Part shown: positions 1 to 64,000 of the stretch, one piece after another
Layout: each line of letters opens with the position of its first letter
Numbering within the stretch: the stretch's first letter is position 1
Assembly: GCA_019058245.1 (NCBI GenBank)
Contig: JAHPZJ010000015.1
Span: 62,581-126,580 of the forward strand
Direction of reading: 5' to 3'
Length of the DNA: 64,000 nucleotides
Source: Promethearchaeota archaeon
GTDB lineage: Archaea; Asgardarchaeota; Lokiarchaeia; Sigyniarchaeales; SOKP01
Position numbers and translations under genes: made by a program
The notes under the pieces: model-generated
Seen by the model: the letters and a program-made list of their open reading frames with translations, nothing else
The model's database searches: none
Told to the model about the DNA's origin: nothing

Positions 1-29
1 GAATATATAAATTATGAGAGTGTTATAGA

Positions 30-806
30 ATGGGACAACGCAAGAAATCATTTAAATTCAGAAAACTTTTGATGTTCTTATGGCTAATTGCTTTACCCAT
101 CACGTTTAATTGGATGTCGCCTGTTCTCATTATAATGGGAGGCTTTGAAGGTTATATTACAATAAGCTTCATTGTCTTTGCTACTTGGTTCATTTCATCA
201 TTATTTTTCGGTAGAGCTTTTTGTGCATATGGGTGTCAATGGGGAGCAGTTCAAGAAGTTCTAGGGGATACAATACCAAAGAAATTAGATCCCACTAAAA
301 AAAAGAAAAGAAGGAAGATTAAATATATTGTCTTTATTGTTTGGATTGCTTTTATTGCTTTAGGACCAATATTAAATTTAGGATATCAATATGGATTTAG
401 TCCATTTTATCCAACTCCCGAAGATCCTACAGCAATAATTTCATGGAATGAATTTGCAATTGGAATGTTGATTTTCTATTTTGGAATTATTGGATCGGTA
501 GCGATTCTATTTACAATAGTAGGAGGAAAACGATCTTTTTGTAATTATGCGTGTCCTATGGGAGTTTTAGGAGTTATAGGGACAAAAATCAAAAATGCCT
601 TTAAATACCCTTCCCTCCACTTAGAAGTAAATAATGAAAAATGCACTCAGTGTAAGCAATGTTCAAAAACATGTGAGATGGGGCTTGATGTCAATGAATT
701 AGTACAAAAAGGAGATATGTATGATCCAGATTGTATTCTATGCGGCAGTTGTATTTCTAATTGCCCTCAGGATGTTATAAATTATGCATTGAAATGGAGA
801 AAGTAA
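30..806 (+). CDS. Membrane 4Fe-4S ferredoxin-type protein (NapH/MauN-like)
   Basis: Several TM helices, two Cx3C(P/Q)xG motifs (CAYGCQWG, CNYACPMG) and two C-terminal CxxCxxCxxxC ferredoxin motifs. Confidence 0.85.
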   Translation: MGQRKKSFKFRKLLMFLWLIALPITFNWMSPVLIIMGGFEGYITISFIVFATWFISSLFFGRAFCAYGCQWGAVQEVLGDTIPKKLDPTKKKKRRKIKYIVFIVWIAFIALGPILNLGYQYGFSPFYPTPEDPTAIISWNEFAIGMLIFYFGIIGSVAILFTIVGGKRSFCNYACPMGVLGVIGTKIKNAFKYPSLHLEVNNEKCTQCKQCSKTCEMGLDVNELVQKGDMYDPDCILCGSCISNCPQDVINYALKWRK

Positions 807-991
807 AAATCTTTAATAAATATCTTTCATTTTTTATTTAAAATTTTTTTTATACAAATGTCAAGAGATAGAGAATATATAGTGCTCTATATTGTATTTT
901 AATTTACATTTTTCACATAGAATAAAGCAATTACATTGAAAAGCTGTTTTTAGTTATTTTTTATTAAGGGTATATAAAAAATAATAAGATA

Positions 992-1111
992 ATGCAAGTA
1001 CAAGCAGAAATAATTCAACTCACATGGGTACCTTGCACTAAATGCAAGTGGATTTTTAATGCAAAAATTACAACAGACATCCTTCATCATCCAAGTTTTT
1101 ATTTTAGATAG
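992..1111 (+). CDS. Putative 39-aa small protein with CxxC and HH (not in ORF track)
   Basis: Manual translation MQVQAEIIQLTWVPCTKCKWIFNAKITTDILHHPSFYFR*; TATATAAA at 971-978. Confidence 0.35.
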   Translation: MQVQAEIIQLTWVPCTKCKWIFNAKITTDILHHPSFYFR

Positions 1112-1163
1112 ATTAAAAATACTTCTTCTTCATAACCTTTTTATTTGAATTTTAATTATCTTT

Positions 1164-1191
1164 ATCGATATGTACAGTCATACATATCATT
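1164..1191. promoter_or_regulatory. ModE-box-like operator upstream of the tup/moa cluster
   Basis: ATCGATATGTA-cagtca-TACATATCATT with perfect 8-bp arms GATATGTA/TACATATC; close to the ModE consensus ATCGNTATATA-N6-TATATANCGAT; ends 48 bp before tupA. Confidence 0.7.
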
Positions 1192-1239
1192 AATCTTTAA
1201 TTTATAAAATAACTAAAACAAAAAATAGGAAATTATAAA

Positions 1240-2274
1240 ATGTCATCAAGAAGACCATTAAAAGAATTTGTAGGTGATCATAAAACAGCTATTATATTAG
1301 CAATTATAATCATTGTGGGAGGTTCAGTTGGAACATATTTTGTTATTGATTATTTGAATGCTCAAAATCCAGAAAAAATAACATTAGCAACAACAACATC
1401 TACATATGATTCAGGACTATTAGATTATTTATTACCTAAATTTACTGAACAGACGGGAATTCAAATTAAAGTATTATCAGTAGGGACAGGAACCGCTATT
1501 CAATATGGGAAAGATGGGAATGTAGATGTAATTTTGGTTCATTCAAGGTCAAGAGAAGATGATTTTGTTAATGCTAGTCTTGGTGTTGGTGGAGTCCCAT
1601 ATGGAATCTATCGTGCATGTGTTATGTATAACGATTTTATTATAGTAGGACATGAATCTAATCCTGCTAATTTACATCCTGGTGAAAACATAATAACAGT
1701 CATGACAAAATTAAGAGATGCTATAGATAATGGAAATATGACCTTTTATTCTAGAGGAGATGGTTCGGGGACTCATTCAAAAGAACTAGCCTTATGGAAC
1801 CTAATTGGAGTGGACCCAGAAACAAGATGGAAAAATCAACCAGATAAGTATTCTGAAACTGGAGAAGGTATGGGAACCACATTATTAATAACATATGAGG
1901 ATGCTGAAGCCGCACATGAAGGATATACAATAATTGATAGAGGTACATGGCTTTCTTTATTTGAACAATATACCACCCTAAAGATATTAGCAGAATCTAT
2001 TGTTGGTGAAAATTATTTACTCAATCCTTATGGGGTTATCCCTATTAATCCTATATTATATCCCCACGTTAAATATGTTTCTGTATGTAGATTTGTTGGC
2101 TTTCTAACATCTCCGTATGGTCAGGATCTAATTGATGCGTATAGAAAAAATAATCAAGTTCTATTTCACGCGGATTTTGGAACTTGTGATCATGATACTG
2201 CTTGTACTACTACTGCTGATGAAATAACTATATGGAAGCCATATCAAATAGAATTTGCAGATTTAACAGTCTAA
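1240..2274 (+). CDS. tupA: Tungstate ABC transporter substrate-binding protein
   Basis: ATTTSTYDSGLL, VGTGTA and SRGDGSGTH motifs typical of TupA; N-terminal TM anchor; followed by permease and ATPase. Confidence 0.92.
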   Translation: MSSRRPLKEFVGDHKTAIILAIIIIVGGSVGTYFVIDYLNAQNPEKITLATTTSTYDSGLLDYLLPKFTEQTGIQIKVLSVGTGTAIQYGKDGNVDVILVHSRSREDDFVNASLGVGGVPYGIYRACVMYNDFIIVGHESNPANLHPGENIITVMTKLRDAIDNGNMTFYSRGDGSGTHSKELALWNLIGVDPETRWKNQPDKYSETGEGMGTTLLITYEDAEAAHEGYTIIDRGTWLSLFEQYTTLKILAESIVGENYLLNPYGVIPINPILYPHVKYVSVCRFVGFLTSPYGQDLIDAYRKNNQVLFHADFGTCDHDTACTTTADEITIWKPYQIEFADLTV

Positions 2275-2346
2275 TGAATTTTAATAAAATTCATTTTTTT
2301 TTAATTTTTTAATACAATAGTTAAATTAAAAAAAGAAGTTAAAATA

Positions 2347-3042
2347 ATGCCGAATGAAATTATAGAGGGAATATTAGAAGCAATACGTTTAATATTTACC
2401 TTTGATCCTGAAGTATGGGGAGTAATTGAAGTTTCGTTCCGAGTTTCCTTAACCTCAACATTTTTAGCAGCTTTAGTTGCTTTACCAATTGGTTCATTTA
2501 TAGGACTGAGAAAGTTTAAAGGGAAAAATGAGATTACAAACTTAATTAATACATTTATGGGATTCCCTCCAGTAGTTATGGGATTATTAATATATTTGTT
2601 ATTATCAAGAAATGGACCATTTGGGGAATTAGGATTATTATATTCAACATCAGCTATGATTATAGCCCAATTTCTTTTAGCAATCCCTATTATTATGGGT
2701 ACTGCTAAAGCGGCAATAGAAAGTGTTGATCCAATTTTAAAAGAAACAGTCCTTTCTTTAGGGGCTAATGAACGCCAATTATGGTGGGAATTAATTAAAC
2801 ATTCGAAAAAATCTATTATTGCTGGATTTCTTGTTGCTTTTGGTCAAGCAATTTCTGAAGTAGGAGCTGTTATAATCGTTGGAGGTAATATTAGATGGGA
2901 AACTAGAACCTTTACGACGTCTATTGTTCTTCAGACTCGTATGGGTGAATTTGGGATGGCAATAGCTTTAGGGGTAATTCTTATCTCTATTACTTTTATA
3001 GTCAATTACGGACTTACACGTTTACAAGCTAGAGTTGATTAA
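2347..3042 (+). CDS. tupB: Tungstate ABC transporter permease
   Basis: PPVVMGL..LLSRNGPFG and ISEVGAVIIVGGNI..TR..TT signatures. Confidence 0.92.
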   Translation: MPNEIIEGILEAIRLIFTFDPEVWGVIEVSFRVSLTSTFLAALVALPIGSFIGLRKFKGKNEITNLINTFMGFPPVVMGLLIYLLLSRNGPFGELGLLYSTSAMIIAQFLLAIPIIMGTAKAAIESVDPILKETVLSLGANERQLWWELIKHSKKSIIAGFLVAFGQAISEVGAVIIVGGNIRWETRTFTTSIVLQTRMGEFGMAIALGVILISITFIVNYGLTRLQARVD

Positions 3043-4135
3043 AATGAATTTACTAGAGATTAGAAATATTCACAAAGAATACTATAAAGGAGATAAATCA
3101 GCAATCATTGTACTTTCTAACATTAATTTCTCTGTTAAAAAAGGAGAATGCTTTATTATAATTGGCCCAAATGGAAGTGGTAAAACTACTTTGTTAAAAT
3201 TAATAGGATTACTTGAATTACCAACTTTTGGACAAATTCTTTATAATAATAAAAATTTAATTAACATTTCAAGAAAGGAAAAAGTTAATTACAGGAGAAA
3301 ATTCTCATTTGTCCGACAAAAACCTGTCGTACGGAATACGTCGGTCTTTAATAACATAGCATATGGTTTAAAAGTACGTGGAATGAGAAGTATTGATTAT
3401 CAAGAGGAGGTGAATGAAATTATACAATTTTCTGGGTTAAAGGGTATGGAGAAAAAAAATGCAAGATCTTTATCTGGAGGTGAAATGCAAAGAGTCGCAA
3501 TAGCAATGAATTTCGTTATTAGCCCTGAGCTCTACTTATTGGATGAAGTTTCAGCAAATTTAGATTCGATGAATTTAAAGTTATTAGATGATTTTATTAT
3601 GAGAATAAAACAGGATAAGGAAAAAACTATTATTATGAGTACACATGATCCTCTTGAAGCAATAAAATATGCAGACCGTATTGCTGTACTTAATAATGGT
3701 CAAATAACTCAAATAGGAAGACCAAATGAAATTTTCACAGCTCCGAAGGATGAATTTACTGCTCTTTTTGTAGGATATGAAAACATTCTTTATGGATTAG
3801 CAGAATTAGATAAAGCAACAGGATTATCTCAAATTAAAATTAATGATTTAATTATTACAGCTGCAAGTCAACAAGAGGGGGAAGTTAAAGTTTGTATTCG
3901 ACCAGAAAGTATTGGTATTGCTAAAGAACCCCCTAAGAACACAAGCTATAGAAATACCTTCAAAGGATTTATTGAAAATATCCGAGAACTTGGAAATATT
4001 TGTCATTTAATCGTAAGATGTCAATCAGAGAAATTTTTAATAACCATAACTGAGCTTTCTCGAAAAAATCTAAAGTTAGAAATAGATTCTGAGGTCTTTA
4101 TCAATTTTAAAGCAACAGATGTTAAAATATTATAA
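3035..4135 (+). CDS. tupC: Tungstate ABC transporter ATPase with C-terminal TOBE domain (start possibly ATG 3044)
   Basis: Walker A GPNGSGKT, LSGGE signature, LLDE, STH; TOBE-like C-terminus. Confidence 0.9.
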   Translation: MIKMNLLEIRNIHKEYYKGDKSAIIVLSNINFSVKKGECFIIIGPNGSGKTTLLKLIGLLELPTFGQILYNNKNLINISRKEKVNYRRKFSFVRQKPVVRNTSVFNNIAYGLKVRGMRSIDYQEEVNEIIQFSGLKGMEKKNARSLSGGEMQRVAIAMNFVISPELYLLDEVSANLDSMNLKLLDDFIMRIKQDKEKTIIMSTHDPLEAIKYADRIAVLNNGQITQIGRPNEIFTAPKDEFTALFVGYENILYGLAELDKATGLSQIKINDLIITAASQQEGEVKVCIRPESIGIAKEPPKNTSYRNTFKGFIENIRELGNICHLIVRCQSEKFLITITELSRKNLKLEIDSEVFINFKATDVKIL

Positions 4136-4219
4136 ATAAATTTTTAAGAAATTTCAATTTAATTTAAATAACGTTATGTTTACAAGAAAATATCGAAGAT
4201 TTTAACATCTTTAACGAAA

Positions 4220-4648
4220 ATGATCGATATATCTGAAAAAAATACAATTACTAGGATTGCGATAGCGTCTGGCAAGATTAAATTAAAAAAAGAGACAATT
4301 GAACGGATTATTAATAAACAAGTTGAAAAAGGAGATGCATTTACTATTGCGAAAGTCTCTGCTATCAATGCGGTTAAAAAAGTCCCAGAATTAATTCCTT
4401 TCTGTCATCCAATCCCTATAACAAATGTGAATGTAAATTTTGAAATTAATGGTCAACTAATTAAAGTAATATGCAGAGTTAAAAGTATTGCGAAAACTGG
4501 TGTTGAAATGGAAGCACTAACGGGAGTTAGTATCGCACTTTTAAATTTGTGGGATATTATCAAAATGTATGAAAAGGATAAAGATGGGCAATATCCATCG
4601 ACTCAAATCTATGATCTAAAAGTCGAAGAGAAGATAAAAAGGCAGTGA
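4220..4648 (+). CDS. moaC: Cyclic pyranopterin monophosphate synthase
   Basis: MIDISEK, LIPFCHP, TGVEMEAL motifs. Confidence 0.95.
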   Translation: MIDISEKNTITRIAIASGKIKLKKETIERIINKQVEKGDAFTIAKVSAINAVKKVPELIPFCHPIPITNVNVNFEINGQLIKVICRVKSIAKTGVEMEALTGVSIALLNLWDIIKMYEKDKDGQYPSTQIYDLKVEEKIKRQ

Positions 4649-4657
4649 TTTTAGAAT

Positions 4658-5578
4658 ATGAAAGATAAAAGCAATAGAGAAATTAAACACATCAGATTTT
4701 CTATAACATCAAAGTGTAATTATAATTGCATTTACTGTGATCAAGAAGGCTTTATACCCAAAACTTCAGAATTGACTGTAGAGGAGATAACAAAGTTATG
4801 CAAAATATTAGCCGAAATCTTAAATGTTACTAGAATAAAATTTACTGGTGGAGAACCTTTATGCCGAGAAGAGATTATACAAATAATTAAGAATGTAGCT
4901 GATTTGCATTTATATAAAGATATCTCTATTACTACCAATGGATTCTTATTATTTAACAAAGCAGAAGAATTATATAAAGCAGGATTGAATCGAATAAATG
5001 TATCACTTTGTTCGCTAATACCAGAAGTATATAAAAAGATTTATGGTTCGGATTCATTAAAGGAGGTGCTAAAGGGATTAAAAAAAGCAAAAGAAGTTGG
5101 ATTTAATTCGATAAAATTAAATTTTGTTGTAATGAAAGGGTTAAATGATAATGAATTAGAATCTATGTTAGAATTTTGTAGTAAAAATGGATATATCTTA
5201 CAATTAATTGAATTACACAAGGTTTCAGATTCAGTAGGTGGAAATGGTGAATTTTATGAGAAATATCATCTTGATCTTAAACCCATTGTTGAAGATCTTG
5301 AATCAAAATCTAAAAAAATAAAGATAAGAGGCTCTATGCAAAATCGGAAAGTATTAACTTTAGCAAATTCAGCAATAGTTGAAACTATTGTTCCTAGTCA
5401 TGAATTTTGTATGGGCTGTACAAAACTACGTGTGGGGTGTGATGGAAATCTTTTTGGTTGTTTGTATAGATCAGACCTAGGAAAAAATATTAAGGACGCT
5501 ATTCGAAATCATCATTCATTATCTAAATATGAACAAATAGTCAAGCAAGTGGTAGATTCACGAGAGCCTTATTATTAG
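4658..5578 (+). CDS. moaA: GTP 3',8-cyclase (radical SAM)
   Basis: CNYNCIYC, FTGGEP, TTNG and C-terminal CxxC-x13-C cluster; archaeal-type REPYY end. Confidence 0.93.
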   Translation: MKDKSNREIKHIRFSITSKCNYNCIYCDQEGFIPKTSELTVEEITKLCKILAEILNVTRIKFTGGEPLCREEIIQIIKNVADLHLYKDISITTNGFLLFNKAEELYKAGLNRINVSLCSLIPEVYKKIYGSDSLKEVLKGLKKAKEVGFNSIKLNFVVMKGLNDNELESMLEFCSKNGYILQLIELHKVSDSVGGNGEFYEKYHLDLKPIVEDLESKSKKIKIRGSMQNRKVLTLANSAIVETIVPSHEFCMGCTKLRVGCDGNLFGCLYRSDLGKNIKDAIRNHHSLSKYEQIVKQVVDSREPYY

Positions 5579-5603
5579 GGATTATTAAAAACTAGGCAAA
5601 ATT

Positions 5604-5882
5604 ATGATTATAGAAATACTCTACTTTGCTGAAATTAAGGAGATTACTAAAAAAGAAAGAGAAAGATTTCAAATATCAGAGAGCAATTTAAAGGCATTAT
5701 TAAATGTTTTATTTGAAAAATATGAATTAAAGAATATAATTTGGGATGAAAAGAGTCAAAAAATACATAATCTAATATCTGTCGTAATAAATAACCAAGT
5801 AATCCAGAAGAAAGATCCACTATTTATTAATTTAAATGACGGAGATACAATTGCTTTCTTATTACCTGTATCAGGAGGTTAA
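5604..5882 (+). CDS. moaD: Molybdopterin synthase sulfur carrier
   Basis: YFA..KE start, L.DGD.IAFL.PVSGG C-terminal di-Gly. Confidence 0.93.
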   Translation: MIIEILYFAEIKEITKKERERFQISESNLKALLNVLFEKYELKNIIWDEKSQKIHNLISVVINNQVIQKKDPLFINLNDGDTIAFLLPVSGG

Positions 5883-5888
5883 AACGTT

Positions 5889-6338
5889 ATGAGTATTAAT
5901 GAAAATTATTCAATTAAATCAGGAATATACAACAAAGGAGAAATCAATTTAGAAAGAATTATTGAATCGGTAAAAAAAAGTCCTGAAATAAAAAAAGCTG
6001 GATCTATTCACACATTTACCGGAATTGTAAGAGAAAGCTCTGTAAATGGAAAACCTGTAATTAACATGAAAATTGATGCATATAACGAGTTGGCAAATAT
6101 AAGTATTAATAAGATTTGTGAAAATTTAAAAAAAGAAAATGGTATAATTGATATTAAAATTATCCATCTAAAAGGAGACTTTAACCTTTCTGAGGATTTA
6201 GTTTATGTAGTTGTAGCCTCAGGTCATAGAAAAGAAGGTTTTAAAGTAATTAGTAAAGCTGTTGATATGTATAAAAAAGAACTTGCTGTATGGAAAAAAG
6301 AAATTTTTTCTGATGGAACTTCAAAGTGGATTCATTAA
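5889..6338 (+). CDS. moaE: Molybdopterin synthase catalytic subunit
   Basis: FTGIVR, HRKE.F and K...VWKKE motifs. Confidence 0.92.
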   Translation: MSINENYSIKSGIYNKGEINLERIIESVKKSPEIKKAGSIHTFTGIVRESSVNGKPVINMKIDAYNELANISINKICENLKKENGIIDIKIIHLKGDFNLSEDLVYVVVASGHRKEGFKVISKAVDMYKKELAVWKKEIFSDGTSKWIH

Positions 6339-6391
6339 AAATGGTATATACAAAATTAACTATTAATTTTTAAAGATATCAAAACTATAAA

Positions 6392-7633
6392 TTGAATGAA
6401 TATTTAATGAAATTTCTTAAAACTATTAGTGTAGATGAATTCAAAAACATAATAAATTCAATAGAGAAGTTAACTAAGGATGAAGAGTTCATATCTTTAG
6501 AAGAAGCTTTCAATAGGGTTACTTCTAAAGATATTACTAGTCCTATAAATGTTCCTCATTTCAGAAAATCACGAATGGATGGATATGCTGTAATAGCAGA
6601 GGATACTTTTGGTGCCGAAGAAGATAATCTTATTGAACTCGAATTGATAGAAATAATTCAAGCAGGAGATGTCCCTCAAAAAGAATTACATAAAGGACAA
6701 TGTTCTTATGTAGCAACTGGAGCAGCTATCCCCAAAAATTCAGATGGTATTGTAATGGTTGAGTTCAGTGATAAAAAAGACTCTAAAATCTCAATTTCTA
6801 CAGCAATAACTCCTGGAACACATATCATCGAGATTGGTCATGACGTGAAAAAAGGTGATATTATAGTCAAAAAGGGTAGGTTAATTGACTTAAGTACAAT
6901 AGGTATCTTGGCATCGTGTGGTATCAAGAAAGTATCTGTATATAAAAAGCCAATTGTAAGTCTTATTAGCACAGGAAATGAATTAGTAAGTCATGATATA
7001 AAAGAATTAGAAATTGGTAAGATTTATGATATTAATTCTATAGTATTAAAAAAAGCGATTGAAAATACAGGAGTCGAAGTAATTTTTCAGGGTATCATAA
7101 AGGATCAATATAATGATTTAAAAGCAGCTATAAATACTGCTTTAGAGAAGAGTGAAATTGTAATTCTTTCAGGTGGTACCTCTAAAGGTGAAGGTGATTT
7201 AGGTCCAAAAGTTTTGGAAGAATATAATGATATTGAAATTCTAGTTCATGGAGTAAAAATTAAACCAGGAAAACCAATAATTTTTGCAAAATTTAAAAAA
7301 AAGATTTTATTTATTTTGCCAGGATATCCAACTTCGGCACTAAGTTGTTTTTATGTTTTTATTGATAATTTTTTACGGAAAATATCAGGTTTTCCTTTAA
7401 GGAATAAATCTTCTAGAATAATGGAAACGGGAGAACGGATTTATAGTACAATTGGTCGTCATGAATTTAAAGCTGTCAAAATTCAGAAAGAAAATGGAAT
7501 TGATAAAATATTTCCCATAAAAACAGGTTCAGAAGCAATAAGCACTATGTTTTATGCAGATGGATACATAGAAATTGATGAATTAGAATCAATTATAGAA
7601 AGAGGAGGTAAAAGAGAAGTCTTTTTCTTCTAA
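6392..7633 (+). CDS. moeA: Molybdopterin molybdo/tungsto-transferase, copy 1 (start possibly ATG 6407)
   Basis: SRMDGYAV, STGNEL, SGGTSKG, KPGKP, LPGYP. Confidence 0.93.
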   Translation: MNEYLMKFLKTISVDEFKNIINSIEKLTKDEEFISLEEAFNRVTSKDITSPINVPHFRKSRMDGYAVIAEDTFGAEEDNLIELELIEIIQAGDVPQKELHKGQCSYVATGAAIPKNSDGIVMVEFSDKKDSKISISTAITPGTHIIEIGHDVKKGDIIVKKGRLIDLSTIGILASCGIKKVSVYKKPIVSLISTGNELVSHDIKELEIGKIYDINSIVLKKAIENTGVEVIFQGIIKDQYNDLKAAINTALEKSEIVILSGGTSKGEGDLGPKVLEEYNDIEILVHGVKIKPGKPIIFAKFKKKILFILPGYPTSALSCFYVFIDNFLRKISGFPLRNKSSRIMETGERIYSTIGRHEFKAVKIQKENGIDKIFPIKTGSEAISTMFYADGYIEIDELESIIERGGKREVFFF

Positions 7634-7659
7634 AAAAGTAATATATAACGAAAAATTAT

Positions 7660-8229
7660 GTGATTCAAATGAAAGATAAGATGTCAGTACCCAAAGAACA
7701 TAAAGATAAAGCCCCTAAAACAATAAATTTAGCTCTCGTAGTAGTTAGTACCAGCAGATTTATTGAAATGAAATCAAAAATAAAAACATCAGATAAAACT
7801 ATTCCTAAAGTAAAAAAACTATTGAATGACAACCCAATCATTTCATTAGAGTATACTGAGATTATACCTGATTCAGAAATCCATATTAACAAGACCTTGA
7901 CAAAACTAATGAAAAATGATAAAGTTGATTCTATTATTTTTAGTGGTGGTACAGGATTATCATCAAAAGACATAACATATGAAACTATAGAACCTCGATT
8001 AGAAAAAAAATTTGATGGCTTTGGAGAACTCTTTAGACATCTTTCTTACAATGAGATTGGTACATCAGCAATGCTATCAAGAGCAACAGCAGGTATTTTA
8101 AAAAAAAAAAACCAAAAAAAAGTTATTTTTTTACTCCCAGGTTCTCCAAATGCGGTAGAGTTAGCATTAAAACAAATTATATTTCCTGAATTAGGGCATA
8201 TTCTATATTTAATTAATAAGGAAGAGTGA
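7660..8229 (+). CDS. moaB: Molybdopterin adenylyltransferase MoaB/Mog family
   Basis: GGTG...DIT.E, GFGELFR, SRA.AG, LPGSP. Confidence 0.92.
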   Translation: MIQMKDKMSVPKEHKDKAPKTINLALVVVSTSRFIEMKSKIKTSDKTIPKVKKLLNDNPIISLEYTEIIPDSEIHINKTLTKLMKNDKVDSIIFSGGTGLSSKDITYETIEPRLEKKFDGFGELFRHLSYNEIGTSAMLSRATAGILKKKNQKKVIFLLPGSPNAVELALKQIIFPELGHILYLINKEE

Positions 8230-8235
8230 AATAAT

Positions 8236-9483
8236 TTGGAAAAACTTCATAAAATTGGATTTTCAAAGTTAGCACCTCTAGAAGATACAATTCAAAAATT
8301 ACTTATGAAGATTAAAGTAAATCCACTTGAGGAAATTGAAATTACTAAAGCATTGAACCGAGTTTTAGCTGAGGATATCATTAGTGAAATAGATATTCCC
8401 CCTTTTGATAGATCAGCAATGGATGGATATGCAATTAAAGCTGAAGATTCATTTGGAGCATCTCTTAAAAATCCAAAAAAGACCAAACTTATAGGAACGA
8501 TTGAAATCGGAGAATCTTCTAATCTTAAAATAAATAAAGATGAAGTTGTTAGAATATCTACCGGTGCTCCAATACCCGAAGGATCTGATGCTGTTATTAA
8601 AATTGAAGATACAGAAATTGAAGAAAATATTGTTACTATTTATAATGCTCTAGCCCCAGGAAAAAATGTGTCAAAAAGAGGGGAGGATATAAAGAAAAAC
8701 GTATTAGCGTTAAATGCAGGTATCGAATTAAAAGCTGAACACATTGCACTCTTGACTTCCTTAGGATTTAATAAAGTGAAAGTAATTTCTAAACCAAAAA
8801 TAAGTGTTTTTTCTTCCGGAGATGAATTAATTGAACCAGGTACACCACTACAATCTGGTAAAATTTATAATTCTAACAAGCCAATGATATCAGCATTAGT
8901 AAATCTATATGGTGGAATCGTCATTCGTGCAGAAAGCATAAAGGATAATAAAGAATCTATCAAAATTAAATTAATTGAATCTGTAGAAGATTCCCATATG
9001 ATAATTTTTACGGGAGGTACTTCTGTCGGTACTAAAGATTATTTACCTGAGATTATTAATGAAATAGGGACTATAATAACACATGGCGTTGCAATGAGAC
9101 CTGGATCTCCTGTTTTAATTGGTTTTTTAAATAAATCTTTAATCTTTTGTCTTCCTGGTAGTCCCGGTGCTGCATATATTTCTTTTCTAAAAATTAGTGG
9201 ACCTGCCATTAGAAAAATGTTAGGATGTTCTGTGTTAGATCCTAGAATCGAAATAGTGGCTAGGATTGATAAAGATGTTCCTGTTACGGGTTTAGGCATT
9301 TTACATTTTTTAAGAGTAAAATTAGAAAAACGTGAGAATGAATTTATAGCAATTCCAGTTAAGTTGAAAGGCTCTGGAGTGATTAGTTCTCTTACGGCAT
9401 CTGATGGAATAATTGAAATCCCCCCCAATCAAGAAGGATTAAAAAAGGGAGAACAAGTGATTGTCAGACTTTTTCCAAAATAA
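8236..9483 (+). CDS. moeA: Molybdopterin molybdo/tungsto-transferase, copy 2
   Basis: PPFDRSAMDGYA, SSGDEL, TGGTSVG.KD, RPGSP, LPGSP. Confidence 0.93.
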   Translation: MEKLHKIGFSKLAPLEDTIQKLLMKIKVNPLEEIEITKALNRVLAEDIISEIDIPPFDRSAMDGYAIKAEDSFGASLKNPKKTKLIGTIEIGESSNLKINKDEVVRISTGAPIPEGSDAVIKIEDTEIEENIVTIYNALAPGKNVSKRGEDIKKNVLALNAGIELKAEHIALLTSLGFNKVKVISKPKISVFSSGDELIEPGTPLQSGKIYNSNKPMISALVNLYGGIVIRAESIKDNKESIKIKLIESVEDSHMIIFTGGTSVGTKDYLPEIINEIGTIITHGVAMRPGSPVLIGFLNKSLIFCLPGSPGAAYISFLKISGPAIRKMLGCSVLDPRIEIVARIDKDVPVTGLGILHFLRVKLEKRENEFIAIPVKLKGSGVISSLTASDGIIEIPPNQEGLKKGEQVIVRLFPK

Positions 9484-9598
9484 TTTAAAATCTATAATTA
9501 AAATCCTATTTAATATTCCAAATATAGAAAAAATTGAATTTTCTTCCCTTAGAACAGTAGATTATATTGATAGAAAAAAAAGAAAGAAAATTATTTTT

Positions 9599-10177
9599 TT
9601 AGGGTGTGAAACTCTGAACAAATAAAGTCATATCTGATACTGTATTTAATGCATTTGTTGACGATACACTTAGGGTTACATTGTGGCTTCCTGCCACCAT
9701 ATTATTTATAAAATGCTGTAGATTTACTGAAAAATAATCTCTTTGTGAGCCACCATTTAAACTGCCAACAACACTTTTAGGATTTAGAATATTTTCTCCA
9801 TCTACCTTAAAAAAGAAAAATGACCGAGAATACCCCGAAATAGGATAGACTTCTGCAACACCTGTAAAAGAAAGATAAATTGAGGAGGATGAGTTTAACT
9901 CGAAGGTTACATTTAAAACTGATAATTCCAGCACTGTTGTAGCAGGAGAAATTGTGAATACATCTTCATACTCACTATACCACGTTTTATTCGGGCTCGA
10001 ATAAGTCATATTTTCAAGATCTTCTAACTCATCTTGTAATAATGTAATTGTATCCTCAAAATTACCTATTGTTTTTTCCATTGTATTCATTGAGTTCCAA
10101 GCTATGAAACCAAAAATTAATCCTCCTGCACCAATTATTATTCCTATTAAAGCTAAAACAATTGCGCCTTTTCCCAT
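9599..10177 (-). CDS. Hypothetical membrane-anchored protein (TM, coiled coil, beta-rich domain)
   Basis: N-terminal hydrophobic helix, heptad segment, beta-strand-rich C-terminus. Confidence 0.7.
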   Translation of the reverse strand: MGKGAIVLALIGIIIGAGGLIFGFIAWNSMNTMEKTIGNFEDTITLLQDELEDLENMTYSSPNKTWYSEYEDVFTISPATTVLELSVLNVTFELNSSSSIYLSFTGVAEVYPISGYSRSFFFFKVDGENILNPKSVVGSLNGGSQRDYFSVNLQHFINNMVAGSHNVTLSVSSTNALNTVSDMTLFVQSFTP

Positions 10178-10375
10178 AGTTCAAAACCTTTTATTTTATA
10201 AATTTTCTCAATAACTTTTATTAAATTTATTTAAAATCTATGAAGACAATTTTATTTTAAACATTTATCTTAAATAATAAAATAAAAAAAGAAATTCCAA
10301 ATACACTAAAATATAAGATGATAAGTTCAAATTATTGTTAGGTTATATTTTAAATCTTTTTTATTTCCTACAATT

Positions 10376-11404
10376 TTAAGATTTATTTTCAGAAGCTTCT
10401 TTTTCTTTTAATTGTCTTTCTAATTCTTTTTTTTCTACTTCAAGTTTTTCGATCTTTCTATCCTTTAACTCGATCTTTAAGCCACTAATTGTAATTCCCT
10501 GTAAATTAAGTATCTTTTTAATAAATATAAATGTAGCAAAGCAAATTCCAATTAAATATAGAACGTCTACAGACCAAAAATACGGATCTATCGTAATCCA
10601 AATCTCTTTTACATAAGGAAAGCTTAAGAAAGGCAAAATTACAGCAATTAACCCAATCCATATCATTCCAATTAGTAGGAATGCTTTTTCCCATAATCTA
10701 ATTTGTAATCTATAAAAAATATATAAATGTAACCAATACAAGACACAAATAAATGTAATAGGTGTGAATAAAAATGATCCAATCGCTAAAACTAACAATA
10801 GATTAACAGCAAATTTATTACGCCATAAATCTAAAATATCTTTAATATCCATTTGATCTTGAACTTGTGCTTTTGCATATTCCTTTCTTAATGAAAAATA
10901 CTCCCTTTTTATTTTTCTAGCTATTTTTTTTGCACCTTTCTTCCAGAACGAAAACTTACTTATTTCCGCTGCTTTATGAAATTGTTCACTCGCTAGAGGA
11001 ATGATATAAAGATTCAGTAATAACGAAATTATTCCATAAATATATATTATATTATCAAACCATAACCATAAGCCCGTCTGAGTAACTGCTGCAGATTCTG
11101 TATAACTTGAAATAATTTTATAAATAGCGTAGGCGATTAAAAGCACTGGAATGATAATTTCCAGTACGATCAAAACAATAGTGCCTCTTTTTGCCAATTT
11201 ATTACTTAATTTATCCATAAGTAATAAGAAACCGTTTGAGATACTCAAGACCAAGCCAAAACCAGCTAAAAATTTCACAACCCAAAAAAAGATAAGAAAT
11301 GTGAAGTTTAAAGATACATCTCCAGTAAAAAGTAACAAAAACATCAGAGCTAAAGTGATGATAATTCCAATTAAGTAAATTATTTTATATGTTTTTTCCT
11401 CCAT
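10376..11404 (-). CDS. Hypothetical multi-pass membrane protein with C-terminal coiled coil
   Basis: About 7 hydrophobic segments; charged heptad tail. Confidence 0.75.
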   Translation of the reverse strand: MEEKTYKIIYLIGIIITLALMFLLLFTGDVSLNFTFLIFFWVVKFLAGFGLVLSISNGFLLLMDKLSNKLAKRGTIVLIVLEIIIPVLLIAYAIYKIISSYTESAAVTQTGLWLWFDNIIYIYGIISLLLNLYIIPLASEQFHKAAEISKFSFWKKGAKKIARKIKREYFSLRKEYAKAQVQDQMDIKDILDLWRNKFAVNLLLVLAIGSFLFTPITFICVLYWLHLYIFYRLQIRLWEKAFLLIGMIWIGLIAVILPFLSFPYVKEIWITIDPYFWSVDVLYLIGICFATFIFIKKILNLQGITISGLKIELKDRKIEKLEVEKKELERQLKEKEASENKS

Positions 11405-11553
11405 AAGCTATCATAAAGTTTAGAGTATATTTAATCTCTAGGCTAATTATTGATATATTAAATCCAGATTTTAAAAGTAAAATCCAAATTTTTTCTTTAT
11501 AGTTATTTAAATATAATCTAAAATTATTTTAGAAATAGTTAATTCTCATACAT

Positions 11554-12426
11554 ATGGTTGATATAACCACAGCAGTAAAAGATATACAAGATAAATATAA
11601 AGTAATTGGTAGGACTGAAGAATTAAAGCAAATTGTTTTAGCACATTCAGTAAATAAAAATATTTTAATAGAAGGAGAAGTGGGAGTCGGTAAAACTAGA
11701 TTAGCGAAAGCCATTGCAGAATATTATGACACTAATTTTTATCGAGTCGATTGTAGCGAAGAATTACTACCTCATAACCTTGTTGGATATTTTGAACCAC
11801 CATTAGTAATTGCAAAAGGATATATTGAAGATTCATACAAAAATGGACCATTAGCTTTAGCTATGATGAATGGGGGTTGCTTATTCATAAATGAAATAAA
11901 CCGGATGCCAGAAAGCACCCAAAATTCGTTATTAACATCATTAGACGAAGGAATACTTAAAATACCTAAATTAAAAACCATTATAGCTCATAAAGATTTC
12001 TTTGTTATCGCAACTCAAAATCCGTCTGCGCATGTTGGAGTCACGGTATTAGGCGAAGCCTTAAAAGATCGATTCATTTGGATAAATTTGGATTATCAAA
12101 GATCTGAAGAGGAAATACTAATTATCAAACAAGAGTCCAATTTGAACAGCGGTAATGCTGATAAAATTGCTGCACTTTCACAACAAGTCATCCAAATAAC
12201 AAGAGAAAATACTTCTATCCGGAGAGGGAGTTCAATAAGAGGAGCTATTGATTTAGCTACCTTAATTAATCAATATGGTAATAGTAATAGTACTAAAAAT
12301 TGGGTTGAAGCTGCTATAATGGCACTATATAATAAAATTGAACTTGAAGATGGACTAACTCAATCAAAAAAGGAGATAATTACTAATATTGTACTAGCTG
12401 TATTGAATAAATCGGATTTTCAATAA
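11554..12426 (+). CDS. MoxR-family AAA+ ATPase
   Basis: Walker A GEVGVGKT, Walker B variant FINEINR, ATQNP sensor I, ALKDRF arginine finger. Confidence 0.9.
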   Translation: MVDITTAVKDIQDKYKVIGRTEELKQIVLAHSVNKNILIEGEVGVGKTRLAKAIAEYYDTNFYRVDCSEELLPHNLVGYFEPPLVIAKGYIEDSYKNGPLALAMMNGGCLFINEINRMPESTQNSLLTSLDEGILKIPKLKTIIAHKDFFVIATQNPSAHVGVTVLGEALKDRFIWINLDYQRSEEEILIIKQESNLNSGNADKIAALSQQVIQITRENTSIRRGSSIRGAIDLATLINQYGNSNSTKNWVEAAIMALYNKIELEDGLTQSKKEIITNIVLAVLNKSDFQ

Positions 12427-13535
12427 TCGATGATTTCTCTGAGGAAGTATCTGAAGAGATTGAGAAAAGACTGCATGTTAGACTAACCGAAAGTAAACCA
12501 GATAAAGAAATTTTAGAGTATGAAATAATCCGTAAAAAAAGAAAAAAACCAGATTATTATAAACATCTTGCAAACACACTAGATTACAAACAAATCAAAG
12601 AATTAACATATCTTGCTATAAAACATAAAAATCTTGAAGCTCTTATGGGCTTATTAAAAGCGAACGTATATGCTTCAACAGATGCTTTAGACACTGAAGA
12701 AGGAGTACAATTTTTTTCAGAAAAAGCTGCTGAATCAGGTGATTTTATGCCAGAAGTCTATTTTTTTATTAGACGTCCGATATCAGAAAAATATAAATCA
12801 GTTTTTAGAAGATTAGCACGTCAAAGTATTTTAAAATTATCTTTAAAAATTACAAGCAGAGGAATAAGAGGTCAATTTAAAAAGACAGTTCCTTATTATC
12901 AAATGGGTATGCCTGAATTTAGCATGGATGAAACTATTCAACATAATCCGTTAAAAATTTATGAAAGAAATTTAAATTATCAAGATATATATGGAATTGA
13001 AAGAAAACGACAAAAAAGAAAAGTAGTATTGCTATTGGATACAAGTGGTAGTATGTATGGACGTTTGTTGCTTAATGCCGCACTTACAACATCAGTTTTA
13101 GCATATAACATGGAAAAAGAAGACTTTTCTATAGTTTTATTTAATTCAACTGCAATGGTCATGAAAAAAATCAATAAAAAAAGACCTATTATTTCAATAA
13201 TTGATGATATTTTAGATTCTGAAGCTGTTGGCTTTACAAATATCTATATAGGATTGGAAAAAGGTCTGAAAGAATTAAGAAAAATAAGAGAAAATAGAAA
13301 AAGTCGTTTTGGTATATTAATAACAGATGGTATTTACAATCGCGGTGAAGATCCCGTAATCCTAGCAAAAAAATATCCAAAATTACATGTTATAGGAATG
13401 CCTGCTGATAATGATGCGGATCAAGGTATTGAGAAATGTAAAGAAATCGCTAAGGCAGGTAGGGGTAAGTTTTATGCCGTAAATGATTATAAAGAAATCC
13501 CAAGAGCTCTGATAGAACTATTATCTCAAACTTAA
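12411..13535 (+). CDS. vWA-domain protein (CoxE/ChlD-like); frame open from 12411, first ATG only at 12645
   Basis: MIDAS LLDTSGSM, TNI..GL, LITDG; 78 stop-free codons upstream of the ATG, overlapping the end of the MoxR gene in the -1 frame. Confidence 0.85.
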   Translation: MGFSIIDDFSEEVSEEIEKRLHVRLTESKPDKEILEYEIIRKKRKKPDYYKHLANTLDYKQIKELTYLAIKHKNLEALMGLLKANVYASTDALDTEEGVQFFSEKAAESGDFMPEVYFFIRRPISEKYKSVFRRLARQSILKLSLKITSRGIRGQFKKTVPYYQMGMPEFSMDETIQHNPLKIYERNLNYQDIYGIERKRQKRKVVLLLDTSGSMYGRLLLNAALTTSVLAYNMEKEDFSIVLFNSTAMVMKKINKKRPIISIIDDILDSEAVGFTNIYIGLEKGLKELRKIRENRKSRFGILITDGIYNRGEDPVILAKKYPKLHVIGMPADNDADQGIEKCKEIAKAGRGKFYAVNDYKEIPRALIELLSQT

Positions 13536-13715
13536 GTTTGAATTTATAATCATATTTTCCATAAAGATATTCTTTTACACTTTTTAATAATGAAAAAGTC
13601 TTTAAAAGTAATAATTTATTAGATCTATAATTAAAATATATCTTAATTATTTAAGATTATATCACTTTTGAAAATACTCAGATAAATTATCAATATTTTT
13701 TATGGTGAACCTTTC

Positions 13716-14297
13716 ATATTTGAAGAAGATAATGGCTATAAATATATTTTTAAAGTAGTTTTAATCGGAGCAGGTGGAGTTGGAAAAACATGTATTGTTC
13801 GAAGATTATGTTATGATACGTTTACTCTGAATACTCAATTAACTGTTGGAATAGATTTTTATACATATAATTTACCGATAATAGTTGATGGTCAACAATC
13901 CAATGTAAGACTTTCAATATGGGATTTTGGGGGACAAGCTCACTTTAAGACTCTTTTTGACTATTATATTAAGGGAGCAAATGGAATATTTTTAGTCTTT
14001 GATTTATTAAAAATGCAAAGTCTTCTTGATTTAGACTGGTGGTATGATAAGTTAATAGAAAATGCTATGATCAATCAACCTAAAATTCTTATTGGAACTA
14101 AACTTGATCTGGTAAATCAAGTGGAGCCTGGATTTGTAATTGATGAGTTATTTATTAATGAATTCATTGAAAAACATAACGAGCATGAAATCATTAAAAC
14201 ATCATCTAAAGATAATGTTAACATTCGAAAAATTTTTAAAGAGATGGTTAAAAAACTATTAGATTTTCAAGAGTTTGACTATGAAAGATTACTTTAA
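13716..14297 (+). CDS. Rab-like small GTPase, tandem copy 1 (real gene is longer than the 14013 ORF; candidate ATA start)
   Basis: In frame upstream of 14013: YIFKVVLIGAGGVGKT..TVGIDF..WDFGGQ, then GTKLD and TSSK; frame open from 13686 with no ATG/GTG/TTG before the P-loop. Confidence 0.85.
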   Translation: MFEEDNGYKYIFKVVLIGAGGVGKTCIVRRLCYDTFTLNTQLTVGIDFYTYNLPIIVDGQQSNVRLSIWDFGGQAHFKTLFDYYIKGANGIFLVFDLLKMQSLLDLDWWYDKLIENAMINQPKILIGTKLDLVNQVEPGFVIDELFINEFIEKHNEHEIIKTSSKDNVNIRKIFKEMVKKLLDFQEFDYERLL

Positions 14298-14477
14298 TTA
14301 AATCTGTAGATCTTCAATTTGTATCAAATATCTTTATAAAATTAGATTATTATATTTTTTATAACACAATATTACTTATAGATAAAATTCTCAAAATATT
14401 AATAAATCAAATACTTTCGAGATTCATAATAAAAGTGAGGCATAATAAGTATATAAAGCTGAGAGATTGACCCAATC

Positions 14478-15062
14478 ATGATAACAAATAATAGGATAGA
14501 CGATGATCCACGCTATATTTTCAAGATTTGCCTCATCGGAGATGGGGGCGTCGGAAAAACTTGCATAGCAAGAAGATTATGTTTTAATACTTTTAGTGTA
14601 CATACCCAATTAACCGTAGGAATTGATTTTTATACTTATGATATCCCGATTTTCATTAGAGGAGAAGAAACTTTTTTAAGACTCTCGATATGGGATTTTG
14701 GAGGACAAGAACAATTCCGAACACTATTCAAATATTATATCAATGGAGCAAATGGGATTTTTTTAGTTTTTGATTTAGTGAGAATGGAATCACTTGTAAA
14801 ACTGGATTGGTGGTATGATAAGATAATCCAGCATGGTCTTCAATATAGTCCAAAGATTCTTGTTGGTACAAAACTCGACTTAGCTCAAGATGAAAAGCAA
14901 TATAAGGTAGATAGAATTATTGTTGAACAATTCCTTAAAAAACATGATGAAAGAGATTATGTAGAAACTTCCTCTAAAGATAACGTGAATATTCGAGATA
15001 GTTTTATAAAGATTGTTAAAATAATTCTAAATTCTCATAGTTTTGAATATGATGAATTATGA
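14478..15062 (+). CDS. Rab-like small GTPase, tandem copy 2
   Basis: GDGGVGKT, TVGIDF, WDFGGQ, GTKLD, ETSSK. Confidence 0.93.
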   Translation: MITNNRIDDDPRYIFKICLIGDGGVGKTCIARRLCFNTFSVHTQLTVGIDFYTYDIPIFIRGEETFLRLSIWDFGGQEQFRTLFKYYINGANGIFLVFDLVRMESLVKLDWWYDKIIQHGLQYSPKILVGTKLDLAQDEKQYKVDRIIVEQFLKKHDERDYVETSSKDNVNIRDSFIKIVKIILNSHSFEYDEL

Positions 15063-15102
15063 TTAGAATCATATTATAAAAATAGTTGATTCAATTATAT
15101 TA

Positions 15103-15645
15103 TTAAAATATTATGAACTCCTCAGGAATTTTTTGTCCATATCCCGCCTTTTTAAATTTTTGACCATTTTCAACATATAAATTCGCACCAACTTCATCTA
15201 ATTTTCTTTCAGGATATTGTTTTTTTTTAATTGCTGGTATGCCAGCATAAAGACAGAAATCTTCTGTTTCATCTTTTAAAACAGAACCAGCTGCTAAAAT
15301 ACTACCCTTTCCTAATTTTCCTCCCTGAATAACAGAAGCATTAATTCCGACTAAGGAATTATCTCCAATTGAACAGGGACCGTGACACATACATTTGTGC
15401 CCTAATGTAGCATTTCTCCCAATTCTACATACTCCATTTACAGTTGTATGTAATACCGCATTCTCTTGAATGCTTACATTTTTATTGATAATAATCTTTC
15501 CCCAATCCCCACGAATTTTAGCTCCAAACCATATATTTGAATAAGGGCCAATTTCTACATCACCAATTATTATAACACCAGAAGCAATAAAAGCAGTATG
15601 GTGAATCCTAGGAACTTTTCCATTGAACGGACTTTTAATTATCAT
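15103..15645 (-). CDS. Gamma carbonic anhydrase family protein
   Basis: Hexapeptide repeats, RGD, IQEN.VLH, GH...HG metal ligands. Confidence 0.9.
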   Translation of the reverse strand: MIIKSPFNGKVPRIHHTAFIASGVIIIGDVEIGPYSNIWFGAKIRGDWGKIIINKNVSIQENAVLHTTVNGVCRIGRNATLGHKCMCHGPCSIGDNSLVGINASVIQGGKLGKGSILAAGSVLKDETEDFCLYAGIPAIKKKQYPERKLDEVGANLYVENGQKFKKAGYGQKIPEEFIIF

Positions 15646-15991
15646 CGTTTATCCATTCTAAATTAGAATATCTAAAAGTTATTACGTATTGTAGATAAAC
15701 ATTATGATAAGTTGATTTTCTGAAAAATTTCCTTGAAGTTAATACTTAATATCTATTTTTATATACAAACCAATTAGAGTACTCAATTATATCGTTTCTA
15801 TAAATTTTATTTCCAGAATCGAAGATTTAGAGGAAAATTTATTTAGATCACATAGTCAAGCTCTTATTAAAACAAATAGATTAAGTAAATAATTTTTTTA
15901 AAAAGCATCAATATAGTATTAAATTTATAAGCTTGAATTATTATAATCACAAATTCCTCACTTTTATATTGTTATTAGATTTTGATATTTT

Positions 15992-17002
15992 ATGGTAGAT
16001 AAACAAAACCATTCACAAAATTTACATTCGATTAATAAAATAACTCAAAGATTTTATCCTAATAGGCGTATTGGGATTAAATTATCTTTTATATCATTAA
16101 TCCTACTCGGAATATTACCCATTATTTCAAATAGTCGCCCTTCAACATTGAATGCATTAAACTTTGCTTTTTATCTCTCTTTTTGGGAACTAATATGCTC
16201 TTTACCGTTATTCTTCTATGAATTGCCTCAATCTAGTGTTGGAATATTTCAAAAATCAATAGATTCAAAAATTCAAAATAAAACTCTCCTAATAATGGGA
16301 ATTACAGGTATAATTTTTTCTATAGCAACATTTTTTTATGTTCTTTCTTTTGAGAAAGCTGGTACCGTCAATGCTGCAATTGCAATTCAAACTTATCCCT
16401 TATTTTCAATTTTAATGGAATTTGTTTTATTTAAGAAAAAAAAAAGATTAAATGAGCTTATTTTCACATTAGTTTTGATGGTAGGTATTTATTATCTTGG
16501 CACAGAAGGTACTTGGTTAATTAGTGGTTTTTCTCCTTGGCTAGCATTAGCGTTGATTGTACCTATTCTATGGAGTATAGCACATGTAATTATTAAACAC
16601 ACTCTTGATACCTCTCCAATTACTCCAAATCAAGTTACTTTCATTCGGGTGCTTTTATCATCATTAATTCTTTTTGGAATATCCTCTCTTGTAAATGGTA
16701 TCAATGTTGTTTTTGATGGGTTAATAAATCTTGAATTTCAAATTTTTGGATTCCTTATGGGAATTGTATATTACTTAGAACTTGTTAATTGGTTTTATGC
16801 TGTGAAGCATGTAGATGTGTCTGTAGCAAGCAGTATTACAACACCTAATCCTGTTATTACTATGATATTTGCCTTATTTATTTTAAAAGAACCTATTGAG
16901 ATATATCAATTAGTTGCGATGATAATTATATTTACCAGTCTATATGGTTTACTTTGGTTAGGAAGAGTAAATAATCATAAAAATAATAATTATAAAATAT
17001 AA
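15992..17002 (+). CDS. DMT/EamA family transporter
   Basis: About 10 TM helices in two repeats; P..T..A..ILKE motif. Confidence 0.85.
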   Translation: MVDKQNHSQNLHSINKITQRFYPNRRIGIKLSFISLILLGILPIISNSRPSTLNALNFAFYLSFWELICSLPLFFYELPQSSVGIFQKSIDSKIQNKTLLIMGITGIIFSIATFFYVLSFEKAGTVNAAIAIQTYPLFSILMEFVLFKKKKRLNELIFTLVLMVGIYYLGTEGTWLISGFSPWLALALIVPILWSIAHVIIKHTLDTSPITPNQVTFIRVLLSSLILFGISSLVNGINVVFDGLINLEFQIFGFLMGIVYYLELVNWFYAVKHVDVSVASSITTPNPVITMIFALFILKEPIEIYQLVAMIIIFTSLYGLLWLGRVNNHKNNNYKI

Positions 17003-17164
17003 CAAACCATAAAAAAATCTAATTTCATTATCCGTTTTATAAATAAATTAGATTAATATTAAAATTCAGATAAATTGATTCAAAATAATTTATAATTATA
17101 GAAAATAAGAGATATCTTTTTTTAAAATTTTCAATTTATTAAATTATAGCAAGATACTGGTATT

Positions 17165-18109
17165 ATGGATATTTTCACTCATTCTGTTTTTGGAGCTCTA
17201 TTGTATATACTTTTTTTAAAGAAAGTAACCTTTGATTTTTTCCCTATAGCAATTTTATTTTCATTCTTACCTGATTTAGATATTTTTTTAGCACCATTGA
17301 AACGAATATTCAAATCAAATTATCTTGAACATCGTGGAGGATCTCATTCATATATAATAGGGATAATATTATCTGCTATTTTAAGCATTTTTTTCTCTGT
17401 TTTTGGAAATAAATCATTTCTTATATCTTGGTTAATAGGATCTACTTTTTATGGATTACACGTGTCAATGGATCTCCTTACTACTACAAAAATTCCATAC
17501 TTATATCCTCTTTCTAAAAAAGAATATAGCTTTTATGTCGAAAAAGCAGGAAGTTCATTTACTTTTATAAATTCATTGGTTTTTCTTGTAATACTTCTAG
17601 TAATGTATCATAGTTCAGTAGGATTATCCCTATTTATGAATGTTATTAACGTTTATACATATTTTTTTCTATTCTATTATTTATATAGAATTTCATCAAA
17701 AATTTGGATAAGTTTTCATCTTAAGGATCATCAAAAATACTTTCCGGGAGTTTTACCATTTTATTTCACTATTTTTGATAAGCAAATTACTGATGAGGGA
17801 TTATCATTATGTATTGAAAAAAAATCACACTTTTTATCATCCAAGGTAATATATAAAAATAAATCTGTTCTAGAATCAGAGGAAATGGAATTTTATAAAA
17901 AAGCAATTGAATTATGCAATAAACATTATTATTTTGCGAAATGGACAGTTTTACCAATATTCTTTAGGGAGAATGGCTTATTTTCTGTGAGATTTTTCTT
18001 TTTAGAGACGATGGTGCATGGGAGGACTCATTATATACAATATAATTTTGATACATTTACTCAGCAAATAGTTAATTATAAGCAGGGTTATGGACATATT
18101 CAAAATTAA
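17165..18109 (+). CDS. Membrane metal-dependent hydrolase (YdjM/DUF457-like)
   Basis: MD.FTH, LPDLD, HRG.SHS and H...D motifs. Confidence 0.85.
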   Translation: MDIFTHSVFGALLYILFLKKVTFDFFPIAILFSFLPDLDIFLAPLKRIFKSNYLEHRGGSHSYIIGIILSAILSIFFSVFGNKSFLISWLIGSTFYGLHVSMDLLTTTKIPYLYPLSKKEYSFYVEKAGSSFTFINSLVFLVILLVMYHSSVGLSLFMNVINVYTYFFLFYYLYRISSKIWISFHLKDHQKYFPGVLPFYFTIFDKQITDEGLSLCIEKKSHFLSSKVIYKNKSVLESEEMEFYKKAIELCNKHYYFAKWTVLPIFFRENGLFSVRFFFLETMVHGRTHYIQYNFDTFTQQIVNYKQGYGHIQN

Positions 18110-18122
18110 GATTTCATTAAAA

Positions 18123-19985
18123 TTAGCTTAAATGATAATTATCTAATAATTCTCGCTTTCTTGTCTTAATATCATCAAAAGTAATTTGTTGTTCAAAGAA
18201 GAAATCGAAAGGATCTTTAAGGTCTTCTAATAATTCTTTAGAGTAAAAGTGTTTATAAAGATATTTACCTTTTTCAGTTATTTTTAGAATTTTATCATTT
18301 GATTGGGATATTAAATTTTCTTCAATTAATTCTTTGATTACAGATACGATCCCTTTTTCCTTAAATAGATATAAACCAAAAGAAGCAAACTCTGTATAGA
18401 CTTCTTCACCCTTCATCAAAGATTTTTGAAAATTCTCATCTAATTGTTTAACTGTAATTTCCAAATCATAATTATCAAAGTAAACAGCTAATATCCATTT
18501 AATTATGAATTCTCTAAAATTTTCTTCATATTTCATTTGAAATTTCTCATACTCAATTTCTTCATTATGGAAAACAATTATTTCAATAAATATTTCTATC
18601 ACTTCTTTAAATATCAAGAGACATACGAATATTGCAATAATTGGATCAAAATAATAAAAAAATGGTATTCCTATTGCCGTTCCAAAACTCGATAACAGAG
18701 CACCTAACATAATACTGATAGATAAGATGATATTTATCTTAGAATCTATTGCACTTGCAATCAGAGAGGAATTTCTATTTTTTTTTCCAATGAAATTTTT
18801 CAAAATTCTTAGATATGTATTCAAAAAAATTGAAATAATTGCTATAGTTATAATGAATATTATATTAGACTCAGGTTCAGGACCTATGATTAAAGATTGA
18901 ATTGAATTAATTAGAATAGAAATAGCAGTGAATCCCATTAAGCATATTAAGATAATATTTATTAATTTTTCTTTTTTAAATCTAATGCCAATTCCAATTA
19001 AAACTACTGCTACACAGTCAAGAAAATTCTCAAAACCTTCTGCTAATAAAGACTCTGAATTAAATAATCCAATAAAAATTTTTAGAAGACTCAGAGAAAA
19101 TAATCCTAGAAAGGATTTTATCAATACGCTATTACTATTTAATATTTTTTCGTATTTTTTCGTTTGAAAATTTAATGCATTTGTCCAGATTTTTTCTTGC
19201 CGTTGACCACTTTCGTTAAGTGAGACAATATCATTTTTAATATCGGCAAAACCAAGAGCACATAGATAATAAACGCTAGATTTTGCCGTTTGATCATCAA
19301 AATAAACATTCGGTATAAATATATTAAACATACCATTGATTAGTTCTTTTAAATTCAGAAAACTAAGACTATTAGAATTAGTTTTCTTTAGATAATACAA
19401 AGCAGCATATTCTATTCTATTAATAGGGAACAACTCATACTTCCTTCTATGGAAAGCAACAACTATTATTCTAATGAGAGAATTTATTGTAAGCAAAATC
19501 ATAGCGATTAAAGAAAGATAAAAAAAATAAACAAATTCATCAATGATAAATGGATGTTCAGAAGTTTGAACAAAGATATATATTAAGATGAAAAAGTATA
19601 CGAATGTCAAATAAAAACTAATTAAACCTCTATATAAGCCTTTTATGTGAAACTGCTTAAAGATAATATTAAACGCATGAGTTAAGTAATGCCCTACAAA
19701 GAAAAGTGACATACAAGTTAAAGTAAAACTCCAAAGAAAACTCCCTGTCAATGAAAATTCTATTATTATTAATGATGTTGAGAGTATAAAGTATATAGGA
19801 ACTAATTTTTTCGGATCTAACTCCCAATTGAACTTATGTGTTAGAAAATGAGCAATATTTAATGCTACTGCTATTACAATTAAGAAACTCAAATAAATTG
19901 TATTATATATAATAAACTCTATTAAAAATAGAGTGATAGATAACAAAATAAATCCAATTATGATTGCTATATACTGCCACTTCAT
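18123..19985 (-). CDS. Cation diffusion facilitator-like membrane protein with extra N-terminal TMs and wHTH-like domains
   Basis: CDF-like S..LLAEG.E...D, S.LIASA.D...N and DPI.A segments; wHTH-like segments ..LGF......V.L.E.G and LIEENLI......KITEKG. Confidence 0.7.
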   Translation of the reverse strand: MKWQYIAIIIGFILLSITLFLIEFIIYNTIYLSFLIVIAVALNIAHFLTHKFNWELDPKKLVPIYFILSTSLIIIEFSLTGSFLWSFTLTCMSLFFVGHYLTHAFNIIFKQFHIKGLYRGLISFYLTFVYFFILIYIFVQTSEHPFIIDEFVYFFYLSLIAMILLTINSLIRIIVVAFHRRKYELFPINRIEYAALYYLKKTNSNSLSFLNLKELINGMFNIFIPNVYFDDQTAKSSVYYLCALGFADIKNDIVSLNESGQRQEKIWTNALNFQTKKYEKILNSNSVLIKSFLGLFSLSLLKIFIGLFNSESLLAEGFENFLDCVAVVLIGIGIRFKKEKLINIILICLMGFTAISILINSIQSLIIGPEPESNIIFIITIAIISIFLNTYLRILKNFIGKKNRNSSLIASAIDSKINIILSISIMLGALLSSFGTAIGIPFFYYFDPIIAIFVCLLIFKEVIEIFIEIIVFHNEEIEYEKFQMKYEENFREFIIKWILAVYFDNYDLEITVKQLDENFQKSLMKGEEVYTEFASFGLYLFKEKGIVSVIKELIEENLISQSNDKILKITEKGKYLYKHFYSKELLEDLKDPFDFFFEQQITFDDIKTRKRELLDNYHLS

Positions 19986-20281
19986 ATTTTTCTGCGAAGG
20001 TAAATTTAATCTATTTTAGATTCTATTATTGGATTATAAAATTCTTTATATTTGAAAGGATTTTTTCTTGTTCTATAAATTATATTAGTTCTAAATATAA
20101 ATATTAAAAATTTAAACTCTTCTGCCTTTTTTATAATAAAAGAAACTCATTTGTTTTATTGAAGAATCTGATTTTTAGAGAGAAAATAAATTGGTAGGAT
20201 CCTTAAAAAAAGATACATCTCTCTTAATTGTAAGGTTGCATGATTATCAAGAGAGAAAAACCATCTAGTTATGCTTAATAT

Positions 20282-21001
20282 TTATTTAGTCAAAAAGGAA
20301 CTCATACAGTAAAAAAGATAAAATCCTAGTAATGTTACCCAAGGTAAAGCGATGAGAAACATTGTATTTGACGATAGGTAATGACACCATTTTAGAATGA
20401 AAAACTCATGCAATACTATAAAAACATGGTATATTCCATAAAATAAGGGAAATGAGGTCCATATCTCAAAAAATCGAGAATTTTTCGATATTTTAACATT
20501 TTTTATTTGCATAATATTCGTCAAAAAATCAAGTTCTGAATGCATCCTTGGAATTAATAGTGAGATAATAATAATTAGAACCTCAATTAATGGAAAAATG
20601 CTGGCGGCGATTATAAAGAATTTATCTAAAGGCGTGTATGGAATATGATCATAAAAACACACAATCGAGAACGTATTATAATATATTAGAATCCAGAACT
20701 CAATGGAAATTCCCAAAGCAAAAAAAAACACAAGAAATTTTGAAAACAAGTCAATAGAAAGAAAATTCTTAAAAAGGAAGCAGAGTGAAATAAGCCAAAA
20801 ACACAAATAAAAAAACTCAAGATAATATAGATAAACGGGTTCAAATTCATTAAAAAAAACCTTATATCCGTCAAGCCATACAAAAAAACCAACAAAAATA
20901 GCCATAAGTGGAACTGAGGCTTTCAAGATAAGAGAAAAAGAATTAAAAAATGAATGAATCTTATCTTTTTTTTTAGCTAGTTTGGTATGGATAACCTTCA
21001 C
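20282..21001 (-). CDS. Hypothetical multi-pass membrane protein
   Basis: 239-aa ORF with about 6 hydrophobic segments. Confidence 0.6.
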   Translation of the reverse strand: MKVIHTKLAKKKDKIHSFFNSFSLILKASVPLMAIFVGFFVWLDGYKVFFNEFEPVYLYYLEFFYLCFWLISLCFLFKNFLSIDLFSKFLVFFFALGISIEFWILIYYNTFSIVCFYDHIPYTPLDKFFIIAASIFPLIEVLIIIISLLIPRMHSELDFLTNIMQIKNVKISKNSRFFEIWTSFPLFYGIYHVFIVLHEFFILKWCHYLSSNTMFLIALPWVTLLGFYLFYCMSSFLTK

Positions 21002-21245
21002 AATATATTCTAAGAAGTGTTTCTATATAAAAACAATATACACAAATTATGTAATATTCTTCAGCTATCCAAACAATACAAGTTAAATTTCTTATATCTC
21101 AAAGAGTTTGAATAATATTATGCATTTATAACTTATTTAGTGCATGTTTGGTTTATTAATAATAATAAAAATTTATGGTCTTTAATCTTTTTAATAACTA
21201 AAAATCTTACTTTAATTATATAAACATATTTTTGAGAAGAAAAAG

Positions 21246-22577
21246 TTGGTACGTCCACAAGTAGAAAAAAATATTTGTCTTCGGTGTAAAGGTGCACGGT
21301 TATTATGTGGAAAAAAAACATGTCCAATTTTATTAAAAAAATCCGTAATGAAGTCCTTAGTCCCCTTTGAATTAGATAAGATGAGAAGAGATGTGGAGAT
21401 TTTTGGATCCAGTCCACCTGGATTTTTCGTTGGGCGTTTTAATTATCCAAATGTATATATAGGGCCATTAGTGCCATTTCAAGAATTTGAGACGGGGCTT
21501 GATATTTCAGATTATCATATTTTAGATGCTCCTGAACTCTGGTTTGGTAAAGAAATGGTAGATGTTATTCGCTACAGGAGTAGTTTAGTAAGGAGTAATT
21601 TTAAAACAAATGTTTTCATTGGACGAAAGTCAAGAAAAAGTACTCCTTCATTAAAGACTCAAAGACTCTTAGAAACATCACAGGAATTGTCGATGGCTGC
21701 GAGACCAGTAGATACTGAAACTAAACTTGAGCGTATGAATCTAAGAATGATGATGGATAACCATGCCTTACCAATGGGACCTTCTGGAATAACTGAAAGA
21801 ATTCAAATTGCTGAAAATACAAAAATTCATCCTCAAGTGGAATATTGTGTTTCAGATACTGATTTACCTGCAGCAGAAGCTGTTTCAGAAAACTTATATT
21901 TTAAAGGACATGTTCCTGAATCAACAATTAAAAGAGTCTTTTCAGCAGGATTATTAGGTGAGAAAAATAGACGCAGAATTGTTCCTACTAGATGGACTAT
22001 AACTGCTGTTGATGATATAATATCTAAAGCTTTAATTAAAGAAATCAAAAAATTTCCAGAAATAAATGATTACAGGATCTTCGAAGCAACCTATCTCGAT
22101 AATCATTTTAAGATTTTATTATTTCCAGGAAAATTTATTTATGAGATGAATGAAGTTTGGGCACCTAATACATTATGGAATATTTCTCTTGATGGTAATA
22201 ATCGTAATTTAAAACCACAGATAATGACTGATTTCGAATTTTATAGTGGAAGAAAATCATATGCCAGCAATATAACTGGAGCCTATTATGCAGCAAGGAA
22301 GTCAGTTTGTGAATATCTTTATAAAATAAGAAGACAAGCGAGAGTTTTAATTTTTCGAGAGGTTTCTGGAGGTTATGTTGTTCCACTTGGAGTATGGGTT
22401 ATTAGATCGACTGTTGAGAATGCTATGTTCACACAAGATCCTGTTATCTTAGATAATTTCAACGATTCGTTAAAAAAAATGGCAGAGGGCTTCATGGTTG
22501 ATTATAAATACTGGAAAAAAAGTAGTAAATTAATTAATTTCATAAAAACTCAAGACACTTTAGATAGATTCTTATAG
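21246..22577 (+). CDS. nreA: Nre-family archaeal DNA repair protein
   Basis: N-terminal CxxC.G...LCG...CP, GSSPP..FVG..NYP.V, VPTRWTITAVDD, GAYYAAR, C-terminal PIP-like QDTLDRFL. Confidence 0.9.
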   Translation: MVRPQVEKNICLRCKGARLLCGKKTCPILLKKSVMKSLVPFELDKMRRDVEIFGSSPPGFFVGRFNYPNVYIGPLVPFQEFETGLDISDYHILDAPELWFGKEMVDVIRYRSSLVRSNFKTNVFIGRKSRKSTPSLKTQRLLETSQELSMAARPVDTETKLERMNLRMMMDNHALPMGPSGITERIQIAENTKIHPQVEYCVSDTDLPAAEAVSENLYFKGHVPESTIKRVFSAGLLGEKNRRRIVPTRWTITAVDDIISKALIKEIKKFPEINDYRIFEATYLDNHFKILLFPGKFIYEMNEVWAPNTLWNISLDGNNRNLKPQIMTDFEFYSGRKSYASNITGAYYAARKSVCEYLYKIRRQARVLIFREVSGGYVVPLGVWVIRSTVENAMFTQDPVILDNFNDSLKKMAEGFMVDYKYWKKSSKLINFIKTQDTLDRFL

Positions 22578-22902
22578 CTTTCTCAATTAAATTATGGAAA
22601 TAATTCCATGATTATTGATATACTTATTTATCCTTTTTCTAAAATAGGTAATTGAAACAATATATATTAGATACCAAACGCTATTAAAATATTAAAAATG
22701 CCATATAATTTTTCAACCTTAAGAGTTTCATATTTTTAATATTTTTTTTTAATTCTTCTATTTTATTCATCTTTTTCTTTTATTTTCAATAGCCGATTAG
22801 TTTAAAAATTATCTACACTATTTTTAATCAATTAATTTGATTTTAGAAAAGAACTATCTTAGATTTCTGAAAAATATATATAAAATAAAATAGAAAATAA
22901 TT

Positions 22903-24105
22903 ATGTCATCTAAACCTATAGTGTATTGGGCATCTCCAATTGAGGTAGCTGCTATGCCTAATACATCAAAAAATATGGTTACTAATAATCTAGTGAAGAC
23001 AAGACTTATCTTAGATAAAATCTTAGACCATATTAGACCTGGTGATAAAGTAGGAGTAAAAGTTCATGTTGGGGAAGCTCAAAATACACGCTATTTACGT
23101 CCAGATTATGTTCGTGAAGTAGTAACTGCTATTAAAGCCAAACAAGGAAAACCAACACTTATTGAAACTCAAGGTCTTGGAAATAATATTGAAAATATTG
23201 GAATATGTGAAGATTATTCTATATGTGTTGGTCATCGGAAAAACGTTGAAGATCATAAAAAAATAGCTGAACTCCATGGATATTCAGATGCCATCACAGG
23301 AGCATCTCTTTACTTCATTGACGGAGATGAAGGAATCGATAGGAAAGTTATTCAGATAGAAGGAATTCATTTCAAAGAGGTTTCCGTAGCAAAAAAATTA
23401 TTTGAATTTGATAAACTTGTAATAATTTCTCATTTTAAAGGACATCCCCAAGCGGGATTCGGGGGTGCTCTAAAAAATTTGGGGATTGGATGTGTATCTA
23501 AAAGAAATAAGTATTTAGCTCATTTAGATGGGCTACTCAAAATAAATATAGAAAAATGTGATCTTACATTATGTCAGCAAGAGTGTGTAAACTCATGCCC
23601 AGTGAGTGCTATTAAAGTTGATGGTGAACATGCTATAATTGATGCTTCTGTCTGCTATGGATGTTCTCATTGTATGCGAAAATGTCCTGTTGAAGAAGCA
23701 ATAATAGGACCAGAAATGAGAAAAGTTCCTGATTTTGTCGAGAGATTTATAGATAATGTTTTGGCTGTTCTAAGTTTTGGACCTAAAAAAATTCGCTATA
23801 TTAATTTTGCAATTGATATTCCAGCTATGTGTGATTGTGTTCCAAATGCTAGTGTACCAGTAGTACCAGATCTCGGGATTTATGGATCAACTGATCCTAT
23901 AGCTATTGATAAAGCTTGTATTGATGCGGAAACAAATGCTCCAGGCCTTCCTTTCTTAAATAAGGATGGAGAATGGACCAAACCACTTGAAGTGGGGATT
24001 GAAAAATTTAAAACTCTAAATCCTATGGTAAATCCAGCATATCAATTCAATGCTGCTATTAAGAATAAACTTGGTTCCATAGACTATGAACTAGTAAAGA
24101 TATAA
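22903..24105 (+). CDS. DUF362 Fe-S protein with inserted ferredoxin
   Basis: KVHVGE, SHFKGH...FGGALKNLG.GC, two ferredoxin motifs, CDC, DP.AID.A. Confidence 0.88.
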   Translation: MSSKPIVYWASPIEVAAMPNTSKNMVTNNLVKTRLILDKILDHIRPGDKVGVKVHVGEAQNTRYLRPDYVREVVTAIKAKQGKPTLIETQGLGNNIENIGICEDYSICVGHRKNVEDHKKIAELHGYSDAITGASLYFIDGDEGIDRKVIQIEGIHFKEVSVAKKLFEFDKLVIISHFKGHPQAGFGGALKNLGIGCVSKRNKYLAHLDGLLKINIEKCDLTLCQQECVNSCPVSAIKVDGEHAIIDASVCYGCSHCMRKCPVEEAIIGPEMRKVPDFVERFIDNVLAVLSFGPKKIRYINFAIDIPAMCDCVPNASVPVVPDLGIYGSTDPIAIDKACIDAETNAPGLPFLNKDGEWTKPLEVGIEKFKTLNPMVNPAYQFNAAIKNKLGSIDYELVKI

Positions 24106-24129
24106 AAATTATTTATTTTTATTTTTAAC

Positions 24130-24489
24130 TTATTCATCTATAATATTACTAAATAAATTTCCAAAAAGATTTATTTGTCCACTAACAATACCTCTTGAGA
24201 TATACATAAACGGAGTATCTACAACACAAAAAAACCATTTAGTTAAAATTTGCCCTCAAAGAATTGACCAAATAGGTATCAAAACACTAGAAGCAATATT
24301 TACAAAAATAATACTACCCAGCGTAAGTGTAGGGATATCAATAAATACATTTCTTAACCATAGTTTTTTATCTTTTGTCACCCTTTTATACTTGGCAAAT
24401 AAAAGCGCATCAATGTTTTCGGTTATTAAGAAAGCAATCCAAAAAGCTGCTGTTATTCTTAGTGTCGATTTTTTAAAAAATTGTTGTAT
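24130..24489 (-). pseudogene. Truncated queuosine-precursor transporter (YhhQ/Vut_1-like) remnant
   Basis: Manual translation ..LRITAAFWIAFLITENIDALLFAKYK..KKLWLRN..IIFVNIA..IL*GQILTKWFFCVVDTPFMY..; no start codon, 5' half missing, in-frame TGA at 24256-24258. Confidence 0.75.
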
Positions 24490-24490
24490 T

Positions 24491-25012
24491 TTAAATATCT
24501 AATCTAATTTTTATAATATCAAAAATTAATATTCCGATTGTTGCTAGAATTACCTCAGCTATTAATACTTGAATAAAACTCAACCAGATAGGCAATCCAA
24601 AAGCATAATTAAGTGCAATCGCAACATAAATCGAAATTATAATCGCGTACAAAATCCCACCCAAATATTTCAGAAGTTTTTTTTCTCTAAAGATTATAAT
24701 ACAATAAAGCGCTGGCACGTTCACGATACAACTAATTAAGTCAATCGCTCCTAAGGGTGAGTTCAGATTTACAAAGAATACTCCAATAACTTTTCCAATC
24801 AATCCTTCCCGAGGAAATAAAATACACATCCCTACAATTAGTTCAGCTACCCTGAATTGTAATCCAAGATAGCTTATCGGTTGGAAAATATATCCTAGGG
24901 CGATATAGAGAGCAGCAGTAATAGCAGTCAATGCTACTTGGAGACTTTTATCTCTTTCTTTTAATTTTTCAAATTTATTATCCTGTGATTTACTTATACT
25001 TTCCGATTCCAT
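24491..25012 (-). CDS. queT: QueT-family transporter
   Basis: AALY.AL....PISY..LQFRVAE and SPLG.ID motifs. Confidence 0.85.
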   Translation of the reverse strand: MESESISKSQDNKFEKLKERDKSLQVALTAITAALYIALGYIFQPISYLGLQFRVAELIVGMCILFPREGLIGKVIGVFFVNLNSPLGAIDLISCIVNVPALYCIIIFREKKLLKYLGGILYAIIISIYVAIALNYAFGLPIWLSFIQVLIAEVILATIGILIFDIIKIRLDI

Positions 25013-25334
25013 ATTTTACACCTTTGATTTTCTATGATAATTCAATATTTCTATTTACAGTCCCATCCTAAAGGAACTTCAAAACATATTATTATAATGT
25101 GTTGAATATTAGAAAAATTATAAAGTTTATTTTCTAAATATTTGTAAATTAGAATAATTTTTTTCAAGAAATAAATCGATTTTGTAGAATAATTTTATTC
25201 AAATAGATTCACAATAGAACACCAATGAATATATATTCTATTGTAATAGAAACCTTAGTTTTAAAAATGTGTTATTTCTTATTTAGATTAATTTCAGTTT
25301 TTTTAAAAACTAGCTTTAGAAAAGGTTGATTTAA

Positions 25335-28300
25335 ATGAATATTCCCCAGAAGAAAAAGTCAATTTCTATAATAATCGCGATAAATTGTATTATTTTATTT
25401 TCAAATATTATTAATATATCTATTTTTAATCTGTCTTCCAACGAAGGTGGTTCAGATGAGGATCTTGAGGTTAAAATTCCCGATAATATCAAACTTGCTA
25501 ATAATAATGATCCAGAAATAGAAATTGGATCTATTGAAAATCGAGAAGGAAAAATTTTTTGTGATATAAGTACTTCAGATACTGATTTATATGTTAATCG
25601 ATATCAACCAGGATTAAGTATTCAACCCGAATTGTTTCTTCAAAATTGGAATATAACACACGCTAGAATGCAATTTGAGAATATTTATGCCTTAAATTAC
25701 ACAAAAAATATTGAAACAGAATATTCAGAATATATTGTGAGTTCTGAAAAAGGGCCTAAATACATTTATCAGATGTTTTCTGTAGAATTGAGTCAATATG
25801 TTAATAATGTGAGTATTTTTATTTTAGACGTCTTTAATCCTGCAAATTATACAGATTGGGAAATTGCTATTGTAAATTGTTCTAATAGTGGGACACCTAA
25901 TCAATTTGAGACACTGGGAAAATTGAGGAAATCAGTACCAATTGGAATGAATGCAAAGCCTCATTGGGAAACCTTTGATTTTAAAAATTCTGATGGTTCT
26001 ATTTATTTAAATAAATCTAATACATATAGAACAGTAGAAAATGAAATAAATAAATATTGGTTTGCAATAAGGGTAGAGATACCTTGTGGAAATCCTGCTC
26101 AAAACCTAAAATTTCTATATTTCAACCCAGATGGAGATACTTATTCCGATATAGGAGAAGGAGAAACATTTGCCCAATCCCCAGAATTTACTTTTGATAA
26201 TTATACTTTAAACTATGTTAAAGAAAATCGTACTATAAATGGAACAATTATTAAAGGAGGAATAGAATCTTTTAAAAATTGGACTGATGATAATAGATAT
26301 ATAGTAGAAAATGAATCACGATTTGTTAATATAACAACTAGATTTGAGTTAGAAGAATTAAAAAACTCCAGATTGAATTGGTCTCAATTAAATAAAACCC
26401 TTTTATGGGGTATTAAGCATAATGATCTTAATTGGTGGATTAGAGATCATTATAAATATGTTTATAGTATTGACTTAAATCTTGCAATAAATGTAAGTAA
26501 TAAGGATGGGATTAAAAATGCTAATTTAACTTTTTTTAATTGGATAGATAAAGTTTGGAATACATCTTATGTTATCTCTTTTGAAAATTTAACACAAACA
26601 GATGAAATGTTAATAAATTATAGAATAAAAGATCCAATTACTAAAGCAATTTACATAGTAGCAGGTATTAATAGTAAAGAAAATCAAAATAATTCTCTTA
26701 AATTTAAATTTGAATATGAAAGCAATGGAACAAGTGATTTTAATGTTTCAATTAATCAATTTACTGTGGAGATTGGAGAATTAGAAGAACTTACAACAAT
26801 CCAACCACATGACCCCCAAATACAAAAGCTCTATTATTGTAATAATGTTACTCAATCAAATGGGACAATGGATTTTGAATCAGACGGAACTATTGAAGCT
26901 TTGAAATTTAATAATGATGATAAAAGAATTCAAAATAGAGCAGAAACAAACAATATTTCAATCGAATTTACCTTTGATGTTTTAACTGAGCTAAACAATT
27001 CACTATGGGATGTAGACTTCTATGATTGGATAACAGTTAATCCATATCCTATAATTCCTATAACGGAAATTAGGGTACAATCGAATGTTAGCATCAGTCA
27101 TAAAAATAACATCACCTTAGCAGTTTTAGAATTCTTTAAAGGAAACAATACGAGCGAATTTCTTTCAGATGAGCAAAATGATGCGTCTTGGATTCGTGTT
27201 AGTGAAACTAATAGAACTTTTGCTTTTACCGAAGAACAAACAGAACTGGTATATCTAGATGCCGGTTTTACATGGATTTTCTTACAATTTCTAAATAGGA
27301 GCAATAATAATACTATTAAAATGCGGTTAAGATATCAAACTAATGTGTCTGATGGAGACCCTGACTGGGCATTTAATGTATCAATAAATCATGTGAGCAT
27401 TAATTTTTATATACAAAATGCTTATTCTTCTGATATAGCTTCGAAAATAGGTTTAGGTTTGAAAAGTGCAACTTTATCTCCAAGTCTTATTAAGATGCAA
27501 AATTTAGGTTTAAATATCACCGATAATGGTTATCAAAGAGGAATTTGGGAAGCCGATATAAGTGATGGATCTCCAACTGAAGCTTTTTTCAATTTTAATG
27601 TGACATCTATTTGGCCAGAAATTATTTTTGATGTTAGTGGAATTTATACAATAGAACATTCTCAGAGTTATATTTGGGAATATAAGTTAGATGATTCTGT
27701 ACAAAAGGTTCTATGGAATGTAAGTTCAGATATTTCCTACTATGATTATATTGATTATACTACTTTGCAGAATAGTCAGGGTTTACAAATTATTGTTCCA
27801 TCAGATTGGGAATTAATGGAAATTTATGATTGTTCTGTTTCCCCGCCCAATCCCAATGGAGGGTGGTTTTCAACCAGTCAATCTGCTGGTCATTTTAACA
27901 CAATAACAGTATATAATATATATGATGGTTCTTGGAAGATAAGCTTGAATTCATCAAAAAGTACACTCTTATTGAACGTAAATTCAACCAGTACATACAT
28001 TGATAAAATGATAAAAACAGACATCGATATTAAAGAAAATTATGGGGGGAATATATATTTAAAAATTTATAACTCTAGCTCAGCCCTTATTTTTAGTCAA
28101 ATTACTACACTAAATGAAAGTAGCTTAGAACATTCAGCTTCTTATTATTGGGATATTTTTTCAACAACAACATCAGGGGGAACTTATTACTTAAAAGCTT
28201 TTTGGATTTTATATAATGAAACACATACGTTTCTGGCGTTAAATATAACAGAAATTGTGGTATCTAAATATAAAGTTGCTCTAGAAATACTAAATAATCA

Positions 28301-29378
28301 AGAATTATCTAAAACCCATATTTTTGGAGACAATATCCTAATCAAAGGAAAATTAACTAATAATGAAACAGGAGCGGACATTGATGGGGAACTGGTTATA
28401 GGTAAGGTTTATGATAAAGATCAAAATTTGATAGATAATTCTTTACGTGATATTACCAATAACGAAGGAATAATCCATATTGAATATCATTTGCCAAGTG
28501 AAGTTCGCTCCATCTCTATTGAATTAGTGTATAATACATCAGGTACATATTATTCTGCTGGACAAAACTTGCAAACTCTCAAAATAAATCAAATATCTCA
28601 ACTAGAAAATGATCTCAAGGAATTCCTTAAATATTTACCATATATAGTAGCTATTTTAGTAATTGCTCTAGCTACCGTAGTGGGGTTGAGATATAGAAAA
28701 ATCAAATTAAGAAGAATTTGGGCAGGAGAAGCTATGATTTTAGATGATTTACTAAAAATATCCCATGTTATGATTATTCATAAAGATGTGGGTGTTTCGA
28801 TATATGATAAACAATTTTCATTAGAGGATATTGATGCTGATCTAATTTCTGGCTTCCTTCATGCAATCTCACAATTCAGAAGTGAGATTAAGAAAGGAAC
28901 TAGCCCTGATGAGGGCAAGGGATTTGAAATGGATTATGGAGATTTTAAAATTGTGCTTAGCGATGGAAATTATATTAGGACGGCATTAATTCTTGATGGA
29001 ATACCTTCAGAAAAACTTAAAGAAAATCAACTATTATTCACAGAAGAATTTGAGAAGACATTTGAAACTCTATTGAAAGAATTTGATGGTGATGTAACAG
29101 AATTTAGAAAATCAGACGCGCTAATTGAGAAGTATTTCAATATAAGTTTAACTTACCCACTTCAATTAGCAAAACATTATGAACTTATTAAGGTTAAAGG
29201 ATTAGATAAAGCTCTTGTTGAAGTTGCTGACCAAATTCAAAAAGAAAAAAAGTTCTTCTTTACTTCGAACCTTTTAAATTATGCTTTAGCGGGAAGAAAA
29301 GCCTCTCGCGATGAAATAGTAAGTATTATAATTGATTTAAAAAGAAGAGGAGTAATAATTCCCGCATTAGAGGAATAA
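25335..29378 (+). CDS. Large single-pass membrane protein with N-glycosylated ectodomain and cytoplasmic longin-like domain
   Basis: Signal/anchor, many NxS/T sequons, TM near 28641-28690, then VMIIHK..GV.IY...DADLISGFLHAISQF longin-like pattern. Confidence 0.8.
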   Translation: MNIPQKKKSISIIIAINCIILFSNIINISIFNLSSNEGGSDEDLEVKIPDNIKLANNNDPEIEIGSIENREGKIFCDISTSDTDLYVNRYQPGLSIQPELFLQNWNITHARMQFENIYALNYTKNIETEYSEYIVSSEKGPKYIYQMFSVELSQYVNNVSIFILDVFNPANYTDWEIAIVNCSNSGTPNQFETLGKLRKSVPIGMNAKPHWETFDFKNSDGSIYLNKSNTYRTVENEINKYWFAIRVEIPCGNPAQNLKFLYFNPDGDTYSDIGEGETFAQSPEFTFDNYTLNYVKENRTINGTIIKGGIESFKNWTDDNRYIVENESRFVNITTRFELEELKNSRLNWSQLNKTLLWGIKHNDLNWWIRDHYKYVYSIDLNLAINVSNKDGIKNANLTFFNWIDKVWNTSYVISFENLTQTDEMLINYRIKDPITKAIYIVAGINSKENQNNSLKFKFEYESNGTSDFNVSINQFTVEIGELEELTTIQPHDPQIQKLYYCNNVTQSNGTMDFESDGTIEALKFNNDDKRIQNRAETNNISIEFTFDVLTELNNSLWDVDFYDWITVNPYPIIPITEIRVQSNVSISHKNNITLAVLEFFKGNNTSEFLSDEQNDASWIRVSETNRTFAFTEEQTELVYLDAGFTWIFLQFLNRSNNNTIKMRLRYQTNVSDGDPDWAFNVSINHVSINFYIQNAYSSDIASKIGLGLKSATLSPSLIKMQNLGLNITDNGYQRGIWEADISDGSPTEAFFNFNVTSIWPEIIFDVSGIYTIEHSQSYIWEYKLDDSVQKVLWNVSSDISYYDYIDYTTLQNSQGLQIIVPSDWELMEIYDCSVSPPNPNGGWFSTSQSAGHFNTITVYNIYDGSWKISLNSSKSTLLLNVNSTSTYIDKMIKTDIDIKENYGGNIYLKIYNSSSALIFSQITTLNESSLEHSASYYWDIFSTTTSGGTYYLKAFWILYNETHTFLALNITEIVVSKYKVALEILNNQELSKTHIFGDNILIKGKLTNNETGADIDGELVIGKVYDKDQNLIDNSLRDITNNEGIIHIEYHLPSEVRSISIELVYNTSGTYYSAGQNLQTLKINQISQLENDLKEFLKYLPYIVAILVIALATVVGLRYRKIKLRRIWAGEAMILDDLLKISHVMIIHKDVGVSIYDKQFSLEDIDADLISGFLHAISQFRSEIKKGTSPDEGKGFEMDYGDFKIVLSDGNYIRTALILDGIPSEKLKENQLLFTEEFEKTFETLLKEFDGDVTEFRKSDALIEKYFNISLTYPLQLAKHYELIKVKGLDKALVEVADQIQKEKKFFFTSNLLNYALAGRKASRDEIVSIIIDLKRRGVIIPALEE

Positions 29379-29486
29379 AAATCAAAAAGAATTTTTTTAA
29401 TCCTTAAATTATATCATTTTATTTCATATCATTATCAATAAAGGGAATGTAAAATAAAGCAGACTGAGATTGAGACTACATTAAAA

Positions 29487-30749
29487 TTGATTTTAAAGTT
29501 TATCAATGGAGAAACTCGTTCATTACCATTAAAAATACGTAAAAATCCTGAAATTATTCACTACTATAATGAAATAATACGTTTTTGGAATAAATTAAAC
29601 TTTATTATTAAAAGTTCACTCAAATATTCTAAACCTTTAGAAATTGATCAATATCCTAAGTATCTCTATGCTGCTTTCAAAATATTATGGGAACACACAT
29701 CTGAGAAGAATATTCTAATTGAATTAAAAGATATAGATAGAAAATTCTTAAAAAAAGTTAGGACTTTTTCTTGGGATAAAGCTTTAAAACACAAAAATCA
29801 AAGAGAAAAACTCAGTATTTTAACCGCGACACCCAGTTTTATGATTGAACATCTCCTTACGGTAATGAATCTAGAATTCCTGAAGACTAATATTGAATTT
29901 ATGAATGGATTAAATAATATTGAAATAACTGTAAGAATTAATAATCTTCTTGAAAAATCTAATTTACAGAATTTAATACCACATATTAAGGAAAGTCTTA
30001 AACAGGATAAAATTGAATTTATTGAAGATCTCAATGTTCCCGAATTACTATGGATACCAATCTCTCAGAAGAATAAAGTAATTAAAAATCAACTCTACCA
30101 AAAAGGGAATTTAATTTTCCAAGATAAAGCTTCCGCAGCAGTTATTCAAGTCTTATCACCAAAAAAAGAAGAAAAAGTATGTGATATGTGTGCTGCTCCA
30201 GGAATTAAGACAAGTTTAATAGCACAATATATGAATAATAAGGGGTATATAATAGCGGGAGAATTTCTTCCTGAAAGAGCAGAAATTATGAGATTATTAC
30301 TCAATAAATTAAATGTTTCAAATGTATACATTTTAAATACTGATAGTATAGTTTTTCCCATTCGATTTCAAGAATATTTTGATTGTGTTTTATTAGATGC
30401 TCCTTGCACAGGATCAGGTGCCCTTTTAGCGACTCCTGAGTTAAAGTGGCGACAAAACAGAGGATTCTTGCAACAAAATATTATCTTACAGAAAAAATTA
30501 CTTGAAAATGCTCTTAACCTCTTGAAACCTGATGGTGTTTTAGTATATTCTACTTGTAGTCTTTATCCAGAGGAGGGTGAATATCAAATATTAGAATTTG
30601 TAGATCATCTTAAACCATTGGATTTACCTAATTGGTTCTCTCCAAGTTATAAAATTAATGATAAATTCATTCAGGGAACAGGAAGGTTATTTCCTTCAAT
30701 TCATCATACTCAAGGTTTTTTCATAGGAAAATTCAAAAAAAAAGTATAA
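29487..30749 (+). CDS. RsmB/NOP2-family RNA m5C methyltransferase
   Basis: QD.AS, DMCAAPG.KT, LLDAPCTG.G, LVYSTCS..PEE.E. Confidence 0.92.
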   Translation: MILKFINGETRSLPLKIRKNPEIIHYYNEIIRFWNKLNFIIKSSLKYSKPLEIDQYPKYLYAAFKILWEHTSEKNILIELKDIDRKFLKKVRTFSWDKALKHKNQREKLSILTATPSFMIEHLLTVMNLEFLKTNIEFMNGLNNIEITVRINNLLEKSNLQNLIPHIKESLKQDKIEFIEDLNVPELLWIPISQKNKVIKNQLYQKGNLIFQDKASAAVIQVLSPKKEEKVCDMCAAPGIKTSLIAQYMNNKGYIIAGEFLPERAEIMRLLLNKLNVSNVYILNTDSIVFPIRFQEYFDCVLLDAPCTGSGALLATPELKWRQNRGFLQQNIILQKKLLENALNLLKPDGVLVYSTCSLYPEEGEYQILEFVDHLKPLDLPNWFSPSYKINDKFIQGTGRLFPSIHHTQGFFIGKFKKKV

Positions 30750-30760
30750 TTAAATCCATC

Positions 30761-31567
30761 ATGTCAAAAAGAAAATTTTGGACAGTAGGTCAGATTGATG
30801 CAACTGGTGTACGAGGTCCTCATGAGAAAGAGCTTGAAGATATAAGCAACGCAAAATACGAGCTCTTTGTAGATCTGGATCTTACTATTCTAAAGGAAAT
30901 AGTGAATAATGAATTAGGAGGTAAAATTGAAAATATTGGATTTAATGAGGACTGGACAATTACTATTGAAATGTTTCCAGAAGTCAATATCCATATTGCT
31001 TATTCATATTTTGGAGATGAGTTTGGGGATGGTATTGAGGCTGAATTTAAGTATTATTTCTCAGGTGAGCATGTTACTTGGGTTCCTGGTGAAGATAGTG
31101 CGACTTTTATTGATATTACTATGGACTTTATTGAAAGACTATTAAAAAAAGAAGAACCTTTCGAAAAAAATTATGATAAAAAAACAGAATTGATGGAAAA
31201 AGTTTTAGTACAGAGAAATGAGCCATTCTCCTTTCTAAGAGAGGAAAAAAAAAATGAATTAGCTGAATTTATAGGAGGAAAGGTGTGGAAAACCACAGAA
31301 GGTTGGCGAATGAAACGCGAAATCTTTCCTCAAATATTTATAGAACTCATGTGGGATAAAGAAAAAGGGCTTGGTATTTCCTTTTCAGGAGAAAAATTAA
31401 CCAATATAGGTAGCTATCATTTGGAACTTATTGGAATTTTCCTGATCAATCACATTCTTCGATTTATTACCATAAAGAATGAAAATCAAAAACTTCCTGA
31501 CATATGCTATGTTATGTTTTCAAGAATGTATACAAAAGAAAAAGGATGGGAACATAGAAAAAGATAA
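30761..31567 (+). CDS. Hypothetical protein with two internally similar alpha/beta domains
   Basis: Repeated GGK....W....FP...I unit; 11 bp downstream of the methyltransferase gene. Confidence 0.7.
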   Translation: MSKRKFWTVGQIDATGVRGPHEKELEDISNAKYELFVDLDLTILKEIVNNELGGKIENIGFNEDWTITIEMFPEVNIHIAYSYFGDEFGDGIEAEFKYYFSGEHVTWVPGEDSATFIDITMDFIERLLKKEEPFEKNYDKKTELMEKVLVQRNEPFSFLREEKKNELAEFIGGKVWKTTEGWRMKREIFPQIFIELMWDKEKGLGISFSGEKLTNIGSYHLELIGIFLINHILRFITIKNENQKLPDICYVMFSRMYTKEKGWEHRKR

Positions 31568-31570
31568 AAA

Positions 31571-32365
31571 TTAATTTTTAATGGTTTTTCGTCTTATTGA
31601 TATTACACTAATTAGAATTCCTATAAGGGTTAGTATTATATAACTATTACCAAATGGAATTCCATTTTCAGTATCACCACCATTATTATTACCATCATCA
31701 CTCCCATCATCATTGCTACCATTACCATCATCATCTCCACCATCGTCAACGCCATTATCAGGTAGATCAGAATCCATTATCATTTCAAGAATTACTGTAC
31801 TAAAAATCGAAGATACCCAACTAAATTTTGTTAGAACTCCGTTTTCATTATAGGTATATATATATTTAAAATAATAAGTACTAGAATCTAATGTTAAAGT
31901 TGTATCTGATATAGTCATGCTATCAATAACACTCCCCGAAGTTGAAATAAAATATTCCCCAATCAGAGTAAGATTTAATGGTGTAGGAATCACAAAAATC
32001 CAACCATATAGAAAAAATATTCCAATTTGATATTGTATTTCATCAAGAGTTTCATTAAAAGTTAAAAATAACCCATTAATACGTGTTGACCAAGTATCTC
32101 CTGTACTATTATAATAATCTAATCTAACATCCATATTTAGATATCCTCCAGCTCCATAAATATTTTGAACTGATAAATTATATTTATCACCTGTTGTAAA
32201 AGGCGACCCCGCTGAATGTTTAGTCACTATCCAATAATATTTATCATTAATATCTACTGATACAGTTGAATCGCCTATGGTAACAGATCTAGTTATTTTA
32301 GAAAATATCAATAAAGCCATAATGATAACAGTAATACTACTTAAGATTTTTTTATATCTCATCAT
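31571..32365 (-). CDS. Secreted/surface protein with Asp/Gly/Asn linker and C-terminal anchor (CTERM-like sorting signal)
   Basis: Signal peptide; D/G/N low-complexity linker; IPFG motif, TM helix and RRK tail. Confidence 0.75.
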   Translation of the reverse strand: MMRYKKILSSITVIIMALLIFSKITRSVTIGDSTVSVDINDKYYWIVTKHSAGSPFTTGDKYNLSVQNIYGAGGYLNMDVRLDYYNSTGDTWSTRINGLFLTFNETLDEIQYQIGIFFLYGWIFVIPTPLNLTLIGEYFISTSGSVIDSMTISDTTLTLDSSTYYFKYIYTYNENGVLTKFSWVSSIFSTVILEMIMDSDLPDNGVDDGGDDDGNGSNDDGSDDGNNNGGDTENGIPFGNSYIILTLIGILISVISIRRKTIKN

Positions 32366-32460
32366 TATCGACTATATATAGATTGTATTTAAATAATTAT
32401 TATTTCAGAATTCTATATAAGTTTATTTTTCAATTTTGAAAAATTGGTAAAAAAAAGTGG

Positions 32461-33021
32461 TTAAGATGCTGTCCAGAGTATAGACCTTCCCTTTTTATCA
32501 GACCGTTTAATTTTCCTTTCATTCTCTAAATCTGACATAATTTTCCAAATTTGAGAATTACTTAATTTGAAGTATTTTCTCAATTCTGGAGTGGTCATCT
32601 TGGTATCATTTAATAAATTCGGGATTAGTCTTTTAATTTCTTCAATGGTATTTTCATCAGAGTCATCAGCATCTTTATCATCTGGATCGTCAACTTCCAT
32701 TTCTGTTATGATTCTGGATGCGATCTTATTTAATTGATTAATATTATTTTCAATGGCATTCTTAGGTTTCATAAAAAGACAGCATAGTTCTAAATCTTTA
32801 GGAAATGCAACAATATAGAATTTATCATATAATATTGCTCTAGGTTTTTTAACTGATTCATTTCCACCTCGAAATGCTAAATAAAAATTCATCGCAAAGT
32901 CGTCTAAATTTACACCATTATTCGTATGTGAAAACTCTTTTTTCCATTTAAGAAATGGACCATCAATCATATCAAACCCAATTAATGCCGCTCCAAACAT
33001 TTCATTTTCAGTAAAATTCAT
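32461..33021 (-). CDS. Longin/uDENN-like domain fused to winged HTH
   Basis: N-terminal GFDMIDGP motif, acidic linker, C-terminal TTPELRKYFKLSNSQIWKIMSDLENERKI...KGR wHTH; ATGA-like 4-nt overlap with the GTPase gene. Confidence 0.65.
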   Translation of the reverse strand: MNFTENEMFGAALIGFDMIDGPFLKWKKEFSHTNNGVNLDDFAMNFYLAFRGGNESVKKPRAILYDKFYIVAFPKDLELCCLFMKPKNAIENNINQLNKIASRIITEMEVDDPDDKDADDSDENTIEEIKRLIPNLLNDTKMTTPELRKYFKLSNSQIWKIMSDLENERKIKRSDKKGRSILWTAS

Positions 33022-33545
33022 TTATTTCTTCTCCTCCTGATTGCTATTTTATCTAATTCTTTTGTAATAATATTCATCATTTTTAATCGTTCTGAAGGAT
33101 TAATAGCAGTTAATCCATAAGTTTTAATGTGAAGTATATCTTCAACTCTTTTATAATCCATTCGCCCTTCACTTTTCACCAAATCTTGCTTATTTGCGAT
33201 TGCAATGATAGGACAATCTTTTCCCACAAAATGACACGCATAATTAATGAGGTCTCTTGAACTTAAAACATTTCTAGGAGTTGAGTCAGTAACAATAAAA
33301 ATAATATCAGAACCTAAGAGATAATCTCTAGAATAAGTTTTAAGATAACTCTGTTGACCCCCTAAATCCCATAATCTCAAGACATAATCATCCAGCTTAA
33401 TAGTTTTCAAATCCAGACCATGTGTTGGAAAGTATAATCGATTTATTTCATTTTTTGATAGAAGTTTTGCTAAAGTCGTTTTTCCTGTAGCAGGATATCC
33501 TATTAAACTCACTTTCGCCAACTTATCTATTTCAGAACTCAACAT
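33018..33545 (-). CDS. Arf-like small GTPase
   Basis: GYPATGKT, PT.G, WDLGGQ, ANKQD, TA. Confidence 0.9.
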   Translation of the reverse strand: MLSSEIDKLAKVSLIGYPATGKTTLAKLLSKNEINRLYFPTHGLDLKTIKLDDYVLRLWDLGGQQSYLKTYSRDYLLGSDIIFIVTDSTPRNVLSSRDLINYACHFVGKDCPIIAIANKQDLVKSEGRMDYKRVEDILHIKTYGLTAINPSERLKMMNIITKELDKIAIRRRRNK

Positions 33546-33562
33546 TTCAATTCTTAAAATTC

Positions 33563-33587
33563 GATGATTCTTTAATAAAGAATGATC
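33563..33587. promoter_or_regulatory. Palindromic operator overlapping the likely TATA box of the GTPase/longin-wHTH operon
   Basis: GATGATTCTTTA-A-TAAAGAATGATC, 12-bp arms with one mismatch, 18-42 bp upstream of the ATG at 33545; reads TTTATTAA on the minus strand. Confidence 0.5.
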
Positions 33588-33666
33588 AGAAAAAAAATAT
33601 GAATCTGAATAATACCTCGATATTACGTGTGTATTGTCATGACACTATTATAATAAAAAAGAGAAG

Positions 33667-34449
33667 TTATGTATTAGAGGTTTTATCCCCTATTTTCTTA
33701 AACTTAATTTCTACTAGATCGTTTTCTTTAGTTCTTAAAAGATATTTTTTCATAAACTTAGGTAGTAAAAATCCACCATACCAACAAATAGCACTAATTA
33801 TTAAAATTAGTCTTGTAATAATTATTGCAATCTCATTAAGAGGAATTGCCAAATCTAATAGTGATCCAACTGAAAATGTAATATATGCAACTACTAACAG
33901 TTTACCTTTGAGTTTCACCTCTGGATCTTTAGATTTTAAGGAAAGGTTAGCAAACAAAAAACCTGTAAATACAACAATTACTAAAAATGATATAAGAAAT
34001 ATCATTATGAAAGAATTATACCTAACATCAACAGGTGGATTTAGTTCTCCTATTAACTTTGGTTTTACAAAAAGGAATGTAAAGAAAAGAATTTCAAAGA
34101 TTGAGCCATATAGAGAAAAAACCAATAAGATAAGTTTCCGTTTTTCAGTATATAAAAATTCTGTAAAAGCCATTAACCAAACTATAATTGCAAAAGGCAC
34201 GAAAATATTCCCTATAGTAAAATAAGCTTCTGGAGATATTCCAACACTGTTAAATAAAGCTACTAAAAATGATATGGAAGAACTCCACCATGGACAACTA
34301 ATAAATATCCAAGTCATTCCAACCAATAAGTAAATCCTTTCTTTATATTTAAAGTATCTAGAAAGAATAATAACACCAACTAATAATGAAATAGTTACAA
34401 ATACAAGAGAGCAAACCCCGTTAACGATGTCTAAAGGATTTAATGACAT
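33667..34449 (-). CDS. Seven-transmembrane protein of unknown function
   Basis: Seven hydrophobic helices counted by eye; basic C-terminal tail. Confidence 0.75.
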   Translation of the reverse strand: MSLNPLDIVNGVCSLVFVTISLLVGVIILSRYFKYKERIYLLVGMTWIFISCPWWSSSISFLVALFNSVGISPEAYFTIGNIFVPFAIIVWLMAFTEFLYTEKRKLILLVFSLYGSIFEILFFTFLFVKPKLIGELNPPVDVRYNSFIMIFLISFLVIVVFTGFLFANLSLKSKDPEVKLKGKLLVVAYITFSVGSLLDLAIPLNEIAIIITRLILIISAICWYGGFLLPKFMKKYLLRTKENDLVEIKFKKIGDKTSNT

Positions 34450-34547
34450 TTTTTTGAGTATGAATTCGTTTTTTATAATAAATAAAAATTAAGAGATTGG
34501 ATTATATAAATATTAAAGCTTTTTAAGATAATTCTAAACTTTATACT

Positions 34548-36443
34548 TTAAATATTAAATAGAAATATCAATAATATTAACGAAAAGAAGGTAGGACCAA
34601 TTAAACTAATTGTCAATAAACTTTGGGATACCTTTAAGCATTCCTTAAGAGTGTCAATAATAGCGTTAAAATATTGTGGATCCCCCCAAATTTTCACTTT
34701 TTCAAAAGAGTTTTTATACATAAACTCAACGGGCTCTAAATCTTTTTCTGCTTCTTTAATTAGTTTGGCCAGCTTTTCAAGAATAAAATCAATTTTAATT
34801 TTATCACCTATAGGCGAATAACCTCTACTAGAAAATTGTCTAGCAACAGTATGTGAATCAGAAGTGGTGATTTCTCCCTTTTCAATGCCACGATTTTGGA
34901 GCATATTTAAAATAAAAGATCTGATTTCTAAAAAAGCATTATTTCCATCAAAATGAATTAAAATAGTTTTTTGATTATTTATTGCATTTTTAAATAAATG
35001 AACTACTATTCCTCCAAAACCAATTCCATCTTTTTCAGAATATTCTTTAATAGGATCCTTAGCAACCCCATACAGCATATTGGCTTTTTCATTATCCTCT
35101 GGTTTATTATTCACAAAAAATTTCTCAGCAACATTAATTAAATCATTTGCTTCTAAAGAATCCGATTCAATTAATATTTCATCTCCAATTATTGAGTTGT
35201 GTGAATCAATTACTATAACATCATTAAATCCTTCCTTTTGCGCTATATTACGAATATTTTCACCAATTTCAAGTTGAATATCATCAGAAGGTAAAGGGTG
35301 TCTTGTTAAAAAGATAAGTGGGGTGTGGTCAATTACCATCCCAATTAGCTTCGCTGAATTTGAGATTTTCCTTGAAAAATCAACAATTTCCGAACTCCAT
35401 TCTAATGAATCATTCTCAGAAACTCCATTTATATCTTCTTTAATACGGGTAATTACTTTATCAACTTCAACTTGAGATGTCAAATTTTGAGCATGAGTAT
35501 TTGTAGTATGATAAACAGTGGTACCTTGTATATTAGCGAATGCTTTATAAATATGTTCAGGTAAATCAGAAGATCCACATGTCTTAAATGGTCCAAAATG
35601 AATATTTGGAACTATAAATAAACCTTTTATTTTTTTTGTTTCTTTACTTCGAATTATTAGATACTGAATTTTTACATCAGATTGGATACCAACCCTATCA
35701 AAATAGCTTTCTATAAGTTCATCGTTTCCATTAGTTAACATAGAAAGAACAAATGCCCTGATGAAAGGGTATCCTCCCATCCCTGTTGCTTCTTGAAAAA
35801 TGTTACTAACCCGAAATAATCCTCTCCTATAAGGATAAGCGAATATTAAAGCACATACAACAAAAAAGAGTAGAGCTTTAATAAAGAATAAAATATCAAA
35901 AACTTGGAACATAAGGATACTGTAAAGAATAATTGTGGATATAGGTTGAATTAAGGATAAAATTAAATATCCGGGACGTCCAACCGTAGTAAATGAAAAA
36001 TAGATCACGAAAGCTACAATATATGAAAGAATAGTTCCTAATATTAAAAAAACTTCTTGTATTTGAACATCATTCAAAAAAATTGCCAATATTTGTCCAA
36101 GCATATATGTAACTTGAATTACTGCACTGAAAAAGGCATTTATTTGAATGGACCATCCCTTTGGGGGGAGTTTTAGAATAGGAGCTCTATTTGAATAAAG
36201 TAAAATTGCAAAAAGACTTCCAATACCAGATGATATTAGAAAGAGAAAGACAAAACGGAAGAAATGAAAGAATTCAAAATAGGTGGAACCTATAAAATAA
36301 TGTAATAATAGTGATATGAAACCGAAAATAAATGGTGTAATAAAAAAAATGGAATATGCTAATCTTTTTGATGAAAAATATTCCATATACGTAATTATTC
36401 CTGGTATTTGTCGAGATGGTTTTTTTCTTATTATCATAAACAA
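34548..36443 (-). CDS. DUF2070-family archaeal membrane protein
   Basis: N-terminal TMs, HFGPF...GSS.LP, H...H, DSHN, DGNN, TSDSH, C-terminal TM. Confidence 0.85.
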   Translation of the reverse strand: MFMIIRKKPSRQIPGIITYMEYFSSKRLAYSIFFITPFIFGFISLLLHYFIGSTYFEFFHFFRFVFLFLISSGIGSLFAILLYSNRAPILKLPPKGWSIQINAFFSAVIQVTYMLGQILAIFLNDVQIQEVFLILGTILSYIVAFVIYFSFTTVGRPGYLILSLIQPISTIILYSILMFQVFDILFFIKALLFFVVCALIFAYPYRRGLFRVSNIFQEATGMGGYPFIRAFVLSMLTNGNDELIESYFDRVGIQSDVKIQYLIIRSKETKKIKGLFIVPNIHFGPFKTCGSSDLPEHIYKAFANIQGTTVYHTTNTHAQNLTSQVEVDKVITRIKEDINGVSENDSLEWSSEIVDFSRKISNSAKLIGMVIDHTPLIFLTRHPLPSDDIQLEIGENIRNIAQKEGFNDVIVIDSHNSIIGDEILIESDSLEANDLINVAEKFFVNNKPEDNEKANMLYGVAKDPIKEYSEKDGIGFGGIVVHLFKNAINNQKTILIHFDGNNAFLEIRSFILNMLQNRGIEKGEITTSDSHTVARQFSSRGYSPIGDKIKIDFILEKLAKLIKEAEKDLEPVEFMYKNSFEKVKIWGDPQYFNAIIDTLKECLKVSQSLLTISLIGPTFFSLILLIFLFNI

Positions 36444-36579
36444 TTAAAATAAATACTTTAAAAACAATTATGCTTTTTTGAAATTATACCTTCTATACTA
36501 TCGAATAAATTCAGATAATTATATCTTTATGTAAAAAATTATAATAAATTATTAAATAAAATGTTTTTTTATAAGGAAT

Positions 36580-37671
36580 ATGGAACGTAATTCACAAAAT
36601 TTAATTCATCTTGCAAATAAAAGCTTCGGTGATGTTCTTCGGGATGGGTTTAGATTATTTTCTCAAAATTATAAAATATTAATCTTGCCTTTGGCTCTTT
36701 TTCAAATTTTATTGATTATCTTAAATGTTTTGTTATTAACTGACCTCAATTGGTATATTGATTCTTTAGACGTGAATCCCCAAGCCATTCTAAATGCGCT
36801 TCTTGAATCTACAGAGGTAGATCCAGAAGCTATAAGAACTTTAATGACTTATATGGGTTTAACCCTTCTTTCGAGTTTTTTACAAAATTTGATAGGGGCG
36901 ATAATTATTACTATCGCGATGTGTTCAGTTAGTAACTATGTTTACAAGAAATATATTAATGAGGATGTTAGTTTTAAAGATTCTTTTAAATTAGCTTTTA
37001 ACAAAAAAATCTTATTAGTTATTTTAATACTAGGGATTTGTTTACCTGCAAGTTTCTTAATGTTTTATATTCCTGCATTATTTATCTTTTCTTTCTTTAT
37101 TTTTTCAGTATTCACATATAACATGAAAACAGATAAAAATCTCCTCTCAGAAGCTCGTGCAATAGCAAAGGGTAATTTTTGGAAAATTATTAGTGTATTT
37201 ATTATCAATTTTATTATTATTTTAAGCATTGGATATATTTTTAATTTTATATTGAATATATTCATAGGTAATTTTTCACCTGGCTTTTCTGATACTTATG
37301 CTAGCTGGAAAGAACCATCAACTAGAAATTACGGAGGATTAATTCTCATTGATATCCTCTATAGTATAATTGATATAATACTTGCACCATTGTTCATATG
37401 TTTATTAACGGCTCTATTTTCATCTTCAAAGGCTAAAAAAGAATTAAAAACTCAATATCCTTCAGAATATTATCCTACAAGAGATATTTATCAAGAATCA
37501 TATAAAATTCTTAGAAAGGAACCTTACCAAGCCGTCGATACTGAAGAAACAATAATTCAACCAGAGATGGGAAAAGAAGGTAGTCTTTATTGTCCATATT
37601 GTGGAACACTTATTACAACTCCTAAACGATTTTGTCCTAAATGTGGAGAGAACCTTGAAAATCTTATATGA
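36580..37671 (+). CDS. Multi-pass membrane protein with C-terminal zinc ribbon
   Basis: About 5-6 TMs, Tyr/Pro-rich linker, CPYCG-x8-CPKCG. Confidence 0.8.
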   Translation: MERNSQNLIHLANKSFGDVLRDGFRLFSQNYKILILPLALFQILLIILNVLLLTDLNWYIDSLDVNPQAILNALLESTEVDPEAIRTLMTYMGLTLLSSFLQNLIGAIIITIAMCSVSNYVYKKYINEDVSFKDSFKLAFNKKILLVILILGICLPASFLMFYIPALFIFSFFIFSVFTYNMKTDKNLLSEARAIAKGNFWKIISVFIINFIIILSIGYIFNFILNIFIGNFSPGFSDTYASWKEPSTRNYGGLILIDILYSIIDIILAPLFICLLTALFSSSKAKKELKTQYPSEYYPTRDIYQESYKILRKEPYQAVDTEETIIQPEMGKEGSLYCPYCGTLITTPKRFCPKCGENLENLI

Positions 37672-37698
37672 AAATAAAACATAGAAATAATTATAGAA

Positions 37699-38487
37699 AT
37701 GCATATCAATATTGAGAAAAAGTTTGAGTTAGAAAAAGAAAATATCAAAAATCCAATTTTATTAATAGGATGGCCAGGAATAGCATTAGTTGGTAAATTG
37801 GCTATAACTTCAATACAAGAATCATTACAAGCTAGGGAATTTCTTGATATTCAGTATTTTGATTTTCCTGCAAAAGCGATTGTCGAAAAAGGAAATTTAG
37901 AAATCCCTAACGCCACATTGTTTTATAAAGCTACTGAAAAGGAAGATGGAAATGATTTTTTTATTCTAACAGGATCTTACCAACCCCAAACACCTAAAGG
38001 TGTGTTTGAGTTTTCTAAAGTCTTTTGCGAAGAGATACACAAGATAACAGGAGGAATTAATATGTATTTAAGTACTGGTGCTATGATTTCTGATATTGTC
38101 CATGACAAACCTTCTGTATATGTTTGTGGAACGGATCAAGAACTTGTTCAAACATTTTTAAAATTAGAAAATACAAAACTCTATGAAGGAGGGTATATTT
38201 CAGGGGCAAACGGAATCTTACCTGCTTGGGCGGGAGCTAAAGGTTATGGTCCAGGCATTTGTTTACTAGCAGAAACTCTTCCATTACCAATGATGACTTT
38301 AGATCCCCGAAGTTCTAAAGCATTAGTTACAATTTTAATAGATTATTTTTCAATTGAAATGGATTTTAGTAAGTTAAACGAAAAAATTAAGGAGATGGAA
38401 GGGGTTTTTGAATCATTTAAAAAACAAGCAGATCACTTTATGAAATCACCTCGAGAAGATAGAGGTCCAGATTCTTACTTCCGTTGA
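37699..38487 (+). CDS. PAC2-family (proteasome assembly chaperone-like) protein
   Basis: GWPGIALVGKLA, G..QP, ISG.NG.L, CLLAET, DP.SS. Confidence 0.88.
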   Translation: MHINIEKKFELEKENIKNPILLIGWPGIALVGKLAITSIQESLQAREFLDIQYFDFPAKAIVEKGNLEIPNATLFYKATEKEDGNDFFILTGSYQPQTPKGVFEFSKVFCEEIHKITGGINMYLSTGAMISDIVHDKPSVYVCGTDQELVQTFLKLENTKLYEGGYISGANGILPAWAGAKGYGPGICLLAETLPLPMMTLDPRSSKALVTILIDYFSIEMDFSKLNEKIKEMEGVFESFKKQADHFMKSPREDRGPDSYFR

Positions 38488-38579
38488 TATCTTTTTGAAG
38501 TGTTTCCGAATTAAATATAATTTATTAAATAAGGAATATAATACATTATTTAATACTAAGCGTACTTTAATGATTTGTT

Positions 38580-39569
38580 TTGCAAGATATTAGTATCATT
38601 GAATCTGATAAAAAAATTAAAGATAGAATTTCTAGCAAATTAAATGGTATTAACGAACAATCTCGTAATTATATAAAGGATATCATTACTCTTGTTAATA
38701 AAGAGATTGGAGTCAATAAAATAATATCTATTTTATTATTTGGTAGCCAAAGAGAAAAAAGTAATGAAAAAGTATCAACATTATCAGATTGCGATTTACT
38801 AATTATCTTTAAAGATAGAGTTTCAAATCATCATATTAGAGAGATTGAGAAATATTTTATATCTTTAGAAATTAAACATAATTTCAGAGAATTAAGCAAA
38901 CATTTTTTTAAAAGAATTCTGGGAGTAATTAACCAAACCACTGGTATATTCATAAGTCATTTTCTTACAAAGAAAAAATATTGGGAAAATATAATCTTTC
39001 ATAAGATATTTCGAGTAAATAGAATAGTATCTTCAGTTTTCGCTCCTCGGAAAATAGTTCTTGGTAATATTATAACTAATAGCACTATTTTATATGGAGA
39101 TGATTTAAGAGAAAGTATTAGACCAAAAATTCAAATCACTATGCAAGAAATAATAAAAAGTACTTTTATGAATCTAGTGATTTCCCTTTTCTCTATAGCA
39201 ATATCGATCCTAAAGAATTTGAATTCAATGAAATATCAATTAGAAGCCATTAAATGGTCTTTAAAAACATCAAATTATTATTGTTTTCGAGATTCAGAAA
39301 ATCTAAAAAATATAACTCAGCGATTTGTTTCATTTGAAGTAATTCGATCGCAACAAAAAGGTTCCAGATTTTTTTCTCAGTTTCTTGAACTAAGACATTC
39401 ACCACGAAATAATATGGCTTTCATGATCCGATGCCCAATACGAATAATAAAAATACATATGAAAGCAATATTGTATAAAAAACTAATGATCAAAAAAGAA
39501 AAGACTAAAATTCCATATAAATCTACGAAACCTCTTATTCCCGATCACGTTTTTCCTCTGAGAATTTAA
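38580..39569 (+). CDS. Pol-beta superfamily nucleotidyltransferase-domain protein
   Basis: LLFGS..x..SDCDLLII motif; helical C-terminal half. Confidence 0.75.
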   Translation: MQDISIIESDKKIKDRISSKLNGINEQSRNYIKDIITLVNKEIGVNKIISILLFGSQREKSNEKVSTLSDCDLLIIFKDRVSNHHIREIEKYFISLEIKHNFRELSKHFFKRILGVINQTTGIFISHFLTKKKYWENIIFHKIFRVNRIVSSVFAPRKIVLGNIITNSTILYGDDLRESIRPKIQITMQEIIKSTFMNLVISLFSIAISILKNLNSMKYQLEAIKWSLKTSNYYCFRDSENLKNITQRFVSFEVIRSQQKGSRFFSQFLELRHSPRNNMAFMIRCPIRIIKIHMKAILYKKLMIKKEKTKIPYKSTKPLIPDHVFPLRI

Positions 39570-39892
39570 GATATATTAAGGCAACAAAAAGGATAGAAAA
39601 GTGCTTTTGGACCAGGATCGGGAAATGTTGCGTTTATCAATTTCTGATTAAAAACTTGGATTTAGAAGATTGTATTTTATACTTCATGATATCACTTTTT
39701 TTGACAAATAAATATTAAAATAAATAGATCAGAAATTTACAACATTGATAAAAAAACTGTTATTTAGGTTTGAAATATAAAAATATAAATACTTTAAAAT
39801 TAATTTAAATTTGTAATTTAACATTTTTTAAGACCCAAATTGTATTTTGAAACATTAGATAATTAGAGGAAAATAACTCGCTCGGTGAGAAA

Positions 39893-40441
39893 ATGGCTGA
39901 GGCAATAGATATCCGTGAGCTCTTTTTCGATATATTAGATATAGTTAAATTTGAACTTAAATTTTACAGATATAAAGAATCTCCTATGTTCGAACGCATT
40001 GTAAAGACTCGCATGTTTCAGCAGAAGCTCCAAAAATTAAAAGATTTCATCAATACATACTTTGATATTATGTATAAAGATGAAAAGAGCCCAATTAATC
40101 AAGCTGCGCTTCACACACAATTAGATAATATCGCAAGATTGACAAATTATTATGATGATCTCTCAGATTTCTACACAGATCATACTAAAGTAATGATTAC
40201 AAAAGAAAAACTGCAAGGATTAATTGATTATTCACATGTCGAGATTCTGTTTTTGGTGTTTACCAATATTCTAGATTGGGAACATTACAAGGCTAGTTTA
40301 TTGTTTCCTACGGATAAAACTAAAGAAAAAATCTTAAAAGAGTTCCTCGCTAAGTTAGCAAGTGCAGATATAAAAGACGTAGATGATATAGTAGATTTGG
40401 AGCAATCAATTGAAGACTTTGTACAAAGTATAGAAGTTTAA
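39893..40441 (+). CDS. Hypothetical helical protein
   Basis: 182-aa ORF with GGTGA SD-like motif before the ATG. Confidence 0.75.
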   Translation: MAEAIDIRELFFDILDIVKFELKFYRYKESPMFERIVKTRMFQQKLQKLKDFINTYFDIMYKDEKSPINQAALHTQLDNIARLTNYYDDLSDFYTDHTKVMITKEKLQGLIDYSHVEILFLVFTNILDWEHYKASLLFPTDKTKEKILKEFLAKLASADIKDVDDIVDLEQSIEDFVQSIEV

Positions 40442-40607
40442 CTTTTGAACCTAATTTTATTAAACTCTTTTAAAAATTTTCCAAAAAAAATATTTTCCTC
40501 AATTGGAAGTAATTTGTATATTATTAAGAATGCATTTTTAATCTATAAAAATAAGATTTTTATTAATATTAGCTTGTTCTATTCATAAGATTATAAATAT
40601 TAAGGGA

Positions 40608-40887
40608 ATGATGTGTACAATAGAGCTAAAATTATATGGTGATTTAAGGGAAAAGATAATTCAATCAAACTATGGTATAGGGATTCCATGCATTATCGAT
40701 ATTAAAATAGAGGGAATTTCTGTAGTATCTATTAAACAAATTTGGAATTGTCAAGGAAGAAATTAGTCACATTTTTGTTAATAATATATATTTTAATCCT
40801 AAAAAAGAAATAAAAGATGGAGATCGGAGTGGAATATTTTCAAAAAGAATAGGTTTAATTTTTGTTGAAATTAAGAATCCATTATAG
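40608..40887 (+). pseudogene. Frameshifted MoaD/ThiS-like beta-grasp protein
   Basis: Frame A MMCTIELKLYGDLREK...EGISVVS joins +1 frame LNKFGIVKEEISHIFVNN...EIKDGDRSGIFSKR near 40730. Confidence 0.7.
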
Positions 40888-41028
40888 AGATATTGGGCTG
40901 TTAAATACTTTTTTTCTCATGAGAAAATAGACAATGAATAGAATTAAATATGTAATTTATTATGTATCAGCTTAAGCACTTCAGAACATAATAAAAATAT
41001 AGGAGAACTTAGGGATTTAATTTTCAAA

Positions 41029-41295
41029 ATGGCGGATTGCATCGATAAAATCTTGGAAGTTTGTGAAAATAGTGAGATAAAGAGATATAAAGCTTTAATA
41101 GAATTAATGCAGGATCTCGATAAAGAAATATCAAATGCAATACGCGTTAGAAATTGTTTGCTTTTACTCGTTAATTTATGCTTTAATCCCGAATCCCCAG
41201 ATTTTGCGTATAATAGGGGTAAATCAACAAAAACTCTATCTGGAGAGGAAAAAATGGAAATGCAAGAATTATTAAGATGCGAATTTAATAATTGA
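41029..41295 (+). CDS. Hypothetical small protein
   Basis: 88-aa ORF filling an intergenic space, typical composition. Confidence 0.65.
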   Translation: MADCIDKILEVCENSEIKRYKALIELMQDLDKEISNAIRVRNCLLLLVNLCFNPESPDFAYNRGKSTKTLSGEEKMEMQELLRCEFNN

Positions 41296-41302
41296 ATTTA
41301 TT

Positions 41303-43576
41303 TTAGAAAACTGCAAAATCTGTTTCTTTCCACTTCTCATATTGGTTAAAGATATCCTCAATTTTTCCTAATGTCTCGATGAGTACTTTTTTTGTTTTTT
41401 TATCATCTTTAAAAGTCTCAAAAATTATATCATATATCTTAACATCATACTCTTGCGTAAGATCAGAGATTTTTCTAATATCTTCCATTAGAACATCTTC
41501 CTCTTTTAATTTATTGAAAGCATTTTCCACATTTTCTCTTAATTTAATAGTTGCATTTAATGATTTCGAGCATTTATCAAGTAATTCTTGTTCCTTATCG
41601 CGCACAATTGTTTCTTCTTCGGATAAATCATTTTTTTCTTCGACAATTTCAAGTCTTTCATTTAATAAATATTTTACACGTTCATAAATTTTGATTGCCT
41701 CATCTATTTTATTTAAACCTTTTATTAGATGATTAGTGCTATTGAGTCTAGCTTCAATAATTTTTAAATAAGCATCTTCATAATAAGTTTGAATCTCACC
41801 AAAAGTACTTTTTTCATATTCACTAATCCCATCATAAATTTTTTTTAATTCATATCTCAGTTTGTAGGTTTCTTGAGGTGTTATATTTTCTTTATTAAGC
41901 TGTTTATAACTATTATTTGTTTCTTGCTTAACTAATAAAACTCTCAAATACATTATATGAGCCTTTTTTTCGATATTTGTAATACTTCTAGATTCTCCCT
42001 CACGTTCACAGAATTTAAAGATTGTTAATGCATCATTCATTAATTTATTGAATTTATTTTGATTAGTCCTAATATAATATTTTGAATCTTGAACCTTTTG
42101 AATACCTCTATCCATTTGAATCTCTAATTCAAAGATATAATCAATTACACTAACCTGCTTTCGTTCTGATAAAATTCTTGATTTATATGACATATCTTTT
42201 TCTACATTTTTGCTAGCTAAAATCCAAAAAATAGCAGCAGGAAACCAAAAAAATATAGTAAAAAAGATCATTTTAAAAGTACTTCCAAGTAGAAAAATTA
42301 GGGAATAGGATAGTAATAATGTAATACCTTTACTTATTTGTTCAGATAGTTTAAAGAAAGAAGCGGCAGTTCCTTTATGTTCAGGCATATTAACATCAAT
42401 CATGACCGCATTTCGATTAGCTACAGGCCCAGCACCTAACATTGAAGCCAATAAGGCAAAAAAGAAGAAAATTATATAATTAGGATAAGCTACGAATATT
42501 TGGCTAATTGTACGTATAATAAAAGAAAATAATTTACTAGTGGGAATTGGATCTGGATAAACTATACCTAAAAGTGTCGGATCTATAGGTCTTAGTGAAA
42601 GGAGCAATATTATAGCAAATGGGATTGAAAATATTAAACATATAGTAGCTAATCTAGCTCGGTTTTTTTTATTTCGACGAAATAATATATCTCCTAAGCG
42701 CGCAAATACTGCATTTCCAAGAAGATATCCAACACCAATCATTCCTGCAAATATTGCAGCTGTTTGAAGTCTAATTTCTATAGGGATTTCGTTGAAATAT
42801 TGTAATGTCAACATTGAAGTCATAAAATATACTAAAACTGTACCAGGAATAATAGAAAAAAAACCTTGGATAATTAAATAAAGATTTGTCTTCTTTTTTA
42901 CTATAAATCCTAGATCTTTTTTTGAAATTCGATAGCTATATTCTAAATCTAATTCTATTAAGTCTAATAGTTCATTTTCACCTGCTCCACGCTGAGGGAT
43001 TTTAACAAAAAATAAAATAAAAATAACCATAATACTTATTCCAGATAAAATAAGAAAAGGAAACCTCCATGTGAAGATAGGACCAAGAAAAGAAGATAAT
43101 CCCTGTCCTGCCCCATTGGATATTGAACTTAAGATTGCTAATGTCCCAAACCAACCAGACCTTTCTTCAGCGGGAATTGCATCAGAAATAACCGAATATC
43201 CAATTGGTAATACACATCCTAAACCTGCTCCGCTTGACATCCTTGATATTAATAACATAAAATATGTAGAAGAAAATGCTGTTAAAAGCATTCCAATTGT
43301 CCATGAAAAAGCGCCTACTATGAGTACTTTACCTCGATCAACTCGATCTGCCCAATAGCCCCATAATAAAGCAAAAAAAGCACTAACTAATACAAAAAAG
43401 GCATCAGGAATTGCAATTAAGGCTTCTGGTATATTAAACTCTTGTTTTATAGCAGCATAACTAGGAATTAGCATACTAGCACATGCAGTCGAAACAAAAA
43501 GTAAAAGCATGACTAATATAATTGGGGCTAGATCTTTGAATTTCAACGATGTAAGTTGAAAGCGTCCAATAAGCAA
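41303..43576 (-). CDS. MFS transporter with ~300-aa C-terminal helical extension
   Basis: WGYWADRVDR motif A, R..SG.G motif B, ISD..P.EERS; long charged helical tail. Confidence 0.85.
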   Translation of the reverse strand: MLIGRFQLTSLKFKDLAPIILVMLLLFVSTACASMLIPSYAAIKQEFNIPEALIAIPDAFFVLVSAFFALLWGYWADRVDRGKVLIVGAFSWTIGMLLTAFSSTYFMLLISRMSSGAGLGCVLPIGYSVISDAIPAEERSGWFGTLAILSSISNGAGQGLSSFLGPIFTWRFPFLILSGISIMVIFILFFVKIPQRGAGENELLDLIELDLEYSYRISKKDLGFIVKKKTNLYLIIQGFFSIIPGTVLVYFMTSMLTLQYFNEIPIEIRLQTAAIFAGMIGVGYLLGNAVFARLGDILFRRNKKNRARLATICLIFSIPFAIILLLSLRPIDPTLLGIVYPDPIPTSKLFSFIIRTISQIFVAYPNYIIFFFFALLASMLGAGPVANRNAVMIDVNMPEHKGTAASFFKLSEQISKGITLLLSYSLIFLLGSTFKMIFFTIFFWFPAAIFWILASKNVEKDMSYKSRILSERKQVSVIDYIFELEIQMDRGIQKVQDSKYYIRTNQNKFNKLMNDALTIFKFCEREGESRSITNIEKKAHIMYLRVLLVKQETNNSYKQLNKENITPQETYKLRYELKKIYDGISEYEKSTFGEIQTYYEDAYLKIIEARLNSTNHLIKGLNKIDEAIKIYERVKYLLNERLEIVEEKNDLSEEETIVRDKEQELLDKCSKSLNATIKLRENVENAFNKLKEEDVLMEDIRKISDLTQEYDVKIYDIIFETFKDDKKTKKVLIETLGKIEDIFNQYEKWKETDFAVF

Positions 43577-43636
43577 TTACCATTAGTATATAATTATAAT
43601 AAATAGCACTTGAGACTTAAAAAAATTTACATTGAT

Positions 43637-44344
43637 TTATTCTAATGATAAGTAATAATCAAATGTCGCATCAACATGAATTTTGAGGGTATCAAGCAAT
43701 TTTATTTTAGTATCAGATTGAGTTAATATTAACGGTAATTCAGTACATCCTAAAATAGCTCCATTTACTTCATAATTTTCTATAATTTGAATTAATTTTT
43801 CTTTTGATTCCTGCTTAAAAAATCCTACAACTAATTCATCAAAAATTATTTCATCTATAATATCTTGTTCTAAATTTGAAGGTGTTATTACCTCGATACC
43901 TAATTTTTTGCAAGTATATTGATAAAAAGTGTTCTGCATTGTAAATTTTATCCCAAGAAGTAATAAATTTTTCATATTTTCTTGGTTTGCCTTTTCAGCA
44001 GTAGCTTTCACAATACTCAAAATTGGAACTTCTGATAAATACTCCAAATCATCATAAACAGCGTGCGGAGAATTAGCAGCCATTACTATAAAAGATGCAC
44101 CACCACTTTCTAATGATTTAATACCGCTCATTAAATATTCAATATATTCTTTTTTATTTCCACCGAGCTCAAGATCAATAAGCTTTTGAAAATTCAAGCT
44201 GAAAATTAATACTTCAGGATAATTATAATCATTAAACTTACCATAGTATTTTTCAAGAAGTAGATCATAATATTTAATTGTGGATTCATAGGACATCCCT
44301 CCTAAAATTCCTATTCTTTTCATTTTTCTAAAACATACTCTCAA
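43637..44344 (-). CDS. Aspartate/glutamate racemase family protein
   Basis: IGILGGMS..ST..YY, AANSPH, LGCTELP. Confidence 0.88.
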   Translation of the reverse strand: MRVCFRKMKRIGILGGMSYESTIKYYDLLLEKYYGKFNDYNYPEVLIFSLNFQKLIDLELGGNKKEYIEYLMSGIKSLESGGASFIVMAANSPHAVYDDLEYLSEVPILSIVKATAEKANQENMKNLLLLGIKFTMQNTFYQYTCKKLGIEVITPSNLEQDIIDEIIFDELVVGFFKQESKEKLIQIIENYEVNGAILGCTELPLILTQSDTKIKLLDTLKIHVDATFDYYLSLE

Positions 44345-44359
44345 ATTTATTGTAGATTA

Positions 44360-44917
44360 CTAATAATAAATCTTATCTGTAATAACTTTTCCTTTATCTG
44401 AAATCTCAATTCCTTCCATTTCTAGCAACTTACGCTTCATTTTAATACCTCCTTGAAATCCTCCTAATTCCCCATTTGTTCTAATTGCTCGATGACATGG
44501 TATGATAATTGGAAAGGGATTTTTAGCTAAGGAATTCCCAACAACTCTCGCGCCATTATTTATACCTAAATGAGATGCAATTCGTTTGTAAGTACTTACC
44601 CAACCTCTTGGAATATCATTTTCAGCTAATAACACACGTTTCTGAATTTTTTGACAAATATCAAAATCAAGGAGGTCTAATGTTAACTCTACATTTTCAC
44701 CTTTCAAAAATCGCTGAATTTTCTGGCTTAATAAGATAATTGATGAGTTTGATCCTATTTTAATCTGTTTAAATATTTCTCGAGCTTTAGTTTCGGAGTT
44801 TTTTAGAGGATCACTGAGAAATATACGTTGTATTTGTAAATTTGAATTAGCTTCATTCCAGATTATAGTAAAAGTATCAAATGGAGAACTAAAAGTAGTA
44901 TAAAATAAGAAATTCAT
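44360..44917 (-). CDS. ogt: Methylated-DNA-protein-cysteine methyltransferase
   Basis: IPRG...TY..IA, ARVVG, NP....IPCHR, LGGF. Confidence 0.93.
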   Translation of the reverse strand: MNFLFYTTFSSPFDTFTIIWNEANSNLQIQRIFLSDPLKNSETKAREIFKQIKIGSNSSIILLSQKIQRFLKGENVELTLDLLDFDICQKIQKRVLLAENDIPRGWVSTYKRIASHLGINNGARVVGNSLAKNPFPIIIPCHRAIRTNGELGGFQGGIKMKRKLLEMEGIEISDKGKVITDKIYY

Positions 44918-45214
44918 CCCTAGTCAATATATTTGATAAAATAAAAAATTTGTTTTATATCCTTATTAGACTCTTTATTTTCAATTAAATAGCTGATACC
45001 GATAAAAAAAAATTATATATTTCATTGAAAACATGCTAAATAATTCTTGTATGAGGGAAAAAAATTATTGAAAATCCCGAAAAATTGAAATAAATGTCAA
45101 TTTTTTTCCTATAACCAATGCATATACATTATATTTAACTATAAAGTTAAAAATTTAAAAGAAAAAAAAGATTACAAATAATAATTCCATAATCTAAAAT
45201 TAGAGCTGAAAAGA

Positions 45215-45709
45215 ATGAAAACTCTTGTAACTTATATGACGCAAACAGGCAACACTAAAAAGATAGCTGAAGCAATATATGAAACAATTTCAGGAGATAA
45301 AGAGATTAAACCTTTAAATGAAGTTGAAAGCTTGGAGAATTATGGGTTTACGTTTATAGGGTTTCCCATTCATCAAATGGGACCACCACAGATAGCATCA
45401 AAGTTCATTGAAACGAAAGCAAAAAATAGAAAAATAGCGCTCTTTGTCACTCACGCTACTCCTCTAGGAACCCCATTCATTGAACCCTTAGTAGGTAAAT
45501 GCAAAGAATGTGCCGATGAATCGGATATGGTCGGCATTTATAATTGTCAAGGAGTACTCGCCCAACAAGTAGCAGATATGCTCTTAAAAGTAGATAATCC
45601 TAGACTTCAACAGTTTGGAAAAATGCGAGATGCAACAGTTGGACATCCGAATGAACAAGAAGTAGAAAACGCTCGCAATTTTGCAAAAGAAATAATGGAA
45701 AAACTATAG
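45215..45709 (+). CDS. Flavodoxin family protein
   Basis: TQTGNTKKIA FMN-binding loop, IGFP, CQG, GHP. Confidence 0.88.
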   Translation: MKTLVTYMTQTGNTKKIAEAIYETISGDKEIKPLNEVESLENYGFTFIGFPIHQMGPPQIASKFIETKAKNRKIALFVTHATPLGTPFIEPLVGKCKECADESDMVGIYNCQGVLAQQVADMLLKVDNPRLQQFGKMRDATVGHPNEQEVENARNFAKEIMEKL

Positions 45710-45710
45710 C

Positions 45711-45728
45711 TTTTTTTTTTAATTTTTA
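45711..45728 (+). terminator. Oligo-T archaeal terminator after the flavodoxin gene
   Basis: T10 run just after the stop codon. Confidence 0.5.
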
Positions 45729-45863
45729 CTCTAAATTCAATGATGATTCAATGGAAAGGTGAATTTTTAATCTGATTTCAATGAAAATTTTATCGAAAAT
45801 TCAAGATAAAATATAACCTCAATCAAATCTTAAGATAAGTAATATCACTAAAATATATTTTTA

Positions 45864-45887
45864 ATCGTGAAATCATCGTTTCACGAT
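45864..45887. repeat. Perfect 9-bp inverted repeat
   Basis: ATCGTGAAA-tcatcg-TTTCACGAT. Confidence 0.7.
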
Positions 45888-46034
45888 CAAGTTTAAAATA
45901 AGCGTTTATTTAGTCTTTCCTTCCAAAGTCTCACTAAAATAGAAATAGACTTCAATCAAAAGTTTAAAAATATAACCTAAATCCTCAAATAATAAAATTT
46001 AATTATTTGGGGGTGTTTTTTTATATATAGTAAA

Positions 46035-46106
46035 GGGCCTATGGATTAGTGGAAGATCGTTCGCTTGGCATGCGAAAGGCCGCGGGTTCAATTCCCGCTA
46101 GGTCCA
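46035..46106 (+). tRNA. tRNA-Ala(GGC), intron-less, CCA not encoded
   Basis: Acceptor stem GGGCCTA/TAGGTCC with G3:U70, anticodon arm TTCGC-TTGGCAT-GCGAA, T arm GCGGG-TTCAATT-CCCGC, discriminator A. Confidence 0.97.
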
Positions 46107-46323
46107 TTCTCAGTTTCTATTTCAGGGTAAATTTATACAAATTAACTAGTGAATCTTTATCATTATCCAAGATTAGGAAATTTTCATCACTTAAAATATT
46201 TAATATATACTAGGGGAAAAAAATAAAAAAAAGAAAACCCTAAAATTTCGTCTACTCTTGTCTAATTGCTAACTTCAATCGTTAAACTTCATTATAAATT
46301 AAATATTAAACAATAAAGATTTT

Positions 46324-46854
46324 TTACTTTTTGGAATTCTGTTTAATAATAAGTTGGGTTAATTTTGTGAAAGCTTCTTCAATATTCTCACCTGTTTTTG
46401 CGGAAGTTTCTATATAAATACTGTCTTGATTTTCAGCAAAATCTTTTACATTATCAAGATCAATCGCTCGATTTATATCTTTGACTAAGTCTAATTTATT
46501 ACCTATTATAATAAATGGAATTTTTTTATGCATAATTTCAAACATTTCTGAAAGCCATTGTTTTAAATCTTCATATGAGTTAAGGCTTGTAAGATCAAAA
46601 ATAAGCAAAGCACCATTAGTTCCTTCATAATATGATTTACGGAGAAATTTAAACTTTTCTTGTCCTGCAACATCCCATATAACAAGTTTAGCATAATACT
46701 TTTCATCTAAATTAATTTCTTTTGTTAAATAATTAATACCTATAGTGGTTATATAATCGTGAGAGAATTTATTTTTTACAAATCGATATAGGATACTAGT
46801 TTTGCCAACTGCAGGAGCCCCTAAAAGGAGTATTTTAAAATTATACTTTTTCAT
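46324..46854 (-). CDS. Rab-like small GTPase (likely ATG at 46854)
   Basis: GAPAVGKTS, TIG, WDVAGQE.F, GNKLD, ETSAKTG. Confidence 0.93.
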   Translation of the reverse strand: MKKYNFKILLLGAPAVGKTSILYRFVKNKFSHDYITTIGINYLTKEINLDEKYYAKLVIWDVAGQEKFKFLRKSYYEGTNGALLIFDLTSLNSYEDLKQWLSEMFEIMHKKIPFIIIGNKLDLVKDINRAIDLDNVKDFAENQDSIYIETSAKTGENIEEAFTKLTQLIIKQNSKK

Positions 46855-47059
46855 AAGAATTTCATTCAGAGATTTTCTAGTTTTTATTGAGTAAAACAAT
46901 AAACTTGTATATTTATTTATGTTATCTCAAGAGATAATTTTTCTTTTTGTTTAAAGCTAATTCATTTAATATTTCACACTAATAAAAATTTCATGATTTT
47001 TAAAAATATTTTAACTTAAAATCTTTAGGTTTAAATAAGTGTTTTATTTGATATAATCT

Positions 47060-50000
47060 ATGACGAAGCTAAAAAATAAAAATAAATCTATAGCCCTAAC
47101 AATAATTCTTTTTAGCTATTTTGTTATTCCATTTATAGGAATACAATTAGTTAATTCTAATCCTTATAGTCAAAATCAAAACATTAAAGTAGATACAAAC
47201 TCTTTAAAATCCGCAATTAAAAACTCTATCAATTCAAATGAGATTAATCAAGAGGATTTTTCAAGTATTAGTAATCTAAAATTTGATAGTGACCTTAATA
47301 AATTACTTACAAATTTGATTGAAACCCCAAAAAAAGAACAAAAAAGTATAAATGTTATTGTATCATTTGATGAATCTTTAAGTAAAGGAGAACGTATCCA
47401 AATCTTAGATTCTGTTTTTGATAATTATGAATTAAAAAATAATTACGATATAATTTCTGCTACTCATGTAAAAGTCAATCCAACTCAACTAATAATAAAG
47501 AGTGAATTAATAGAAGATTTAAATTCAATAAAAGAAATTCATGAATCGAAATTTTATCAATTACCTTATGTTAAAGATGATACTCTTCAATTAAGTGCTC
47601 TAAATAGTGAAGACTATCCTAATTGGTGGCTTCCAGCGATTGGAGCAGAAAGTCTGCCATACAACGGAACTGGGGTGAGGGTAGCAGTGATTGATACAGG
47701 AATATATCATCATCCTGATTTGAATATTGTAAAAGAACGTAATTTTGTTAGTGAAGAGGGGTCGAACGAATATAACGATCTTACTGGTCATGGAACCCAT
47801 GCCGCAGGAATTATTGCTGGTGATGGTGAGGGGTCTTCTGGAAAATATCGTGGTGTGGCTCCAGGTGCATTATTAATTAATGCGCGTGCGGGAAATGAGA
47901 GTGGATTAGCTGAAACAGATATTATAGCTGCAATTGATTGGAGCTCTAAACCAACGAGTCTAGGAGGAGCAGGCGCAGATATAATTTCTATGAGTTTTGG
48001 TGGAGGGTATCCTTATGTCTCTGATATTATAACGGATGCAATATCCAATGCTGCAGATGATTATGGTGTAATCTTTGTCGCATCAGCAGGTAATTCTGGT
48101 CCTCAATATTTTAGTGCTTCCAGTCCAGCATCAGGTAAAGATGTAATATCAGTAGGAGCTATTAATGAAAATAGAAGTTTAGCTTCTTTTAGTAGTTGGG
48201 GACCAACTTTTGGATATATTGGATATCCTGATGTTGTAGCACCTGGTGTTAATATCATCTCAACAGTAGCTAAAGGTTCTACATTTTCTCAAGAGGAACG
48301 TTATAAGGGTGATTATTTCGATTTTGCTGGTGATGCTGATTACAGTCCATTGAGTGGGACGAGTTTTTCTTGTCCAATGGTTGCGGGATCATTAGCAATT
48401 CTCTTAGAAGCCTATCCTAATATAACACCTGAGACTGCGAGGATAGCTTTATTAGAAGGAGCTAGGCCACTCATAGACGAAAATGAAGATGATATTCTTA
48501 AATCAGGAGCTGGTATAATAAACGTCACTGCTTCTTTAAATTATTTAGAAACTATTTCTCCTGCTTATAATGATACTGCAAAGATTTATCCAGATAATCT
48601 CCCTGTTAAACCTTATGATTTACTACATTTTCCTGGAGACCACCAAAAATTTAATTTAACTGTGATTTCTGGCGATTCTAATACTTTTAATCTTGAAATC
48701 CCAAATAACATTCAAGGTATATCTCTTTCCACTGATAAATCTACATTAATTTTTTCAGAAGCCGGAGTTGATTTTATAGAACTTGATATTGAAATAGAAC
48801 AGAACGCTATTCCGGAGATAAAAATGTTTCAAATAAATCTTACATCTGGGATAAAAATCTATGATAATATAAATATAACATTAGATATTCGGTTGCCAGA
48901 ATATCGAATTCTAATGGAATCTTATCATGGATTAAATGATTGGTTTGCTGATGAAGATATTGGATATACATATTACCAGATGGGATTCTATGAAGCTATG
49001 AATGATCTTACTGAATTGAACATCTCTATTGACTATAGTATGGAATATTGGACTCCTGATTATAATAGGAATATTAATAATTCCTTACTGACGGAAGAAA
49101 GGTTAGCACAATATGATATAGTAATTTTACAAAATCCAATTTTGCCTTATAGTCCAAGTGAAATAAGAAATTTAGAAACTTACTTCAACAATGGAGGTAA
49201 TCTACTATTTTTAGGCACTAGATCTCAAGATTTGATTGTAGAGAATGTTAATTATCTTTTCTCAAGATTGGGAATTGATATTCAAGTCAATGAAGAAAAT
49301 GTATTAGATGACGAGTGGTTGGGCATAGGTGCGAGTGTAAGTTCTCAAAATGTACATAATTTTAATGATTCGAGGATCTTTAATAATGTTTCTCAATTTT
49401 ATTGGTTTTATGGTAATACTTTTACAATATCAGATAATGCTCATTCTATTGCTACTATTGATAATAAGACCGTAGTGGCACTTTATGATGGTACAGAACA
49501 AGCTAAAGGAAAAGTATTAGCTTTTGGAGATTTGTATTGGCTCTACGATCAATATGATGCTAGTTCGTTTGCTCAAGATCATCATAATTTATTGACAAAT
49601 ATAATTGATTTTTTGCTACCATCAGATGAAATATCTATAAACATTGATTTAGGAAAAGAAAGCAATTCAAATTCGCAAAACAAAATATCTATTTCTATAA
49701 AAAACCAAACCTCTGAAACACCCATTACTGATAGTGATTATAGTTCCTTGAGTGTGATGATTAAAAATGGAATATTTCAAGGTCCGATTTTATTAAATAC
49801 CTCAAAAGCAAGTGAAGGAATCTATTTTAATAATTCCTTTAATTTGCCTATTACTAGTAGTACACCTTATACGATAATTGTAGATCTAATGGTTGATTCA
49901 AAAGAATTTAATAAAACAACAAAAATACTATATTATGATTATAATGCTCTGCCAAAAATTAGTGAAATATCATTAAGTAAGTCATCAATTACTAGAGCTA

Positions 50001-51052
50001 ACAATCAACAAAATTATATCATCGCAGAATTAGATACTGGTTTATATAATGATTTTAAAGGATATCTTTCTATATATTCTTACTCGTTCTATAACTCTAA
50101 ACAATCTACCAATAAAACATTAACATTCAGTTATTTAGGATCGGGAAATAATTATAGTGAAACATTTAATCCAGAAGTAACAGATCCCTCAGGATATGCG
50201 ATATTCTATTTAGAACCTTTAAATTCTAACTATTCAACTTCAAACTCACCAAGAATTTCTTTTAAAATTGAAAATAATCCTCCAGAAATCTTGAATGAGA
50301 GTTCTAGTTTTGATTCTAATACTTTTGCCAATACTGAGACTGGAGGTAAAACAAATGTTTATAGGTTTAATCAAGGTAAAACCCTAAATTTTGTAGTAGA
50401 TGTAAGAGATACAGTTAATTATGAGGATAGTCCATCTAACATGAGAGTCTTTATTAATCTCTTTATAACAGTGGCAAAAGAGAGTGGACATATTATACTT
50501 ATCTATCCAGATGTTATTGATGTTGCTGAGTTAACCTATCAAACAAGCTCTAATAAATATCAAGGTAGTTTTAGTATTCCAAATACGATGATATATAGCA
50601 CAATTTCAGGAACAAAATCTATCTCAACCACTACTAACTTTGATTCAACCTCAAATTCTGGATATCTAGGGATATTACTTATTACTGTATATGATAGTGA
50701 AGGAGGATATGATGATTTTATTATAGTAATACTTATTTCAGGGGCATTATTTGACTTTTCTTCTCTTATATACATTATTCCGATAGTAATTGGGATTATT
50801 GCAGTTGTTAGTATCCTTATCTATTTTGTAAGAAGACAAAAACGGGTGAAAGTTTCTGAATACCAACCAAGATATCAAGATTATTATTATGAACCATCTT
50901 ATGAAAAATCTGAAACAACTTATATAACACCCGAACCTTTATCCAATCTTAAACAATTTTATTGCCCCTTCTGTGGGCAATTTATCGCACAACCCAAAAA
51001 ATTCTGTCCTAGATGTGGAGAAGCTCTTTCTTTTACTGAGCAAAACGAATAA
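47060..51052 (+). CDS. Membrane-anchored S8 subtilase with prodomain, GATase-like domain, TM and cytoplasmic zinc ribbon
   Basis: Catalytic motifs VIDTG, GHGTHAAG, SAGNSG, SGTSFSCP; YDIVIL..P...YS..E...L..Y...GG.LL domain; C-terminal TM; CPFCG-x8-CPRCG. Confidence 0.92.
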   Translation: MTKLKNKNKSIALTIILFSYFVIPFIGIQLVNSNPYSQNQNIKVDTNSLKSAIKNSINSNEINQEDFSSISNLKFDSDLNKLLTNLIETPKKEQKSINVIVSFDESLSKGERIQILDSVFDNYELKNNYDIISATHVKVNPTQLIIKSELIEDLNSIKEIHESKFYQLPYVKDDTLQLSALNSEDYPNWWLPAIGAESLPYNGTGVRVAVIDTGIYHHPDLNIVKERNFVSEEGSNEYNDLTGHGTHAAGIIAGDGEGSSGKYRGVAPGALLINARAGNESGLAETDIIAAIDWSSKPTSLGGAGADIISMSFGGGYPYVSDIITDAISNAADDYGVIFVASAGNSGPQYFSASSPASGKDVISVGAINENRSLASFSSWGPTFGYIGYPDVVAPGVNIISTVAKGSTFSQEERYKGDYFDFAGDADYSPLSGTSFSCPMVAGSLAILLEAYPNITPETARIALLEGARPLIDENEDDILKSGAGIINVTASLNYLETISPAYNDTAKIYPDNLPVKPYDLLHFPGDHQKFNLTVISGDSNTFNLEIPNNIQGISLSTDKSTLIFSEAGVDFIELDIEIEQNAIPEIKMFQINLTSGIKIYDNINITLDIRLPEYRILMESYHGLNDWFADEDIGYTYYQMGFYEAMNDLTELNISIDYSMEYWTPDYNRNINNSLLTEERLAQYDIVILQNPILPYSPSEIRNLETYFNNGGNLLFLGTRSQDLIVENVNYLFSRLGIDIQVNEENVLDDEWLGIGASVSSQNVHNFNDSRIFNNVSQFYWFYGNTFTISDNAHSIATIDNKTVVALYDGTEQAKGKVLAFGDLYWLYDQYDASSFAQDHHNLLTNIIDFLLPSDEISINIDLGKESNSNSQNKISISIKNQTSETPITDSDYSSLSVMIKNGIFQGPILLNTSKASEGIYFNNSFNLPITSSTPYTIIVDLMVDSKEFNKTTKILYYDYNALPKISEISLSKSSITRANNQQNYIIAELDTGLYNDFKGYLSIYSYSFYNSKQSTNKTLTFSYLGSGNNYSETFNPEVTDPSGYAIFYLEPLNSNYSTSNSPRISFKIENNPPEILNESSSFDSNTFANTETGGKTNVYRFNQGKTLNFVVDVRDTVNYEDSPSNMRVFINLFITVAKESGHIILIYPDVIDVAELTYQTSSNKYQGSFSIPNTMIYSTISGTKSISTTTNFDSTSNSGYLGILLITVYDSEGGYDDFIIVILISGALFDFSSLIYIIPIVIGIIAVVSILIYFVRRQKRVKVSEYQPRYQDYYYEPSYEKSETTYITPEPLSNLKQFYCPFCGQFIAQPKKFCPRCGEALSFTEQNE

Positions 51053-51073
51053 TACTTTAAATTCTATTTTTTT

Positions 51074-51790
51074 TTATTTGGTAAGTGTTAATACCTTTCC
51101 ATCTTCTAGTCCAACATATACTTTAGAAGTAATATCAATAAATAAGCCTGTATCAACAATGCCAGGTATATTTAATAATTTCATATTCAGCTCACTTGGA
51201 TTGCTAAGTCCACCAAAGTTTACATCTATAATAAAATTTCCATTATCACTAATTAAAGGACCACTTTTGGATTGAGCCATACGTAGAATTGGTTTTCCTC
51301 CTAACTTTTTTAATTTTTCCATTATTGGAAAATAAGCCATAGGGATAACCTCAATCGGAATTCCCCGTTTCCAATTAGTACCTAAAGTATCAGATTTTTT
51401 TCTAAAATCCACAATTATAATAAGTTGTTTTGAATTTGAAGCAATAATTTTTTCTTGTACTAAGCACCCTCCACCACCTTTAATCAAATTAAGATCTTTA
51501 TCAACTTCATCAGCACCATCAAAGTCTATGTCTATATTTGGATACATCTCTAAAGATACTAACTGTAAATCATTTTGTATTATTAACTGATAAGCTTGAA
51601 ACGAGCTTGGTATGCATTTTATATTTAAAGTATTTTCTTTATTGATTTCACCCAATCTTTTCACTGCATATACAACTGTAGAACCACTACCAATCCCTAC
51701 GATCATATCCTTTTTAATATTTTCTTCCACAGCTTTTATTGCTGCGTTCTTTTTTCCTAATTCTACTAAATCTTCAGACAATTTTATCAA
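51074..51790 (-). CDS. rpiA: Ribose-5-phosphate isomerase A
   Basis: GIGSGST, DGADEVD, IKGGGG...QEKI. Confidence 0.96.
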   Translation of the reverse strand: MIKLSEDLVELGKKNAAIKAVEENIKKDMIVGIGSGSTVVYAVKRLGEINKENTLNIKCIPSSFQAYQLIIQNDLQLVSLEMYPNIDIDFDGADEVDKDLNLIKGGGGCLVQEKIIASNSKQLIIIVDFRKKSDTLGTNWKRGIPIEVIPMAYFPIMEKLKKLGGKPILRMAQSKSGPLISDNGNFIIDVNFGGLSNPSELNMKLLNIPGIVDTGLFIDITSKVYVGLEDGKVLTLTK

Positions 51791-51797
51791 ATAGAGA

Positions 51798-52244
51798 TTA
51801 TAATTTTAATAGATTCAATATTCTGATTGCTAAAAATGCGGCATTATCCCCCCTATCAATACCAACACATGCAACAGGAACTCCAGGAGGCATTTGAACA
51901 ATTGATAATAAGGCATCTAATCCTCCTAATTTAGCATTTACCGGTACGCCTATAACAGGTTTATTAGTTTTTGATGCAATTACTCCTGGTAAAGCAGCAG
52001 AAAGTCCAGCAACAGCAATATATAGTAATGATTCAGAATTATTTAAATATTCATCTAATAGTTCTGGATTTCTATGAGCAGAAATAATTTTAAGGTCATA
52101 TTTTATATTATTATCTTTTAAAACTTTTTCTGCTTTTTCATAAACTTCTTTATCTGAAGTACTTCCTGCAATTATAGAGATTAATGGTTTATTTATAGAA
52201 CCATTGTTTTTATAGGACATAAATAATCTAAAATTTCTAGGCAT
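51798..52244 (-). CDS. purE: PurE (AIR carboxylase / N5-CAIR mutase)
   Basis: GS.SD, SAHR.P, AG..AALPGV.A, GLDALLS.VQMP.GVPV. Confidence 0.95.
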
Positions 52245-52445
52245 AAAAATAATGCTAGTTATTTTTTAATATGAACACTGAAAAATATCTAATTAACTAT
52301 TTTTTATTTGTTTTAAATTTGTTTATAATTACCATTTTAGGGAATTATAAAAAAGTTTAATATTTTTTTAACACTTCCTAATTTAAAATTTAAAATTTTT
52401 AAAAATAAATTAGTAAAATAACTAAAAATTGAGGGATAATATATA

Positions 52446-53735
52446 ATGGAAATGAAAGAGGTATGGCTAATTGATTATGCAAGAACTGCTTTTTCACGTT
52501 CAAGACCAAGACAACCAGAGAGAGATGTTTTCGGGGAAATTCGCGGTGATGAACTTCTTGCTACATTATTAATGGAATTTTTTGAATCACCTAAATACTT
52601 GGGAAATAAACCTGTTGAGAAAAAGGATATTGAAGAATTTACTGTAGGAAGTGCAATGGGTGTGTATGAAGCATGGACATATGGTGGCAGAATTCCACTA
52701 TTCTTAGCTGATTTTCCTGTTCATGTACCTGGTTTGTTTGTTGATAGACAATGTGGATCGGCAGGGTCTGGTATGCATGTAGGGATAATGGAAATTATGA
52801 CAGGTAATAGTAAAATCTGTTTAGCAGGGGGTGTTGAACACATGACTCGTATTCCAATGCAAAATGACCATGTCAATGCAAATTTGAATATTGTTAATAA
52901 AAAAAGTAAATGGTATAGACCCCAATATGATTTAATGAATGCTATCAATATGATTCAAACGGCTCAAAAATTATATGAACAAGAAGTTCCTGCTTTTACA
53001 AAGGAAGACTTAGACAAATTTGGTGTAAGAGCACATAATTTGACAGTAAAAAATACCGAAGATGGTTGGTTTAAAGGTGAAATCATTCCTGTTGAAGGTC
53101 ATGTCGAAGGTAATGTAGAAGAGCCAATGATGGTTGATCATGACATGGCGGCTAGAAAATCTACTTTGGAGGCAGTTGCGGGATTACCTAGACTTTCGAG
53201 ACCCTTTTATCTAGAGAAAAATGGCGGTAAAGAAGGTTATATGGAAAGGGAAGGAACCGATAAGGGAGTTATTACTCCTGGAAATTCTTCACCTCTTAAT
53301 GCGGGAGCCACTACATGCCTTATAATGGAAGCAGAGGAAGCCAAGAAAAGAGGACTTGAACCTATGGCTAGAATTGTATCAATTGGATGGGCTGGCGTAG
53401 ATCCTAGTGTTATGGGGAGAGGTCCAGTACCCGCTACGCAAAAAGCTTTAGATTTTGCGGGATTAAAGGCTGATGATATTGACTTTTGGGAAATAAATGA
53501 GGCATTCACAATTGTAACTCTCAACTGTATGAAGGCATTTAATATTCCTGAAGAAAAGGTTAATGTTATGGGGGGATCAACAGCAATTGGACATCCATTA
53601 GGCTCAACAATGATAAGATTACCAGGGACTCTCGCCCGAATTTTAAAAGATAACAAGGCTAAATATGGTGTTGCTAACGCCTGTTGTGGAGGAGGTCAAG
53701 GCGTTGCTACTATATTAGAGAATTTAGATGCTTAA
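52446..53735 (+). CDS. Acetyl-CoA C-acyltransferase (thiolase)
   Basis: RQCGS, NEAF, GHPLG, CCGGGQG. Confidence 0.95.
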   Translation: MEMKEVWLIDYARTAFSRSRPRQPERDVFGEIRGDELLATLLMEFFESPKYLGNKPVEKKDIEEFTVGSAMGVYEAWTYGGRIPLFLADFPVHVPGLFVDRQCGSAGSGMHVGIMEIMTGNSKICLAGGVEHMTRIPMQNDHVNANLNIVNKKSKWYRPQYDLMNAINMIQTAQKLYEQEVPAFTKEDLDKFGVRAHNLTVKNTEDGWFKGEIIPVEGHVEGNVEEPMMVDHDMAARKSTLEAVAGLPRLSRPFYLEKNGGKEGYMEREGTDKGVITPGNSSPLNAGATTCLIMEAEEAKKRGLEPMARIVSIGWAGVDPSVMGRGPVPATQKALDFAGLKADDIDFWEINEAFTIVTLNCMKAFNIPEEKVNVMGGSTAIGHPLGSTMIRLPGTLARILKDNKAKYGVANACCGGGQGVATILENLDA

Positions 53736-53901
53736 ATTCATTAAAATTTAAATTTTTAATTTTTTTCTTTATTTTACTATTTGCATTGATATTTGTATTT
53801 TTATATTACAACTCTTTTTTTATACGTTTTCTGCGAAATATTTAAATATTAAACTATAACAAATAAACTTACAAAGAAAATAAATTAGATGTGAAATTAA
53901 A

Positions 53902-54108
53902 ATGACCGTTTATAAAAGTATTCAATTAGTTGGAACCTCTGATAAGAATTGGGCAGAGGCCGTAAAGAATTGTTACGAAGAAGCCAAGAAATCTCTCCGT
54001 GGTATCCGAAACATACAAATTGTTGAATCAGATGTAAAAGTAAAAGAAGACATTGATAAATTGATATATAGGGTTCGGGTTCAAGTAAATTTCCAATTAG
54101 AAAGATAA
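53902..54108 (+). CDS. Dodecin family flavin-binding protein
   Basis: VYK.I.LVGTS...W.EAV....EA.KSLR.I...YRV...V.F. Confidence 0.92.
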   Translation: MTVYKSIQLVGTSDKNWAEAVKNCYEEAKKSLRGIRNIQIVESDVKVKEDIDKLIYRVRVQVNFQLER

Positions 54109-54225
54109 AAAAATTTTTTAACCAATTTTTTTTAATATTATATTACCTATAATTTTGATCTATGGTTAAATTTTAAAAGTAACGAATATTATTTAGATTT
54201 TAATAGTAATAAGAAAGGGGCAAAT

Positions 54226-54360
54226 ATGTTTCAGTCATTTGGTGATATCTTAGATATTTTATCTGACCCAATTGTTCTTCGATATCTTATCGGTGGTATA
54301 GTAGTTATAATAGTCATAATTGTATGCTATGCGATTCATAAGAAATTGATGGAGGATTAA
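54226..54360 (+). CDS. Small 44-aa single-TM protein (not in ORF track)
   Basis: MFQSFGDILDILSDPIVLRYLIGGIVVIIVIIVCYAIHKKLMED*; AAGGGG SD-like motif upstream. Confidence 0.7.
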   Translation: MFQSFGDILDILSDPIVLRYLIGGIVVIIVIIVCYAIHKKLMED

Positions 54361-54381
54361 TTTCTTCAATTACTTTTGATA

Positions 54382-54909
54382 TCATTCTCTTTTCTTCTTA
54401 TATTTTAAGTCATCTAATATACGTCTTACTTGAGATCTTGCTTCTAATGCATATTTGAAATCCGAATCGACTTCTAATACTTTCTCATAATAATCTAAAG
54501 CTTCATTATATTTTCCTAAAGCCTCACAGACCAATCCTAGATTATAAAGACAATACTTATAATCTGGTTTGATTTTTAAAGCCTTTTTGAAAGATTTCTT
54601 AGCATTCTCAATTTTCCCTAAATTAAAATAAGCTAATCCCAAATTATAACATGCTCGATAATTTTTTGGGCTTAGAATGGTAATTCTCTCAAAACATTGT
54701 TTAGCTTTTTCATATTCAATTGTATAATCATCATTTAGATATCCTCCATAATCAAATAATATTTCTATTAACAACTCTTTAATTTCTTCAGAATTAGGAA
54801 AATCTTCAAATAATTTTTCAATAATTTTTAAGGCTTCTTCATAATTTTCTTGATTCTTTAAATCTTTAACTTTTTCAATAAGTTCCTTAACATCTTTTAA
54901 GTTTGTCAT
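54382..54909 (-). CDS. TPR-repeat protein
   Basis: Repeated YNLG..Y..LG....A...F/Y.KAL...P units. Confidence 0.9.
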   Translation of the reverse strand: MTNLKDVKELIEKVKDLKNQENYEEALKIIEKLFEDFPNSEEIKELLIEILFDYGGYLNDDYTIEYEKAKQCFERITILSPKNYRACYNLGLAYFNLGKIENAKKSFKKALKIKPDYKYCLYNLGLVCEALGKYNEALDYYEKVLEVDSDFKYALEARSQVRRILDDLKYKKKRE

Positions 54910-54950
54910 GAAAAATTTTCACTTTTTTTAAGAAAAGAATAGAATCTTAA

Positions 54951-55448
54951 TTAAATTTCATTTTCATACCAAATATATCGTGATTTCTTAATTCCAAGTT
55001 TTAGGAAAAGACTTCTTGAAGCACCATCAGAATCAGGACATATAAAAAATACTTTATCAAGTTTTAGCGTTCTCTTAATATATAATTGTAATTCTCGGAT
55101 TATTTTCTCTTCAATACCTAATTTAAATGAATCATTCTTTCTAGTAATAACTTGATGGATTAGTACTCTATCATTTCCTAAATAATCTCTAGAAAGGGTA
55201 TACGTTCCAAAACCTAAAATTTTTCCATCTTCTTTTGCAATAACCATTGAATTTCTATATTGAAGATCTAGGGTCCTCCGATTTAATTCTTCTTCAAACT
55301 TTTCCCAATGAGAGAAGAAATATGCTTTATTCGCGATAAATTCTTTAAAAATTTCTTGTAATGCTTCTTTATCCTTTCTAGGGTCGTATCTGTCGATAAC
55401 AATCAATTTTTTCACCGATAAAATATTGATATTTAACAGAATATCCAT
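54951..55448 (-). CDS. GNAT-fold protein (divergent)
   Basis: IAKEDGKILGF, LIHQV.T and A..LF.KLG GNAT-like elements. Confidence 0.6.
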   Translation of the reverse strand: MDILLNINILSVKKLIVIDRYDPRKDKEALQEIFKEFIANKAYFFSHWEKFEEELNRRTLDLQYRNSMVIAKEDGKILGFGTYTLSRDYLGNDRVLIHQVITRKNDSFKLGIEEKIIRELQLYIKRTLKLDKVFFICPDSDGASRSLFLKLGIKKSRYIWYENEI

Positions 55449-55490
55449 TCTTTAATAAAAATTTTTTTTTAAGACTAAAGATAATTTAAA

Positions 55491-56015
55491 ATGATATATA
55501 TGAGCAATAAAAATAATGAGGAAATAATTTCAGTTCCTTTAAAGAAATTAAGAGAAGGTGTTATTATCCCAAAACCTTCAAAATTAGGAGATGCAGGTGC
55601 CGATGCACGAATTATGGGATTTAAAAAGATTATTTTTGAAAATAATAAAAAAGAACTTATTGAAGTAGATGCGGATACTTATACATTGGAACCTCTAGAG
55701 AGAATTGGTTGTCCATTAGGATTTTCAACAGCAATACCCACAGGTTTTTATTTTAAAGTAGTTCCTCGAAGTGGACTAGCATTATGGGAGGGGTTATCCA
55801 TTGTAAATTCTCCGGGCACAATTGATGCGGGATATAGAAATGAATGGATGGTAATAGTAGTAAACTTATCTAATAAAAAGGTTACATTGAAGAAAGGAGA
55901 AAGGATTTGTCAAATCATTCTATCTAAGTTATATAATTATAAATTTGTTGAAACGGATAATCTTACTGGATCAGAACGTGGACAAGGAGGATTTGGCTCA
56001 ACAGGTAAAAAATAA
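55491..56015 (+). CDS. dut: Trimeric dUTPase
   Basis: AG.D, PRSGLA, GTID..YR, ERICQ, RG.GGFGSTG motifs. Confidence 0.95.
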   Translation: MIYMSNKNNEEIISVPLKKLREGVIIPKPSKLGDAGADARIMGFKKIIFENNKKELIEVDADTYTLEPLERIGCPLGFSTAIPTGFYFKVVPRSGLALWEGLSIVNSPGTIDAGYRNEWMVIVVNLSNKKVTLKKGERICQIILSKLYNYKFVETDNLTGSERGQGGFGSTGKK

Positions 56016-56054
56016 GTGCAAAATTATAAATATTTTAAAAGAAAAAATTATAAT

Positions 56055-56276
56055 ATGGCTGATTTATCTAAAGAAGAAATATTTATAATTGAAAAGATAA
56101 AAGAGCATGGAGGCAAAATTAATTATAAAGAATTGCAAGCTTTTTGTGAAGAAAAATTTGAAGGGGTGAGACTTATTTTAAAAAAATTAAAGGAAAAAAC
56201 ATACGTTGATTATGACGGTATGATCCCTAGTTTTTCTGCTGAAATAGAATTAATAAGAGATAAAGAAATTTCATAA
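56055..56276 (+). CDS. Small winged-helix protein (likely ATG at 56055)
   Basis: LSKEE..I...I...GG.I..KEL.......V..ILKKL.EK..V. Confidence 0.65.
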   Translation: MADLSKEEIFIIEKIKEHGGKINYKELQAFCEEKFEGVRLILKKLKEKTYVDYDGMIPSFSAEIELIRDKEIS

Positions 56277-56345
56277 ATTTTTCAATAATAATCTTTTTGT
56301 TATTTTATTAATTTTCATTATTAACAATACAGTTTAAAATATCTT

Positions 56346-57869
56346 ATGAGTGAGAATAAATCAGAATCTCTTAAAAATCATTTTCTTGAAAAAATTCTGA
56401 ATCCTAAGAGTATTTGTGTTTTTGGAGCTAATAACAATCTCATGACAACAATGGGTTCAATGCAACTGAGAAATATTATTGCTGGAGGTGGATTTGATGG
56501 AAATATATACCCTGTGCATCCAAGATTAGAAAAAGTACAAGGAATTCAAGCTTATAAAACTATTTTTGATATCCCAATTATTCCAGACCTTGCTTTTATA
56601 ATATTACCAACTAAAATTGTGCCCCAAGTTATGGAAGAATGTGGTCAAAAAGGTGTAAAGCATTTAATTATTACATCAGGTGGCTTTCGAGAAATTGGAG
56701 CTGATGGAATAGAACTATCTAAACAAATTGATGAAATAGCTAAGAAATATAACATAAGATTCATAGGACCTAATTGTTTAGGTATATATAATGGATGGTA
56801 TGGTTATCCTGACAAACAAGATAATTATTTTAATACTTTCTGGATATATAAACCCCATAAACGAGGAAATATTTCGTTGATTAGTCAGTCAGGTACTGTT
56901 GCGGCTCAAACTGCTTTTTATACAAATGAGCTTGGAATTAAAATAGGAAAATCCATTTCTGTGGGAAATGAAAGAAATATAGATTTAGTAGATGTATTAC
57001 ACTATTTCAAAAATGATCCTCAAACAGAGGTTATAGGGCTTTATATTGAGGAAATTAAACGTGGAAAAGATTTTATTAGATTAGCGAAAAGTATAACCCC
57101 AAAAAAGCCTATAGTTGCAATTTATGCTGGAGGTACAAAAGCCGCAGCAAGATCTATAATGAGTCATACAGGATCAATTAGTTCTGATCATAGAATCTAT
57201 GAGGCTGCATTTAAAGAAACAGGTATAATTTCTACAAATTTAATTATGGATTTTTTATTTTATCTTAGAACTTTATCACAAGCTCAATCATATAACTTTT
57301 TTCCAAAAGGTAATAGAGTCGGAATTATAACAGATTCTGGTGGTCCTGGTGCTATGATGACAAAATCTTCTGAATTATACGGATTGGAAGTACCTGAATT
57401 TTCACAAGAATTACAAGCAATAATTAAAATAGATATTCCTAAAACAGCAAGTTCAGTAAACCCTATTGATATTACTTTCCACAACAACTTTACTAACGTA
57501 TTTATAAAATTCCCAAAATTATTAATGAAATCTAATGAAGTTGATGCAGTAATAGTGTTTGGAGTTTATGATTTTGATGATCTTTTTGATATTATTGAAA
57601 AATCAGGCATGAAATTAGATGATATGATGAAAAAAAGAGATGAACTCTATGAAAATATTATTTCTAAATCTGTTAAAAGATTTATGAGAAAATATTCAAA
57701 ACCTCTATTTTTTGCTGGTCCATTTCCTTATAGATATCGCTGGATGCAGAAATTTGTAGAAGATGATATCCCTATTTTTAGTATGTGGGATGACATAACT
57801 AAATGTCTAAGCATTTTATATCGCTATGCAGAATATCGTAAAAATTCAAATCCTAAAAGTGAAACTTGA
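56346..57869 (+). CDS. Acyl-CoA synthetase (ADP-forming) alpha subunit / CoA-binding protein
   Basis: LNPKSI.V.GA, GPNCLG, SQSG, SHTGS phospho-His, SGG.G, NPID. Confidence 0.9.
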   Translation: MSENKSESLKNHFLEKILNPKSICVFGANNNLMTTMGSMQLRNIIAGGGFDGNIYPVHPRLEKVQGIQAYKTIFDIPIIPDLAFIILPTKIVPQVMEECGQKGVKHLIITSGGFREIGADGIELSKQIDEIAKKYNIRFIGPNCLGIYNGWYGYPDKQDNYFNTFWIYKPHKRGNISLISQSGTVAAQTAFYTNELGIKIGKSISVGNERNIDLVDVLHYFKNDPQTEVIGLYIEEIKRGKDFIRLAKSITPKKPIVAIYAGGTKAAARSIMSHTGSISSDHRIYEAAFKETGIISTNLIMDFLFYLRTLSQAQSYNFFPKGNRVGIITDSGGPGAMMTKSSELYGLEVPEFSQELQAIIKIDIPKTASSVNPIDITFHNNFTNVFIKFPKLLMKSNEVDAVIVFGVYDFDDLFDIIEKSGMKLDDMMKKRDELYENIISKSVKRFMRKYSKPLFFAGPFPYRYRWMQKFVEDDIPIFSMWDDITKCLSILYRYAEYRKNSNPKSET

Positions 57870-57994
57870 AACTTTAAAATTTAATTTGGATAAACTCTAT
57901 GTCTTTCACTAATTATAAATATGTTTTTTCTCTATAATTATTAGAATTACTTCAAAAAGTTAACTTAGATATAAGGAAATTAAACTTTAATTAA

Positions 57995-59005
57995 GTGGTT
58001 TTATCGTTGCCAATCATACTTTTCAATCCGCCTTCAACGATTCTAGCATCGGGATCTAAATTGGGCGTCGAATTAGGCGGCAGTAAAACCATTTTAAGTT
58101 TTGATTCTTACCATAATTTATATTCTGAAAGTATAATATTCAGTGAATTAAGTTGGGGTGCTTTTTATCAAGAAGAAGGATTAGAGGATCAAATTGATAC
58201 ATTTGAAACAAAGGAATATGATTCTATTCGGGAAGATCCTGAAGCATTACTCAAAACCATTGTAGAAACGATTTATAATATCATTAATAATGAAAAGTTA
58301 TTTTATGGAATTGCTGATTTTGAAGTAGATGCGTTTCTTAATCAAAATACTGTAATACCTGGACTAAAATTAGATTATGAAATTATAAATAAACTTTTAG
58401 AAGCTCATAAAAAAACTCGAGACAAAAATTTGTTCCCCCAAATTCTCTCTGATTCAAAAGGAATAAAAAAAATAAATATTGAGATTCAAGGAACCAAAAA
58501 GCATAAGCTCCATATAATTGGAAATAAATTGGAGGATTTAGCTGATACGTTGAGAATGGCAAAAGGTTTTGCAACCGGAATAGTCTGCACTTCTCGAGGT
58601 GCTGCAAATCTTTATATTATGAGTGATAACATTGTATATAGGGAGGATGAAATTCCGGAACTTTATATTGACGAAGAAAATTTAGCTATTATTGAGATGG
58701 GAATTCAAAGAGAACTTTTATTTCCAATTAGTTGGTTTAGAATTGATCTGGGTATTAGATCTTTAGAAACTTTAGAGCTCTGGGATAAAATTAAAGATGA
58801 TCCTAGTTTAAACAAAGCTTTGGATCGCTATGATAAATATGTAACTAGTTTGATATATACAAAATATCGAGATATGGCTTCTCCGGAAAAAATAGGATCA
58901 GATTCGGAAAATGATTTTGATAACATGAATCGTAAAGAAAGAAGAAAAGCACTCAAAGATATGGCTCAAGCAATAAAAAAATTAACTGAGGAATATAAAA
59001 AATAG
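57995..59005 (+). CDS. Hypothetical protein
   Basis: 336-aa ORF; no motif recognised. Confidence 0.75.
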   Translation: MVLSLPIILFNPPSTILASGSKLGVELGGSKTILSFDSYHNLYSESIIFSELSWGAFYQEEGLEDQIDTFETKEYDSIREDPEALLKTIVETIYNIINNEKLFYGIADFEVDAFLNQNTVIPGLKLDYEIINKLLEAHKKTRDKNLFPQILSDSKGIKKINIEIQGTKKHKLHIIGNKLEDLADTLRMAKGFATGIVCTSRGAANLYIMSDNIVYREDEIPELYIDEENLAIIEMGIQRELLFPISWFRIDLGIRSLETLELWDKIKDDPSLNKALDRYDKYVTSLIYTKYRDMASPEKIGSDSENDFDNMNRKERRKALKDMAQAIKKLTEEYKK

Positions 59006-59012
59006 AATTTTA

Positions 59013-59318
59013 TTATTCTTTTAGTATTCTAGGAGCTTTGAAATATCCATCTTTTTTGTGTTTAGCATTTCTCAAAGCTTCTTCATTTGTTAGTGATTTT
59101 TTAGGAATATCTTCGCGAAAAACATTTTTCAATCCCTCTATTGGATGTGTAGTGGGTTTTACATCGCTTGTATCTAAGTCATTAAGTTTTTTAAAATAAT
59201 TTAAAATATCTCCTAATTCCTGAGATAATTTTTCCTTTTCATCTTCAGACAAATCTAATAAAGCCAACTTTGAAATATGATCAATAATATCCTTTGAGAA
59301 TTCTTCCTTTTCTGACAT
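59013..59318 (-). CDS. gatC: Asp/Glu-tRNA amidotransferase subunit C
   Basis: I.HI.KLA.L.L, L..LDT..V.PT.H, N..RED, GYFKAP.I. Confidence 0.93.
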   Translation of the reverse strand: MSEKEEFSKDIIDHISKLALLDLSEDEKEKLSQELGDILNYFKKLNDLDTSDVKPTTHPIEGLKNVFREDIPKKSLTNEEALRNAKHKKDGYFKAPRILKE

Positions 59319-59439
59319 ATCTCAGTTCAATAAAAAATAATACTAGATATTAATTAAGATTAACTACCTTACTTAAAATTTCTAAAATGTTTTTAAAAAT
59401 AATAAAAAGTATTAAGTATTATTTATTTTTAACTTAATT

Positions 59440-59793
59440 ATGGTAAATAAAGAAGATCTAAGGCTTGAAATCCCAAGCTATGCATATATTTCATTAGCGA
59501 GACGTGGAATGGAAAAGATCTCTTTAGATCAATGCTTTTTGAGAAATTGCGATAATCAAAATGCTGAATTATTAGAACCCTTTAAGAAAGAAGAATATGA
59601 AGATGATAAGATACACACAAAAGAAATATATATTAAATGCAAAAAATGTAATGGTATTTTCATTTTAAAATTAGATACAATAAAAAAAGTCGCTAAATCT
59701 ACTAAGGATAAAGATGCTGAACCTTTATCGATGGGGCTTGTATATGCTTTAGACGAGAACAAGAATAATCTAGGGCATATTGGCTATTTTTAA
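59440..59793 (+). CDS. Hypothetical putative zinc-binding protein
   Basis: Cx4C and CxxC pairs. Confidence 0.65.
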   Translation: MVNKEDLRLEIPSYAYISLARRGMEKISLDQCFLRNCDNQNAELLEPFKKEEYEDDKIHTKEIYIKCKKCNGIFILKLDTIKKVAKSTKDKDAEPLSMGLVYALDENKNNLGHIGYF

Positions 59794-59820
59794 ATACTTT
59801 TTCATTTTTTTTGTAAGAAA

Positions 59821-60507
59821 ATGAGCTTTAAATTATATATATTTGATTTAGATGGAACGTTATTAGATCTTGGAAATATTCGTGATTATGCAGAAAAAAT
59901 TTTCACACTTACCCTAAATACATTGAAAGCTCCTAAAATACCAGATAAAGAAGAAAGATTAAAATTTTGGTTAGCAGGAAAAGATTTTATCAAAATATTG
60001 GATAAGTGGGGCATTTCTGAACCACATAATTTTTGGAAAACATATGATAAAATTGATTTTGAGCAACGAAAAGTTCTAATTAAACAAAATAAAATAGGAT
60101 TATTTAATGATGCTAAAGAGATACTCAGAAAGATTTATAATAACTCTAATAGACTTGCTATTGTAACTAATACAACTGGTTATGTTGTAGAATATATTTT
60201 GAAAAAATTTAATATATCCGAATTTTTTCATGAAATCTTTTGCATGGGACCTGAGATTGATGAGGCATTTGCAAAACCCTCTCCCAGAGGTATTTTGTCA
60301 ATTTTAAGAAATTTCAACTATAATCATAAGATCTCTAAAGCCTTAATGATTGGAGATTCAATCGTCGATATAATTGCTGCAAAAAAAGCAAATATTTCGT
60401 CATGTCTAATTAAAAGACAATTTAAAATCGAAACAAAATCCTATAATCAATGGGAATATCAACCAGATTATGTTATTGAGAGTTTAAATGAATTAATTTA
60501 TTTGTAA
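59821..60507 (+). CDS. HAD-superfamily hydrolase
   Basis: FDLDGTL, VTN, KP.P, IGDS..D. Confidence 0.92.
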   Translation: MSFKLYIFDLDGTLLDLGNIRDYAEKIFTLTLNTLKAPKIPDKEERLKFWLAGKDFIKILDKWGISEPHNFWKTYDKIDFEQRKVLIKQNKIGLFNDAKEILRKIYNNSNRLAIVTNTTGYVVEYILKKFNISEFFHEIFCMGPEIDEAFAKPSPRGILSILRNFNYNHKISKALMIGDSIVDIIAAKKANISSCLIKRQFKIETKSYNQWEYQPDYVIESLNELIYL

Positions 60508-60583
60508 GTAAATAGAATTTCGGGTCTAATTTTTTTTTCATTCAAAAAATTTGTAAACTAATTAAATTTTATAATGAATATTA

Positions 60584-61357
60584 ATGAAAGAAATAAAATA
60601 CGATAAATTTAGTCAAATTTATGATTTAAGTAGAGGAGTTAATACAAAAACAGTAAAGGATTTAGTAAAATTAACTCACATAAATTCTAATTCGTTAGTT
60701 CTTGATATGGGATGTGGTACTGGTAATTATACTGCTGCTCTAAATTATTTTATAAAAGGAATTATTGGTATAGATCTTTCTTTAGCTATGATTAATAAGG
60801 CAGTGTCTAAGTTTCCTAATTTAAAATTTATTAATGGTAATATCATAAATCTTCCTTTCCGTTCGAATCTTTTTGATGGATTATATGCCATTCAAGTTAT
60901 TCATCATATTGAAGATAAGCATGTGTTTTTAAAAGAAGCTTATCGTATTCTTCATAAAAAAGGGTCTATAGCAATACACACATGTTCTCATAATCAAATC
61001 AATACATATTGGTTTACTTACTATTTTCCAGAGGGCTTAAATTGGGAATTAAAGCGATATCTTGATACAAAAGAATTAACTCTGCTACTTAAAAAGATTG
61101 GATTTTCAAATATAGGAGCAAAAGTATGCTATAAAGATTCAGTTATTTTGAATCAGAGTCCAGAAAAATATTTAGAGAAGAATTTTCGCGATGGAGATTC
61201 TATGTTCGCATTATTAACAGAGGATCAAATAGATGCTGGATGCAAAAAATTACGAAAAGATATAAGATCAGGTGCTATTAATAAAGTTCTAAAAGAATAC
61301 AAAAAAAGAATAGAGTTATATGGAGGATCTTCAATTATTTTTGGTCAAAAGCTCTAA
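60584..61357 (+). CDS. Class I SAM-dependent methyltransferase
   Basis: VLDMGCGTG, GIDLS..M, LPF....FD. Confidence 0.9.
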   Translation: MKEIKYDKFSQIYDLSRGVNTKTVKDLVKLTHINSNSLVLDMGCGTGNYTAALNYFIKGIIGIDLSLAMINKAVSKFPNLKFINGNIINLPFRSNLFDGLYAIQVIHHIEDKHVFLKEAYRILHKKGSIAIHTCSHNQINTYWFTYYFPEGLNWELKRYLDTKELTLLLKKIGFSNIGAKVCYKDSVILNQSPEKYLEKNFRDGDSMFALLTEDQIDAGCKKLRKDIRSGAINKVLKEYKKRIELYGGSSIIFGQKL

Positions 61358-61422
61358 AAGATAGATCTTTAAAAGATTTAAATATCATATATATACTTTT
61401 TAATAAACCGGGTGTTTAAGAT

Positions 61423-62070
61423 CTATCTTGGAATAAGTTTTATTGAAGTTTCAGGACAACTAGTAACACAAACACCACATCCAAAGCATAAATCTTTTTT
61501 AAAAATAATATTATTGTCAGTATCTAATATTCTCGCTCCAAATTGGCACCTATCGACACAAATACCACATTGAATACATGAATCTTCATCAAAAGTTGCA
61601 ACAAACTCACTGGGTTCTACCAAACCCTTCATATTCATTAATTTTAATCCCTGCAGTGCTTTGCAACAACATGAACAACAATTACAAATTTCAGAAGGGT
61701 AATTTTCATTATTGTTTAATTGATATATAGATAGTTTAACTAATCCTAATTTATGAGTTTCAGAAACAATTGATAATGCCTTTTTCTGTGTTATAATTTC
61801 AGCTCCTCCACTCTTAACAAATAAGTCTGCCCTTTCATTGAGATAAATACATGTTTTAATTGGTATGTCACAATTTTGAAGAGTTTTTCGACAAATGCAG
61901 TCTCCTAAAGCAATTTTTTCTGCGTTTAATAAGATTTTGTTTATTCTAGTTAAATCAAGAGGAAATTGCCGATTTTCAATTTGAACATTGACTGGAATAG
62001 TAATAGCCTCCCATTTTCTTTTGAAATTTTTTAATTCTTCTTCTGACCAATTTTTACTTTCGTTCATCAA
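61423..62070 (-). CDS. 4Fe-4S dicluster protein
   Basis: CICR...C, CNCCSCCC and two CxxCxxCxxxC motifs. Confidence 0.88.
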   Translation of the reverse strand: MMNESKNWSEEELKNFKRKWEAITIPVNVQIENRQFPLDLTRINKILLNAEKIALGDCICRKTLQNCDIPIKTCIYLNERADLFVKSGGAEIITQKKALSIVSETHKLGLVKLSIYQLNNNENYPSEICNCCSCCCKALQGLKLMNMKGLVEPSEFVATFDEDSCIQCGICVDRCQFGARILDTDNNIIFKKDLCFGCGVCVTSCPETSIKLIPR

Positions 62071-62386
62071 GCAATCATCCTTTTATTTTAAAATTACGTG
62101 TATAAAAATAAATGTTTCTAAAATTTTAATTATTAAAGCTAATCCACTTTTCTTAAAGCTAAGATAAAATGGAAATATAGACATATTCTTGTTAAATACC
62201 AAAATTATTGAGTATTAATGTTAGTTCTTTTTAGAAAAAGAGAAAGTCTGAAAAGAAGCAACCAGAGAATATTTAAAAATTATAGTCAATAGACAATCAA
62301 TAAAATAATTAGATAAATGGATAGAAATAAATAAATAGACTAGCTTTTAAATAGCAATACATAATTTTGGAATTATTTGTGAACTT

Positions 62387-62470
62387 ATGGCGACAAAATC
62401 AGAAGAAGAAGTTTCACTCAGAAAGAAGGTCTGGAAAATCATTAATCAAGTAAATTTTAATAAAGTCTAA
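62387..62470 (+). other. 27-codon ORF, possible gene remnant or micropeptide
   Basis: MATKSEEEVSLRKKVWKIINQVNFNKV*; protein-like and more GC-rich than its flanks; GTGA upstream. Confidence 0.25.
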
Positions 62471-62551
62471 TAAAAAAGAAAAGATAATATCAAAACCGAA
62501 AGCTAATTTTTTATTAGATTCGTCATAAAAAACGATAATAATATTTTTTTA

Positions 62552-63700
62552 TTAACCTAAACCAATAAATGATAATAAAAAGGGGAAAAGTGAAGATCCT
62601 AAAGTAACTAATAATTTTTTAATTGAAGTCGGATTAAATGGCCAATCACTAATTTTATCAATTTCCTTGTAATGTTCTTGAATATAATGTATTGATTTAT
62701 AATATTTATATATTTTATCATCTTTTATTTCATCTTTTATTAAATTAGTGAAATATTTAATATCATTTAATAATTTAGATTTAAGTTTGTGTTTGTAATT
62801 TACGATAGCGTGATGAATATTTAAAGTATTTTTATACAATAAAAATACTAGAATAATTGTTATAATTATACTTACAATCATATAAGTATACCCGCTTAAG
62901 ATATTTTTGATAAAAAATATGAGAAAAAGGCCAATAATACTAAAAAAAGTACTTAAAAGAATTATAGGGATTGAAATTGAAATAATAAATTTGCCAATTT
63001 CTTCAAAACCACCAATTTTTAATTCCTCAAAAGATACATTTAGGTTATAGTCTGAAGTACCAAGTCTATTCAAACAGCTGAAAATAATTATTATTAATAC
63101 TAATGTTGAAGTAATCAATAAAATCCAATAAAAAAATAAATACATTACTAATATTTGTTCAAAAAAATTAATATATAATTTAGGCCCTTCAAGAGAAATA
63201 ATTTCATTTAAAATAATTACTTCTTTAGATATTATTTGAGGTAAAAAAGATAGAAAAAAAAAACCAATAACATAAATTATTGCTAGTATCAAAGGAAGAT
63301 ATATACCTATTTTTGATTTGAATCTTTTTTGAATAAAAATAACATATCTATCGTATTCTTTTTTAGAGCCAGTTTTAGGATCTAATAAAAGTTTATAATT
63401 TTTACTTATCAATTCTTGAAACAATTTTGGTATTCTATTACTCATAAACAATGAAAAAATACCAGTTATTAAAAGTAAAATTTGTGTTAAATAACTAGTA
63501 GCGTTTAAATAATTTTCTAATCCATATATATAAATATTACTTACTACTGCAATAATAAAAATTAAAAAATATATGGTTAATGTAATTGGATTATTTAGTT
63601 TAAGGCGGGTTGACCATAGTTTATAATTTTTTAAAAAATTTTTATTTATCTCTTGATTTTCTTCTAATTTAATTTGTTTGTCAGAATTTGAATAACTCAT
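62552..63700 (-). CDS. Hypothetical multi-pass membrane protein
   Basis: About 7 TMs; WPF motif before the final helix. Confidence 0.75.
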   Translation of the reverse strand: MSYSNSDKQIKLEENQEINKNFLKNYKLWSTRLKLNNPITLTIYFLIFIIAVVSNIYIYGLENYLNATSYLTQILLLITGIFSLFMSNRIPKLFQELISKNYKLLLDPKTGSKKEYDRYVIFIQKRFKSKIGIYLPLILAIIYVIGFFFLSFLPQIISKEVIILNEIISLEGPKLYINFFEQILVMYLFFYWILLITSTLVLIIIIFSCLNRLGTSDYNLNVSFEELKIGGFEEIGKFIISISIPIILLSTFFSIIGLFLIFFIKNILSGYTYMIVSIIITIILVFLLYKNTLNIHHAIVNYKHKLKSKLLNDIKYFTNLIKDEIKDDKIYKYYKSIHYIQEHYKEIDKISDWPFNPTSIKKLLVTLGSSLFPFLLSFIGLG

Positions 63701-64000
63701 TATACACTAATTCATTGAATCTAATGGATACAATATATAAAAATTAATATATAAATCTTTTTAAATAAGAGATTTTAATTATTGGATAAATAAAGAATAT
63801 TTTATCATTATTTTTACTAATTCTTTTTATCTCTCTTATCAATATCATAATGAATATTTCTTCTATTTATTCTACAAAATATTTAATGCAAGAATAAAAT
63901 TATTTAAATCATCATTGTTCCTAATTCTATAATAGAACTCCTTTTTTAGAATATGAATATTTATGTATTTTGGATTAATGCAATTTAAAGAAAAAAAAGA

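Follow-up and report, generated by a model that had tools for sequence, protein, structure and literature searches.

A probable programmed −1 ribosomal frameshift between MoxR-like ATPase and VWA reading frames in Promethearchaeota

We analysed a 64,000-nucleotide stretch of DNA from a Promethearchaeota archaeon (the window) and found that the 3' end of a MoxR-like AAA+ gene very probably carries a programmed −1 ribosomal frameshift site, as judged by comparing orthologous sequences. The majority of ribosomes would stop at the TAA at 12424 and release a free 290-aa ATPase, while some would slip back by one base, the tRNA-Phe on UUU 12418-12420, which is preceded by U, re-pairing with UUU 12417-12419. 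The next codon would then be TCA at 12420-12422 in the −1 frame, and the shifted ribosomes would make a 660-aa protein consisting of the ATPase, an acidic disordered linker, a helical domain, and a VWA/MIDAS domain. The slip would probably be promoted by the stop beside the slippery codon and by RNA structure a few bases downstream. The elements of the proposed site are as follows.

11554..12426, + strand: MoxR-like AAA+ ATPase ORF, zero-frame product of 290 aa (from the ORF list and translation)
12414..12420, + strand: proposed −1 slip site G_GAT_TTT, with the conserved core T_TTT at 12417-12420 (from the sequence and orthologues)
12424..12426, + strand: TAA that ends the AAA ORF in the zero frame, one codon past the slip codon (from the sequence)
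12420..13535, + strand: −1 frame after the shift, 371 codons and a stop; with 11554-12420 it would give a 660-aa AAA-linker-helical domain-VWA protein

A 2021 review counts a single demonstrated case of cellular −1 frameshifting in archaea (PMC8211752), and our full-text literature searches turned up no article about frameshifting either in Asgard archaea or in MoxR-VWA pairs. If the proposal is true, cellular frameshifting, which is rare in archaea, would here be deeply conserved, occurring in at least 17 families of Promethearchaeota. The locus would provide a recoding signal that is easy to assay in the lineage nearest to eukaryotes, with natural controls in related families whose frames are in-frame, −1 or +1. 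It would also correct the annotation of a widespread gene that is now called as a truncated VWA protein, and it suggests how a MoxR ring could obtain a fixed minority of adaptor-bearing subunits.

The AAA ORF ends with AAA TCG GAT TTT CAA TAA. Upstream, a TAA at 12408-12410 closes the VWA frame, which then runs open for 374 codons from 12411 until its stop at 13533-13535. With respect to the AAA frame it is shifted by −1, and the two share 16 nt if the AAA stop is counted. The earliest ATG, GTG or TTG in this frame is the ATG at 12645 (codon 79), so that 78 codons precede it without any such triplet. When calculated from the trinucleotide frequencies of the window, the probability of 78 codons without a stop was 2e-3, and that of 78 codons with neither a stop nor a start was 5e-5. 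The window contains 57 stop-to-stop frames of 150 codons or more; a median of 5 codons precedes the first start in them, and the present leader of 78 codons ranks third in length. The first-pass annotation had described this open, start-less stretch and its −1 overlap with the MoxR 3' end, and its coordinates and frames were reproduced here, as were the position of the heptamer G_GAT_TTT at 12414-12420, one sense codon ahead of the MoxR stop, the junction peptide (…NKSDF joined to SIIDDFSEE), and the 660-aa product length.

The 290-aa protein is a MoxR-class AAA+ ATPase, since it scores above the Pfam gathering thresholds for AAA_3 (9.7e-21, 74.5 bits, cut-off 27) and AAA_5 (3.9e-20, 72.7 bits, cut-off 22) and contains a Walker A motif, GEVGVGKT, of the pattern GxVGxGKT. 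Its Walker B motif reads I-N-E instead of D-E, and N-E was found in 70 of the 78 orthologous loci; the sequence thus departs from the canonical hhhhDE form, the catalytic Glu being retained and the Mg-binding Asp replaced. Relatives of the ATPase in the PDB were the MoxR-like 2r44, NorQ, CbbQ and the AAA domains of midasin. Identity as a ChlD/BchD or CobT chelatase subunit was rejected on the NCBIfam models, with scores of 22 bits for TIGR02031 (cut-off 499.55) and 18-24 bits for TIGR02442 (cut-off 779.45).

The 78 orthologous loci that we compared came from across the phylum, 38 from the window's order and 40 from other families. The VWA frame was −1 relative to the AAA frame in 75 of the 78, and a U_UUY sequence (mostly NNT_TTT, also NNT_TTC) was present in 74, all of which had the −1 frame and which together span 17 families and 36 genera. 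In the window's order, the −1 frame overlapped the 3' end of the AAA gene at every locus (38/38), and NNT_TTT fell on the last, second-last or third-last AAA codon; in the other families, 37 of 40 loci were −1 and 36 of 40 had U_UUY. The AAA stop followed U_UUY at a distance of 0-2 codons, the exception being L056 with 5 codons. In the U_UUY loci a U always preceded the Phe codon, even in GC-richer lineages that read GAT_TTT_TTC. These comparative tests support the initial proposal that a −1 slip joins the MoxR and VWA frames into a fusion of approximately 660 aa beside the 290-aa ATPase, and the suggested ortholog alignment gave a consistent answer, the −1 overlap and slippery U_UUY being kept and a conserved start being absent (74/78 loci, 17 families).

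The slip sequence itself was narrower than first thought. The U_UUY core (T_TTT in the window) of the heptamer G_GAT_TTT was conserved in 74 of the 78 loci, whereas the full heptamer was not: other families have AAAUUUU, CCAUUUU, CCCUUUU, GGGUUUU or UUUUUUC, and some loci of the same genus have A for the first G. Several families show canonical X_XXY_YYZ forms, namely A_AAU_UUU, C_CCU_UUU, G_GGU_UUU and U_UUU_UUC. GGAUUUU is a viral −1 frameshift signal of dianthoviruses; the window has the same heptamer, with structure at a similar spacing, but its orthologues keep only U_UUY. On its own, U_UUU is a weak slippery site. Runs of T6-T8 occur at some loci (L046, L081 and L083).

The arrangement could in principle be an artefact, either a fused gene split by an indel in the assembly or a decaying pseudogene, given that the assemblies are metagenome-derived and that fused forms are known elsewhere. 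The same arrangement, with the zero-frame stop right past the site, however, is found again in dozens of assemblies made independently in different studies, single-contig genomes included, and both reading frames are under purifying selection. Conservation across these assemblies excludes the indel that had been named as a possible error, and we regard artefact or decay altogether as scarcely credible.

The −1 frame beyond the proposed slip site encodes a linker and two domains, and the first canonical start lies within the first of these domains.

12420..12494, + strand: acidic linker SIIDDFSEEVSEEIEKRLHVRLTES, predicted disordered (AlphaFold2 pLDDT <50, P0001 residues 1-13 and 18-28)
12501..12854, + strand: alpha-helical domain, P0001 residues 31-148 (AlphaFold2 pLDDT ~84-96, helices 31-148)
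12645..12647, + strand: first canonical start in the VWA frame, used by gene callers; it would cut the helical domain
12993..13532, + strand: VWA domain whose MIDAS motif, DTSGS at 13038-13052, is intact (Pfam VWA 5.4e-10)

The Pfam VWA score was 40.2 bits (cut-off 23.8), and the MIDAS residues D210, S212, S214, T276 and D306 were invariant in the alignment. A structure search with the predicted model of the VWA protein matched BatB, NorD and other VWA domains. A full-length open VWA frame (E<=1e-20) was retained in 189 of 301 genomes of the phylum.

The annotation default is a VWA protein of 296 aa that starts at ATG 12645, the 78 upstream codons being an untranslated relic. This is the gene callers' model, and a public example of such truncation is the representative P0003 (289 aa), whose start corresponds to residue 86. 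Approximately 48 residues of the helical domain are, however, encoded upstream of this ATG (residue 79), and the first helices of this domain, which is modelled with a pLDDT of ~90, come from the 78 codons. In 22 same-genus sequences, the entropies at codon positions 1, 2 and 3 of the VWA frame upstream of the ATG were 0.35, 0.13 and 1.02, a pattern indicating that the 78-codon stretch varies as coding sequence does; in the VWA frame it is under purifying selection, and its protein sequence is conserved throughout the phylum. The ATG at 12645 lacks such conservation: within the genus the first ATG, GTG or TTG occurs anywhere from 18 to 110 codons after the slip, and among the orthologous loci across the phylum no start codon for the VWA frame was conserved. 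In family f19 the first starts lie 92 and 204 codons after the slip, and the MIDAS motif is at about codon 200. It is thus highly improbable that translation from ATG 12645 accounts for the locus. In families f9, f18, f26, f28 and f29 and in the +1-frame family f31, a Met is kept approximately 21-25 codons after the slip, which suggests that a separately initiated, linker-less VWA protein may also occur in several families.

We then considered the RNA immediately downstream of the proposed slip site, where three features were noted.

12421..12477, + strand: stretch of reduced synonymous variation immediately 3' of the slip site (third-position entropy)
12434-12439 / 12462-12467, + strand: candidate stem UUUCUC / GAGAAA (fold)
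12427-12430 / 12460-12463 with 12436-12440 / 12455-12459, + strand: candidate MFE hairpin, UCGA / UUGA with UCUCU / AGAGA

The third-position entropy was 0.35 from 0 to +30 and 0.65 from +30 to +60 after the slip, versus approximately 1.0 elsewhere; the additional synonymous constraint extends ~55 nt past the slip, and an invariant GAUGA lies inside it at 12429-12433. The 12421-12477 stretch is probably a frameshift stimulator, for which the stems listed above are candidate folds in the window's family: the fold there has −8.2 kcal/mol (percentile 0.21, shuffle z ~0), which is a modest structure. In L080 a partly compensated stem, CUUCUCC/GGAGAAAG, was recognized by eye from the sequences.

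A hairpin that the first-pass annotation had not noted lies 8-10 nt 3' of the slip in most families, its stem sequences varying while the pairing stays; no clear hairpin was evident in families f3, f4, f8 and f9. Ranked against in-gene control windows, the 55 nt that follow the slip gave MFE values with a median percentile of 0.17 (36 genera; KS p 7e-7, an optimistic value since related genomes are not independent), and the median percentile was below 0.1 in 7 of 17 families. When 17 loci from nine families were aligned, a 5-bp stem was 91.8% paired compared with 36-68% in slid controls, all five pairs changed on both sides, and compensated cells numbered 24 against 7.2 ± 2.9 in shuffles (0/500), although the loci had been picked for in-register hairpins, so that the generality of these values is overstated. 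The covariance model built from this alignment recovered mainly its own seeds and close kin and gave little independent support; no Rfam family matched the junction, and most loci, taken singly, gave 75-nt folds whose shuffle z-scores did not reach significance. The structural signal emerges only as positional enrichment across lineages and as covariation.

A GA-stem-GAU-GA pattern was invariant in alignment A2, where the same bases also encode conserved Glu and Asp; the Asp codon at the hairpin flank is always GAU, even where GAC is preferred. Comparison of the hairpin flanks with kink-turns revealed by eye no non-canonical helix pairing past the G.A pairs. The ATG inside GAUGA, in the AAA frame just past the stop, was rejected as a gene start, the ORF being 5-70 codons long and not conserved. 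An SD-like GGAGG is present in the 5' arm of the hairpin, near this ATG.

Transcriptional slippage, whereby RNA polymerase would add one U in the U-run and a subset of mRNAs would encode the fusion, is in our judgement very unlikely. The runs known to cause slippage by the polymerase are far longer than four Us, and only four are present in the window and in most families; a conserved hairpin at the typical ribosomal −1 spacing together with a nearby stop are features of a ribosomal event. The longer T runs mentioned above would suit slippage, as would the chelatase chlD sites, which are long homopolymers whose efficiency increases with run length (PMC3711429). We infer that the ribosome, and not RNA polymerase, slips, and that a fraction of ribosomes do so.

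Natural fusions of the two reading frames were found. In family f24 of the same phylum, AAA and VWA share one in-frame ORF of 724-732 codons, and seven natural single-chain proteins in public data (P0036, P0028, P0113, P0039, P0037, P0031 and P0106; E values 1e-74 to 1e-134) each aligned with the conceptual 660-aa product from end to end, as one HSP spanning the junction; all of them carry AAA_5 and VWA. The in-frame fused homologues that the first-pass annotation had suggested looking for thus exist. A first search for longer relatives returned none, its lower length limit of 656 aa almost shutting out the expected size, and an exhaustive representative search returned many fused relatives. 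In three families (f22, f23 and f31), the VWA frame is +1, at UUU_UUU_CGN; as these need a +1 event, no single mechanism holds for the whole phylum.

The pair could also be made as two separate proteins with no fusion, the VWA protein being reinitiated at ATA 12423 or ATC 12426 after termination on the overlapping TAA. The ATA indeed overlaps the stop as ATAA and is retained in nearly all loci of the window's family, where it follows automatically from CAA followed by TAA, its last base and the first two stop bases being read in the −1 frame. At the same position L078 has GTA, and other families have TTA, CTA, GTA or TTG. Reinitiation also leaves unexplained the universal U before the Phe codon and the constant −1 relation in 17 families, as well as the hairpin 8-10 nt past the U-run and the in-frame fused orthologues. 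Coupled reinitiation at ATA 12423, which the first-pass annotation had offered as its alternative, is thus unsupported, as the codon varies among families and no near-cognate start is conserved, and we consider reinitiation quite unlikely.

For the preferred −1 ribosomal frameshift, the closest precedent is the chlD/bchD chelatase, whose genes produce short AAA and long AAA-VWA subunits through frameshifting (PMC3711429, PMC9227772), as had been cited from the outset. As proposed for the present locus, a single chlD/bchD locus yields a short AAA+ subunit together with a long AAA-acidic linker-VWA subunit that arises by a −1 event; both systems have in-frame fused homologues in other organisms, and both loci are usually annotated as two adjacent genes. 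The chlD/bchD sites are, however, poly-A tracts of 7-11 A whose efficiency scales with length, whereas here U_UUY lies beside the stop with a downstream hairpin, and chlD/bchD encodes a chelatase of methanococci or bacteria, whereas the present ATPase is MoxR/AAA_5-like and belongs to Promethearchaeota. The cellular archaeal −1 frameshift in Saccharolobus solfataricus fucA1 likewise combines a slippery sequence with a nearby stem-loop (PMC8211752), but there the slip occurs on A_AAA_AAT, serves to restore one enzyme and is found in a narrow lineage only, whereas two functional products are expected here from a site conserved across the phylum.

An AAA_3/AAA_5 ATPase beside a VWA/MIDAS partner is also found in NorQ/NorD (PMC13036017, PMC9976466) and CbbQ/CbbO (PMC4660213). 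NorD in NorQD complexes was among the top fold matches of the VWA-protein model, and the sequence of the ATPase matched those of NorQ and CbbQ. There the partner is translated from a start of its own as a separate polypeptide, whereas here it appears to be only or mainly a C-terminal extension of the ATPase. CbbQ6O1 is reported to have one adaptor per hexamer (PMC4660213). By analogy with CbbQ6:CbbO1 and with one NorD per NorQ hexamer, the likely purpose of the shift is a fixed ratio of free to adaptor-bearing ATPase subunits in one hexameric ring, the adaptor being covalently tethered in this case.

Midasin/Rea1, a eukaryotic AAA+ protein of ribosome assembly, resembles the predicted product in architecture: modules of the AAA_5 type are combined with a long linker, part of which is acidic, and with a MIDAS domain at the C-terminus. 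The overall match of the ATPase to midasin (1.7e-37) is a sum over six AAA domains, and Rea1-MIDAS was fold match 16. A specific midasin kinship was rejected, as the best single midasin AAA domain scored 43 bits compared with 65 bits for the bacterial MoxR-like 2r44, and the profile of the VWA part did not retrieve midasin. The likeness is an analogy. A more far-reaching reading, which we consider rather unlikely, is that the junction is an ancient recoding switch that has passed through three frame states in the course of Asgard evolution (−1 in most families; in-frame in f24; +1 in f22, f23 and f31), in which a GA/GAUGA-flanked kink-turn hairpin would act as stimulator and be bound by L7Ae, an abundant protein of archaea, shifting would be protein-dependent and tunable, and an AAA_5 ring would carry a single tethered MIDAS arm; if true, the prokaryotes most closely related to eukaryotes would possess a midasin-like machine encoded by one gene. 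No client gene was conserved beside the pair, and its neighbours were not kept beyond the genus, with the exception of a small GTPase, which was also found in family f20.

The upstream gene of the pair encodes an AAA+ ATPase similar to MoxR, GvpN and NorQ (Pfam AAA_3 and AAA_5), and the protein of the following frame has a C-terminal VWA domain in which the MIDAS motif is intact. The features are listed below.

11554-12426, + strand: AAA ORF, with the 3' end AAA TCG GAT TTT CAA TAA
12411-13535, + strand: open VWA frame, -1 relative to the AAA frame, with TAA at 12408-12410 before it
12645, + strand: first ATG/GTG/TTG in the VWA frame, preceded by 78 open codons
12429-12433, + strand: GAUGA, 3' of the slip site or hairpin and nearly universal at the corresponding position of most loci

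These coordinates and frames, and the lack of ATG, GTG or TTG in the codons from 12411 onwards, agree with the first-pass annotation. A leader of this length is unusual in the window: given the base composition, the probability of 78 codons free of both stops and starts is 5e-5, and among the 57 long frames the median leader before the first start is 5 codons. Across 22 sequences of the same genus, the entropies between the overlap and the ATG were 0.35, 0.13 and 1.02 at codon positions 1, 2 and 3 of the VWA frame; the extension upstream of ATG 12645 is coding. An AlphaFold2 model of the VWA protein (21 homologues, mean pLDDT 84.7) consisted of a disordered acidic segment (1–28), a well-defined helical domain (31–148), and the VWA domain (195–374). 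The first ATG corresponds to residue 79, within the helical domain, and a start there would therefore cut a folded domain.

The full-length open frame was found in nearly all of the 40 relatives searched. We compared 38 loci of the order, 23 from the same genus and 15 from three other families at 40–50% identity. All 38 have the VWA frame in the -1 relation to the AAA gene, with a short to moderate overlap, and in each of them NNT_TTT stands at the 3' end of the AAA ORF, 0–2 codons before the stop. The heptamer itself varied (GGAUUUU, AGAUUUU, AAAUUUU, CCAUUUU, UCAUUUU, CCUUUUU, CCCUUUU), and GC-richer genomes have GAU_UUU_UUC at this site. Thus, of the slippery heptamer G_GAU_UUU proposed earlier, the conserved element is U_UUU and not the full sequence. 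Among 301 genomes sampled from the phylum, 189 had an orthologue (E<=1e-20) with an open frame of 360–392 codons. The -1 relation was kept in 37 of 40 further loci taken from other families, with U_UUY near the AAA stop in 36 of those 37; in total, the -1 arrangement with a slippery run extends over 17 families and 36 genera.

Within the genus, the first canonical start is found anywhere from 18 to 110 codons after the slip site; in family f19, whose MIDAS motif lies near codon 200, it is 92 and 204 codons downstream. No start codon is conserved for the VWA frame. Reinitiation at ATA 12423, which the first-pass annotation had offered as the alternative, would produce a separate VWA protein with no need for a fusion. 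However, this codon is not conserved, being GTA in one orthologous locus (L078) and TTA, CTA, GTA or TTG elsewhere, and initiation there is therefore unlikely. It simply arises in the -1 frame, where the final base of the codon before the stop is read together with the stop's first two bases.

Some families depart from the -1 relation. In f24, AAA and VWA form a single ORF of 724–732 codons (...F-F-R... through a T6–T7 run), so that the phylum itself contains a naturally in-frame form of this locus. The VWA frame is +1 in f31, f22 and f23, where the junction UUU_UUU_CGG, CGA or CGC would suit tRNA-Phe shifting by +1 ahead of an Arg codon; f31 also has a TTG that directly follows a stop in the VWA frame and could be a genuine start instead. 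The f5 locus has the -1 relation with A_AAC_CCU and nearby TTG codons, and is therefore ambiguous.

In-frame fused homologues, which the first-pass annotation had suggested looking for, are also present among public proteins. Of 732 relatives of the VWA frame found by exhaustive search, many are proteins of 560–711 aa with an N-terminal AAA_5/AAA_3 and a C-terminal VWA domain. Translated with a -1 shift at 12420, the two frames give a conceptual product of 660 aa (289 + 371). It aligns with each of seven single-chain relatives in one HSP that spans the junction, including P0028 (residues 4–657, 38% identity, E 2e-134) and P0036 (residues 3–657, E 1e-128), in which ...SNSDFF... falls exactly at ...NKSDF of the window. 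These proteins are named MoxR-like ATPase in their sources, and an Anaerolineae bacterium is the source of one of them.

For about 55 nt 3' of the slip site, synonymous positions vary unusually little within the genus: entropy is 0.35 in the first 30-nt window and 0.65 in the second, vs about 1.0 elsewhere. Most other families have an evident hairpin from 8–10 nt after the U-run to a conserved CCGAUGA, with stems that differ by lineage (GGAGGA/UCCUCC, GGGAAUUC/GAAUUCCC, AGGACAU/AUGUCCU, UCCCGAG/CUCGGGA, GGAGAU/AUCUCC, GGCUC/GAGCC, AGGAAUU/AAUUCCU, AAUCUCAG/CUGAGAUU, GAGAUCU/AGAUCUC). Such varied stems at one position are hard to explain otherwise. The fold energy of these 55 nt had a median percentile of 0.17 against same-gene control windows (36 genera, unselected loci, KS p 7e-7); the median was below 0.1 in 7 of 17 families, and f3, f4, f8 and f9 gave no clear fold signal. 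In 17 loci from nine families with hairpins in register, a 5-bp stem was 91.8% paired (slid controls, 36–68%), all five pairs changed on both sides, and 24 cells were compensated vs 7.2 +/- 2.9 in shuffles (0 of 500), numbers that overstate the case, given the choice of loci by eye and the relatedness of the genomes. The window's own family lacks the segment that encodes this hairpin; there, GAUGA lies 9 nt after the slip site, and the candidate stems just downstream are weak.

The Asp codon of GAUGA is always GAU, even in genomes that favour GAC (GAT fraction 0.2–0.5 in the background). The AUG inside GAUGA is in the AAA frame, and the ORFs it opens are short and not conserved. Together, the GAU and the invariant GA on the 5' side of the stem would fit a kink-turn consensus and resemble a box C motif; the same bases encode conserved acidic residues. 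No Rfam family matched the junction. In several families (L054, L056–L058, L043–L047, L068–L071), a Met about 21–25 codons downstream of the slip site is kept (...SSM, ...GRM), shortly after the hairpin, and additional independent initiation could therefore occur there, giving a linker-less VWA protein.

The best reading of these sequences is a single-tRNA -1 slip, in which tRNA-Phe would move back one base on U_UUY, aided by the adjacent stop and by downstream structure, to yield the free ATPase and a minority ATPase-linker-VWA chain. A stop adjoining the slippery codon is a so-called shifty stop. MoxR-class rings with one VWA adaptor per hexamer are known (CbbQ6:CbbO1, PMC4660213), and NorD, one of the top fold matches for the VWA model, sits on the NorQ hexamer (PMC13036017). 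By analogy, we infer that frameshifting would hard-wire the adaptor ratio and tether the adaptor to the ring, and that this may be its purpose.

The nearest precedent is the frameshifting of chlD-type chelatase genes (PMC3711429, PMC9227772). The parallel drawn earlier holds for the logic and the domain order, whereas the signal (poly-A in chlD, U_UUY here), the protein family (chelatase models fail on the window proteins) and the lineage differ. The demonstrated cellular -1 frameshift case in archaea is fucA1, according to a 2021 review (PMC8211752); literature searches on Asgard archaea and on MoxR-VWA pairs retrieved no paper that describes frameshifting in either. Midasin resembles the pair in its AAA_5 modules, acidic linker and MIDAS, but specific kinship was rejected, since per-domain scores favour bacterial MoxR and the likeness is thus architectural only.

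When neighbouring genes were compared across loci, no conserved neighbour of the pair pointed to a client gene. In family f20 (L061–L063), as in the window's genus, a small GTPase gene lies 3' of the VWA gene; the other families examined lack it at this place. Its frame in the window (13686-14297) has 109 codons ahead of the first ATG/GTG/TTG, the second-longest leader there. The Walker B motif of the AAA protein reads I-N-E instead of the canonical D-E (CLFINEINR, 11875-11895), and N-E is found in 70 of the 78 orthologous loci, in 17 families; the Mg-binding Asp is therefore systematically replaced in this clade.

Follow-up and report, generated by a model that had tools for sequence, protein, structure and literature searches.

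Does an Arf-like GTPase of a Loki-type Asgard archaeon possess a dedicated partner that connects it to DNA, and does the membrane protein encoded beside it take part? This question is raised by three genes, all on the minus strand, within the window (the whole stretch of DNA that was analysed, 64,000 nucleotides). According to the list of open reading frames and their translations, they encode a 7TM protein of 260 amino acid residues (33667-34449), in which a Kyte-Doolittle scan finds seven hydrophobic segments, an Arf-like small GTPase of 175 residues (33018..33545), recognized by Pfam Arf and its G motifs, and a protein of 186 residues (32461..33021), here called LW. The latter belongs to an unannotated family and consists of a longin-type domain, an acidic linker and a winged helix-turn-helix (wHTH). 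The stop codon of the GTPase gene overlaps the start codon of LW in the sequence ATGA at 33018-33021, while 121 bp (33546-33666) separate the 7TM stop from the GTPase start. The three co-oriented genes, their motifs, the 4-nt overlap and the 121-bp gap had all been described correctly in the first-pass annotation.

Judged by sequence comparison, the GTPase and LW reading frames are real genes rather than chance ORFs: LW because 463 relatives are found in databases at E<=1e-3, and the GTPase because it passes the Pfam Arf cut-off of 22.3 with 61.8 bits (E 7.6e-17). Every one of the LW relatives is named 'hypothetical', and the best 120 of the 463 have 74-100% identity. A collection of 1.84 billion clustered proteins contains only 29 representatives of the LW family. 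An Rfam search of 32300-34600 gave no credible match, and hhalign found no relation between the LW family and the cytoplasmic tail of the neighbouring 1347-aa protein (probability 0.3%).

The GTPase and its pairing with LW

The motifs read from the translation of the GTPase are the P-loop GYPATGKT, switch I FPTHG, G3 WDLGGQ, in which the catalytic Gln is kept, and G4 NKQD. Motifs G1-G4 are of the Arf kind (GxxxxGKT, PTxG, WDxGGQ, NKQD), which assigns the protein to the Arf type at the level of sequence. Its closest solved relatives are Arl3, Arl2 and Arl8 (E 6e-15 to 5e-11); two ArfR structures, 8oul and 8ouk, are found at E ~4e-10, which does not exceed the match to eukaryotic Arf1. Close relatives carry the database name 'ADP-ribosylation factor-like protein', and the genome of the window has about 70 small-GTPase loci, of which this gene is one. 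Judging by the length before the P-loop, the N-terminal amphipathic helix of the Arf type is absent, and there is no Gly2. Only 15 residues precede the G-x4-GKT sequence in this protein, and 4-11 in the orthologues at L036, L040 and L035.

The GTPase gene lies directly upstream of LW in 42 of the 43 loci that hold both genes, in families f1-f4, f11, f12 and f18. The junction measures between -26 and +15 nt in all 41 co-oriented loci where it could be measured, with the 4-nt overlap in 22, and this tight spacing is kept between families at identity down to 31-38%. The adjacency is found at every examined locus where LW has a C-terminal extension, and also for one form consisting of the N-domain only (L040). 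It was not found at the most diverged N-domain-only homologues (f10, f21, f20). In the Loki's Castle metagenome the two genes carry consecutive locus tags. The synteny in 42 of 43 loci supports the earlier proposal of a GTPase and partner pair, and shows this gene pair to be conserved across Asgard families.

The longin-type domain

The AlphaFold2 model of LW has a pLDDT of 77. The N-domain (32692..33021, minus strand) was delineated from two AlphaFold2 models and a structure search. In both models, DSSP gives the order E8-17, E21-29, H39-51, E62-64, E69-75, E78-84 and H94-110, which is the secondary structure of the longin/roadblock superfold. The best 50 entries of the structure search are all longins or roadblocks, with Z from 10.2 to 7.1 and 93-110 residues aligned. 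The top structure is 7e2c_A (Z 10.2, 107 aa, 3.0 Å), and further matches include 8yqg, an Asgard longin (Z 9.7), 3cue_A (Z 9.6), MP1-p14 (Z 9.4) and MglB bound to MglA (3t12_C, Z 9.1). The Foldseek match is weak (E 3.6e-3).

The topology is that of a longin rather than a roadblock, with merely a 3-residue turn before β1 and a helix after β5. The N-terminal helix of roadblocks has no counterpart in LW, since roadblock chains align from their residue ~15 onward. Canonical longins have two C-terminal helices, whereas one long helix is predicted in LW. On these models, the N-domain has the longin/roadblock GTPase-platform fold, and the longin fold suggested by the first-pass annotation is upheld by the 50 best structures, all longin or roadblock, with Z up to 10.2. 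No longer, fused forms of the N-domain were found, which is weak evidence.

The invariant loop and the GAP longins

It is important to compare the loop between β1 and β2 with that of the eukaryotic longins acting as GTPase-activating proteins. In the alignment, the loop F-D-x3-G-P of LW (FDMIDGP, residues 16-22, 32956..32976, minus strand) contains the invariant elements of the family, D-x3-G-P, to which only P60 is added. Residues D17, G21 and P22 are unchanged in 28 diverse homologues with identity down to 19%. The pair G21-P22 stands at the boundary of the loop and β2, D17 precedes G21 by four residues, as in C9orf72, and the loop has the position and spacing of the GP motif of GAP longins (compare W33-D34...G38-P39 of C9orf72; PMC12290439). 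The same work defined the GP motif, which unites the eukaryotic longin GAPs with some 'FLCN/SMCR8-type' Asgard longins and occurs only in GAP longins, those of TRAPP being without it. In eukaryotic GAP longins this invariant loop lines the GTPase pocket, and the GTPase family on which Asgard GP-motif longins act was left open (PMC12290439).

An invariant arginine is absent from the N-domain in the 28-sequence alignment. Other members have K, N, Q, M or L in place of R51 of LW; at position 61 most have R or K, and some M, L, Q or T; and the β4-β5 turn has K in the LW of the window and R, H, D, E or V in others. C9orf72 itself has no arginine finger. For this reason, a C9orf72-like role for LW is still compatible with the alignment.

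Ten N-domains gave no match to Pfam NPR2 (PF06218) or Folliculin (PF11704) at E<=10, neither family matched at the locus in the genome searches, and the NPR2 cut-off was reached in none of 301 Asgard genomes. In the structure comparison, 6ulg_N of FLCN-FNIP2 has Z 7.2, below the TRAPP longins (10.2) and the roadblocks, while 8fw5_G, a 160-residue chain of the GATOR1-Gtr-Lam complex, has Z 8.1-9.2. The big insertions in eukaryotic GAP longins may depress their Z. The first-pass annotation had linked LW to uDENN-like domains. Of this link, the invariant D-x3-G-P loop stands, but the arginine finger and the Pfam NPR2 and Folliculin searches do not support it, and TRAPP-type longins and roadblocks rank above FLCN-FNIP2 among the structures.

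The linker and the winged helix

Composition and the model agree on an acidic disordered linker of residues 111-122 (DDPDDKDADDSD, 32656..32691, minus strand). D or E occupies 8 of its 12 positions, pLDDT is below 50 for residues 111-121, and sequence and length differ between homologues. The linker is followed by the wHTH (residues 123-186, 32464..32655, minus strand, pI 9.8), which was assigned by structure search and profiles. Its structural matches are PH1932 (Z 10.2) and DNA-bound NolR (Z 10.1), and the fold search also returned the winged helices of ESCRT-II and cullins (Z ~8.5). With the family profile, HTH regulators of archaea and bacteria are found at E 1e-3 to 2e-3. The LW of the window is itself below the Pfam threshold for HTH families (FaeA 0.072). 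Its distant homologues P0128-P0130 pass the cut-offs for HTH_DeoR (31.7 bits), HTH_11 (32.6) and HTH_5/ArsR (32.0), and also that for HTH_24. By profile and model, the C-terminus is a winged helix of the DNA-binding type found in DeoR/ArsR/MarR regulators; the winged HTH proposed earlier is thus supported both by Z ~10 to DNA-bound regulators and by homologues over Pfam HTH cut-offs.

The C-terminal module differs by lineage. It is a wHTH in the class of the window and faintly HhH-like in f12 and f18, where the weak matches are IMS_HHH (E 0.13) and the PolX HhH region (E 0.39). Forms with the N-domain only that adjoin the GTPase (L040, P0146) end in a poly-Arg tail.

Promoter elements

The 121-bp gap had been thought to contain a promoter for the GTPase gene, and this is supported by boxes conserved there in 29 loci. 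Box A (33607..33626, minus strand), located ~-71 to -81 from the GTPase start, is the inverted repeat GTAATAT-CGAG-GTATTAT, with the family consensus ATAATAT-n4-ATATTAT. Its distance is constant in 29 loci of the same family, whatever gene is upstream, and it is a palindrome because both strands score at the same place. Box B, (C)CAGATTCATATT (33596..33608, minus strand), is nearly invariant, with information content near the maximum in the 29-locus alignment, and its end is ~51 nt from the start codon of the GTPase. The genome of the window has some 24 sites resembling it, several of them 14-20 nt ahead of start codons. Box B is possibly a BRE/TATA-type promoter element.

The palindrome noticed in the first-pass annotation is a 25-bp near-palindrome around TTTATTAAA (33563..33587, minus strand; 12+12 nt inverted repeat, 92%). 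It is specific to this genome: relatives keep only a core TTCTTAATAA-like stretch, and the region is not palindromic in them. A reading of the boxes as an RNA hairpin was dropped since the changes in the box arms are not compensatory.

The shared box at ftsZ

A box related to box A precedes ftsZ not only in genomes of the same genus but also in two further families. The composite TAATAT-n3-G[AG]TAT[TC]A[TC], expected ~1.2 times per Mb, lies upstream of ftsZ-1 in four of five same-genus genomes, at the same distance, these being related and non-independent genomes. A position weight matrix (PWM) of box A was built from the GTPase-operon sites alone and then scored on ftsZ upstream regions. The empirical P was 0.0008-0.011 for ftsZ-1, 0.0008-0.005 for ftsZ-2, 0.003 in f3 and 0.0035 in f4, where the promoters compared come from related genomes and are not independent observations.

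In G041, a complete genome of the distant family f18, a variant box, ATTTCGACA-n17/19-GTCTTTAAA, is found exactly twice, against none in the control. One copy is upstream of the GTPase-longin operon, and the other is upstream of a cdrS-like RHH gene and ftsZ, the former lying 24 nt upstream of the latter. Family f18 keeps the shared box although the C-terminus of its LW is the different, faintly HhH-like one. In a third lineage (G009) the sole other exact site falls within an arginyl-tRNA synthetase gene.

No ftsZ was found in the window's own genome (G000), which is 76% complete. The reading of the box as an operator unique to this operon (PWM 39.3 vs 19.5) was withdrawn, the genome being incomplete to this degree and without ftsZ. 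Counting of 8-mer half-sites was also abandoned as too permissive, at least two being present in 25% of all upstream regions. The literature searched holds no description of a link between an Arf-like GTPase operon and ftsZ via a promoter box. The box common to ftsZ and cdrS had been missed in the first-pass annotation.

Possible function of the pair

The reading which we prefer, and to which we assign an even chance, is that of a two-gene operon with its own promoter, encoding a soluble Arf-like GTPase and its cognate partner LW, a pair with a connection to DNA and to the cell-division regulon. To our knowledge, all known longin/roadblock platforms dimerise. LW would dimerise via its longin domain, and the GTPase would dock on the face bearing the GP loop, LW serving it either as a GAP-like regulator or as an effector. 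Two winged helices, brought together in the dimer, could then bind the palindromic box at their own promoter and at ftsZ-type promoters. Such an arrangement would connect the nucleotide state of the GTPase to cell-division gene expression, with autoregulation in addition.

A less probable alternative is that LW is a DNA- or nucleoid-tethered regulator of the GTPase and not a sequence-specific transcription factor. The C-terminal module would anchor the longin platform, and the GTPase cycle with it, to the chromosome; the pair would be a cell-cycle-regulated effector, for example in nucleoid-division coordination, and another cell-cycle factor would bind the box. This might explain why the module is interchangeable between wHTH, the HhH-like form of f12 and f18 and the poly-Arg tail of L040 and P0146, the last two being typical of non-specific nucleic-acid binding, and why f18 has the shared box without a wHTH. 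In archaea, ftsZ loci are known to be regulated by CdrS and CdrL, which are RHH proteins (PMC7439475), and the shared box could be bound by a protein of this type instead of LW. However, the wHTH is of the kind found in DeoR/ArsR/MarR regulators, and the palindrome beside the promoter of the operon itself is consistent with autoregulation by a wHTH dimer. In addition, the box changes where the C-terminal domain changes, as expected if LW reads it.

Winged helices may also serve as protein-protein modules, as in GATOR1, ESCRT-II and the cullins. It is unlikely, though conceivable, that LW is a pure GTPase regulator of the NPRL2/NPRL3 type, with the longin domain as GAP or GEF and a winged helix that has no DNA role. 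NPRL2 and NPRL3 consist of a longin domain and wHTH repeats (PMC3747258, PMC3521125), an architecture missed in the first-pass annotation. The GP motif in common with GAP longins points in this direction, as do the ESCRT-II and cullin matches at Z ~8.5 and a weak, sub-threshold lead in the ESM Atlas (score 0.78) to an Asgard cluster with Pfam NPR2 on 19% of its members. Against this, the wHTH is strongly basic (pI 9.8) and its sequence groups with prokaryotic DNA-binding HTH families, the operon promoter holds a conserved palindrome, and there is no invariant arginine finger.

Many archaeal wHTH regulators have N- or C-terminal sensor domains and regulate their own genes. LW could accordingly be an ordinary autorepressor of this kind, with a longin-like domain that responds to a small ligand or another protein, while the GTPase is merely co-expressed without contact, and the most diverged N-only homologues are indeed without a neighbouring GTPase. 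We consider this very unlikely, because the best 50 solved relatives all come from GTPase-regulating, GTPase-linked or trafficking complexes, the translational coupling is kept between families at 31-38% identity, and the invariant loop is the one lining the GTPase pocket in eukaryotic GAP longins.

The 7TM gene remains to be considered. Within the genus of the window it precedes the operon at 19 of the 21 loci that could be assessed, but it is absent from all 8 loci in the family's other genera and from 20 more distant ones; DUF2070 is found directly upstream in its place at the other-genus loci L013, L027, L028 and L030. The 7TM protein has no Pfam family and no other family link. The gene is a neighbour outside the conserved unit, without a conserved role. 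A receptor feeding the GTPase in a proto-GPCR/G-protein/transcription cascade, as co-orientation, proximity and the same-genus loci had invited one to suppose, is most improbable and largely refuted by synteny, since the gene is missing from all loci outside the genus, conserved promoter boxes separate it from the GTPase gene, and the GTPase has no membrane-anchoring helix. The attractive "proto-GPCR" reading of the locus, and with it the 7TM link in the first-pass annotation, is corrected here as unsupported.

The preferred reading, that of a GTPase operon wired to DNA, has a further extension which we regard as doubtful. LW might be a surviving archaeal example of the longin and winged-helix form that became NPRL2/NPRL3, a relative of GP-motif GAP longins with an Arf-type client, and the pair would be a GTPase-gated transcription factor reading its own box and that of ftsZ/cdrS. 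If true, a eukaryote-type small-GTPase switch would directly control FtsZ-based division in the prokaryotes most closely related to eukaryotes. Zhang et al. (2012) treated the longin-wHTH fusion as arising on the eukaryotic stem; LW shows that this architecture exists in archaea, fused to a winged helix of the regulator type. The box common to ftsZ and, in a distant family, to cdrS-ftsZ places a eukaryote-type GTPase switch beside the archaeal cell-division regulon. The operon is also a genome-encoded matched pair of one Arf-like GTPase out of ~70 and one GP-motif longin, so that the GTPase family of the Asgard GP longins can be tested with two small soluble proteins.

Comparison with known systems

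The GP-motif GAP longins of C9orf72-SMCR8, FLCN-FNIP and GATOR1 NPRL2-NPRL3 likewise have a longin fold with G-P opening β2. In eukaryotes, C9orf72-SMCR8 acts on Arf, and FLCN-FNIP and GATOR1 NPRL2-NPRL3 act on Rag. The D-x3-G-P spacing of LW is identical to that in W-D-x3-G-P of C9orf72, and an Arf-type client GTPase, as in C9orf72-SMCR8, is proposed for LW by analogy. The order of longin and then wHTH is the same in NPRL2/NPRL3, but there are two or three wHTH there and one in LW. The eukaryotic GAP longins are heterodimers of large subunits, whereas LW is encoded by a single small gene, has no DENN domain and is, because of this single small gene, presumably a homodimer. In addition, its wHTH is of the type found in prokaryotic regulators, and its promoter box is common to ftsZ, in contrast to the lysosomal nutrient sensing of GAP longins.

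The TRAPP longins (Bet5/Trs23/Trs20-type) and the Asgard structures 8yqg, 9jq8, 9jue and 7yh1 are the nearest structures (Z 9.0-10.2, ~100-108 residues). None of the TRAPP and solved Asgard longins and roadblocks is fused to a DNA-binding domain, unlike LW. In strain MK-D1 the GTPase genes are generally located outside operons with roadblock or longin genes (Tran et al., PMC10933270).

Operons of the MglA/MglB type also combine a small GTPase with a partner of the roadblock/longin superfold (PMC4316618). Group 3 MglA systems have a receiver-like and wHTH neighbour, and for them a link between a small GTPase and a wHTH protein was proposed once before (PMC4316618). However, the GTPase here is of the Arf type, the LW platform lacks the N-terminal roadblock helix, platform and wHTH are fused in one chain, and the host is an Asgard archaeon, not a bacterium or methanogen.

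The CdrS/CdrL-ftsZ2 module (PMC7439475) is comparable at the promoter level. CdrS and CdrL are RHH proteins without a GTPase partner, unlike LW, but the connection to ftsZ is alike, and in f18 the cdrS-like gene has the bipartite box of the GTPase-longin operon.

Results and Discussion

Organization of the locus

The locus is located in an AT-rich window (26-32% G+C) and consists of three minus-strand open reading frames, coding for a 260-aa protein with seven hydrophobic segments (7TM; 33667-34449), a 175-aa GTPase (33018-33545) and LW, a 186-aa protein built of a longin domain, a linker and a winged helix (32461-33021). The stop codon of the GTPase overlaps the start of LW in the ATGA at 33018-33021, and 121 bp (33546-33666) separate the 7TM gene from the GTPase. 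This layout is as described in the first-pass annotation, which had also placed the WDLGGQ, NKQD and FDMIDGP motifs and the acidic linker where they were found here.

Of 301 genomes sampled from the phylum, 102 have a match to the LW family profile; the family of the window's genome accounts for 64 (of 68 genomes) and its sister family for 6 (of 7). Fifty loci were fetched for comparison of synteny, 43 of which hold both genes. The GTPase is directly upstream of LW and co-oriented in 42 of these, so that the pair is indeed kept across Asgard families, as had been anticipated. The adjacency occurs at every locus of families f1-f4, f11, f12 and f18, with both proteins down to 31-38% identity; only at L039 (family f17) is it broken, the GTPase being encoded on the other strand at a distance of about 3 kb. 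Junction lengths could be measured at 41 loci; all fall between -26 and +15 nt, and 22 are the 4-nt overlap. The most diverged homologues, which have the N-terminal domain only (f10, f21 and f20), lack a GTPase neighbour to a distance of about 2.6 kb. The Arf-like GTPase and the GP-motif longin protein form a cognate, translationally coupled pair. GTPases of MK-D1 were found by Tran et al. to lie generally outside operons with roadblock or longin genes (PMC10933270), and the present pair is therefore an exception.

The 7TM protein had been suggested as part of the GTPase module. Its gene is outside the conserved unit and was seen only in the window's genus, upstream of the operon in 19 of 21 assessable loci, and at none of 8 loci of the family's other genera or 20 more distant loci. 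A DUF2070 gene is found just past the 7TM gene in the window (34548-36443) and directly before the GTPase in four loci of other genera (L013, L027, L028 and L030); this arrangement suggests that the 7TM gene was inserted specifically in the window's genus.

On the other side, LW faces a convergent gene (30761-31567, plus strand) for a 268-aa protein, which has no Pfam family above cut-off and remains a neighbour at almost every locus of the same family, with 58-73% identity. Between the two sits the gene of a 264-aa protein (31571-32365, minus strand) without a Pfam family, which this genome shares with just one relative (L010, 52% identity). The protein combines a hydrophobic N-terminal segment and an acidic stretch rich in Gly and Asp with a hydrophobic anchor at the C-terminus, behind which come basic residues. 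A 1347-aa receptor-like protein is encoded at 25335-29378 (plus strand); its cytoplasmic tail has no Pfam family, and hhalign detects no relationship between this tail and the LW family (probability 0.3%).

Structure of LW

No family of Pfam or NCBIfam covers LW. A large protein collection contains 463 relatives, the best 120 of which (74-100% identity) are all "hypothetical" proteins from Promethearchaeota-type MAGs; in a clustered set of 1.84 billion proteins, LW has only 29 representatives. The AlphaFold2 model (19-row alignment, pLDDT 77) resolves three parts, the N-domain being followed by a disordered acidic linker (residues 111-121) and a three-helix winged helix (residues 123-186); when residues 1-118 were modelled again from 28 alignment rows, the result was concordant. 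Foldseek matches are weak (best E 3.6e-3), yet consistent with a longin/roadblock reading of the N-domain. The best 50 entries of an independent structural aligner are longin or roadblock GTPase platforms only: the TRAPP longins 7e2c_A (Z 10.2; 107 aa, 3.0 Å) and 3cue_A (Z 9.6), the Lokiarchaeal longin 8yqg (Z 9.7), MP1-p14 (Z 9.4), MglB bound to MglA (3t12_C, Z 9.1) and, at lower Z, Mon1-Ccz1, CPLANE, adaptin sigma/mu and Ykt6/VAMP7. Without the helix before β1, the order of elements is the longin order of Levine et al. (PMC3747258). The longin-type N-domain proposed earlier is thus borne out, and its assignment to the longin/roadblock fold class is secure as judged from the model.

The GP motif at the boundary of the loop and β2 is present in C9orf72, SMCR8, FLCN, NPRL2 and some Asgard longins, and is missing from FNIP2, NPRL3, adaptins, TRAPP and DENND longins (PMC12290439). 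LW carries this defining feature of GAP longins as F16-D17-x3-G21-P22, which corresponds to W33-D34-x3-G38-P39 of C9orf72. In an alignment of 28 homologues, with identities as low as 19%, D17, G21, P22 and P60 never vary, and Y47, F50 and G53 are nearly invariant. Judging from the sheet topology, the β1-β2 loop, the end of α1 (F50, G52, G53), P60 with residue 61 and the β4-β5 turn should lie at one end of the sheet, and this should be the end where GAP longins have their catalytic pocket. The proposed uDENN/GAP-longin affinity is upheld in the motif only: the 28 aligned homologues share no invariant arginine, which is absent from C9orf72 as well, Pfam NPR2 and Folliculin do not match LW, and the GAP-longin complex FLCN-FNIP2 (6ulg_N, Z 7.2) ranks below TRAPP longins and roadblocks among the best 50 structures. 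LW is classed here as a GP-motif longin that may work in a GAP-longin-like way, closest to C9orf72, and not as a demonstrated member of that group.

In family f21, the genes of an N-domain-only homologue and of a conserved 143-aa protein (MAIRNLYVFK.SGLLLFH…; L043:4574-5005 (+), L045:4678-5109 (+), L050:3287-3718 (-)) form a divergent pair. The 143-aa protein begins with what looks like the first strand of a sigma-adaptin/longin-type domain, and the pair may be of longin-longin and not of GTPase-longin type.

The C-terminal domain of LW (pI 9.8) matches DNA-binding winged helices with Z about 10 (PH1932; NolR bound to DNA). With the family profile, HTH regulators of archaea and bacteria are matched at E about 1e-3, and distant full-length homologues exceed the Pfam cut-offs for HTH_DeoR, HTH_11, HTH_5 (ArsR) and HTH_24. 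These results confirm the C-terminal winged helix-turn-helix (wHTH) noticed at first reading; a regulator-type winged helix sits on the longin protein. In homologues from f12 and f18 (L035:1343-1933 (-), L036:3986-4555 (-), P0140, P0144) the winged helix is replaced by another module (…IKGLGPKR…) with only faint helix-hairpin-helix signals, and N-domain-only forms beside a GTPase (L040, P0146) have a tail of poly-arginine at the C-terminus.

The GTPase

The GTPase is above the Pfam Arf cut-off (61.8 bits, E 7.6e-17), with lower matches to Roc, Ras and then barely Gtr1/RagA. The nearest solved relatives are Arl3, Arl2 and Arl8 (E 6e-15 to 5e-11), and near-identical proteins carry the source name "ADP-ribosylation factor-like protein". 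The Arf-type motifs are PTxG in switch I, WDxGGQ with the catalytic Gln, and NKQD. The P-loop motif is preceded by 15 residues, and by 4-11 in distant orthologues; an N-terminal amphipathic helix like that of Arf is therefore not conserved, and the protein is probably soluble. The genome of the window (G000) has about 70 small-GTPase loci (Pfam Arf above cut-off), which makes a specific, conserved partner informative. Many of these matches fall in reading frames of 300-1100 aa, so the set is expanded and often multidomain. In the partner GTPases of two distant lineages, at L035:1930-2409 (-) and L040:4355-4837 (-), G3 is DLAGH, not DLGGQ, with His in place of the catalytic Gln as in Sar1/SR-β-type GTPases.

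The promoter element and its link to ftsZ

The operon promoter contains a 25-bp near-palindrome (33563-33587), the palindromy of which is not kept in relatives. The conserved element is another one, with the consensus ATAATAT-TTA-GATATTATCC-AGATTCATAT, ending about 51 nt ahead of the start codon in 29 same-family loci regardless of the upstream gene. The alignment of these promoters gives an inverted repeat, box A (33607-33626, minus strand), which scores on both strands, and a nearly invariant box B (33596-33608, minus strand). The full element is unique within G000. This is no evidence for a private autoregulatory operator, since FtsZ/tubulin has no match in this assembly, which is 76% complete, and that reading was dropped.

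The exact composite TAATAT-n3-G[AG]TAT[TC]A[TC], expected about 1.2 times per Mb, occurs upstream of ftsZ-1 in 4 of 5 same-genus genomes, at -58 to -78 compared with -71 to -81 at the GTPase operon, and upstream of one ftsZ-2 among the five. Genome-wide, 4-7 matches per genome were found versus 2-3 for a reversed control, and ftsZ-1 is the target recurring most. A box-A matrix made from GTPase-operon sites only, with 2,550 G000 upstream regions as background, gave empirical P values of 0.0008-0.011 for ftsZ-1 (4/4 genomes), 0.0008-0.005 for ftsZ-2 (5/5 genomes), and 0.003, 0.0035 and 0.09 for ftsZ of families f3, f4 and f2; as orthologous promoters are non-independent, these scores represent about four independent observations.

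The strongest single result for the ftsZ link comes from family f18. In G041, a 73-aa ribbon-helix-helix (RHH) reading frame (…YPNRSEVIRIAIRDLL…; L068:1157-1378 (+)) lies 24 nt upstream of ftsZ, the same arrangement as the cdrS-ftsZ pair known from other archaea (PMC7439475). The composite ATTTCGACA-n17/19-GTCTTTAAA is common to the promoters of this pair and of the GTPase-longin operon, and in the complete 4.2-Mb genome it has exactly two sites, those two promoters (control 0). The ftsZ gene is only about 8 kb from the operon there. In a third lineage, G009, the sole further exact site falls within the coding sequence of an arginyl-tRNA synthetase.

The only other exact box-A composite in G000 (C17:19234; L067:935-951) precedes a conserved 47-aa reading frame (MELFEEEVEIYNSKMRLL...) of no family by about 65-82 nt; site and frame recur in the same-genus genome G207 (L095), and the frame may be a further member of the box-A regulon. 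In the same-genus genome G177, an exact composite is directly followed by the gene of a 220-aa protein (L091:1520-2182 (+)) that matches RHH_1 below threshold (E 0.002).

Proposed function and comparison with known systems

A conserved palindromic promoter box is common to the operon and ftsZ and, in a distant family, to cdrS-ftsZ. We propose that LW would dimerise, with the GTPase docked on the GP-loop face of LW, and that its winged helices would read the box, giving autoregulation and control of division genes, with the nucleotide state of the GTPase gating this reading. In the main alternative, LW would serve only to tether the GTPase cycle to DNA, and the box would be read by another factor, for example an RHH protein of the CdrS/CdrL type. 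The interchangeable C-terminal module (wHTH, faintly HhH-like or poly-Arg) and the persistence of the shared box in f18 favour such a tether; however, the box sequence shifts exactly where the C-terminal domain shifts, which argues for reading by LW itself.

No description of the longin-wHTH fusion, the GTPase-LW operon or the ftsZ link was found in the literature searched. NPRL2 and NPRL3 consist of a longin followed by wHTH repeats (PMC3747258; PMC3521125). Liu et al. describe Asgard NPRL2-like longins fused to two-component domains, and their text makes no mention of the GTPase-LW operon. A small GTPase with a longin/roadblock partner is a kind already known, and the operon is a new variant of it. 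The sole precedent for linking a small GTPase to a wHTH protein, as the LW operon does, is a prediction, that of the bacterial Group 3 MglA systems (PMC4316618).
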